DNA of 63,972 nt, the filler included, from Octopus bimaculoides (taxonomy: Eukaryota): the NCBI RefSeq assembly GCF_001194135.2. It is 7 parts of 7 records of this genome, joined end to end, with 100 filler letters (N's around TTAATTAATTAA, not from the genome) between each part and the next. Parts side by side here need not be neighbours in the genome. Positions count along the whole stretch, not along the records: positions 18,948 to 26,470 come from NC_068985.1; 6 more parts are not named here. One strand, 5' to 3'. Positions 1 through 63,972 of the stretch are shown piece by piece (positions within the stretch are counted from its first letter, which is position 1; the number at the start of each line of letters is the position of its first letter). A model generated the notes under the pieces. It was not told the origin of the DNA and did no database searches. It saw nothing but the letters and a program-made list of their open reading frames with translations. A program made the position numbers and the translations under genes.

Positions 1-11716: not shown

Positions 11717-12709
11717 ATGAGACTGAACCTGGAACCACATGGTTGGGAAGCAAACATCTAACCACACATCCACATCCATTCAGTTGTTTTAAAATGTTAC
11801 ACCTTAATATATTATTCTCACTTCAAGAAGTAATAATACAAAATATTATGAAATATTTGAGTTAGGTATTATTCCAAGCATTATTAAAATTGTTGAATAT
11901 CCCATGCTCTTCCGTAATACTTAACCCTGTAGCGTTTAAACTGGCCACATCTGGCCCCAAATTTTCTGGACAGAAGAAAAGCTTAAAGTTTAAACAAGAA
12001 ATTCCTTTTTTCTGTTTAAATCACAAAATTGACTGAGAGGCAATAACAGAATATGACAGGATGTCCATAAGAGACTTTATCTTGGATAAAAATTGCAGTA
12101 ACTTATGTATCAATGATGTATATACCTTAATTATGATACATAGATGGCTGTGTATATATATATATATATATATATAAATATAGGGCTCAAACATATAAAA
12201 GATTATATATATATATATATATATATATTAGTTTATGTATATATTGATATTATCTCAGTTATTAAAACTTTCGATAATTTAAATACGTTAATAGTTACCA
12301 GAGGTAGCAAAATTACACTAAAAAACAAGATATCCCAGCCGTTTTACAGGTTGATATACCGAGTTAAAGTGATACATTTTGAGAAGATATGGATAATAAT
12401 AATAAATGGAGCAAAACGCATGTCAATGAAAGATCCTCTAATTCCTACATATATGTTTCGAAATAAATGATAGTTCTATCACAAAGAAGAAAGAGCTGTT
12501 GGGGTTCCTCATTTATTTCTCTTCAGGGAGTTCATAATAAAACATGTAATAGCAAGACAAAAACGAAATAATGGGGTAACTTACGAGCTGAGATGTTACA
12601 TGGTCAGTGACTGTTAGAAGGTTTGTTTACATTGAGATATAAAGGGGTCAATGATATTATTCCATGGGCTTTAGGAATAAGAACGCTAGTTTACATATAT
12701 ATATATAGA

Positions 12710-12882
12710 TCGCTGACCACACATTTTTTTTCTCTCCTTGTTTCTTTCTGTGTTCCTTTCTGTTGAAGAGCGTAGGCTTGAAACGTTAAAGACTTTCTCT
12801 ATTCCCAAGCATTATACTAATACATTCATTTGTTGTCTACACCACCTGTCTTCGTCTGTTGTTTTTTCGTGAATTTTCCCTA
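12710..12882 (+). mobile_element. Probable Penelope-like element terminal-repeat fragment with decayed minimal hammerhead motif
   Basis: CTTT-CTGTTGAA-GAGC-GTAG-GCTT-GAA-ACGT-T-AAAG at 12756-12791, inserted in (TA)n. A second copy of the downstream part is at 55560-55652. Family assignment is from memory, not a search. Confidence 0.5.
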
Positions 12883-13819
12883 TATATATATATGTATGTA
12901 TATATATCCGATTCAAACTGTTTTGAATAATACATGTAACTTTCAATAAATGTGTTGAGTGCTCTATCTTTCGTTTGTCCACTCACTCATACATATATCA
13001 TATATATATATGTGTATGTATGTATGTATATATATATATATGTGTGTATGTATATAAGTGTGTGTGTGTGTATATATATATATATGTGTATATTGGAATA
13101 AACGAATAAAAAAAAGGAAAAAACTGAATATAAGGATGTGCACAAGATGTGTATTAGCTTCATGCTACGTGAAAAGAGGGAGTTTGATGTTCCGTGCATA
13201 GCTCTTTGTTGGAAAGGAGAAAAGGATGGAAAAGAAGTCCCCAATGGGACGTGTAGTTACATTGCTACTCAAGAAAACCCGTCCACTACAACAGAAGTGT
13301 CAAGGCCATGCTTCCCACCAATGAAAAGGATTGGCCTGCAAGAGTCTTNNNNNNNNNNNNNNNNNNNNNNNNNNNNNNNNNNNNNNNNNNNNNNNNNNNN
13401 NNNNNNNNNNNNNNNNNNNNNNNNNNNNNNNNNNNNNNNNNNNNNNNNNNNNNNNNNNNNNNNNNNNNNNNNNNNNNNNNNNNNNNNNNNNNNNNNNNNN
13501 NNNNNNNNNNNNNNNNNNNNNNNNNNNNNNNNNNNNNNNNNNNNNNNNNNNNNNNNNNNNNNNNNNNNNNNNNNNNNNNNNNNNNNNNNNNNNNNNNNNN
13601 NNNNNNNNNNNNNNNNNNNNNNNNNNNNNNNNNNNNNNNNNNNNNNNNNNNNNNNNNNNNNNNNNNNNNNNNNNNNNNNNNNNNNNNNNNNNNNNNNNNN
13701 NNNNNNNNNNNNNNNNNNNNNNNNNNNNNNNNNNNNNNNNNNNNNNNNNNNNNNNNNNNNNNNNNNNNNNNNNNNNNNNNNNNNNNNNNNNNNNNNNNNN
13801 NNNNNNNNNNNNNNNNNNN

Positions 13820-14040
13820 AACTTTCTCTCACTCTTACTTCCTGTTTCTGTTGTGCCTGTAATTCAAAGGGTCATCCTTGTCACACTCTGTCACGCTGAA
13901 TATCCCCTGAGAACTACGTTAAGGGTACACGTGTCTGTGGAGTGCTCAGCCACTTGCACGTTAATTTCACGAGCAGGCTGTTCCATTGATCGTATCAACT
14001 GGAACGCTCGACGTCGTAAGCGACGGAGTGCCAACAACAA
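13820..14040 (+). mobile_element. SINE family D, 3' half, (CAA) tail
   Basis: Matches the 3' half of the full-length copy at 40364-40741. Confidence 0.9.
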
Positions 14041-14084
14041 CAGTAGTATGATGAAGATGATGACGATGACGACCGTCATCATCA

Positions 14085-14147
<63 letters not shown>

Positions 14148-14766
14148 GCGTCGTCGTCGTCATCACCATTGTCATCATCAAAATCTTGAAGCCACAAGAT
14201 AATGCATAATCAATTTAAAACAACGTGAATGAATAAGCATTACATTTGACAGAGTAATCAGAATGCTAAAGGATTAAATTATTATTAAATTTGCTTGCTA
14301 ATTTGAGTTACATGCTTTCCCAAGTGGTAATCAAATTGCTAGATATTTCATACTATTTCATGGTACATTATTTTTCCCAAGCGTTTATTGAACTATTGAT
14401 TATTTCCTGCTACTTTGTGTTATGTATTGTTCCATGTTATGTTAAGCTACTGAATATTTCATGCTTATTAGAGTTGCATAAGACCTCAGGTGCTACTCAA
14501 CCTATGAGAAGAGGAAGCAGTGCAGGTTTCTGTTGAGAATTTACATGGCTACACACACATCTAGTGCATATTTCATGCTATTTCCAATAACATATTGTTA
14601 AGCTCTCAAATATTACACTAGTTACACAATATTCCAAGCATTAATGATGTTGATGACTATTTTATATTTTGTGATACATAATGTTCTAAGCATTTCTTAA
14701 ACTATCAAATATCTCTTGCAAATTTGACTTATGTATCCTTCTATGCATTCAGATCTATATTTAATC

Positions 14767-14858
14767 GGTACGGAGCCGACATTAGACTTCAATGGAGACA
14801 TATAGAGAAACTCCATCAAAAACTAGCTCGTCTTTCAGACCATCTAACTTTCCTGCGT
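14767..14858 (+). mobile_element. Possible N-terminal coding remnant of a Penelope-like element
   Basis: Translates RYGADIRLQWRHIEKLHQKLARLSDHLTFLR, reminiscent of the N-terminal region of PLE ORFs. Short, so weak. Confidence 0.35.
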
Positions 14859-15215
14859 AGTGGTTAAGAACGTTGGCTACTAACACCAAAATTCCGAGTG
14901 CAATTCCAGGCAGTAAAAAAATTACAGTAAAAAATGCTTTCCCAAGCTACCACACACTGGGATTAAACCTGGAACCATGTGTTTGGGAAGTAAATTTCTT
15001 ACCGTGCACTCATATCTGCACCTGTAAAAGAGACTTGCATCAGACGAATATGAATTAGGAATTATTCAAAACATTAAAGTATTGAATATTTCTGCAATTT
15101 CGATTTACATATTGTTCCAAATATTTGTTAAACCATTGAATATTTTTGGTTAATTCTAGTTATGTTATATTCTGAGCATTGATAAACTTGCCAAATAGTT
15201 TTATGATTTGTAATG

Positions 15216-15517
15216 ATCAAAGCTACGAGATAAAGCATGATTAATTCCAAATAATTTGAATAAATAAGCATTACATTTGACAAGATAATCTGAATGTTAA
15301 AGGGTTAAATCAGTAACATCCAGCCCTATTATTCTACTTGTTTTTATGTTCAAACTAGCTAGGTCCAGCCTCTCACACCTCCCCTACAATGTCATTCTAT
15401 AAATAAACAATTACATCATCGAAATTATGAGGCAATGAGATAATGCATAATTAATTCAAAACAATGTGAATAAATAAATATTACATTTGATGGAGTAATT
15501 TGAATGCCAAGTGGTTG
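15216..15517. mobile_element. Fragments of a TTAA-flanked MITE family (another 3' part at 14180-14277; 5' end-like at 11921-11960)
   Basis: Shared end AATAAGCATTACATTTGAC...AATCTGAATG.TAAAGGGTTAA seen two to three times. Confidence 0.65.
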
Positions 15518-15842
15518 AGCTATTGAATATCAAATGCTAATTCGAGTTAGGTAATTTTCCTGCTGTCGTTAAACTATTGAAGCTTTCATATAAATACGAG
15601 TTATGAGATATTTGAAGCATTAATTTAATTATCTGATATTTAATGCTAAGTCAAGTCATGATAATTAAATTAATCTTTCTCATTTTCCAATCTGACTTTT
15701 GTTATGTAATTTTTAAGCACTAATGAACCATCGTATATAACATGCTAATTAGTATTATGTTATTTACCAAGCATCAATTAAACTATGTAATATTTCATGC
15801 TAATTTGAATTCTGTAATTTTTCAAAGCAATCGTTAAGCAGT

Positions 15843-16485
15843 TTAACCCTTTTGTTACTATATTTATTTTGAGATGCTCTGTGTTTCTTTCAATTAATCT
15901 TAAATATAACAAGCAATTGTGTAAAAAAAATTTAGTAGGAGTGGCTGTGTGGGAAGTAGCTTGATTACCAACCACATGGTCCCAGGTTCAGTCCCACTGC
16001 GTGGCATCTTGGGCAAATGTCTTCTACTATAGCCTCGGGCCGACCAAAGCCTTGTGAGTGGATTTGGTAGACGGAAACTGAAAGAAGCCCGTTGTATATA
16101 TGTGTATATATATATATATATTTATATATAGATATGTATGTGTGTGTATATGTTTGTGTGTCTGTGTTTGTCTCCCCAGCATCGCTTGACAACCGATGCT
16201 GGTGTGTTTATGTCCCCGTAACTTAGCAGTTCGGCAAAAAGAGACCGATAGAATAAGTACTAGGCTTCCAAAGAATAAGTCCTGGGGTCGATTTGCTCGA
16301 CTAAAGGCGGTGCTCCAGCATGGCCACAGTCAAAAGACTGAAACAAGCAAGTAAAAGAGTAGTGTTAGGAGCATAAATTGTGACTAAGGTTTGATGGAAG
16401 ATTTTAATTCAGAACATTTGAAAACAAGACATTTGTAGTACAGAGCCAGAGACGGTTTCAGCCAGATTGGTATCGAAAGGGTTAA
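15843..16485. mobile_element. TTAA-flanked (piggyBac-type) MITE split by a SINE A insertion
   Basis: Ends TTAA-CCCTTTTGTTAC ... GTATCGAAAGGG-TTAA are imperfect TIRs with TTAA at both ends. Confidence 0.7.
15936..16360 (+). mobile_element. SINE family A, near full length
   Basis: Head with A/B boxes, internal (TA)(TG) microsatellite, 3' module and GTAAAAGAGT tail. Confidence 0.92.
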
Positions 16486-16499
16486 TATTGGTTTTAATT

Positions 16500-16645
16500 A
16501 GTTAAAATTCTGCTGGGTCAACATTGCCTTTCATCCTCTCTGGAATCGATAAAATAAGTACCAGTTGAACACTGGGGGTCGATGTAGTTGACTTAGCCTC
16601 TCTCCCCAAAATTTCTGGCCTTGTGCCAAAATTTGAAACCAATAT
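16500..16645 (+). mobile_element. SINE family B, 5'-truncated
   Basis: TTGCCTTTCATCC...GATAAAATAAGTACCAGTTGAACACTGGGGGTCGATG...GCCTTGTGCCAAAATTTGAAACC. Confidence 0.85.
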
Positions 16646-16974
16646 TGGTTTCAACTTGCGACTGTGTAAGACCACTTTCTAAACTTAGTCCATGCAAATG
16701 TTCCAAGAGTCAAAGAATTCTTGTGTGTGAATTTGTTTTGAGTGGGTAAAGCATTGCACGGCACTAAACTCGCTTTTCAGTGCAATCAGTAACAATATCA
16801 GTGACACAACTGAGGCTGAGATGACCAGAAGATGACTGCACTTCTACCTTCTCCAAGAATGAAGTTCTAACAAGAACTAGGGGTACTTCACTCCTGTTGA
16901 TCCACACGCTATTTGAATCATCGCAGAGACCCTAACAGATGCTACAACTCTAGGCCATACATACATACCTACCT

Positions 16975-17039
16975 ACCTACATACCTATCTATCTATCTAT
17001 CTATCTTCCTCTATCTATCTATCTATCTATCTATCTTCC

Positions 17040-17071
<32 letters not shown>

Positions 17072-17125
17072 CCTCTATCTATCTATCTATCTATCTTCCT
17101 CTATCTATCTATCTATCTATCTTCC

Positions 17126-17157
<32 letters not shown>

Positions 17158-17432
17158 CCTCTATCTATCTATCTATCTATCTTCCTCTATCTATCTATCT
17201 NNNNNNNNNNNNNNNNNNNNNNNNNNNNNNNNNNNNNNNNNNNNNNNNNNNNNNNNNNNNNNNNNNNNNNNNNNNNNNNNNNNNNNNNNNNNNNNNNNNN
17301 NNNNNNNNNNNNNNNNNNNNNNNNNNNNNNNNNNNNNNNNNNNNNNNNNNNNNNNNNNNNNNNNNNNNNNNNNNNNCCTATCTATCTATCTATCTATCTT
17401 CCTCTATCTATCTATCTATCTATCTATCTTCC

Positions 17433-17464
<32 letters not shown>

Positions 17465-17492
17465 CCTCTATCTATCTATCTATCTATCTTCC

Positions 17493-17532
<40 letters not shown>

Positions 17533-17534
17533 CC

Positions 17535-17566
<32 letters not shown>

Positions 17567-17568
17567 CC

Positions 17569-17603
<35 letters not shown>

Positions 17604-17622
17604 CTATCTATCTATCTATCTA

Positions 17623-17675
<53 letters not shown>
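16975..17675. repeat. (TATC)n microsatellite with periodic TTCC interruptions
   Basis: Read directly; spans a gap. Confidence 0.95.
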
Positions 17676-18189
17676 GCATATATGTATACATGTGTGTGGA
17701 TGTAATATAGGTATATCTATATATGTATATGTATGTGCATATAAATCTCTTTTTGTTTATGGATTCATATGTGTATATGTATATATATTTGAGTATATAC
17801 ATACACATGCATACATACAAGCATACATACATACATACATACATATTTTCCTAAACATACACACAGATATCTGTATATAAGCACTGCACACTCACACAAA
17901 TATACATACTTTATACATCAATATAAAGTTGGCGTCATTCTATCAAAAGGCCAACCAGTCTGTTACTGTCGGTCTCTTGAGGGTATTTGACATTTCAGAT
18001 ATAGATGACAGGATTTGATGGTCGATAGAGATAATTGACACCTCGCACTTGCAATGTCTGGTTACCAGCACAACAGAACAACAACAACAACTGTAGCAAC
18101 AGCAGCTGTTACCATAACAACCATGGCAATGACTTGTTAGAAATAGCAGCCAAATCTCCCTCAGCACATAGCCTACTGTCTAAGGTATA

Positions 18190-18365
18190 CTCTTTTACTC
18201 TTTTACTCTTTTACTTGTTTCAGTCATTTGACTGCGGCCATGCTGGAGCACCGCCTTTAGTCGAGCAAATCAACCCCAGGACTTATTCTTTGGAAGCCTA
18301 GTACTTATTCTATCGATCTCTTTTTGCCGAACCACTAAGTTACGGGGACGTAAACACACCAGCAN
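18190..18365 (-). mobile_element. SINE family A, 3' module
   Basis: TACTCTTTTACTCTTTTACTTGTTTCAGTCATTTGACTGCGGCCATGCTGGAGCACCGCC... Confidence 0.9.
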
Positions 18366-18409
18366 NNNNNNNNNTGGGAAGCAAGCTACTTACCACACAC
18401 CCACGAAAA

Positions 18410-18847
18410 ATGAACCAACGAGGGAACCCGCTGTGATCTAGCTAGATCTGATAGAAATAGCTGCAAAATCTGCCTCAAATCTCACCCACCTCTCTTATGT
18501 ATGCATATATATATATATATATATTGTTATATTTCTGCTGCTATATATATATATGTATGTATATATGAACCAATGATGGTGACCTCTGTAGGGTAGCTAG
18601 ACATTATAAAAGTAGCAGTTAAATCTACTGTCTAATGTATGTGTAATATATGTGTATGAGTCAATAAGGGAGACTTACTAACTTATTTATGTATATATGT
18701 ATGTATGAGCCAATGAGGGAGACCTCTACATGGTAGCTAGACCTGTTAGAAATAGCAGCCAAATCTCCCTCAAATCATTGCTTACTAACTTATTTATGTA
18801 TATATGTATGTATGAGCCAATGTGGGAGACCTCTTCATGGTAGCTAT
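18410..18847 (+). repeat. Local tandem amplification (about 5 starts) of a short dispersed repeat (family F)
   Basis: GAGCCAATGAGGGAGACCTC...GGTAGCTAGACCTGTTAGAAATAGCAGCCAAATCTCCCTCAAATC at ~18413, 18567, 18658 (short), 18707 and 18815. Dispersed relatives near 18130, 51540, 53830, 56800 and 57000. Confidence 0.7.
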
Positions 18848-18947
18848 NNNNNNNNNNNNNNNNNNNNNNNNNNNNNNNNNNNNNNNNNNNNTTAATTAAT
18901 TAANNNNNNNNNNNNNNNNNNNNNNNNNNNNNNNNNNNNNNNNNNNN
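18848..18947. other. Artificial scaffold-join gap N44-TTAATTAATTAA-N44 (also 26471-26570, 34075-34174, 58048-58147, 60893-60992, 62753-62852)
   Basis: Six identical 100-bp gaps with a six-frame stop linker in the centre. Confidence 0.95.
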
Positions 18948-19149
18948 TATATATATATATATATATATATTTATTTATATATATAGTTATCGCCAAGCTA
19001 ACATGGCAGTCCAGAAGAATAGGACAAATGCTGCCATTGATTAGCTCCAAGAGGCCATCGCCTCTAGCTAGCTATGTGACACACGAACCTGCGTCCATTA
19101 TAACCTTCAAACAGAGGAGGTCAGCCACTTCCCCTTGCTGGTCTGGCAT

Positions 19150-19190
19150 CTACAGACTAGTTTCAGGGTATTTGCCCCTTATCAATGTAG
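19150..19190 (-). ncRNA. Type I hammerhead ribozyme motif, unit 1
   Basis: Minus strand 5'-CUACA UUGAUAA GGGG CAAAUA CCCU GAA ACUA GUC UGUAG-3': stem I CUACA/UGUAG, core U3-UGAU-A8-A, stem II 4 bp, GAAA, palindromic stem III ACUAGU, GUC cleavage triplet. Confidence 0.8.
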
Positions 19191-19510
19191 AGCACCCGAA
19201 CCAAACAGGCATCACTACTGACCGTCTGTTTGAAGGATTATTTACCTAAATTCAGTGGAATACATCCACTGGTTTTCAAAACTAGAAATATTAATATTTC
19301 TAAGTCTTTCTAAAGGAGTCTACGGTAGCGGTGCTGGATATTAATAGTTATCGCCAAGGTAACATGGCAGTCCAGAAAAATAGAACGAATGCTGTCATTG
19401 ATTAGCTCCAAGAGGCCATCGCCTCAAGCTAGTTATGCGACACATGAACCTGTGTCCATTATAACCTTCAAACAGGGGAGGTCAGCAGCTTCCCCTTGCT
19501 GGTTTGGCAT

Positions 19511-19550
19511 CTGCAGACTAGTTTCGGGGTATTGCCCTTTGTCAATGCAG
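19511..19550 (-). ncRNA. Type I hammerhead ribozyme motif, unit 2
   Basis: Minus strand 5'-CUGCA UUGACAA AGGG CAAUA CCCC GAA ACUA GUC UGCAG-3'. Stem I has a double compensatory change relative to unit 1. There is an A.C mismatch at the base of stem II. Confidence 0.75.
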
Positions 19551-19890
19551 AGCAGCCGAACCCAGCAGGCGTTGCTACTGACCGTCTGTACGAAGGTTAT
19601 TTATCTAATTTCAGTGGAATACATCCACTGGTTTTCAGAAATAGAGATATTAATATTTCTAAGTCTCTCTAAAGGAGACTACGGAAGCCGTACTGGATAT
19701 TAATAGTTATTGCCAAGCTAACATGGCAGTCCAGAAAAATAGGACGAATGCTGTCATTGATTAGCTCCAAGAGGCCATCGCCTCAAGCTAGTTGTGCGAC
19801 ACACGAACCTGTGTCCATTATAACCTTCAACAGGGGAGGTCCTAGGAGGTAATCAACAGCAGCATTTGTCCTATTTTTCTGTACTGCCAT

Positions 19891-20138
19891 TGCATTGTTG
19901 CTTTTATTGAACTCATAAAGCAAAATATGCTGAATACACTCCTTTGTCATTTCCATTATAACTTTGAAAAGACAACTGTTAAAATCAACTGCACTCTTCA
20001 AAACTTATACTAAGAATAAGTACAAGGTAAAACTACTACCCGCTTTTATAACAAGTAGATGCAGGTAGTTTATCCCATCTCCTTCCGACTTATAGTTCAT
20101 GCAATTATAAAAACTGCATTATTTATGGCATGACCCAA
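19891..20138 (-). mobile_element. mariner element 5' end: TIR, leader and first 22 codons of transposase
   Basis: Minus strand TA-TTGGGTCATGCCATAAATAATG... then ATG at 19956: MEMTKECIQHILLYEFNKSNNA, truncated at the junction with the hammerhead array. Confidence 0.8.
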
Positions 20139-20149
20139 TATATATGATG

Positions 20150-20570
20150 GGGTTCTTCCAATTTCCATCTACCAAATCCATTCACAAAGTTTTGTTCCAG
20201 CCCAGGACTATAGTAGAAGACCTTTAACTAAGGTGCTACACAGGGTAACAGAAACAAGAACCATGCAGTTGGGAAGCAAACTTCTCACCACAATGCCATG
20301 CTTGTACCCGTGTGTGTGTGTGGGTGTGTGTGTGTATTTATTTTAAATGTATGTATATGTATATGTGTGTTTGTCTTTGTGTTTTTCCCCATCACTAACC
20401 ATTTGACAGTGGCTGATTTGTTTACGGCTACATAACTTAGTGGTTCAGCAAAAGAGACTTAACAAAATAATAAGTGCTGGGGTTGGTTTGTTTCATTAAA
20501 ATTCTTTGAGACAGTGCCCCAGCATGGTCACAGTCCAATGACTGAAGCAAGTAATAGAAAACAAAAGATA
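20150..20570. mobile_element. Old family A modules in opposite orientation (head on -, 3' module on +)
   Basis: 20150-20310 is a reverse head; 20360-20570 is CCCCAGCATGGTCACAGTCCAATGACTGAAGCAAG. Confidence 0.7.
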
Positions 20571-20765
20571 TAAGCATTCTAAAAACATATGGAAAATTTC
20601 ACATAATAAGGATAATTTAATGTACTTTTATTTTCACATTAAATCTATTTTTTCCTTCATTTTTAAAGACATTGACATGTGGTGCCATGCGGTCTTACAT
20701 CTTTTTATACATTATAATGATAAGTAAATGATAAATTTATAATGAATTTAAAGATAAATGTTCTT

Positions 20766-20963
20766 TTCTTTTACTTGCATCAGTCTGCGGTCATGCTGGA
20801 GTAGCACCTTGAAGGGTTTTTAGTCAAATATATCAACCTCAGGATTTATTGTTTTTAAGCCTAGTACTTATTTTATCAGTTTCTTTTGCCAAACTGCTAA
20901 TTTCAGGGACATAAACACACCAACACCAGATGTCAAACATATAGATACATATGCACATACACA

Positions 20964-21035
<72 letters not shown>

Positions 21036-21322
21036 NNNNNNNNNNNNNNNNNNNNNNNNNNNNNNNNNNNNNNNNNNNNNNNNNNNNNNNNNNNNNNNNN
21101 NNNNNNNNNNNNNNNNNNNNNNNNNNNNNNNNNNNNNNNNNNNNNNNATATATATATATATATATAACAGGCTTCATTTAGTTTCTGTCTACTAAATCCA
21201 CTCACAAGACTTTAGTCAGTCTGAGGCTATAGTAGAAGACACTTGTACTTGGTGCCATACAGTGGGACTGAACCTGGAACCATGTGGGAAGCAAGCTTCT
21301 CACCACACAGCCATACCTGCAC
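20766..21322 (-). mobile_element. SINE family A (older variant), spans gap
   Basis: 3' module at 20766-20940 and head at 21165-21322. Confidence 0.8.
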
Positions 21323-21669
21323 TTAATTGTATATATTTTTTTTTGCAATGTTTCCATCATACTTTCTTAAACTTTATTAAGCCAATTAAAATGAAATTTT
21401 TTATATAAATCAAGAATAGATGTTCATCCTTGAGAATGTGTTGGGGTATAGCCTATAGTCAAAATGTGCGTATGTGCTTTAAAAAGGTTATGTTGCTTTT
21501 ATTTCTTACTCTAGTTTGATAAAGACTTCACTTGGAACACTAGTCTACTTCTTTTCTTTTTCCTTTTTTGGTATATAATTCACAGTGCACCACTTTTCAT
21601 ATTAATATTTTTCCTTGTGTTCACATTTTGTCTCCCACCTTTGAATTTTTATCAACCTGTTCTTACTTC

Positions 21670-22378
21670 TAACGTTGTCTAACCATTTGCCCCTGTCCCT
21701 TGTGTCGACTTCAGTTCCCTCTTCCACTTTGCTTTGCCGTGTCCATCAACAAGTCCCATGGCCAAACACTAACAACAACAGGCCACCATTTAGGCCAACC
21801 ATGCTTCTCACACAGCCAATTATATGTCAGATGTGCAAGAGTCAGATGCAAAAAAACTTTCCGTGCTTGCCAAAAGCCAAAACAAAAAATGTCATCTGCT
21901 GTGAGGTGCTGTAGGACATCCAACATACCACAGCTTTCCTACCGAACAGGTTTATGGTGAGTGAGTACTATTGTTGCCATTCTTTCAAAATTACCTGTTT
22001 TTCTTAAGTCTTTTTTAAAATTTTGTCTGTTACAGTTTCTCAATCTCCTTGCAGATGGCTGGAGTTTTGGCATCACTGCACCCACTGCTTTACATATGAA
22101 CGAAAAAGGATGTTTATACCTGTGAACATTTAACAATCCTTTTCAGGGCTATTGTGAGAATGATAACACAGCCCTTGTCCATGGCTTTTCCATGACTTTT
22201 CACCCTGTTGTTACTACTTTATTTATGGTCTATGGGAAAAATCACTTCTTCCTCAATGTCAATGTTTGCAACTTAACGCAAAAAATATTCAGAGATGTAC
22301 AACAAAAAAAAATGGGAGAACCTATTAAGACTATTGCCGAGTATTTAATACCCGAGCAACGCTGGGTACTCATGCTAG
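21670..22378 (+). mobile_element. Helitron 3' portion with PIF1 helicase C-terminal remnant and intact 3' terminus
   Basis: RLQFPLPLCFAVSINKSHGQTL...PCFSHSQLYVRCARV and (frameshifted) KTKNVICCEVL* at 21706-21914. Hairpin TACCCGAGC-AAC-GCTGGGTA followed by CTAG (22375-22378) then T. Confidence 0.85.
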
Positions 22379-22429
22379 TGTCATACTAAAATTTAAAACT
22401 TTAAGAATCTATTACACAACTGCTGCTGC

Positions 22430-22905
22430 AGCTCCTCCTCCTCCTCCCCCTCCTCCCACTCCTCTTTCATCTTCTTAACCTCCTCCTCCTCCTCCTTCTC
22501 TTTCTTCTTCTTCTTCTTCTTCTTCTTCTTCTCCCCCTCCTCCTTCTTTTTCTTCTTCTTCTTCTTCTCCTTCTTCTTCTTCTTTTTCTTCTTCTTCTTC
22601 TTCTTCTTCTTCTTCTTCTTCTTCTTCTTCTCCTTCTTCTTCTTCTTCTTCTTCTTCTTCTTCTTCTTCTNNNNNNNNNNNNNNNNNNNNNNNNNNNNNN
22701 NNNNNNNNNNNNNNNNNNNNNNNNNNNNNNNNNNNNNNNNNNNNNNNNNNNNNNNNNNNNNNNNNNNNNNNNNNNNNNNNNNNNNNNNNNTTCTTCTTCT
22801 TCTTCTTCTTCTTCTTCTTCTTCTTCTTCTTCTTCTTCTTCTTCTTCTTCTTCTTCTTCTCCCCCTCCTTCTTCTTCTTCTTCTTCTTCTTCTTCTTCTT
22901 CTTCC
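22430..22905. repeat. (CTT)n/(CCT)n microsatellite
   Basis: Read directly; spans a gap. Confidence 0.95.
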
Positions 22906-23394
22906 TTACATAAATTTGTATGCATGTGTGTGTGGAGGGGGGCTTCAGGCACAGTCTAAGACAACATTTATCTATTGCTTACAAAAATATTAAAAAAAAC
23001 ATTTTCAGTCAAAACATGCTTAGGCTCAGTCTGATGAAATATATTACAATTTTATCAAAACCCTCCCTTTAGAAAAATCACATTCATCTAATATAATTAT
23101 AATTAATAAAATATAATATTAAAATGAACTGTTATCTTAATATTGCACTATTAAAAAAATAACACTTTTTAATAACAATATATATCTTATCAGCCTGAAT
23201 CACATAGTAAAATAAAAGTACTTTTTATCAAATATGATAACATGACCTGCATTTTACAAAATGTTATCAAAAGAGATCTTTCAATACAAGAAGTAGTGTG
23301 GATTGTTTTTAAAATCAGCTTCAGATAAAAAAAGAAAATGGTAATAGCAATCATAAGATTAAATTTATTTAATTTACTATATCTTATCTGTTAC

Positions 23395-23702
23395 CTTATA
23401 CTTGTTCCAGTCATTGGACTATGGCCATCCTGGAGCACCACCTTGAAGGGTTTAGTCAAACAAATCAACTTCAGTACTTATTTTTTAAAGTCTTGTAATT
23501 AACCCATCGGTCTCTTTTGCTGAGCTGCTAAGTTACAGTGATTCAAACAACCCAACACTAGTTGTTTGCAATGGTGGGAACAAGCACAAACCCAAAGGCA
23601 TACTTACATCCATATATGTACAATGGGCTTACACACAGTTTCTGTCTATCAATCCATCACAAGGCATTGGTCAGCCCACAGCTATAGTAGAAGACACTTG
23701 CT
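23395..23702 (-). mobile_element. SINE family A, old diverged copy
   Basis: CTTGTTCCAGTCATTGGACTATGGCCATCCTGGAGCACC...GCTATAGTAGAAGACACTTGC. Confidence 0.75.
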
Positions 23703-23725
23703 CTTTGCCATCTTCTATTGTACTA

Positions 23726-24137
23726 TACTCTTTTACTCTTTTACTTGTTTCAGTCATTTGACTGTGGCCATGCTGGAGCACTGCCTTTAGTCGAGGAAAT
23801 TGACCCCAGGACTTATTCTTTGTAAGCCTAGTACTTATTCTATCGGTCTCTTTTTGCCAAACCGCTAAGTTACGGGGGACGTAAACACACCAGCATCGGT
23901 TGTCAAGCGATGGTGGGGGGACAAATACAGACACACAAACACACATACATATATATATATATACATATATACGACGGGCTTCTTTCAGTTTCTGTCTACC
24001 AAATCCACTCACAAGCCTTTGGTCGGCCCGAGGCTATAGTAGAAGACACTTGCCCAAAGTGCCATGCAGTGGGACTGAACCCGGAACCATGTGGTTGGTA
24101 AGCAAGCTACTTACCACACAACCACTCCTGCGCCTAT
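23726..24137 (-). mobile_element. SINE family A, full-length young copy (~412 bp)
   Basis: Reverse strand from ATAGGCGCAGGAGTGG head to (GAGTAAAA)n tail. Confidence 0.95.
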
Positions 24138-24782
24138 TTATACTTCCAAAGTCATTTTGTAATAGCAGCTTGGTAAACATCTTGCTCACTTTTTCCTTTC
24201 CATAACTACTTTTCTCCAGAATCCACAGGAATTCAAAAAGAACTACACAAACTTCACCTAAATGTACTTTCTTCCAAACTGTATGAATCAAAGAATTTTT
24301 TCACCATGGCTTTCTATTCCTCACATTTATAATACCATTTTCATTATTCTAGTTGCCAACAAGATGGTGAGCTGGCAGAATTTGTCAGCATGTGGGACAA
24401 AAATGCTTAGAAGCATTCTTTTGATTTTCACTTCCTGGATTGAAATACTACCCAAGTCAACTTGTAACAAGTGTTACAGAGAACTTACCACCTATGCCTT
24501 CATTCTATCATTGGTTGACCTAAGGCTAAAGTAGAAGACACTTGCCCAAGGTATCACACAGTGGGTCTGAATCCAGAACCATGTGGTTGGTAAGCAAGCT
24601 ACTTACCACACAGCTATGCTTGCACCTATATATTAGGTTGTTTCACATGAAATGTTGCAATTTTAATTACTTGTTATTTCAGTCATTTAAAAATCCAATT
24701 ATGTATACCATGTATTTTATCTTGACTGTTTTCTTTCCCAACAATATTGGTATACAAAATTTGTACCCACGGCCTTTTGAAA

Positions 24783-25478
24783 ATGATAACAACCAAACTA
24801 TGTTGAGTGATTTTCTCATATAAGTACAAACTGGGTCACTCTGCCACAAAAGGTGTATGGAATATCAAGCGGGCCTTTGGTAATAGTTTTGTTGACATCC
24901 AAACTGTTCAGAGATGGTTCCAAAGCTCTCGTTCAGGTGATGATAGCCTTGAAAATAAACCAAGGAGTAGGCCAAAATCAGTTATTTGACATGATGGATT
25001 AAATTCTTTGGTTGAACAAAATCTGAGAACAAAGGTTTGAAAACTTTTATCAGAACTCCAAATATCTCACACAACTGTTTTGGGACACCTGTATAAAATT
25101 GAAAAAAATCAAGAGAATAAATAGGTTTATTCCACATCAACTGAATGAGATTTAAAACAACAGACAGACCCAAAGTGTGCTCCTTATTGCTTTCTCGACT
25201 GGAAAAAGACCATTTTTGCATCAAATCATTACTTGTGATGAGAAATGGATACTCTTTGACAACAACAGAACAGGACAGTGATTAGATGCAGGAGAGTCAC
25301 CTAAACCCACCATTGCACTACCCAAATCCACCATTGCACCCTAAAAAGTTAGTGGTCACTGTATGGTGGTCTGCGAAAGGAGTTATTCATTATTCATTCT
25401 TACAACAAGGAAAAACGGTAACAGCAACATCATATCGACAGGAAATTGATTGTATGCATGAGAATTTGAAAATGAAGG
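24783..25478 (+). pseudogene. mariner transposase relic (stops and frameshifts, 3'-truncated)
   Basis: IFSYKYKLGHSATKGVWNIKRAFG...TVQRWFQ..RSGDDSLENKPRS, FIPHQLNE (WVPHEL-like), IITCDEKWILFDN, LHPKKLVVTVWWSAKGVIHYSFLQQGKTVTA. Confidence 0.9.
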
Positions 25479-25579
25479 TCAAAGGAAGAATTTATAGTAA
25501 GAATTTTGATAGGAGTGGCTGCCTGTTGTGTGTCTACCTACACATGTGCGAAGGAGAATGGTCAGTAGAAAGGTACTGT

Positions 25580-26170
25580 TAGTTTGAAGTATGTGTGTGT
25601 ACGTATATGTATATGTAGTGTGTGTGTGTGTGTGTGTGTTTTGTTTCCAGTGTACGTGTGTGTACGTTTGGGTATGTATGTATGTATGTATGTATGTATG
25701 TATGTATGTATGTGTGTGTACGTGTGGGTATGTATATATGTGTGTGTACGTGTGGGTATGTGTGTGCGCGTGAGGTTGTGTCTGTGGAGTAATTGTGCTA
25801 TACTCTGTGTGTGTGTGCTTGTATGTGTGTGTGTGTGTGTGTACATGTATGTATAATTGTGTGCGTGTATGTATGAGTGTGTGCTGTGTGTGTATAAGAG
25901 GTATGTGTGGGTTCATCTGCGTGTGTGCGTATGTGTGTGCGTGAGTATATGTGTGTGTGCGTGTGTACATGTGTGTGTATGTGCGTGTGTATTTTGTGTG
26001 TGTGCATGTGCCTGTGTGTTTGTGCATGTGTGTGTGAACGAGGGGTTGTGTAGGAAGTATAGGTGCGTTTTTTGCGAGTGTATGCATGTGCGTGTGTGTG
26101 TGTACGTGTGTATGTGTATGTGCGTGTAGTTGTGTGAGTGTATGTGCGCGTGTGTATGTGTGTGCGTATC
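25580..26170. repeat. TG-rich low-complexity tract with conserved non-microsatellite islands shared with 63340-63972
   Basis: For example GTGAACGAGGGGTTGTGTAGGAAGTATAGGTGC (26033) vs GTGAACAAGGGGTTGTGTAGGGAGGTATATGTGC (63438). Confidence 0.6.
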
Positions 26171-26263
26171 AAAATTAATCAAAGAACACCCCTAGTATAT
26201 CTACCTGCTGGAACTCTTATTTCCAGCAGGTAGACATACTTAGTATGTCCTTTGATTAATTTT
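26171..26263. repeat. ~93-bp inverted repeat (hairpin)
   Basis: AAAATTAATCAAAGAACACCCCTAGTATATCTACCTGCTGGAA-ctcttat-TTCCAGCAGGTAGACATACTTAGTATGTCCTTTGATTAATTTT. Confidence 0.9.
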
Positions 26264-26431
26264 TATCCTCCAGCTATTTGATGCTTTTTGTGTGGTGGTG
26301 GTGGTGGTGGTGGGGACCTGCAATCACCTATATTATTGATTGTTATCATTTTTAAATCGTTAGACTAGATATTAACAGAGTCAATGATATCTTCGCAAAT
26401 TATTTTCCCGTGAATTATTTACTCCGTACTC

Positions 26432-26470
<39 letters not shown>

Positions 26471-27268
26471 NNNNNNNNNNNNNNNNNNNNNNNNNNNNNN
26501 NNNNNNNNNNNNNNTTAATTAATTAANNNNNNNNNNNNNNNNNNNNNNNNNNNNNNNNNNNNNNNNNNNNATATATATATATATATATATATATATCAAC
26601 AAGATAAAAAGATGAGCAATATAACATAATTATTAGAACTTACGTTCATACAAATGACTGCATTATTTTTCTGATCATTTGCTTCATCAGGCAATTATAA
26701 CTAGTCTTTGCAAGTTTTATCTATATACACCATCATGTGTTATTTTGTGTAGCTAAGGGAGTACACAGGTGTATTTGGTTCTATGTATGTATGTTTGTTA
26801 CAAAACGTTTCAGGAATAAATAGTAGAACATGATGTCATTGGTTGAAATAATAGGATAAACAGAATTTTGTACAAAATGCTTCTGTTTTCTTGTCACTGC
26901 GATCCCAAGACAAGAAAGCAATTGAGGCAGAAAGTAGGAAATTACTGAATAGACCAATAATTAGTTGACCGACGTAGAAACCCCAATGGTTGCTTATGTA
27001 TGAGATAGTGGTAGTATATGATACAGGTAGTCTTAGATATTATGTTACTTGCAATGTTGTAGACGTGTAGTGGTTGCAGAAGAAGGGGTTACAATAATAG
27101 TAACAGTAACAATTATAGCAGTGTTATTTATTCTTTATTAATTTCTGTTTATCTTTCTTTTCTTCCNNNNNNNNNNNNNNNNNNNNNNNNNNNNNNNNNN
27201 NNNNNNNNNNNNNNNNNNNNNNNNNNNNNNNNNNNNNNNNNNNNNNNNNNNNNNNNNNNNNNNNNNNN

Positions 27269-27405
27269 ATCAACAAGAAGCAGATGTAAAGAATATGGCA
27301 TCTATTTCATTACCAAGGAGTTTATTAAAACATCTGAAAGACGAAGAAAGGGCATGCATTTCACGAATAACCTTTTTCTCCATGCGGGACGATAAGCTAT
27401 ACAGG
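27269..27405 (+). CDS. Adhesion GPCR exon (GAIN domain); 5' boundary hidden in gap 27167-27268
   Basis: QQEADVKNMASISLPRSLLKHLKDEERACISRITFFSMRDDKLYR, donor GTATGG at 27406 (phase 0). A pyrimidine tract ends right at the gap. Confidence 0.8.
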
Positions 27406-27994
27406 GTATGGAACACAAACGGAAATTTTTCATCATCTTGTTGAGAAGAGAATGTTTGAATTCATTGATACTATTTTTGATAATGGTAGAAACAATACTA
27501 ATATAACACAACTGCCAATGTTTACGTGTGTGTACACATCTATATATGAGAGTATGTGTGTCTGAACAATTTATTATGCATATAGAAACTCATAAGAGAA
27601 CTTGTTTTGAGTTTCGGATAGACTTCTCTTAAGGAACTTAGTATAGTAAAAACAGAAATAACATGATCAAATCATGAGACACTGATGTTCCAATTTGATT
27701 GTACCGCTACAGAGTGACGAATACCCCAGACATCCTGACTTAATTCAGAATCTTTGTCCAAGTGTAAAAACCAAAAGACGTTTGATGATCTCTGTAGAAG
27801 TTGACCGGGGACAAATGGAATCATTCTATGCTTTTGAAGCAACGTTAAATTAAAGTAACGACGTGAAGAACATTTATAAATTAAATACAAATATAAAAAA
27901 AAATAGCAGGTCTATGATATGTTATACCAAATCACATTTACAGGAAATTTCTGTGAGAAACACATGACATACCATCTCTCTTTCTCCCTCCCCC

Positions 27995-28025
<31 letters not shown>

Positions 28026-28284
28026 ATATTTCTTTCTTTCTTTCTTTCTTTCTTCCTCTCTCGCATACACATACACACACATGCACATACACATGCACAT
28101 GTATAATATCGTCATTATTTTAAGGACCATTTCCCGTGCGTGCATGGGGCAGACAGAATTCTTGAATGGCCAGATGTCGTTCCGGACACCAAACCTCACC
28201 TATTTCAAACAAGTCAATCCTCTCCCGTGGCAGAAGAGGTCTTCAAGAAAAAAAGAACCCCGCATTTTTGACGGTGATGCATTC

Positions 28285-28480
28285 TTTTCTTGTTTTTGTC
28301 ACTGGACTGCGACCATGCTGGAGCACCACGTTGAATAATTTACTTAAACGAATTGACCGCGGCACTTATACTTTTCTAGCGTGGTACATATTCTAGCTAA
28401 TGCTTTTGCCGAACCGCTAGGTTAACGGAATGTAAACAAACTAACACAGGCTGTCAAGCGCTGCTGAGGTCAAAGACAAA
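28285..28480 (-). mobile_element. SINE family A 3' module, old copy
   Basis: CTTGTTTTTGTCACTGGACTGCGACCATGCTGGAGCACC...GCCGAACCGCTAGGTTA. Confidence 0.7.
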
Positions 28481-29114
28481 CACATATACAATTGCAAACA
28501 TAAAAATACATACACACATGCGTATATGCATGTGTGTATGTATTGTGTGAGCGCGTGTGTGCGTACAAGACAGTTTTCGTTCAGTTTCCATTCATCAAAT
28601 CGATTCTCAATGACTCCTGTGCCACCACCATCACTTCAACCTTCTTGATCCACTTCTCTCTCTCTCTCTCTTTCTCATCTCCCCCACACTCCATAGTGAC
28701 ATTAGCTATTAGCCACACCACCTTTGTTCATCACTTAATTAATCAACCTCCTGCCTCATCTTTACCACCTGTCACTCTCTTTACACTTTTTTTACCCATG
28801 GGTTTCTTTCCACGTGTTCCACGTCTGGATACCCTCATATACTTACCTTCTTCTACCTTTATGATGCATCTAGACACCTCTATATCTTACTTTTACTTAC
28901 AGCTACCTACACACATACAATGCGTGGTAGTCCTGCATCTCCTCTCTTAGACACCTGTGCTTGTCCCTTCATCATAGTTTAAACTTCAGAAACTGGCATA
29001 ATGCCACCCCCATTTTCTCAAATATACTTCCTCACTGCCAAGGGGGATTTTCTTTCCTTTTCTTTGTTTTACAAGTTACTTGGTAACCTTACTTGGGCTG
29101 GTAATACGGAAATA

Positions 29115-29290
29115 GAACTTAGTCCACGTTGTAAAGTGGTTGGCATTAGGAAGGTCATTCAGCTGTGGAAACCACTGTCAAAGCCGACATTATAGACCGA
29201 TGCACTCCTGGGGCTTGTGGAATCCTTTCCGAGCATCCAACTCATGCCATCATGGAAAACATGCTAAATAATGATCAACATGAAGATGAT
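29115..29290 (+). mobile_element. 3' end related to SINE family C
   Basis: GTGGTTGGCATTAGGAAGGTCATTCAGCTGTGGAAAC...CCAACTCATGCCATCATGGAAAAC. Confidence 0.65.
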
Positions 29291-29679
29291 AATAACTCTT
29301 ATATATATACATTTTCGTACACATATATACAGATATATATATTCTTATGGTATATCCTTACACGTATTGTTGAGAAACTCAAAACTGTGTGGTCTTGGGT
29401 CCAATATAATTGCACGGCATATTGAGCAAGTTTCTTTTAGTATAACCCCAAGCATACCGAATCCCTGTGAGTGGATATGGTAGACGGAAGCTGGACAAAG
29501 CCCTTAGTATCAAAATACCAACATCACGACTGCTGCTCATTACTCTGTGAACACTGTAAAGGCTGTGGCATGGACAGCAGCAACGGACACTGCAAAGAAG
29601 TGACCAGCAGGAAGGGATACACTAAGCATTCTGTCTGCGTCCAAATGCCGAAAATGCATCTCCCATCTTTGAACAGGAC

Positions 29680-30025
29680 CTTAGGCACGATTCAGACGGC
29701 TACTGACTGGTGAGGTTTGCTACTGAATGGCCATATGTTTGACAACTGCGTATGGCCACTTGCCATACCTCCGGAAAGAGTCAGAAGTGGATGTTGGAGA
29801 ATTTCTACAAGTTCACCAACCCCAGTTTCTGATCTCCTAATCACCCCGATTGCAATTCGATGGATCATTATGTGTAGGGCGTATTGAGAAAGACATCAAC
29901 CTGTCTGCCTGTAACAGAAAGGAGGTTTTCATAAACATTTCCAGGAACCCTGTGAGAAGCGCATGCGCCAGGTTCCAGAGCTATCTCGAGGCCATGGTAG
30001 AAGTTGAGGGTGGCTAGTTTGAGTC
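29680..30025 (+). pseudogene. Tc1/mariner-superfamily (maT/DD37D-like) transposase relic, C-terminal catalytic part
   Basis: MLENFYKFTNPSF*SPNHPDCNSMDHYV*G...EKDINLSAC...VRSACARFQSYLEAMVEVEGG*FE; stops sit at expected Trp/Tyr positions. Confidence 0.75.
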
Positions 30026-30721
30026 GACAGTTTCCTGCCAGCAATAACCTGGTGGATATTTTTTGGAGGTTTTAAGAATATTTTTGTTTTTGGATAAGAT
30101 CTAGTGTTTTCTTTCTTTTTATGCTAATTATCAGATTCAACCCGAACACCATGTATAGACTTTATTTTGTATTTAGTTTACCAGATTTTTAATGTGAATT
30201 CGAGTGCTGAAACAAATTTTGTTGTGCCTCCGGAGAGTCATCAGACACACACGCACACACATACACGCAAGCACACACACATACACACGAAAGCAAAAAC
30301 TGAAAACTTTAGTGTATTTTTAATTCCATGTTACAATACCCTGACCACTTGGCTATGCGTTCACACTACATGCTTACAAACAGTCAGACACAAAGACACA
30401 CATTCACACACACATACAAAACATATACACAAGCACATACACGCACTGGCGCTCGCGCGCGCACACTCACGCGTGCTCATATATACACCAATACTCACAA
30501 GCGGATTACAGAACAATTTATCAACCGAAGTCTGTGTTAGAAATTTATTTACTCAAGGTGCTGAGCAGTGAGTTTGAACACAGGATTCGTTGATTACCAA
30601 GAGGATTTCTTAAATACTGGCAGCCCTTATGTAAAAAAAATTCGATGTAAAACAAATATTGTGTCCCTTAGAACGAGTACAACTGTCAATGGACATGGGA
30701 TATTTTTTGTAGTATATATTG

Positions 30722-31222
30722 TTTCTACTCTAGGCACAAGGCCCGGTATTTTGGGAGAGGGAGCAGTCGATTAAATCTACCTCAGTACGCAACTGGTACT
30801 TAATTTATCGACCCCGAAATGATTAAAGGCAAGGTCGACCTCGGCGGCATTTGAACTCAGAATGTATAGNNNNNNNNNNACTTAATTTATCGACCCCGAA
30901 ATGATTAAAGGCAAGGTCGACCTCGGCGGCATTTGAACTCAGAATGTATAGACAGATGAAATACCGCTATACATTTCGCCCGGCGTGCTAACGTTTCTTA
31001 TTTCTTTATTGCCCACAAGGGGCTAAACATAGACGGGACAAACAAGGACATATAAAGGGATCAAGTCGATTACATCGACTTCAGTACGCAATTGGTATTT
31101 ATCAACCCCGAAAGGATGAAAGGCAAAGTCGACCTCGACGGAATTTGAACTCAGAACGTAACGCCAGACGAAATACTGCTATACATTTCGCCTGGCGTGC
31201 TAACGTTTCTGCCAGCACACCG
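30722..31222 (-). mobile_element. Two to three SINE family B copies, minus strand (one segment duplicated across a gap)
   Basis: GGCAAGGTCGACCTCGGCGGCATTTGAACTCAGAA repeated. The copy at 31000-31222 has a different 3' tail (TTGTGGGCAATAAAGAAAT). Confidence 0.85.
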
Positions 31223-31244
31223 CTCTTGTGTAGTATATATTATA

Positions 31245-31465
31245 TTATTGTCAGGCTTCCATCTGACAGAATCGTTAGCATACTGGGAAAAATGCTCAGA
31301 GCCATTCATCCATCTTCACTTTCAGAGTTCAAATTTCGCCGATGTCGAATCTGCCTTTCATTGTTTCAGAGTCAATAAAATGAGTACCAGTTGGGTACAG
31401 GGGTTGATGTAATGGAGTTAACTTACAACCAAAATTGCTGGCCTTGTGCCAAGTTTTGAAACCAG
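31245..31465 (+). mobile_element. SINE family B, plus strand
   Basis: CTGACAGAATCGTTAGCA...GAGTTCAAATTTCGCCGA...GCCTTGTGCCAAGTTTTGAAACC. Confidence 0.85.
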
Positions 31466-31600
31466 TATATATTGTATTAAGTTGTGCTGTTGGCTAAAGT
31501 AACAATGTCAAATTACAGCAATCCTAACGTTTGATCGTTTTATGCTTTAACAATGTATTTCATTGAATAAATTAATTTACTTAATAACTTCTCTTTACAG

Positions 31601-31729
31601 GTAAAACAAAAATCCAATACCCAAGGAAATACTAAGATTAACAGCTATGTTCTTGCTGCCAATGTTCCCAACGTTCCAATAAAGAAGCTTGACGAACCAC
31701 TTAATATAACCTTTAATTTAATAAACCAG
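31601..31729 (+). CDS. Adhesion GPCR exon (GAIN domain)
   Basis: Acceptor CTCTTTACAG, 129 nt VKQKSNTQGNTKINSYVLAANVPNVPIKKLDEPLNITFNLINQ, donor GTAATA, phase 0/0. Confidence 0.9.
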
Positions 31730-32127
31730 GTAATAGCTGTGTATTTATCATTGCTGCTTTTGCTGTTTATGTTCATGTCATCCGTAACCCAGTCGGCCTA
31801 TGATGAAACGCTTCCCATTCCTGACCACCACGTCGATTTATACTTCATTAAATATTTCGCGAACTAGTCCATCCAATGTATTTTGCTTCCAATGTTATGA
31901 GGATTCAGTGTAAATTATGAGAAAAGACATAGATTTATAAACAAGAAGAAATGGTCAGTTAAACTAGGTCACAGCATCTGTTATGGACTTCACAATGTCA
32001 GTACCAACCAAACATTGATGACGATGGTTTGTTCGGTGTTTGCTAAGTGAAACGAGTCACATTATAATTACATATATTCTAATTACAAAGTAATTTGATC
32101 AAATTATCAGTGTTTAATTTGTTTCAG

Positions 32128-32274
32128 AATGCCAGCAACCTAAAATGTGTTTACTGGGATGAAAGCCCAGGACTGAGTCCCCGTTGGTCGCCAAACGGCT
32201 GCAAAGTATCCAAATATGTACCTGGAAAACAAATAATTTGTTCCTGTAATTATCTAACAAGTTTTGCCGTAATG
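32128..32274 (+). CDS. Adhesion GPCR exon containing the GPS motif
   Basis: Acceptor TTGTTTCAG, 147 nt NASNLKCVYWDESPGLSPRWSPNGCKVSKYVPGKQIICSCNYLTSFAVM (C-x2-W...W...GC...CxC-x2-LTSF), donor GTGGGT, phase 0/0. Confidence 0.93.
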
Positions 32275-33063
32275 GTGGGTAATATTTTGATAAGTTGTCA
32301 ATTACCTGTGATTTTGGCCAGTTATATCTATGCGTTACTGATTTTAAAGATTTGTATAATAACATATCCACTGCACTTTGTGATGCAGAGTATCTTGGTA
32401 AATGTATAAGGTTGATATATTTTAAAAAGTTACTTTTGTTCTTCTTGCCATTGCTGTTGTGTATACTTTATACTCCGGATGGTTCCTTTTAGATGTACGA
32501 AACTACTATGCTCAATATAATGCATAGTAATTCCTCCGGTGTTGATGTGAAGGGGAATAATCTCTCTTGAATTAAAAATCTTCATTTGTGTTGAGACATG
32601 CTCGTATGCAGACGTTAAACATTTGGTCTTTTCATGATTCTGTTACAAGATCTCTCCTCTCGTGTATGGCATTTATTCACTTGAAACCTTCATGTCAATA
32701 ATACACATGTATCCAAATATCTGTCAGTCAAACAGTACCGCTTCTATTTACAACAATAAAACATTACCCTGTCTATGGTAACTATTTCAGCCTAACGGAA
32801 AAGCTGAACTAAATGCACATGTTAGTTCACTCCATACCAGTTCTGCCATCACCTGACATCACGAAGACTGAGATTAAATAGTCAGGTCATTGATGTTGTT
32901 TCTGTTAGTGTCAGCATCGCCTGGAGCATTATTAATGCGGCATACAGTAGTCACCACCTTTTACACCAGTATTATACACAAACTCCTTCTTTAAGTGTTA
33001 ACTAACATATAAGGAAGGTGGAGTAGGAGGAGCTAAACTCTTGTTTGTTTGTTTCTCTTGTAG

Positions 33064-33185
33064 GATGTCTACCAGAATGAAGGAGAGAAGGAAAATGTAA
33101 ATGACTTATCTATTATATCTAACACTGGCTGTGGAATATCATTTGTCTTTCTCGTTCTTACAATAATAATTCATGTTTGTTTCAG
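33064..33185 (+). CDS. Adhesion GPCR exon encoding the linker and TM1
   Basis: Acceptor TTCTCTTGTAG, 122 nt DVYQNEGEKENVNDLSIISNTGCGISFVFLVLTIIIHVCF(R), donor GTAAGC, phase 0/2. GCxIS is the family B2 TM1 signature. Confidence 0.92.
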
Positions 33186-33489
33186 GTAAGCATTTCAATT
33201 TCTATTTTTTTTTTATAAACTGTTTTGGATTACTCATAGGTTGGTGAGATCGATGTGTTTGTTGCTGTCTGCAGAGAAAATATGTGAGGAAGGAATTCCA
33301 GAATATTGTCACTCTGATGAAGAGTAAATGGATAAATATAGAGTAGAATTTTTAAGTGACACACTGTAATGATGAGATGAGAAAATCGAGGAAGGATAAT
33401 CTATCTCGTGTGTTTAAGTATAATTAATTTATAGCTTTCCAATTCAGAAAATGTAGAGGAAAAAAATAGTGACAGCAGTGACTCCGTCT

Positions 33490-33537
<48 letters not shown>

Positions 33538-33628
33538 GCAGTCGCTAAATTATTTTCACATATTTGATTCCCAATTTGTATAATCTTTCTGGCATATTAC
33601 AACTAATTTTCCTTTGTATCCTTTATTC

Positions 33629-33737
33629 GTCTAATCCTACTCAGATTAGTCATCTAATCCTACTTAGATTAGTCATCTAATCCTACTCATATTAGTCGTC
33701 TAATCCTACTCAGATTAGTCGTCTAATCCTACTCAGT
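33629..33737. repeat. 23-bp minisatellite, ~5 copies, each with internal inverted repeat CTAATC-N7-GATTAG
   Basis: CTAATCC at 33631, 33654, 33677, 33700 and 33723. Confidence 0.95.
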
Positions 33738-34582
33738 AAACAAATTCAGAATCATTCCAAGCTCTCACCAAGACAGTGTTAGATTTTATGAAGAAAACAG
33801 GTATTACCGCTTAGCCTCTCTCTTTTAAACAAAAACACACAAAGGTAGCCCAACATATATGTGGTCGTTTAGTATGCTAGATAGAGCATGAATCCAGCGA
33901 TCACGTGGGCTTGTTCTAAGGCCTGTAGCGTAACATATATCCGTTTAAACAAATTCACATCAGATAATTTTATTTTATTTTGAATTAAACCAGTATCTCT
34001 GAAAAAAATCCTTTTATGGAAAACGTATGCATTTAACAAATTCTAAATGAAAATAGTTGGAATAGACCTTAAAANNNNNNNNNNNNNNNNNNNNNNNNNN
34101 NNNNNNNNNNNNNNNNNNTTAATTAATTAANNNNNNNNNNNNNNNNNNNNNNNNNNNNNNNNNNNNNNNNNNNNATATATATGTATATGTATATATTAGC
34201 ATACCCGCTTAAAGTGGCCAACATGCGCAGGCATGACACGCGTTTGTAAGTCGTTCCCTCTCATCTTATATGGGTATCTGTGTGCGTGCGTGTGTGTGCG
34301 TGTGCGTGGGTGTGCGTGTCATGTTCTGTGCTCTACTGCACCGCTTTTTTGCATATTTGTATTCCTGAACGTTTATTTGCGTGCATGTGTGCATACATAC
34401 AGAAATATATATATATGTATGTACGTACGTATATGTGTGTGTGTGTGCATGTGTATATGTATATGTATATATATATGCATATATGTATATATGTATGTAT
34501 ATGTATGTGTATATATGTATATGTATATATATATGTATGTATGCATATATATATATATATATATATATATAATGATAATCTA

Positions 34583-34619
<37 letters not shown>

Positions 34620-35159
34620 NNNNNNNNNNNNNNNNNNNNNNNNNNNNNNNNNNNNNNNNNNNNNNNNNNNNNNNNNNNNNNNNNNNNNNNNNNNNNNNNN
34701 NNNNNNNNNNNNNNNNNNNNNNNNNNNNNNNNNNNNNNNNNNNNNNNNNNNNNNNNNNNNNNNNNNNNNNNNNNNNNNNNNNNNNNNNNNNNNNNNNNNN
34801 NNNNNNNNNNNNNNNNNNNNNNNNNNNNNNNNNNNNNNNNNNNNNNNNNNNNNNNNNNNNNNNNNNNNNNNNNNNNNNNNNNNNNNNNNNNNNNNNNNNN
34901 NNNNNNNNNNNNNNNNNNNNNNNNNNNNNNNNNNNNNNNNNNNNNNNNNNNNNNNNNNNNNNNNNNNNNNNNNNNNNNNNNNNNNNNNNNNNNNNNNNNN
35001 NNNNNNNNNNNNNNNNNNNNNNNNNNNNNNNNNNNNNNNNNNNNNNNNNNNNNNNNNNNNNNNNNNNNNNNNNNNNNNNNNNNNNNNNNNNNNNNNNNNN
35101 NNNNNNNNNNNNNNNNNNNNNNNNNNNNNNNNNNNNNNNNNNNNNNNNNNNNNNNNNNN

Positions 35160-35256
<97 letters not shown>

Positions 35257-35848
35257 ATGCATTATTATCCGAAGACTCACTGATATTCTAGCACCATAAT
35301 TTGGGATTCCATTCTGAGAGGGATAGCCGAAACTTAGATAAAAGATAAATATGGCAGAACTGTTTCATTTTTGCGAGATGAAAGCAACATGGCTGTTTGA
35401 AGTTCGGTTTTGAGAGCCTCAGATGTTATTGTGAAATGCTCACAGCGAATAAACAACATGAAACAAAGCGTGAGCCTATAGGTGGTTGTTAGGCCACTTC
35501 CTAGAAATCGCTGTGAAATCTCCCTCGAACCACTCATATTTGTGAAAATACATCCTTGATGAATCTAGTGTTAGAGAGAAGAACTGATACACAATGTGTG
35601 TGTTTATAGCATTAACACTGATGCTATTTGTCCGGGAATGAGACGTGTTGGCACAGCTGTTTTGGCGCCGCCTATTTGGCGTCGTTGATTCGATGTCATT
35701 CATTTGGCATCTGACTTTTTAATATTTCTCTCGTTTTGCCTTTTCTCATGTTCTTTCCATCCTCCCACTCTCTCTATCTCTGTCTTTCTCTCTCTCCGAC
35801 TATCTCTCTCTATCGCTCTTTCTCTATCCTTCTTTCTGTTTCTCTCTC

Positions 35849-35929
<81 letters not shown>

Positions 35930-36837
35930 CTCTCTTTCTCTCTCTTTACTCTCTTCCCCTTCCTCTCGTTCTGTACATGTGAGGGAATATATTTCTCTGT
36001 ATTTGTGTAAAAAGACGGAAAGTGCTTGTGTCAATCGTGTTCCAGTAATAAATTGTAATATGTATCTCACTTTCTATCTCTCTCTCACTTCTTTCTCTCT
36101 CTTTCTCTCTTCTTCTCTATCTCCCTCTCTTCCTCTTTCTCTCTTCTTCTCTCACGAAGCTTTGGGCGGTCCGTAGATATAACAGAAGACTCTTGCGAAT
36201 GGTGCTGCATAGCGTTGGGACTGAAACCAAAATTTGACGGTTGGGAAACATGGTTTTTACCACACGGCCACGCCTATATATATGTATATATATGTCAGTG
36301 GTGTGTATGTGTGCCTATATGTATGTATGTGTGTATGTATATATATATATATATATATATANNNNNNNNNNNNNNNNNNNNNNNNNNNNNNNNNNNNNNN
36401 NNNNNNNNNNNNNNNNNNNNNNNNNNNNNNNNNNNNNNNNNNNNNNNNNNNNNNNNNNNNNNNNNNNNNNNNNNNNNNNNNNNNNNNNNNNNNNNNNNNN
36501 NNNNNNNNNNNNNNNNNNNNNNNNNNNNNNNNNNNNNNNNNNNNNNNNNNNNNNNNNNNNNNNNNNNNNNNNNNNNNNNNNNNNNNNNNNNNNNNNNNNN
36601 NNNNNNNNNNNNNNNNNNNNNNNNNNNNNNNNNNNNNNNNNNNNNNNNNNNNNNNNNNNNNNNNNNNNNNNNNNNNNNNNNNNNNNNNNNNNNNNNNNNN
36701 NNNNNNNNNNNNNNNNNNNNNNNNNNNNNNNNNNNNNNNNNNNNNNNNNNNNNNNNNNNNNNNNNNNNNNNNNNNNNNNNNNNNNNNNNNNNNNNNNNNN
36801 NNNNNNNNNNNNNNNNNNNNNNNNNNNNNNNNNNNNN

Positions 36838-36885
<48 letters not shown>

Positions 36886-37708
36886 TATGCATATACATAT
36901 ACATACATATATATGTATATACATATCTACAAATATATATATATATCATATGTATATATGTATGTATATATAATATATATACTGTGTCTACATATAATAT
37001 ATATATATATATATATAAATATACATGCGAAATATGTGTGTGTGTGCATATTATTTATATTATTCATATGCATAAATTTACATTCAATATATATATATGC
37101 ACGCATTTGTATGTGCATGCATATGTATATATATGAGATGAGAGAGACGTGGTTGCGTGTACGAGCGCATATGTGCGATGTGTGTGTGTGTGTTTGCGAT
37201 ATGACTAGCTGAGTCAACAAACTACTCTTTAATAAATGCCAAAAACACTAAAGCTGGATCAGTAATCCAGGAAGTTGGATTGCGTGGCGGAGACGATGGA
37301 GCAGTCACTGTTTGTCGGGCAAAAACCAAGAAATCGATGAGTAAGTCTCCGATAACGGACGCACTTGTAGCCTCGCATACTAACAACACAATGAATCATC
37401 TCTGTTGAAGATATATAACGCTGATTATCCAAACGTATATATTCGTGTATAATATATACATTTGTGTGCGTATGTGTGTGTATGTTTCTCTGTGAGTGTG
37501 TGCGTGTGTGTATGTATTTGTGTATGTGTGTGTGGTGGCGGAGAAGGGATCTTGTGGCGCCAGAGAATTTTTTTGTCCCCCCCCCCCCATGTATTTGAGG
37601 ATTAAACGTCGCTGATGATAAATAACAAGACACAGAATCCATTCTGATTGGATGCTTAGATATGCACTTTTATATGTAAATGTATGTATATTTATGTATG
37701 TACATATA

Positions 37709-37755
<47 letters not shown>

Positions 37756-37945
37756 GTGTGAATATATATATGTACATATATACGTATAAATACAATCATA
37801 CACACACATAAAAACATATATATATATATACACACAAAAATCTGCATATAGATATACAAGGCATGTTGCAGCTTGCATTTACATCTATAGACATACGAAT
37901 ATAGAAGGATGGGTATATAGATAGATACGTGTATCCATATATGAA

Positions 37946-37986
<41 letters not shown>

Positions 37987-38208
37987 ATAATATATATCGT
38001 ATATAAATATATGCATATATACATACATATATGTGCATACGTACATATATATATATATGTATTTATATGTGCATATATGGGTACAGGATATCAAAAGAAC
38101 GTGAACAAAATGAGAAACGAGAACATAAAAAACATTCCCTTCATCAGTTGTCCCCTGTTTTATCTACTCCGCAGTCAGACAAACAGGCAGACAGACAGAC
38201 AGAGAGGC

Positions 38209-38248
<40 letters not shown>

Positions 38249-38566
38249 TTCTGTACGTATTTCCATTGTGTGTTGTTACTATTGAGATATATGTTCGTAT
38301 CTCTTTGTATCCCTAATGGGACCGCCATCAGTTTAGTCGTGGAGCATAGATATGAATGAAGGTGAGCGCAATCATTCTATTCGCATTATTATAGAAATAT
38401 CAAATAAGGTAAACAATATTACAGAAATATACAATAACGTTTATATATAATATATACAACAATAAAAAGAAAATTATTTTCATAGAAAATAGAAACCTAA
38501 ATATAGTAATGAAGCGGGAAGTTAAAGAAACGCATTTTCAACGGGTTTATTCTAATTATGCTTTTG

Positions 38567-38604
<38 letters not shown>

Positions 38605-38774
38605 CGTTTCTTTCAAAATACTTATTAAATTATTAACAAAATTAGGTTCCTTGAAATTTGTTACGAAGTTAATTGGACGCGAAAGACGTTTTGAATGAAA
38701 AACAGAAAATAGCAAATAAAAATATCTGAGAAAAACTGAGAAAATGAGAATAAAATAAAAATAATATACATGTC

Positions 38775-39177
38775 AAGAAAGCGTCGAGCTTGGCAGAAAC
38801 GTTAGAACGCCGGGCGAAATGCTTACCGGTATTTCGTCTGTCTTTACGTTCTGAGTTCAAATTCCGCCGAGGACAAGTGTTTTCTACTATAGCCTCGAGC
38901 CGACTAAAGCTTTGTGAGTGGATTTGATACACAGAAACTGAAAGAAGCCTGTCGTATATATACATGTGTGTGTGTGTGTGTGTCTCCGTCCCCCACTACC
39001 TTCACTTGACAACCGATGCTGGTGTGTTTACGTCCCCATAATCTAGCGGTTCGGCAAAAGAGAAAGATGGAATAAGTACTAGGCTTACACAGAATCAGTT
39101 CTGAGGTAGATTTGTTTGACTAAAAGCTCCAGCATGGCCGCAGTCAAATGACTGCAACAAATAAAAGAATAAAAGAA

Positions 39178-39178
<1 letters not shown>
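38775..39178 (+). mobile_element. Chimeric SINE: family B head fused to family A body and tail
   Basis: TGGCAGAAACGTTAG...GAGTTCAAATTCCGCCGAGG joined directly to ACAAGTGTTTTCTACTATAGCC... through the family A 3' module and (AATAAAAG) tail. Confidence 0.8.
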
Positions 39179-39215
<37 letters not shown>

Positions 39216-39497
39216 NNNNNNNNNNNNNNNNNNNNNNNNNNNNNNNNNNNNNNNNNNNNNNNNNNNNNNNNNNNNNNNNNNNNNNNNNNNNNNNNNNNNN
39301 NNNNNNNNNNNNNNNNNNNNNNNNNNNNNNNNNNNNNNNNNNNNNNNNNNNNNNNNNNNNNNNNNNNNNNNNNNNNNNNNNNNNNNNNNNNNNNNNNNNN
39401 NNNNNNNNNNNNNNNNNNNNNNNNNNNNNNNNNNNNNNNNNNNNNNNNNNNNNNNNNNNNNNNNNNNNNNNNNNNNNNNNNNNNNNNNNNNNNNNNN

Positions 39498-39547
<50 letters not shown>

Positions 39548-40363
39548 ATATATATTGTATGTATACACATATACACATATATACATAAATATACCAACAC
39601 ACATGTGTGTGTGTGTGTGTCTGTATACATTGTACGCTTGGAATTTAATTACCTCTCATTCAAATCACACAGAGGGAGTGACAGAGAAAGAAAGAAAGAA
39701 ATAAAGAAAGAAAAAGACAGAGAGAGAGAGAGAGAGAGGATGGTAAGGCAGAGTTGAAGAGCTCATTAACAAATATGTATGCATAAACCAGTTCCAGAAG
39801 CCGAAGTCAATACGGTTACTGCATATGTATAATCATATTAACCTTCATATGCATCAATAAGTTATAATATCGAATACACTGTACGAATATTTTAATATTT
39901 GCCCTTTCTTGACGCTATAGAGCACTTTGTAGATTTTAATCACATTTCTATCTATTCTCCAAGATAGAAGAATGAGCATAGAAACATATGGCATATTTTA
40001 GGGAGCATTTTGCTTGATCTCTAGTTTGCTTCTCTTTTAGATTCTTGGGGGGGGGGCTGAAAATCCTTGNNNNNNNNNNTTAGATTCTTGGGGGGGGGGG
40101 CTGAAAATCCTTGGTAACGTGTTACATTGTGTGTGTGTGTGTGTGAAGGGGATGTTTGTGTGGGTGGGTATGCGTTTGTGTGTGTGTGGGTATGTGTTTG
40201 TGAATGTGCTTGTGTGTATGTTTGTGTGTGTTAGTGCCTCTGTGTGTTTGTGTGTGTAGGTATTTGTGTGAGTGTTTGTGGGGGCGTTTGTGTACGTGTG
40301 TTTGTGTGTACGTGTGTGTGTGTGCGTGCGTGTTAATGTGGATGATGTATGCGTAAGGGTGTG

Positions 40364-40741
40364 GAGGCGCAATGGCCCAGTGGTTATGGAAGCGGACTCG
40401 CGGTCGTAGGATCGCGGTTTCGATTCCCAGACCGGGCGATGTATTTATTGAGCGAAAACACCTAAACTTCCACAAGGCTCCAGCAGGGGTTGGTGGCGAA
40501 CCCTGCTGTACTCTTTCACCACAGCTGTCTCTCACCCTTACTTCCTGTTTCTGTTGTGCCTGTATTTCAAAGGGCCAGCCTTGTCACACTCTGTGTCACG
40601 CTGAATCTCCCCAAGAACTACGTTAAGGGTACACGTGTCTGTGGAGTGCTCAGCCACTTGCACGTTAATTTCACGAGCAGGCTGTTCCGTTGATCGGATC
40701 AACTGGAACCCACGTCGTCGTAACCGACGGAGTGCCAACCA
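40364..40741 (+). mobile_element. SINE family D, full length, with 15-bp target-site duplication
   Basis: tRNA-like head TGGCCCAGTGG / GTTTCGATTCC. ATGCGTAAGGGTGTG at both 40349-40363 and 40742-40756. Possibly the described octopus OK-type SINE (not verified). Confidence 0.9.
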
Positions 40742-41302
40742 ATGCGTAAGGGTGTGAATCGGCGAACAGCTTAGTGGCTGGCGTTCGATTCGGCGGTTGA
40801 GATACGAGAGACGAGGTGATACGAGAGACGAGTGTGTGATTGGGTGGGTGTTGCGGCGTGCGCGCATGTGTTTCTATATGTGCGTGTGGTGGTGTAAAAG
40901 TGTGTATGTGTGTGTGTGTGTGTGTGTGTACGTATGAGTACGTGCGTGTGTGTGTGTATCTATATGTGCGTATGAGTGTGCGTGTATGTGTGTGCGCGTG
41001 TGTGTATATTGGGGAGGGTAAGAAGCGAGGTGATATGTGTGTGAGGGCGTTGGTGTTGCTGCTGTTTGTATGTACGTCTCTTCTTTCGCTGATGATTGTG
41101 TATGTATCATAAGAGACATTGATATTTCGAAGCCTGGAGCCATCCGACGAATATAAATTTCAATATTTGTACATAAACATTATCTTGTTTCGAATATATT
41201 TATTTGTTTAACTGAACATATATTCCACATATGTGTGTGTATATGTATGAATGAGGGTATGTGTTTGTCTGTATCTGTATATATATGTATATAGACATTT
41301 AT

Positions 41303-41337
<35 letters not shown>

Positions 41338-42641
41338 NNNNNNNNNNNNNNNNNNNNNNNNNNNNNNNNNNNNNNNNNNNNNNNNNNNNNNNNNNNNNNN
41401 NNNNNNNNNNNNNNNNNNNNNNNNNNNNNNNNNNNNNNNNNNNNNNNNNNNNNNNNNNNNNNNNNNNNNNNNNNNNNNNNNNNNNNNNNNNNNNNNNNNN
41501 NNNNNNNNNNNNNNNNNNNNNNNNNNNNNNNNNNNNNNNNNNNNNNNNNNNNNNNNNNNNNNNNNNNNNNNNNNNNNNNNNNNNNNNNNNNNNNNNNNNN
41601 NNNNNNNNNNNNNNNNNNNNNNNNNNNNNNNNNNNNNNNNNNNNNNNNNNNNNNNNNNNNNNNNNNNNNNNNNNNNNNNNNNNNNNNNNNNNNNNNNNNN
41701 NNNNNNNNNNNNNNNNNNNNNNNNNNNNNNNNNNNNNNNNNNNNNNNNNNNNNNNNNNNNNNNNNNNNNNNNNNNNNNNNNNNNNNNNNNNNNNNNNNNN
41801 NNNNNNNNNNNNNNNNNNNNNNNNNNNNNNNNNNNNNNNNNNNNNNNNNNNNNNNNNNNNNNNNNNNNNNNNNNNNNNNNNNNNNNNNNNNNNNAGTATC
41901 TAATTCGAAAGAGAAGCATATCCAGACAACAACCACCAACATACAATATAATTACATTATTAAAGAATATAATAACTAGATGGCCACAGACGTATATGCG
42001 GCGATAGCAGCAGCGGCTGCAGCGGCGATTGTAGCTGTGGCGGCAGCAGCAGCGGCGATGAAGAATAAACAGGAGGATATTTTTTTTTCCTCTTTTTACA
42101 AATTATTTCTTCTTCTGCCTAACTCTCTCCCTCTTTCTCTCTCTTCCATCCTCCCTCTCTCTCTCTCACTCTCTTGCTCGCTCGTGCTCTCTCTTTCCTT
42201 CTCTTTCTTTCCAACATACACTCACATACACACACACACACACACACACGTTCTGTGAATGCTAAGAATAGACTTTCTATGGCTGAGATATTTTATATAA
42301 TTTCCAAAAATTCAATCATTAGACATCCGTCCATAGTCAAAGTACTTTCTACATGAATATCATCAACGTACTTATACATACATAGAAACACACATATATA
42401 TACATACATACATATACACATACATATACACACGCATACACACGAGCACACGCACACACACACACACACTCGCGCGCGCATTTATATGTACGCATATCAT
42501 GTATATATACATATAGATCTACACATACATGTATCTAAATGCACACACACTTGTACACAGACACACACACACACACACGCATATACACATACATGAGAGA
42601 AGAATAGAGAAAGACAAGGAGAAAGATTGTGAGTCATGCTG

Positions 42642-42707
<66 letters not shown>

Positions 42708-42802
42708 GCACACACACACACCGAAAGAGAGGGGAAGAAAGATGGATATAAATACACACATACATATAGTAAATATCTAATATGTATGTATGTAGGCATG
42801 CA

Positions 42803-42839
<37 letters not shown>

Positions 42840-43227
42840 CCATGACCGCCACTCCTTCCCGACCTTCTCTCACGTATGTATTTCTGTCTTTGGCTATCTC
42901 TCCGATTCTCCCGTCTCTCTCTGCCCTTCTGTGTTTATTCTCTCTTCGTTTTCTTTCTCTCTGTTTTTCTCTCTTTCTCTCTCTTTCACATTCTCAAGAT
43001 ATTATATCTATATACTTCTCTATCTGTCTTTCTCTCTCTTTCTCTTTCTCCCTCTGTCTATCTATATATTCCTATCTATATATCTACTCCTCTGTTTATC
43101 CAGCCATCTACATATCTCCCTTCTCCTCTCTTCTCCCCTCTCTCTCTCTCTCTCTTTGCATACATATATTCATAGATATAGACACACACACACACATATA
43201 TATAGGCATATATATATATATACATAC

Positions 43228-43319
<92 letters not shown>

Positions 43320-43769
43320 TTTAGTCTACACTATATATTAAAGGTCAACTGTTTTTAAGTCATACTCCAGTATATTTAAAATAAGCTAATTAGATGGAGA
43401 GTTCAATATTTTGGCTATTCTGGCACCAATCCAAAACTAACGGAATCATTTGTTAGCTTAATCAGTTACCGGGGTTAGACCTAGCTTTCTCGAATTCTTT
43501 CTCTTTTGTTTATCCTATGTTTACAGACGAACTCGAAGAGCGAACGGTAATGGAGGATTCCACTTGGTGTGATTAGTTAATGAGAGGGTTGATGGTTCGC
43601 GTCCAGCCCACAGATTCTCCGCTCTGTGTCTCCCAGCCTAGAATTTTTTTTTTTTTCAATAATAGTCTGTATACCTAACAATATATATTTTTTTTTTATC
43701 ATTTACTTGTTTCGACCATTAGAATGGCACCGTCTTCAACGATTAGAATCGAGTCCACCTCTTTTAATT

Positions 43770-44290
43770 CTACAAATGCACAATCGATCTGCCAGTTCTA
43801 CCAGTTCTACCAACAAACGATCATTTTATCTACCATACTACCAGTTCTATGAACCAACTCACCATAATTTTTTTCCACTTCTACTGACTCTACCAAAGTA
43901 CTATCAATTTAGCAATTCTACCAAACCGATTATTATTTTCCCCCACCATTCGACCAATTCTACCAACCAAATAACCACCATTTTTCTACCACTATTGATT
44001 CTACCAGTGTACTATCGATTTACCAATTCAACCAGTCTTGTCATTCAACCATCATTTTACCATCTCTACCAACTGACCCAGCAACTTTTTACCCGATTCT
44101 ACCAATACTATCAATCTACCAGTTCTACCAACCGAATATCAATTTCTCCGCCATTCTACCGCCTCTACCAACCCATCATTGTTTTTATCCGCCTTTCTAC
44201 CAGCTCTGCCAATCCACCACGACTTACTACACCCTCTATGAATTCTACCAGTCATCCATAATTTTGTTAGACACTCTAACCACCCAACGA
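43770..44290. repeat. Degenerate CTACCAATT-type low-complexity repeat
   Basis: Many TTCTACCA / CTACCAA motifs read directly. Confidence 0.8.
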
Positions 44291-44865
44291 CTGCCCTACC
44301 ATCGTTGTCGTGTCCGGGGCTCTGCCAACACTAGCAATCCAGCCACAAGGGTTCGTTCAATGTTCATAGTTACAATATTAGCCATTTAAAAAAATATTTC
44401 TACTCTTCTTCGTTCCGTCCTTATATATTGATTAGGATGTTATTGTTACCAAGGTTACCGTTCCAGCATGACGTCATTAACTCATCATTCTCTCTCTCTT
44501 TCCCCTCTCTCTCTCTCTTCCCTCTCTCTCTTTCTTTCTCTCTCTCATTCCTTCACACTTGCATTATTTAACTCATTTTCCCGTCTCCCCCTTTCCTATT
44601 CTCCCTCGTTATTTTCTCATTCTTCCTCTTCTTCTGTTTCTTTTTCTTCTCTTTTCTTTCCTTCTTCTTCTTCTTCTTCTTCTTCTTCTTCTTCTTCTTC
44701 TTCTTTTCCTTCTTCTTCTTCTTCTTCTTCTTCTTCTTTTCCTTCTTCTTCTTCTTCTTCTTCTTCATCTTTTTCTTCTTCCGCTTCTTCATTTTCTTTT
44801 CTCCTTTTTCCTCTTCATCTTTTTATTCTTCTTCTTCCTCTTCTTCCAGTTCTTCATCTTCGTTT

Positions 44866-44937
<72 letters not shown>

Positions 44938-45019
44938 CCGTCTTCTTCGTCTACTTCTTCTTCTTCTTCTTCTTCTTCCTCCTCCCTCCCTCCCCTCCTC
45001 CTCCTCAACTCTTCATCTA

Positions 45020-45430
45020 CTACTGCTACAGGCATGATAGAGCTGCACAGTATATTCACTGGGTAGTTTGCAAAAACCTGGACCTGCTCCATGGTAAAAA
45101 AACTGGTGGGAACACAAACCACTTCCAGTGCTTGAAAATGACCACATCTCACTCATCTGGAAGCATGAGTGTTTCGTTCATCATCCTTAAACCTTATTCA
45201 GACACCTTTCGGGCAGGGTGAGCAACTCGACCGAAGACAATTCTGACTGGGTCCCCACCCGCAAGGTCATGGGCTGTTTATCTTGATTTGAGGTCAACAA
45301 GTAGTGCACACATGGTCGTGATGCATGTGCCTGCTATGTCCTATATCAAACGGGGAGTCATGTTGGGCTTCGTACATCTGTACCCCAGTATCACTTTGAT
45401 GGCATGCATTGCCCTCAAAGTGACACTTAT
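45020..45430 (+). mobile_element. R4/Dong-like LINE 3' fragment with internal deletion, ends in (CAA)(TAA)n
   Basis: YRHDRAAQYIHWVVCKNLDL then (frameshift) WWEHKPLPVLENDHISLIW, the RHD..W motif preceding REL endonucleases. 3' region homologous to 8390-8645. Confidence 0.75.
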
Positions 45431-45451
45431 AATAGCAACAACAACAACAAC

Positions 45452-45482
<31 letters not shown>

Positions 45483-45903
45483 TAATAATAATAATAATAA
45501 TAATAACGACAATAATAACAACGATAATATATTTTCGACAAGAGAATAGATGGGTGGGGGTGGATTACAAAGCTGAAGTAGAAGAATAAAAAAAATGAAG
45601 GAACAATGCAGAAGAAAACATGTGAATGAGGTCAAAATGATGTAAAGAATACATGAAGTGAATTGTGCGCAAAAAATAAATTATTTTTAAACATAAATTC
45701 GATTGAAAACTGGTGATAGGGAAGGTGAGTGGCTTCTAAATCAAATATAAATATAATTAGTAATTTTTTTTTAAAATTAATTAATTAATTAGGCGCCCAA
45801 AACTCTGAACTAACCAAATTAATTAAACGTTTGAACGGCTGCTATTGTAATGCGCAAACCGGATTTAATGTGAATGTGTGTTAAGTATGAACAAACTGCC
45901 GGA

Positions 45904-46272
45904 TTATATTCGCACTTCTAGAAGTTTCTCTGGAAATTTGGTAGACGTTGGCTGTGTGGTTAGAAGTTTGCTTCCCAACCACATGGTTCCGGGTTCAGTC
46001 CCACTGCGTGGCACCTTACCAAGACGTCTCCGACTCTAGCTTTTATTGTCGTTATTATCATTCGTATGAAGCTATTACATGTTATTAAGTAATTACAATA
46101 TCGTATTAAGCTACAAGGCTTTGGTCGACCCGAGGCTACAGTCGGAGACGTCTGCCTAAGGTGCCACGCAAGTGGGATTGAACCCGGAACTATGTGGTTG
46201 GGAAAGAAACTTCTAACCACACAGCCAACGTCTACCAAATTTCCAGAGAAACTTCTAGAAGCGCGAATATAA
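45904..46272. repeat. Local inverted duplication (~137-bp arms, ~94-bp spacer) built on a SINE A head
   Basis: 45904-46040 is the near-exact reverse complement of 46135-46272, including non-consensus bases (GACGTCTCCGACT) and flanking sequence. Confidence 0.92.
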
Positions 46273-46324
46273 CAACAAACACAAGAAGAAGAAGAAGAAG
46301 AAGAAGAAGAAGAAGAAGAAGAAT

Positions 46325-46512
46325 CCTCTCTACTATAGCCACAAAGCAAGAAATTTGATGGGAGGGGACAAGTCAATTACATCAACCCCAGTGTTCAACT
46401 GGTACTTCGACCCCGACAGGATGAAAGACGAAATGGACATCAGCGGAATTTGAACTCAGAACGTAAAGAGCCAGGAGTAACGCCGCTAAGTATTTTGTCC
46501 GACATGCAAACG
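46325..46512 (-). mobile_element. SINE family B
   Basis: CTACTATAGCCACAAAGC...CCCCGACAGGATGAAAGAC...GGAATTTGAACTCAGAACG. Confidence 0.8.
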
Positions 46513-46940
46513 AACAACAACGATACTTGTCTTCATGAACAACAACAACAACAACAACCGCAACCAGAACGGTAACAGCAATACATAAATCATTGTATCT
46601 GTTCTAAGCGTTACCGCAAATTCCTTGCTGTCACGGACCTAAGCCGCAGACCGACGTAATGTGTGGCTTTTTAAAAGGTGATATATTTTGTATCAGTTGG
46701 ATTGTTCCTGTTTTGCTCTGCGATTCCGTTTAGGCGCAACTGATAAGAATATCGGATTTGATTTTCGTTGAAAAATGCCAACTTCTAAATTATTGCTTTC
46801 CTGATTGCCGAAACAATTACGGCTTACTGTGAAACCTTCGGATGATACTTTTAAAATTCACAGCAGACGTTTATACAAATTTAAACGCTTACAATCTTAC
46901 ATGTATAGGAACAGAATTACACACACACACACACACACAG

Positions 46941-46971
<31 letters not shown>

Positions 46972-47176
46972 GTGCGAGCGTTTACATACATACATACATA
47001 CATAACGGGCTCATTCTCTATTGGCAAGAAATCTCGAAATAAAACTAAACAACGACGTACATATATCTAAGCATATTTATCGCTAGCGCGCTGGACGAAA
47101 TGCTTAGCGGTATTTCGCCGTCTGTCGACTATCCCCTCCTGCAAAAATTTCAGGTCTTGTGTTTATAGTAGAAAGG

Positions 47177-47222
<46 letters not shown>

Positions 47223-47831
47223 NNNNNNNNNNNNNNNNNNNNNNNNNNNNNNNNNNNNNNNNNNNNNNNNNNNNNNNNNNNNNNNNNNNNNNNNNNNNNN
47301 NNNNNNNNNNNNNNNNNNNNNNNNNNNNNNNNNNNNNNNNNNNNNNNNNNNNNNNNNNNNNNNNNNNNNNNNNNNNNNNNNNNNNNNNNNNNNNNNNNNN
47401 NNNNNNNNNNNNNNNNNNNNNNNNNNNNNNNNNNNNNNNNNNNNNNNNNNNNNNNNNNNNNNNNNNNNNNNNNNNNNNNNNNNNNNNNNNNNNNNNNNNN
47501 NNNNNNNNNNNNNNNNNNNNNNNNNNNNNNNNNNNNNNNNNNNNNNNNNNNNNNNNNNNNNNNNNNNNNNNNNNNNNNNNNNNNNNNNNNNNNNNNNNNN
47601 NNNNNNNNNNNNNNNNNNNNNNNNNNNNNNNNNNNNNNNNNNNNNNNNNNNNNNNNNNNNNNNNNNNNNNNNNNNNNNNNNNNNNNNNNNNNNNNNNNNN
47701 NNNNNNNNNNNNNNNNNNNNNNNNNNNNNNNNNNNNNNNNNNNNNNNNNNNNNNNNNNNNNNNNNNNNNNNNNNNNNNNNNNNNNNNNNNNNNNNNNNNN
47801 NTATATATATATATATATATACATATATGTG

Positions 47832-47880
<49 letters not shown>

Positions 47881-48335
47881 CATAATAACAAATTATTTTA
47901 AATTCGACACCTTTATAACTCGAGTTTCAAGTCAGCTACCGGCAATAATCTCAAGTGCTGTCAACGGCACCGCTGTCATCATCACCAATCACCACCACCG
48001 CCACCACAACCATCCCCACCACCACCACTACCACCATCATCATTATCATCGCCCTCTACCTGCTCCTCTTTCTCGTCAACATTTCATCACCTTGTGTCAC
48101 ATGCTCCTCTCGCCTCTCCTCATTTTATCATCAGGAATCACCATTAACATGTATATATAAAATATGCAAATTTATACATAAAGAGATGTTCTGTATAAAA
48201 CTGCGAAATATCGAATCTCTTCGGTTCTCATTCTATCCATTTTCCAATTTCTCTTAAATCACCACCGCACTATAACATACATACATACATACATACATAC
48301 ATGCATACATACATACATGCATACATACATACATG

Positions 48336-48366
<31 letters not shown>

Positions 48367-49443
48367 GTACATACATATGTACATATTTACATACATATAT
48401 ATACATACATGCGTATATATACATACATACGTATATACATACATACGTATATACATACATACGCACATACATATATGTATATATACATATAGGCATACAT
48501 ATATACACACTTGCAAACGTACATAAATATATACAACCACACACACATACATAAATACATATATATACATATGCACACATAGATGCATACATATATATAT
48601 ATATATACATTACATACATACACACATGGATATATATTGGTACACACATGTGTATATGCATACATATACGCACACATANNNNNNNNNNNNNNNNNNNNNN
48701 NNNNNNNNNNNNNNNNNNNNNNNNNNNNNNNNNNNNNNNNNNNNNNNNNNNNNNNNNNNNNNNNNNNNNNNNNNNNNNNNNNNNNNNNNNNNNNNNNNNN
48801 NNNNNNNNNNNNNNNNNNNNNNNNNNNNNNNNNNNNNNNNNNNNNNNNNNNNNNNNNNNNNNNNNNNNNNNNNNNNNNNNNNNNNNNNNNNNNNNNNNNN
48901 NNNNNNNNNNNNNNNNNNNNNNNNNNNNNNNNNNNNNNNNNNNNNNNNNNNNNNNNNNNNNNNNNNNNNNNNNNNNNNNNNNNNNNNNNNNNNNNNNNNN
49001 NNNNNNNNNNNNNNNNNNNNNNNNNNNNNNNNNNNNNNNNNNNNNNNNNNNNNNNNNNNNNNNNNNNNNNNNNNNNNNNNNNNNNNNNNNNNNNNNNNNN
49101 NNNNNNNNNNNNNNNNNNNNNNNNNNNNNNNNNNNNNNNNNNNNNNNNNNNNNNNNNNNNNNNNNNNNNNNNNNNNNNNNNNNNNNNNNNNNNNNNNNNN
49201 NNNNNNNNNNNNNNNNNNNNNNNNNNNNNNNNNNNNNNNNNNNNNNNNNNNNNNNNNNNNNNNNNNNNNNNNNNNNNNNNNNNNNNNNNNNNNNNNNNNN
49301 NNNNNNNNNNNNNNNNNNNNNNNNNNNNNNNNNNNNNNNNNNNNNNNNNNNNNNNNNNNNNNNNNNNNNNNNNNNNNNNNNNNNNNNNNNNNNNNNNNNN
49401 NNNNNNNNNNNNNNNNNNNNNNNNNNNNNNNNNNNNNNNNNNN

Positions 49444-49482
<39 letters not shown>

Positions 49483-49908
49483 TATATAAGCATACATACA
49501 TATATAAATATATACGCACACACACATATATATATACATATGAGTATACATTTGAATATACGTATACAAACAGACATACATACACACAAACATACATACA
49601 TACATACATACATACACACACACATACATACACACACACATACGTACATACATACGTAAATTTTTTCGCACTCTTACATATACTTCGGCACACATACACA
49701 TTTTTTTTTTTACATAGAATTACAACTGAAGAATACGAGGCATTATATCTTCCTCATGTCATCGTTGGAATTATTCCATTTCCAAAGAGTCTCAGTTGAC
49801 AATTTTTCGCCAGAAGCTACACAACGCTTCCCTCTCATTAAACCATTTCTTATTTCTCACACGTATATTATTCATTTCTTTCTTTCTTTCTCTCCTTCTC
49901 CTCTTCTT

Positions 49909-49962
<54 letters not shown>

Positions 49963-50917
49963 TGTATTTCTTCATTTCATTCTTTCTTCCCCTCCTTCTC
50001 CTGTCCACTTAATCGTCCAACGAAAAGAAAGTGATATGATAACTGCCAGTCTGAGAAAAATTACTGAGGTTATAGGCGCAGGAGTGGCTGTGTGGTAAGT
50101 AGCTTGCTTNNNNNNNNNNNNNNNNNNNNNNNNNNNNNNNNNNNNNNNNNNNNNNNNNNNNNNNNNNNNNNNNNNNNNNNNNNNNNNNNNNNNNNNNNNN
50201 NNNNNNNNNNNNNNNNNNNNNNNNNNNNNNNNNNNNNNNNNNNNNNNNNNNNNNNNNNNNNNNNNNNNNNNNNNNNNNNNNNNNNNNNNNNNNNNNNNNN
50301 NNNNNNNNNNNNNNNNNNNNNNNNNNNNNNNNNNNNNNNNNNNNNNNNNNNNNNNNNNNNNNNNNNNNNNNNNNNNNNNNNNNNNNNNNNNNNNNNNNNN
50401 NNNNNNNNNNNNNNNNNNNNNNNNNNNNNNNNNNNNNNNNNNNNNNNNNNNNNNNNNNNNNNNNNNNNNNNNNNNNNNNNNNNNNNNNNNNNNNNNNNNN
50501 NNNNNNNNNNNNNNNNNNNNNNNNNNNNNNNNNNNNNNNNNNNNNNNNNNNNNNNNNNNNNNNNNNNNNNNNNNNNNNNNNNNNNNNNNNNNNNNNNNNN
50601 NNNNNNNNNNNNNNNNNNNNNNNNNNNNNNNACAACGTCGATATATACACACAAATATCAAAGTATATATAGAGCAATAATATCTTCAATGATTGCTTAA
50701 TTCAATTAATTAGCACTGCAATTAAATCCCACGCCCAAATCTACACCACCACCAGCAACCCACCAGCAATAAAAAACAGGCCAAACACCGAGGGAAATGC
50801 AAAAATATCTTCACTCGCCTTTATTGCGGTGAAGGGAATAATCTGGGGTTATAATGGATGATGGTAGATCGATAGATAGATCGATAGATGGATCGATAGA
50901 TAGACAGACAGACAGAC

Positions 50918-50964
<47 letters not shown>

Positions 50965-51135
50965 TAGATGGATGGATGGATAGATGGATAGAGATGTATT
51001 TATATATGTATATCTTTTACTTGTTTCAGTCATTTTTGACTGCGGCCATGCTGGTGCACCGAATGAATCGACCCCAGTACTTATTTATTTTTAATGCTGG
51101 CACTGGCGAAACGCAGCAGCAGCAGCAGCAGTAGC

Positions 51136-51182
<47 letters not shown>

Positions 51183-52194
51183 CTAATTATTTGGTGCGAA
51201 ATATTTTGTTTAATAAGATTATTGATAACTTGTCCATTTCGTCCATCTTCTCCAAATGGCGTGGGACCAGAAACTCCTCAGCAAAATTATAGCCGTCTTG
51301 AGACAAAGTAATTTCAATGAGGCCCCTAAATATACAACTATATATCAGCAATGGTTCCCAAGAACCGTTGCCCCCTCTCTAAACCCTGGAAAATTGCTCA
51401 GTGTGCCCATGACTTCAAACGGCATAACATGCGCCTGTTCGTTCTTTTTTACCGATGTATTGCCATAGTGTATCTTGGGCTATATACGCTATCCAATATC
51501 ACCTTTTTAAGATTGTAGCATGTAGCTTTTTGTCGATTTCCCTGCTATTTTTAGCAGATCTAACGACCATATTGAGGTTTTGCTTTTGGGCAAATAAAAG
51601 ACAATAGTTCTATAAAACAGAAATGAGAGAATTCGAACCACGTTTTCTATATGTTCTATCTCATTTCTTGGGACTGCTTTGCCAACTGTACCACTGTGCT
51701 TCTACTAACAGAGAACTGTTTTAAGATGTGTGTGAGAGTGACATCTGGTGAAGATTGTCCCAAATGTGATTAATTAGCCACGGTTGGAAAGGAAAATATG
51801 TGTAAAGTAATTAAGAAACATGAGAACGGGTGGTGTGGGTTGTTTTATGGGTTGTGGGAAGGGGGATGTTTAAGGGTGGGGGTATTGCAAAACAATGATG
51901 AGTAACATCACATCCGGTTGAACAAATACACGTTAAATGGTCTGTGCTAAACCCTAACAAACCGCTACCGTTACCACCACCTCCAACACTGCTGCTACTA
52001 ATATTACTACTATTACAACAACCACTACCACCATCAACACCAGCAGTACCATTGCAACTACCACTACTACTTTTGCTACCACCGTTACTGTTTCTACTAC
52101 CATCTCCACTACTAGCACCAGCTGCAGTACCACCACCACCGCCACCACAACTACTACTACTGGTGCTGCTCCTGCTGCTCCTGCTGCTCAACCA

Positions 52195-52600
52195 ACCAAG
52201 CCAACAATGACCCAAACAATCAACCAGCCAAACTACCAGCCAACCAGCTTAATCAACTAACCAGCTAACCAATGAAACAGTCACCTAACCTTAATTCATC
52301 AACTAATTAACCAAAGCAATCAACCAGCCAACCAATGAGACAATTAACCAACCAAGTAACCAAGCAATTAACCAACCTACCAATTTTTCAATCAGCCAAC
52401 CAGCCAATGAACTAATCAACCAACCAGCAATTAATCAACCAACCAAGAAATTAACCAACCCAGCAATTAGCCAATCAACCAACCAATGAGGCAATCAACT
52501 AACTAACAATCAACCAACCACGCAATTAACCAAGCAAGTAATTAGCTAATCAGCCAGCCAGCCAACCAACCAATGAGGCAATCAACTAACCAACCAACTG
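52195..52600. repeat. Degenerate (AACC)n-based repeat with recurring CAACCAACCAATGAG.CAAT
   Basis: Read directly. Confidence 0.8.
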
Positions 52601-52606
52601 GTCGTT

Positions 52607-52649
<43 letters not shown>

Positions 52650-52655
<6 letters not shown>

Positions 52656-52870
52656 CTGTCTGTGTTTGTCTCTCACGATCGTTTGACAACCGGTGTTAGT
52701 GTGTTTATGACCCCATAAGCTAGCTATTCGGCAAAGCAGTTGATTGAATTATTTCCAGGTTTTAAAAAAAGATTAAGTACAGAGGGTCGATTCCTTCGAC
52801 AAAAACCTTTTCAAGGCGGTGCCCCAGCATGGCCGCAGTCTAATGACTGAAACAAGTACAAGATACAAAA
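52650..52870 (+). mobile_element. Family A 3' module without head, following (TG)n
   Basis: GTTTGACAACCGGTGTTAGTGTGTTTATG...CCCCAGCATGGCCGCAGTCTAATGACTGAAACAAGTA. Confidence 0.8.
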
Positions 52871-53689
52871 AAATAAACAATCCAGTCAACCAACCATACC
52901 TCCACATTCCTCTCCCCACAGCCAATCAAATAGCCCAATCACTTCACCAACCAACGAACTAACCAATCAGCCAATCGACGCTGCATATAATAGACCACTT
53001 AAGCGATATTAAAGTTGTATCTACAGATTTCTTAACGCAGAACTTTTAAAAAAAATAAAAGAAACACATTCACAAATATAGGATTTCTTGCAATGGTTTT
53101 TCTCTCTTCTACTGACTCCGCGCCTTCACAACACGCACCACCCTCCACCATTGCCAGCACCCCTGTCTACAAGAATTTGATGTTAAAACCAGACCAATTT
53201 CCTGAAACACGAAACATAAACAGATTTGTTTTCAATTTCTCCTCCTTCAGTTTGTGTTTGGATGCGTTGTTTTTCAAGGGTCTTGAAGAGGAGAAAGGAG
53301 TTAGAAGTTAGGGATTAGATTCTTCTGATGGTAGTTGTGTGGTTATGAAGCCTGGTTTGCGACCGCGTGGTTTTCGGTTCAATCCTATTGCGTGGCCGGC
53401 CAATGCCATGTGAGTGAGTTTGGTAGATGGAAGACAGTCGCGCATATATATATATATATATATATATGTAATTATAAAATCTGGTAATTAATCATATATT
53501 AATTAATATCGATTAATTATCAGGAGGCCAGCACATCTAAAGAATCAAAGAGATTCAGAAATAGTATCTGCAATCTCAGGGGATTAAGGTACATTTTTTA
53601 AAAAATAACGTTGACCACTAACGTGGACAATTAATGTGCTAGAAATAGATCACATCTTGTGTCTATTAAGACAGTTTTACAAAATATTT

Positions 53690-53725
<36 letters not shown>

Positions 53726-53947
53726 ATATAAGTATGCATGTACGTATGCATACCATACATAAATTGTGGATAATATATTGTCTGACAACGTAATTTATAT
53801 TACATACATTTTTAAGACGGTAAAGTGTTTTGAGGGAGATTTGGTTCTTATATCTAGCAAATTAAGCGACAACGTAGAGGCTCGCTCGTTAACTCGTTGT
53901 CGTTGTCGTTGTTGGTGGTGGTGGCAAAGCTGGTTTCGTTACTGATA

Positions 53948-53978
<31 letters not shown>

Positions 53979-54334
53979 CGACGATGTTTATAGTGACACT
54001 GGTGATGCTGATGCTGACGATAAAACCAGACGCATGAGAAATCTATCTTCCACGATAAATCCTTGTCCTTCCGCTTTCCCCTCTTCATTACTTTTTAATC
54101 CACTACAAATCTCCATAAAGATAACATCACATGGAGACGACAGTGGTTTAAAGATGTACAAACACAGTTCATAAAATAGAAACGACAGAGAGAAGAGAAG
54201 CGAATGATTTATTGCAGCCGAGAGATCCGTGTATCGTCTGCTTGTTGTCACGTGAGCAACATTAAATGGCGACCGCAGTCGTTTAAGGGTGTGCAATCGC
54301 AGCGTTTAAAAAATGACGGGGATCGAACAAGTGA

Positions 54335-54466
54335 ATGCATGGCTGGGTGGGAAAAATTAAGAAGTATGCTTTCCAGCCAAATGGTTTGGGGTTCAGTGCC
54401 ACTGCGTGGCACCTTGGACGGGTGGCTTTCACTATATCCCCGGGTCGACCAAAGACTTGTGAGTGG

Positions 54467-54522
<56 letters not shown>

Positions 54523-54707
54523 CATTATTATTATTATTATTATTATTATTGGCAGAATTGTTACCGTGCTGGACAAAATGCTTAGCAGCATTTCTCCCGG
54601 CTCTTTAAGTTCTGATTTTAAGTCTTTCCGAGGTCGACTTTGCTTGTAACTTTTCGGGTCGATAGAATAAGTACCCTTTGAGTCCAGGGGGTCGATGAAT
54701 TCAACTA
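54335..54707 (+). mobile_element. Family A head + (ATT)n + family B copy
   Basis: A head 54335-54467, (ATT)n to 54548, B copy 54549-54707. Confidence 0.8.
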
Positions 54708-54924
54708 GTCCTTTAACGTAGTTCGCAAGGAGATTCAGTGTGACACGGAATGTGACAAGCCTGGGCCTTTGAATTACAAATGCAACTGATTTTTGCCAGC
54801 TGAGCGGGCTGGAGTAATGTGAAATAAAGTGTCTTGCTGAAGGACACAAAGCAACACCGAGAATCGAACCCGCGATTGGGGTATTCGTGAGCCGAATACT
54901 CCAACCACTAAGCCGCGCGCTTTC
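54708..54924 (-). mobile_element. SINE family E (tRNA head + GTGTCCTT.AGCAAGACAC domain + family D-like segment); second copy 56274-56428 (+)
   Basis: Reverse strand GGCTTAGTGGTT...GGTTCGATTCTC...GTGTCCTTCAGCAAGACACTTTATTTCAC...TGTAATTCAAAGG...GAACTACGTTAAAGG. Confidence 0.75.
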
Positions 54925-55405
54925 AATTGGTTCTACTGGCAAGGGAGTTAACTCTGAACGTCTATGGTTATTTGGCTTCGTCAGCGATAGTATAGCCTAC
55001 ATCACCGTTTACCGTCTCCGTTATATTGAAATGTTGATAAAAAGAGAGAAAGAGAGACAGACAGACAGAATGACAGACAATCAAAAAGAGAGAGGGAGAA
55101 ACAAATGTTGCCTGGGAATAGGATTAATTAATTAGTTTAGTGACAAAGAAGCAGTGATATTGTGTTCAAGTAATGAAGAAAATATGGCGATCATTATACC
55201 TAATGTGTTTTTAATGTCGTAAAATAATAATAAAACAAGGATGTAATATGAGGTGATTAGGAAACTATTAGAGATTAACAAACACTAGCTAACCCCTAAA
55301 TATTTAGGTCAAAGCCCTTGATAACTCTCTGCCTATGAGTGTATGTATGCACGCCACATCATGTGTGTATGTGTGTGTATGTATGTATATCTATCTATCT
55401 ATCTA

Positions 55406-55436
<31 letters not shown>

Positions 55437-55770
55437 NNNNNNNNNNNNNNNNNNNNNNNNNNNNNNNNNNNNNNNNNNNNNNNNNNNNNNNNNNNNNNNN
55501 NNNNNNNNNNNNNNNNNNNNNNNNNNNNNNNNNNNNNNNNNNGTGTGTAAACGTGTATATTTCCGTATTCCCGAGCGTCATACTAATACATCCTTTTGTT
55601 GTTTACACCACCTGTCCTCGTCTGTTGTTGTTTTTTTTCGTACATTCTCCCATATATATATATATATATATACATACCTACATATACATATATACGTATA
55701 TATATACTTAGATGTATATGTATATATATATTATATATATATATACAAACATATAAATATAAGCATGCAT

Positions 55771-55864
<94 letters not shown>

Positions 55865-57367
55865 CAAATAAGATGTGGATTTAAGAAATCCAAGCGAGTA
55901 CCTCAGTCAGCACTCATTGTGAAATCCAGTCTTTGCGAATGTACAGAATGGAAAATTCAATTCAGCATTTCCGTTAATTTAAACCAAAGACTTTCCATAC
56001 AAATAAGAGAATTGAAGGAAATTTTCCGATCAAGAAGAGATTGTGCATCAATCGTAAAACCTTTACATAAACATAGAGATCTATAAGAGACGAGGGCATT
56101 CGATGCAATTGTTTCGCTAATTAGCAGAAATGTTACATCAATTAACATTTTAAGACTTTATTGGTTTTACATAAGTGTTTTTGGTTATTTAGTATAACCT
56201 CACATGTTAATTTATGTAACATTTCCACCGGTTATTGAAACGATCGTTAAGTGATTAATAAGTGTAAGATGAGAAGGAGCGGGGCTTAGTGGTTAGGTTT
56301 TCCGGCTCACGATCGTAAATTCGTGTGTTCGATTCCTGGCGGTGTGTTGTGTCTTTTACTAAAATACTTCGTTTCACATTGTGCCAGTCCACTAGGCTGG
56401 TAAAAATGAGTTGTACCGGTAATTTAAAGTAGGAGGAGGAGGAAGACGACGACGATGACAACGATGACAGCGGCGATGATGGTGATGATGATGATGACGA
56501 TCAACGCAGATGCATGTCACCATCAACACCACCACCCGTTACTGCTTACAGAGAAGGTCCACTTTTAAATTTAGTGGGGGTCATAAAATCTACGTAGTGC
56601 CGATTTAGATTGATTAAGACGCTCCTGTCCTCCCACCCCCGTTTTGAAAAATGTTGATGTTGTTGCTGTTAGGATGGAAAACGCAGCAAGGCAATAATTA
56701 GTTTGACCTTAATACTTAATTTGTACTTCGCCTGATTACAAAAACTACTACTGCTGCTGCCGTTGCTACTACTACTACGAATAAAACTACTACAGCAAGA
56801 TGGTCGCTCGTCTGGTTAGAAATAGCTGCCACATCTCCGTGAAAGCACGCCAATTGTCATAAAAGATGGAATGATACCTTGAAGAATATTGTAGTTTCTG
56901 ATAGAGATGGGACTGTGGTGATTGGCTGGGACATCTTTGATCAAAATTCAGCTCAACCAAGCAACAACAACAACAACAACGACAATAATAATAAAACATG
57001 AGCCAATGAGCAAACTTATATGTGGTCGCTTGAAATGCAAGAAATAATAGCCAAGTCTCGTTGAATCATGTTCCTACGGTCTTTTAAAAAAATTAATACA
57101 GTATGAACTTAGACTGCTTCCAGATGCCGGACCCTAGTGTGGGAGTCCCAGTGTCTTCAGAAGTGTGGAGCCACTTGTTAGCTACTATTATAACCAGGCT
57201 TACTCTGACCCGAAACGGCACCGCAAGCCAGGGTCCCTGCTAACAAGCGAGAAAAGCAACGTATATCAGTTCACAGGGAACGCTTTGAGCTGACAATGGT
57301 AATCTTATACTCTTTTCCCCGAAAGCAATAATTCCCAACATGGCTTCCATAAGGGTTCTTGGGGTCT

Positions 57368-57503
57368 ATACCAAATCCACTCACAAGGCTTTGGTCGGCC
57401 CGAGGCTATAGTAGAAGACACTTGCCCAAGGTGCCATGCAGTGGGACTGAACTTGGAACCATGTGGTTGGTAAGCAAGCTACTTACCACACAGCCACTCC
57501 TAC
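57368..57503 (-). mobile_element. SINE family A head
   Basis: ACCAAATCCACTCACAAGGCTTTGGTCGGCCCGAGG...CACAGCCACTCCTA. Confidence 0.9.
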
Positions 57504-58150
57504 CCCCTTTTAATTTTAATTTCTTTTATATATAAATTCTCTAATATTTAATTTTAAAAATACAGTAGGGTTCTTATATACACTTTGGAGTTCCACGTGA
57601 GTGAAATAGGAATCAAAGAGGTCCATAGGCAAAAAATGGTGGAGCCCCGCTAACCCAGGGCGAGGATTTTTTTTTTTTTTCACTCCACGGTAAACTGCAT
57701 TGAAATAGCCATTACAAAGTTGAATATCCGAAATATATTTGAACTGACTTGAAGTTTGAAGTTTGTTTATTTTCCATCATTACTTCATTCTACTAAATAC
57801 ATATCTGTGCATGTTTGAGTTGGTGTGTTAACCAATCTTTGGTCCTCTTATCTTGCACTCACTCATTCACTCACTCACTCGTGAGGAAAATGCGAAGAGA
57901 TATAAAGGTGTAGTGGTGGGTCCCTTCGTTTCCGCCCATTGCTATCTAAATTGCTTTGACCTTTTCTTTGGTTTTAATTGGTCGAAGGTCAATTATCTCT
58001 CAATGAGGGGTCACGAGATGGAAAACTTCTTAAAGAGGCTCTTAGCCNNNNNNNNNNNNNNNNNNNNNNNNNNNNNNNNNNNNNNNNNNNNTTAATTAAT
58101 TAANNNNNNNNNNNNNNNNNNNNNNNNNNNNNNNNNNNNNNNNNNNNTGT

Positions 58151-58231
<81 letters not shown>

Positions 58232-58681
58232 TGTGTGTTCGAAATCTGTCTTTGAAGATTAAGATGTGAGAAGTCTTCACATTTGTTAATTCTTTTCTTT
58301 TATGTTCTTTATAAATTATTTTTATTATTTTCTTGTTGCTGTTGGAAATTACAAAGATAGCTTTAAAGGTAAAACTGGAAGATAGCATCGGTTGCTAGGG
58401 AAGATATGTTCAGTTTCTAATGATCGTTGTGATAATGATGATGATGATGATGACGACGGCGGCGGCGGCGGCGGTGATGTTGGTGGTGGTGGTGGTGGTG
58501 GTGGTGGTGCTTGACGATGGCGATGATGATTGTGATGGTGATGATGATGATGATTCTGTGGATGAAAAGTATGGGAAACTTAATGACGATGATTGCCGTG
58601 ATGATAAAAATGATGATAAAGATGAGTAGAATAATAGCAACATAATAGCAACAACAACATCGATGGCAGTAGTTGCAGTAA

Positions 58682-58717
<36 letters not shown>

Positions 58718-59296
58718 TAGTAGTAGTAGTTGCAGCAGCAGCAGCAGCAGCAGCAGTAACAGCAGCAGCAGCAGTTGTAGTAGTAGTAGTAGTAGTAGTA
58801 GAAGAGTGGTTGTGGAAGTAATAATAACAATAATAATGATGATGATGATGATGATGATATTAAGAGAAATAATAACACCAATAAGAACAAAAACAAGAAT
58901 GATAAGAACAGCAAATGCAGCAACAACAACAACAACACCAACAACAACACCAACAACAGCACCAAGCAGCACAACCACAAGAACAATAGTTGTTCCTGAT
59001 ACAAAAGATCACATGTTTTGATTATCAGAATATGTATTCCAGTTGAATCAAAAAATAGCCAATTATCTTCTCGAGAAAATTATTGTCATAATATATCTGG
59101 TGGATATTAGCGAATGTAGTGTGCGAACGCATACACGCATACGCCTGTACATTCGCGCCAACATATGTATTACAAGAATTGACGCATGTTAACATACACA
59201 CACTCGCGCGCGCATGCACACACGCGCGCACACACGCGCACATACATGCGCGACGCTCACAGATAGACAAACCCACATACACACACATAGATACAT

Positions 59297-59358
<62 letters not shown>

Positions 59359-60992
59359 ATATATATGTATGTATGGATTTATATATATATATACGTACGT
59401 ATGCGTACATGCATAAACACGTACGAATATATATATATATGCACATATAATTGTAAATAAATACGTACGTACACATTCACAGACACACAGAAACTACAAA
59501 ACACGCATATTCAAGCACGAAAGCATGCATACACACGCACATATATACACATGCTTTCTATATTCGCTGGTGGATGTTCTTTTGATACCAGTGGAGATTA
59601 TGTAGCATACATGCTTGTGAATGTGAGTGATTGAGTGTGTGTAATTATAATGAATTATAGGCATTTACACGAACAAAATTATTGTACTCAATAGTTGTAA
59701 TAGAGTTAGTGTATATGCAGTGACATGGTATTGTATTTTGGGTACAGAAAATAAAGGAAAGGTGTATCTTTGATAAAATGAATAAGGAACATTACGTGTT
59801 TCAAGTATATATGTTGGTAACTGTGAGATAGTTTTCTCGGGTAGTTATACAGAAATGAGAGAAACATACAGAGTTTATGATAGTAAACGAATGAGATGAG
59901 AAATGTCTATTAGTTGGTTATACATGAAGAAGGCAGTAGAAACTTGAGAAAAGTTTCTTGATGAAAGTAACGTGTTAATTCAATCTGCAGACATAATTGG
60001 ATATCTTTATAGGATTCTTTTTGCAGCATTTCTAAGGGAAGATGTTTGGTTATAACATCTTTGCTTGAAACACCACCCTGCTAACATATATATGCGACGT
60101 ATAAAAATTTTATCGAGCTAGATAATTTCAACTTTGTATCGTAGAGGTGATTTCAGTTTCATTCAGAAATTTACAAAGCTAACATTTGGCTCAAATATTG
60201 AGTATATCTCAACACGTCACTCGACCTTCATTTAGAAGGTACTTTGAAAAATTTTGGCCCCAAGATAACCATTGCTTCTCATATAAATAATGGAAATTTC
60301 ATACATATTACTCTCAAAGTAAAAAAACCAACGTAAACCCTCAGCGAACGCCAATATTCTGACCGGACAGTGATGTTACAAACACTTGTGAGCTGAGCAT
60401 AGCTTAAAATACTTCATAGTTACAAAATTTATTAAAGCTACAGATTATGTCAATGTCTCATCAGAAAACTTTATTAAATTAATAACTAACTTTAAAAAGA
60501 AAAACGTTACTATTTTGATAATTCGTACTGAAACACAATATTATGCCAAATAAACAATCCTCTCCTCAAATAATTAAATATGTGTGTGCACACGCGTACG
60601 CATACGTGTGTGTGTGTGTATGTATTCCCTTACACACACATATATACACACAAACACACACACATATAGACATGAAGCTTCTGCCAAAAATGTAATATCG
60701 GAAACTCTATACGATAACGCTCAATTAACGTTAAGAATACTAAAAGTGGTTTAGATCCGTTACAAGATGAGTCCTTGGCATAAGCCTTACCATGAAATTT
60801 GCAAATAGACATGTACAGTCACAGATGGACTATATTGTTATACATACATGTATCACATATATCCTTATATATATATATATATATATATATATNNNNNNNN
60901 NNNNNNNNNNNNNNNNNNNNNNNNNNNNNNNNNNNNTTAATTAATTAANNNNNNNNNNNNNNNNNNNNNNNNNNNNNNNNNNNNNNNNNNNN

Positions 60993-61221
60993 TATATTTC
61001 TCACCTTAAAAGCATGGTTTATCTTTATATATTTCTCACCTTAAAAGCATGGTTTATCTTTATATATTTCTCACCTTAAAAGCATGGTTTATCTTTATAT
61101 ATTTCTCACCTTAAAAGCATGGTTTATCTTCATATATTTCTCACCTTAAAAGCATGGTTTATCTTTATATATTTCTCACCTTAAAAGCATGGTTTATCTT
61201 TATATATTTCCCACCTTAAAA
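60993..61221. repeat. 35-bp minisatellite, ~6.5 near-identical copies
   Basis: Unit ATATATTTCTCACCTTAAAAGCATGGTTTATCTTT; TCACCTTAAA at 61001, 61036, 61071, 61106, 61141, 61176 and (CCACC) 61211. Truncated by a scaffold linker. Confidence 0.95.
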
Positions 61222-61292
61222 CACCAGGCAAGTTACGTCTTTTATTTTTAACATTTTGAGGTTAGGGTTTCATAAAAAGGGTTTCACAGGTC

Positions 61293-62012
61293 TTACAGAA
61301 CAGTTTTCACAGTTTCTAGAATTTCAAATGCATCTGTCCATGGAACAATCTGTGATTTCAACGAAAGTTCATCATCTTTAGGCATCTTGTTAATCTTTTT
61401 CCACAGATTGTAATTAATACGTGGAAATGTGAAATCTTTCTCTCTAAGTGTGAGGCAGGGGCAATAATCGTGTATCCCATCACCAACAAAACCAACATGG
61501 GAGAAGGTCACGCCTTCATTGCAACGTTTCTTCAGGTAATCTTCTAAGATCCTTCCTTTGCATAAATTAGTCGTGCTCAACTGACACCAATCTTGGTTGT
61601 GGTAACACTGCACTCGTAAGCAACCAGTTTCATCAAAATGTGCAGGATTCGTAAAAGTTTCAGCAAATAAGTGTGCAATTTTTGCATTTTCCAACACCTG
61701 TTTAATAAATACACTATTAGCATCAGAAATAATAATCATCTCAGCGTCGTCTCTGTCCAAGAAGTTTACCAGTTCTTTGGCACCATTCACAAATGGAATC
61801 TCATTCATACAGTTCAAGATTTGAGTAGGAGTAATGTCTTGTTGATGCATGTGTTCAAAGATTGCTCCCATATAATAAACCCAGCATTGGCTGCTGTACC
61901 GTTTCTTTATTTCCACAGGAATTGGTGGCACCAGTTTCGTCACGTAATTGTCAGAGTTGACATCAATGAGAGAATGGTCGAAATCAAATGCCAGCAGTAA
62001 AGACTTGTTCAC
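61293..62012 (-). CDS. PHOSPHO2: PHOSPHO1/PHOSPHO2-family HAD phosphatase (pyridoxal-phosphate/phosphoethanolamine phosphatase-like), single large coding exon
   Basis: 239 codons open. HAD motif I FDFDHS, motif II IISDAN, FTNPAHFD, NLCKG (motif III Lys), motif IV GDGIHD; stop TAA at 61293-61295. The first codon is GTG preceded by TTTTTCAG (acceptor). The PHOSPHO1 vs PHOSPHO2 label is tentative. Confidence 0.93.
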   Translation of the reverse strand: MNKSLLLAFDFDHSLIDVNSDNYVTKLVPPIPVEIKKRYSSQCWVYYMGAIFEHMHQQDITPTQILNCMNEIPFVNGAKELVNFLDRDDAEMIIISDANSVFIKQVLENAKIAHLFAETFTNPAHFDETGCLRVQCYHNQDWCQLSTTNLCKGRILEDYLKKRCNEGVTFSHVGFVGDGIHDYCPCLTLREKDFTFPRINYNLWKKINKMPKDDELSLKSQIVPWTDAFEILETVKTVL

Positions 62013-62069
62013 CTGAAAAATACAAGAGAAACGAAATAATTAATTAATAATTAGTAATGATAATAATAA

Positions 62070-62285
62070 TTCTTTCTACTATAGGCACAAGGCCTGAAAC
62101 TTTGGGGGAGGGGGCTAGTTGATTATATCGACCCCAGTGCATAACTGGTGCTTATTTCATCAACCCCGAAAGGATGAAAGGCAAAGTTAACCTTGGTGGA
62201 ATTTGAACTCAAAACTTAAGATAGATGAAATGCCGCTAAAGCATTTTGCCTGATGTGTTAACAATTCTGCCAGCTTGCCATCTTA
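62070..62285 (-). mobile_element. SINE family B in the phosphatase intron
   Basis: CTACTATAGGCACAAGGCCTGAAA...CCCCGAAAGGATGAAAGGCAAAG...GAATTTGAACTC...CTGCCAGC, flanked by (TAA)n. Confidence 0.9.
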
Positions 62286-62489
62286 ATAATAATAATAATT
62301 AGAAAATCATTGTTTTAAACATCCACTTTTCCATGCTTGTATGGGTTCAACAAAGTTTATAGAGAAAGACTTTCTATGGCCAGACACGTTTTCATAAAAT
62401 ATTGGAAATGAATATTCATTTATAATAATTACACAATGTCAAGACAAGGTGACACAAACATATACATATTCACACATACATACATACAA

Positions 62490-62640
62490 GATAGGCTTCT
62501 TTCAGTTTCCATCTACTAAATCCATTCACAAGGCTTTGGGCAACCCAGAGCTATAGTAGAAGGTGCCACTCAGTGGGAATGAACTGGAATCCACGTGGTT
62601 GGGAAGCAAACATCTTAACTACACAGCCACACCTGTACCT
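62490..62640 (-). mobile_element. SINE family A head
   Basis: GGCTTCTTTCAGTTTCCATCTACTAAATCCATTCACAAGG...CACAGCCACACCTG. Confidence 0.8.
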
Positions 62641-62854
62641 TGCTTTGCATATTTATTGTTAATAAGTTATGCTTATTTAAACCAAATAATTTATATGAGA
62701 GAATAGATTCACAACTGTTGAGGACCCTATATATATATATATATATATATATNNNNNNNNNNNNNNNNNNNNNNNNNNNNNNNNNNNNNNNNNNNNTTAA
62801 TTAATTAANNNNNNNNNNNNNNNNNNNNNNNNNNNNNNNNNNNNNNNNNNNNGT

Positions 62855-63335
62855 GATGCTATATCCCTTTCTATTTCATTGAAGGCTTCAAGTAACACAT
62901 CTCTAAATCTCTGTCCATTTGCAGGATCTTTAAGCTTCCAGACCCTTCTCCTCCAAGCTGGTCTACTTCTGGGCATCCATTTAGCCCTGATCCCGAAGTC
63001 GCTAACTACTAATCTGTGTTGAGGGGTACATTCTTCGCCTGGGAAGGTTTTGGCAATTTATAAGCAGTCCTCTTTCCCTTTTTCTGGTGAAGATGTAGTC
63101 AATTTGGCTAGTGTGTCTGCCGGAACGGTAGGTGATTAAGTGACGGGCAGGTTTCCTGAAGTTGGTATTGCAAACCATAAGATCATTTGCATCACAGAAC
63201 TCCAGCAGTCTGGTTCCGTCCCCATTGCAGGAACCAAAGCCATAGCCTCCAAGTATGCCATGGAAGCCCCTTACATGTTGTCCAGCATGTCCATTGAAAT
63301 CCCCAAACACAAAGAGAAGGTTCCTGTCATTCGTC
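62855..63335 (-). mobile_element. RTE-clade LINE fragment, AP-endonuclease C-terminal half
   Basis: FVFGDFNGHAG...GYGFGSCNGDGTRLLEFCDANDLMVCNTNFRK...TYRSG..TSQIDYIF, then (frameshift) AKTFPGEECTPQHRLVVSDF...RRVWKLKD. Confidence 0.9.
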
Positions 63336-63339
63336 AATG

Positions 63340-63972
63340 AGGTAGTCTGTGTGCGTGCGAGTGTATGTGCACGTGTACATGTATGTGTATGTATGTGCAT
63401 GTATTTTTGTGTGTATGCATGTGTGTGTGCATGAGTATGTGAACAAGGGGTTGTGTAGGGAGGTATATGTGCTTTATTTTGCATGTGTATGCATGTGCGT
63501 GTGTATGTGTATGTGTGTAGTTGTGTGTGCATGTGTATGTGTGTGCATGCATGTGTATCCAGGAGTGTATACATGTGTGGGGCTGTGAGTGTTAGGTGTG
63601 TGCATGATTGTGTGCGCATGTGTGTGTTTGTATATGCGCATCTATGTGTATGCATACATGTATGTGTGTGTGCATATATGTATATACTGAAACTGTGTAT
63701 GTATATGTATATGTGATATTGTGTATGCATGTGCATGTATGTGCGTGTGTTTATGCCCATGTGTGTGTAACTGTGTGCATGTCTGTATGAGTGTGTGTTG
63801 TGTACTCGAGGTATGTGTGTATGTATGTGTATGTACATATGTATATGTGTGTGTGCGTGTGTGTGTATGTGCATGTGTGCATGCGCATGAGTGTGTATAA
63901 GTGTGCATGAACGTGCAGATGTGTTGAGTTATGTGTGTTTTGTTGCATGTATGCGCGTGTGCTTGAGTATGT
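63340..63972. repeat. TG-rich tract homologous to 25580-26170
   Basis: Shared non-repetitive islands in the same cyclic order. Confidence 0.6.

What the first reader, a model, noticed from the sequence alone, without database searches (positions are those of the whole stretch)
19150..19550. Two tandem hammerhead ribozyme folds with a U3-A8 core and covarying stem I on the minus strand
Seen: unit 1 reads CUACA-UUGAUAA-GGGG-CAAAUA-CCCU-GAA-ACUA-GUC-UGUAG and unit 2 reads CUGCA-UUGACAA-AGGG-CAAUA-CCCC-GAA-ACUA-GUC-UGCAG. Both halves of one stem I pair change together between copies (A-U to G-C). The canonical C3/G8 of CUGANGA are both replaced (U3/A8), preserving the 3-8 Watson-Crick pair. Stem I extends to 6 bp, then an internal loop, then GGUUCGG/CCA(G/A)ACC. 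Known: 3-8 is a covarying pair in natural hammerheads. CAAAUA is the loop II of the Schistosoma Sm-alpha hammerhead, which docks on an internal loop of stem I. Inference: these are extended type I hammerheads from a family with a non-canonical core that a CUGANGA pattern search would miss. Each copy has one defect at pair 10.1-11.1 (G.U in unit 1, A.C in unit 2), so these copies may be slower than the family consensus GGGG/CCCC.
Basis: partly seen in the sequence, partly recalled or inferred. Interest (0 to 1): 0.9.

Follow-up and report, generated by a model that had tools for sequence, protein, structure and literature searches.

The report
Octopus hammerhead-ribozyme tandem repeat (retrozyme)
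The two motifs are real hammerhead self-cleaving RNA folds sitting once per unit in a 359-bp tandem repeat of an octopus genome, which is the known "retrozyme" kind of mobile element, here with a rare but already documented U3-A8 core that standard ribozyme searches miss.

Summary
On the minus strand, 19190-19150 and 19550-19511 fold as type I hammerheads. The core is intact except for C3/G8, which are replaced by the Watson-Crick pair U3/A8. The predicted cuts are at 19155/19154 and 19516/19515.

The motifs lie 361 nt apart, one per unit, in a 359-bp tandem repeat (18983-19841, 2.4 units, 91% identical, 44.5% GC). The surrounding DNA is transposon-rich and octopus-like. This is the architecture of metazoan non-LTR retrozymes, the same kind of hammerhead-bearing repeat as the newt "satellite 2".

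- Helix I has 6 bp plus a distal stem.
- Helix II has 4 bp, with loop CAAAUA.
- Helix III is the 2-bp palindrome ACUAGU, which implies action as a double hammerhead.

A third, partial copy on an Octopus vulgaris chromosome has the same U3-A8 core, so the source RNA carried it.

Rfam finds nothing, even at E ≤ 10. Natural U3-A8 hammerheads were reported in 2011 and 2014. Covariation rests on one compensatory pair in three sequences and cannot be tested statistically. None of the three copies has the canonical G10.1-C11.1 pair. Cleavage is untested.

Verdict: a new member of a known kind, of moderate to low interest.

The parts
18983..19841 (-). Tandem array of a 359-bp unit, 2.4 copies (units C 19841-19483, B 19482-19124, partial A 19123-18983). 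It is 44.5% GC and has no protein-family match. It is interpreted as a non-LTR retrozyme insertion.
   Evidence: TRF gives period 359, 2.4 copies and 91% matches. Unit alignment. GC content. The longest ORF has no Pfam hit.
19140..19202 (-). Extended hammerhead of unit B: GGUUCGG-GUGC-UCUACA UUGAUAA GGGG CAAAUA CCCU GAA ACUAGU C | UGUAGA-UG-CCAGACC. It has U3-A8 and G10.1.U11.1. The minimal motif is 19150-19190.
19501..19562 (-). Extended hammerhead of unit C: GGUUCGG-CUGC-UCUGCA UUGACAA AGGG CAAUA CCCC GAA ACUAGU C | UGCAGA-UG-CCAAACC. It has U3-A8. Position 10.1-11.1 is either an A.C mismatch or, in another register, a bulged A followed by G10.1-C11.1 with a 3-bp helix II. The minimal motif is 19511-19550.
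19154..19155 (-). Predicted self-cleavage site of unit B, 3' of C17 (19155) and before U1.1 (19154).
   Evidence: Position of GUC in the pattern match. The cleavage itself is inferred, not shown.
19515..19516 (-). Predicted self-cleavage site of unit C, 3' of C17 (19516). The cleavage-to-cleavage monomer 19515->19155 is 361 nt.
   Evidence: The monomer folds with MFE -115.3 kcal/mol and z = -4.28 against shuffles, and its ends are joined through helix I.
19842..19890 (+). 49-nt inverted copy of an internal segment of the unit (equivalent to 19723-19771). It abuts the upstream (RNA 5') end of the array.
   Evidence: Inverted repeats I1-I3, 84-88% complementary. The homology does not extend further. 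Inverted 5'-truncated copies at the upstream end are described for Penelope-like element insertions (PMC8557442).
18948..18985 (.). (TA)n microsatellite directly following the RNA 3' end of the array (...GGCGATAACTAT|ATATAT...). It is probably the insertion target. The piece is cut here.
   Evidence: TRF and sequence. A (TA)n target preference of some Penelope-like elements is reported in PMC8557442.

Best explanation
This is an insertion of a cephalopod (Octopus) non-LTR retrozyme. A retrozyme is a non-coding tandem repeat, here with a unit of about 360 bp, whose minus-strand transcript carries one type I hammerhead ribozyme per unit.

Proposed mechanism:
1. Multimeric transcripts fold their hammerheads. 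Helix III is only the 2-bp palindrome ACUAGU, so two neighbouring hammerheads most likely pair into a double hammerhead with a 6-bp intermolecular helix III.
2. The RNA cuts itself after GUC. [quoted passage not shown]
3. The ends of each monomer are held together by helix I. A host RNA ligase can then circularise them.
4. The circles, or the multimers, serve as templates for a reverse transcriptase supplied in trans, probably by a Penelope-like element. That enzyme primes at a fixed TA-rich site of the RNA on TA-rich target DNA and lays down tandem cDNA copies.

The catalytic core uses the U3-A8 Watson-Crick pair in place of C3-G8.

Shown here: the motif, the repeat, the structured monomer, a second dispersed copy with the same core and the same 3' end, and the failure of Rfam to see it.

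Inferred: cleavage, dimeric action, circularisation and mobilisation by a Penelope-like element. The copies in this window are old (units 91% identical) and carry non-canonical 10.1-11.1 positions, so they may be weak or dead relics of an active source.
For: Motif:
- The descriptor scan finds 2 sites against 0.001 per shuffle.
- 98% of cells pair in the proposed structure, against 32-51% when partners are slid. There is one compensatory pair (A-U/G-C) and one compatible change (U-G/U-A).

Repeat and monomer:
- The 359-bp tandem repeat has one hammerhead per unit, 2.4 units and 44.5% GC.
- The monomer RNA is strongly self-paired, z = -4.28.
- Co-folding two copies yields the intermolecular ACUAGU:ACUAGU helix, -47.2 kcal/mol against -40.8 for two monomers.

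Host and second copy:
- The antisense ORF hits only an Octopus vulgaris protein.
- Its locus L001 carries a 235-bp partial copy, 89-93% identical, with the same U3-A8 core. It has the same RNA 3' end (...GATAACTAT(TAATAT)) and a different 5' end.

Insertion marks: (TA)n at the 3' end and a 49-nt inverted fragment at the 5' end.

Literature:
- Metazoan type I hammerheads lie in tandem repeats of 150-450 bp with low GC. These repeats are expressed as self-paired circRNAs of 170-400 nt (PMC7229834).
- Canonical metazoan helices are 6 bp, 4 bp and 1-2 bp with a palindromic loop, and the motifs act as dimers (PMC4209133).
- U3-A8 covaries in nature, and such cores were already shown to be active in vitro (PMC3088659).
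Against: - No Rfam hammerhead model matches, even at E <= 10 on 521 nt.
- None of the three copies has the highly conserved G10.1-C11.1 pair in the simplest register (G.U twice, A.C once).
- The L001 copy has lost one A of GAAA.
- Only three hammerhead copies could be collected, so covariation is not statistically testable.
- The hammerhead region is no better conserved between units B and C than the rest of the unit: 10 differences in 71 nt against 91% overall.
- There is no evidence here for transcription, cleavage or circles.
- No reverse transcriptase or GIY-YIG ORF was found in the piece to link it to a Penelope-like element.
Confidence: 0.75

Rival explanations
1. The motif descends from a hammerhead, but the whole U3-A8 lineage is catalytically dead. 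On this reading the repeat is an ordinary satellite or decayed repeat. It spread by DNA-level processes such as unequal crossing-over or segmental duplication, and the hammerhead-like fold has no present function.
For: Non-canonical 10.1-11.1 in all three copies. A core deletion in the L001 copy. The hammerhead segment is not more conserved than the rest of the unit. No Rfam hit.
Against: Two core substitutions that together preserve the 3-8 Watson-Crick pair are present in both independent insertions. This is what selection on an active core would leave. U3-A8 cores are reported to be active in vitro and to occur naturally (PMC3088659). The two insertions share a 3' end but not a 5' end, and one is only 0.65 unit long. 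That pattern fits reverse transcription from a defined priming site better than DNA-level duplication. All other core positions are intact in both window copies.
Confidence: 0.15
2. The repeat is the terminal repeat (pLTR) region of an autonomous Penelope-like element, or a tandem remnant of one. It would then not be a separate non-autonomous retrozyme family.
For: Penelope-like elements carry type I hammerheads in their pLTRs. They insert in partial tandems, often with an inverted 5'-truncated copy upstream, and some prefer (TA)n (PMC4209133; PMC8557442). U3-A8 was first seen in bulk in PLE hammerheads. Retrozymes are reported as relatives of pLTRs (bioRxiv 10.64898/2026.07.22.740005).
Against: No reverse transcriptase or GIY-YIG match appears in any ORF of the piece. 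The 2.4 units follow each other directly with no ORF between them. The array ends in (TA)n. The hammerhead is of the canonical extended kind, with loops and helix III, and not the minimal PLE kind.
Confidence: 0.08
3. Chance resemblance: a tandem repeat that happens to contain a string fitting a relaxed hammerhead descriptor.
For: The relaxed descriptor would give a few hundred chance hits in a genome of this size, extrapolating. A looser version finds a solitary canonical-core motif in L001 at a rate expected in 5.6% of shuffles. Rfam is negative.
Against: Beyond the descriptor, the motif has a 6-bp helix I continued by a distal stem and a loop II identical to a known high-activity hammerhead. 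It also has a palindromic helix III, one motif per unit of a repeat of the right size and GC content, a self-paired monomer and a compensatory change. These features were not part of the search.
Confidence: 0.02

Closest known systems
Metazoan non-LTR retrozymes (Cervera & de la Pena 2020, PMC7229834), for example those of the mussel Mytilus galloprovincialis and the coral Acropora millepora
   Same: Type I hammerhead, one per unit, in short tandem repeats (150-450 bp). GC is low, there is no LTR/PBS/PPT and no coding capacity. The monomer RNA is highly self-paired, and copies are dispersed in the genome.
   Different: The core is U3-A8 rather than C3-G8. Position 10.1-11.1 is not G-C in the copies seen. 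The host is a cephalopod, and no paper found here reports retrozymes or hammerheads in cephalopods. Rfam does not detect it. Expression and circles are untested.
Newt satellite 2 and axolotl HHR_Amex retrozymes (units of about 330-350 bp)
   Same: Similar unit size. Helix III is very weak with a palindromic sequence, so that efficient cleavage needs a double hammerhead formed by two units (PMC7229834; Forster et al. 1988, cited).
   Different: The amphibian motifs have the canonical CUGANGA core, and their copy number is enormous. The octopus copy number is unknown.
Schistosoma Sm-alpha hammerhead (the extended hammerhead crystallised in 2006)
   Same: 6-bp proximal helix I followed by an internal loop and a distal stem. 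Helix II has 4 bp. Loop II is the identical CAAAUA (sequence GUCC-CAAAUA-GGAC seen; its Schistosoma origin is from my own knowledge).
   Different: It has C3-G8 and G10.1-C11.1. The internal-loop nucleotides of stem I differ, and the repeat family is different.
U3-A8 hammerhead variants: Cercyon Penelope-like element min-HHRs of Schistosoma mansoni (about 1,300 hits; PMC4209133) and the natural examples of Perreault et al. 2011 (PMC3088659)
   Same: The same compensated exchange of the 3-8 core pair in naturally occurring hammerheads.
   Different: The PLE motifs are minimal (no loops, little or no helix III) and lie in the terminal repeats of an autonomous element, mostly as single motifs. 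Here the variant core sits in a canonical extended type I fold inside a tandem retrozyme-like repeat.

Membership tests
Hammerhead ribozyme, type I | Conserved core C3 U4 G5 A6 N7 G8 A9 ... G12 A13 A14 ... A15.1-U16.1, H17 | tested here: inconclusive
   All positions match in both window copies except C3->U and G8->A, which together keep the 3-8 Watson-Crick pair. This exchange is a documented natural covariation. The strict consensus is therefore not met, but the known variant consensus is.
Hammerhead ribozyme, type I | Three helices around the core, with helix I open (5' and 3' ends in helix I) | tested here: met
   Helix I has 6 bp plus a 6-bp distal stem, helix II has 4 bp and helix III has 2 bp. 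98% of cells are paired across three copies, against 32-51% for slid partners.
Hammerhead ribozyme, type I | G10.1-C11.1 base pair | tested here: not met
   G.U in unit B and in L001, and A.C in unit C. Unit C meets it only in an alternative register with a bulged A after A9.
Hammerhead ribozyme, type I | Match to the curated covariance models (Rfam Hammerhead_1 and related models) | tested here: not met
   No hammerhead match at E <= 10 on the 7.5-kb piece or on 521 nt around the motifs. None at gathering score on L001.
Hammerhead ribozyme, type I | Covariation supporting the helices across family members | tested here: inconclusive
   One compensatory pair (A-U/G-C in helix I) and one G-U/A-U change among three sequences. 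The shuffle control is uninformative at this depth. No further copies could be fetched.
Hammerhead ribozyme, type I | Site-specific self-cleavage after H17 giving 2',3'-cyclic phosphate and 5'-OH ends | not testable with these tools
   This needs in vitro transcription or RNA-end mapping.
Metazoan non-LTR retrozyme | Tandem repeat of 150-450 bp with at least two consecutive units carrying a complete type I hammerhead | tested here: met
   359-bp unit, 2.4 copies, with hammerheads in two consecutive units. Definitions are in PMC7229834 and bioRxiv 10.64898/2026.07.22.740005. It is met only if the U3-A8 core is accepted.
Metazoan non-LTR retrozyme | Low GC (<45-50%), non-coding, no LTR/PBS/PPT | tested here: met
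   GC is 44.5%. The longest ORF (antisense, 104 aa) matches no Pfam family. PBS and PPT were not searched for specifically.
Metazoan non-LTR retrozyme | Highly self-paired unit-length RNA | tested here: met
   For the 361-nt monomer, MFE is -115.3 kcal/mol against -91.7 +/- 5.5 for shuffles, z = -4.28.
Metazoan non-LTR retrozyme | Dispersed copies in the genome (mobility) | tested here: inconclusive
   One further partial copy at an unrelated locus of Octopus vulgaris chromosome OX597823.1, with the same 3' end. Copy number is unknown.
Metazoan non-LTR retrozyme | Expression as linear and circular unit-length RNAs | not testable with these tools
   No transcriptome data are reachable here.
Penelope-like element (pLTR hammerhead) | Repeats flanking an ORF with a reverse transcriptase and usually a GIY-YIG endonuclease | tested here: not met
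   No RT or GIY-YIG match in 16 ORFs of the piece. The units are directly adjacent. The piece is cut 35 nt beyond the array on one side.

The most novel reading that the evidence does not exclude
Octopus (perhaps cephalopods generally) may harbour an active retrozyme family whose working hammerhead core is U3-A8, possibly with G10.1.U11.1 as well. It would produce abundant circular RNAs of about 361 nt. Because Rfam models and CUGANGA-based descriptors cannot see it, the census of hammerheads and retrozymes in animal genomes would be systematically incomplete for such compensated-core families.
Probability: 0.4. Interest if true: 0.5.

Novelty: new member of a known kind. Interest (0 to 1): 0.3.

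Why it matters
If the family is active, it adds cephalopods to the animals that make ribozyme-derived circular RNAs. It would also give a natural, tertiary-stabilised hammerhead with a U3-A8 core, and perhaps a G.U at 10.1-11.1, for mechanistic comparison with the canonical core.

It also exposes a practical blind spot. The curated covariance models return nothing for this motif even at very permissive thresholds. Surveys that rely on them, or on the CUGANGA box, will undercount hammerheads.

The shared 3' end of two insertions, the (TA)n target and the inverted upstream fragment give a testable hint on how such elements integrate, namely by Penelope-like machinery priming at a fixed site of a circular or multimeric RNA.

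Tried and rejected
1. Rfam cmscan in permissive mode on the piece and on 521 nt around the motifs, and in gathering mode on L001. No hammerhead hit. The sub-threshold miRNA and snoRNA hits in the piece are microsatellite or hairpin artefacts.

2. Collecting more copies with the DNA pattern TTGAYAANNNNCAAN{0,1}TANNNNGAAACTAGTC. It gave 0 matches in viral, metagenome and prokaryotic genome contigs.

3. A conserved 20-mer of the unit gave 24 metagenome matches. All are 20-23-nt chance identities in GC-rich bacterial contigs and were rejected.

4. The protein route, using the long antisense ORF. It gave a single hit, an Octopus vulgaris hypothetical protein, in both the word-indexed search and the exhaustive search. 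This yielded one extra locus. No tool here can search eukaryotic genomes by DNA, so a family consensus and R-scape-type statistics were out of reach.

5. The idea that the 49-nt inverted segment is mariner coding sequence captured by the repeat. The weak HTH_48 match (E 0.01, below Pfam's cut-off) ends about 5 residues into the segment. It lacks the conserved second half of the domain. There is no similarity to the other mariner remnant in the piece, and the homology to the unit is a sharp 49-nt block. I therefore read it as an inverted retrozyme fragment inserted next to a mariner remnant. This is not proven.

6. A tRNA scan for SINE heads found none.

7. A hammerhead on the plus strand: none found by the descriptor.

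8. Literature searches for hammerheads or retrozymes in cephalopods, and for an octopus satellite of this kind, found nothing specific.

9. The paper of Przybilski & Hammann 2007 on 3-8 exchanges is not held. Its content is cited only through PMC3884650 and PMC3088659.

Full report
**Observation.**
- Unit B, 19190-19150: CUACA UUGAUAA GGGG CAAAUA CCCU GAA ACUAGUC UGUAG.
- Unit C, 19550-19511: CUGCA UUGACAA AGGG CAAUA CCCC GAA ACUAGUC UGCAG.

C17 lies at 19155 and at 19516, so the predicted cuts at 19155/19154 and 19516/19515 are correctly placed. Free-energy folding of the 70-71-nt segments recovers helix I, its distal continuation and helix II. A 2-bp helix III with a 2-nt loop cannot be scored by the energy model.

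A type I descriptor of my own accepted C3-G8 or U3-A8, a 5-bp helix I, a 3-6-bp helix II with at most one mismatch, GAA, a helix III of at least 2 bp bounded by A15.1 and U16.1, and H17. It finds these two sites and nothing else in the piece. It finds 0.001 sites per dinucleotide shuffle, with 2 of 2000 shuffles giving a hit. The two sites are copies of one another, so this is one event. At that rate a genome of this size would contain some hundreds of chance matches to the bare descriptor, so context matters.

Tandem Repeats Finder shows a 359-bp unit repeated 2.4 times at 18983-19841, with 91% matches (alignment). Each full unit carries one hammerhead, and the two cleavage sites are 361 nt apart. 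The array is 44.5% GC.

The rest of the piece is animal repetitive DNA:
- TG, TA and TTC microsatellites.
- Mariner remnants: HTH_48 at E 9e-8 and Transposase_1 at E 2e-18.
- A Helitron helicase remnant, matching Helraiser at E 4.5e-9.
- Interspersed repeats.

The long ORF antisense to the hammerhead matches a single database protein, a 'hypothetical predicted protein' of Octopus vulgaris. Identity is 84% in the word-indexed search and 81% in the exhaustive search of 1.84 billion representatives. The locus encoding that protein is L001, on chromosome OX597823.1. It shares the window's interspersed repeats at 72-92% identity. The window therefore comes from an octopus or a close relative.

**A third copy.** L001 holds a 235-bp partial copy of the unit on its minus strand (10177-9944). 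It covers unit positions 278-359 and then 1-151, and is 89-93% identical. Its hammerhead reads CUGCA UUGAUAA GGGG CAAAUA CCCU GA-ACUAGUC UGCAG. This means:
- The same U3-A8 core.
- The same G.U at 10.1-11.1 as unit B.
- The G-C version of the variable helix I pair.
- One A of GAAA lost.

U3-A8 needs two substitutions relative to the canonical core. It is present in both independent insertions, so the source RNA already carried it. It is not a private decay product of this locus.

**Structure across the three copies.** 98% of cells form standard pairs in the proposed structure, against 32-51% when partners are slid by 1-3 columns. There is one compensatory change (A-U/G-C in helix I) and one compatible change (U-G/U-A in the distal stem). 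With three sequences the shuffle control is uninformative, so covariation is suggestive only.

Between units B and C the 71-nt hammerhead segment has 10 differences. It is thus no better conserved than the whole unit. The differences fall on tolerant positions: N7, loops, compensated or wobble pairs, and 10.1/11.1.

**How it compares with known hammerheads.** Canonical metazoan type I hammerheads are described as follows. Helix I has 6 bp and helix II has 4 bp, and they interact through loop nucleotides. Helix III has 1-2 bp capped by a small palindromic loop. That makes the monomer unstable and favours an active dimer in tandem repeats (PMC4209133).

The octopus motif has exactly these dimensions. 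Its ACUAGU is a 6-nt palindrome. Co-folding two unit-B copies gives the intermolecular ACUAGU:ACUAGU helix at -47.2 kcal/mol, against -40.8 for two separate monomers. Loop II, CAAAUA, equals the loop of the widely used extended hammerhead GUCC-CAAAUA-GGAC.

The U3-A8 exchange is documented. [quoted passage not shown] Cervera and de la Pena retrieved about 1,300 U3-A8 minimal hammerheads from Schistosoma mansoni, the variant having first turned up in the Penelope-like element Cercyon (PMC4209133).

**What kind of element it is.** Cervera and de la Pena (PMC7229834) showed the following for most classical animal type I hammerheads:
- They sit in short tandem repeats (150-450 bp) with GC below 45-50% and no LTR/PBS/PPT.
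- These are non-autonomous 'non-LTR retrozymes'.
- They are transcribed as multimers and self-cleaved to monomers of 170-400 nt.
- The monomers are circularised, most likely by a tRNA ligase, into highly self-paired circRNAs.
- They are probably mobilised by Penelope-like elements.

A 2026 preprint defines an active retrozyme operationally as a tandem repeat with at least two consecutive units carrying complete hammerheads. It places retrozymes next to PLE terminal repeats phylogenetically.

The octopus array meets the size, GC, two-unit and non-coding criteria. Its cleavage-to-cleavage monomer is strongly structured (MFE -115.3 kcal/mol, z = -4.28), with the ends joined by helix I.

**Insertion marks.** The window array and the L001 copy end at the same unit position on the RNA 3' side (...GGCGATAACTAT, followed by TAATAT in L001 and by (TA)n in the window). 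Their 5' ends differ: the array is 2.4 units long and the L001 copy is 0.65 unit. Neither end coincides with the hammerhead cut.

I infer that the cDNA was made from a circular or multimeric template, primed at a fixed TA-rich site, with variable 5' extent.

A 49-nt inverted copy of an internal unit segment abuts the upstream end of the array (19842-19890). PLE insertions are described as often carrying an inverted 5'-truncated copy upstream, and some clades prefer (TA)n targets (PMC8557442). These marks fit mobilisation by PLE machinery but do not prove it. No RT or GIY-YIG ORF is present in the piece.

**Evidence against, and limits.**
- Rfam 15 returns no hammerhead match for the piece at E <= 10, nor for the 521 nt around the motifs. 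My inference is that the two changed invariant positions, the 2-bp helix III and the non-canonical 10.1-11.1 pair together sink the score.
- None of the three copies shows G10.1-C11.1 in the simplest register. C11.1-G12 is a CpG in DNA, so C-to-T decay could explain U11.1. But its presence in two independent insertions leaves open that G.U is the family state.
- Unit C can alternatively be read with a bulged A after A9, G10.1-C11.1 and a 3-bp helix II. That feature is reminiscent of PLE hammerheads.
- I could not collect more copies. Pattern scans of the viral, metagenome and prokaryote collections found nothing related, and no tool here searches eukaryotic genomes by DNA.

**Verdict.** The finding is a genuine hammerhead-bearing tandem repeat of the retrozyme kind in an octopus genome, with the already known U3-A8 core variant. 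I put 0.75 on this reading. I put 0.15 on a catalytically dead relic lineage, 0.08 on a PLE terminal-repeat remnant and 0.02 on chance.

It is a new member of a known kind. I found no report of hammerheads or retrozymes in cephalopods, and the combination of a canonical extended fold with a U3-A8 core in a retrozyme is modestly unusual. A specialist would not be surprised. The most useful practical point is that standard models miss it.

Noticed in passing
window 19842-19890 (and 19891-19941 on the minus strand): A 49-nt inverted copy of an internal segment of the repeat unit sits directly against the upstream end of the array. Next to it is a weak mariner HTH_48-like ORF start (E 0.01, below Pfam's cut-off). 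The array may have landed inside a mariner remnant, with a Penelope-style inverted partial copy.
   Followed up: partly
L001 10001-10534 (+), protein P0001: The only database relative of the repeat is an annotated Octopus vulgaris 'hypothetical predicted protein' of 177 aa. Its first ~64 residues are the antisense translation of a retrozyme fragment, including the hammerhead. This is probably a gene-prediction artefact on a repeat.
   Followed up: partly
L001 18395-18433 (-): A solitary motif with a canonical core, UUUG CUGAUGA GGUC CAAUAA UACU GAA AUGUGU C CAAA. It fits a loosened hammerhead descriptor and is not in a tandem repeat. Shuffles of L001 give such a hit 5.6% of the time, so it may be chance or a degenerate solo hammerhead.
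   Followed up: partly
window 21700-21960 (+): ORF fragment matching the C-terminal helicase part of the Helitron transposase Helraiser (E 4.5e-9) and PIF1 helicases. It is a Helitron remnant.
   Followed up: yes
window 24807-24989 and 25286-25582 (+): Decayed mariner-type transposase: HTH_48 (E 9e-8) and the partial DDE domain Transposase_1 (E 1.7e-18), broken by stops or frameshifts.
   Followed up: yes
window 20138-20315, 20778-21334, 23395-24141, 24511-24633: Several copies of an interspersed repeat of about 400 bp that contains or abuts (CA)n/(TA)n microsatellites. It is also present three times in the Octopus vulgaris locus L001 at 72-92% identity. ARAGORN sees no tRNA in it. From memory it resembles an octopus SINE.
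   Followed up: partly
window 26174-26260: A near-perfect hairpin of about 87 nt, palindromic on both strands. It gives sub-threshold matches to unrelated miRNA families (38 bits against a gathering score of 90). It is probably a small inverted-repeat element and not a miRNA.
   Followed up: no
window 21036-21147 and 22671-22790: Two runs of N (112 and 120 nt) inside the microsatellites (CA)n/(TA)n and (TTC)n. They are assembly gaps or masked stretches, so repeat lengths there are unknown.
   Followed up: no
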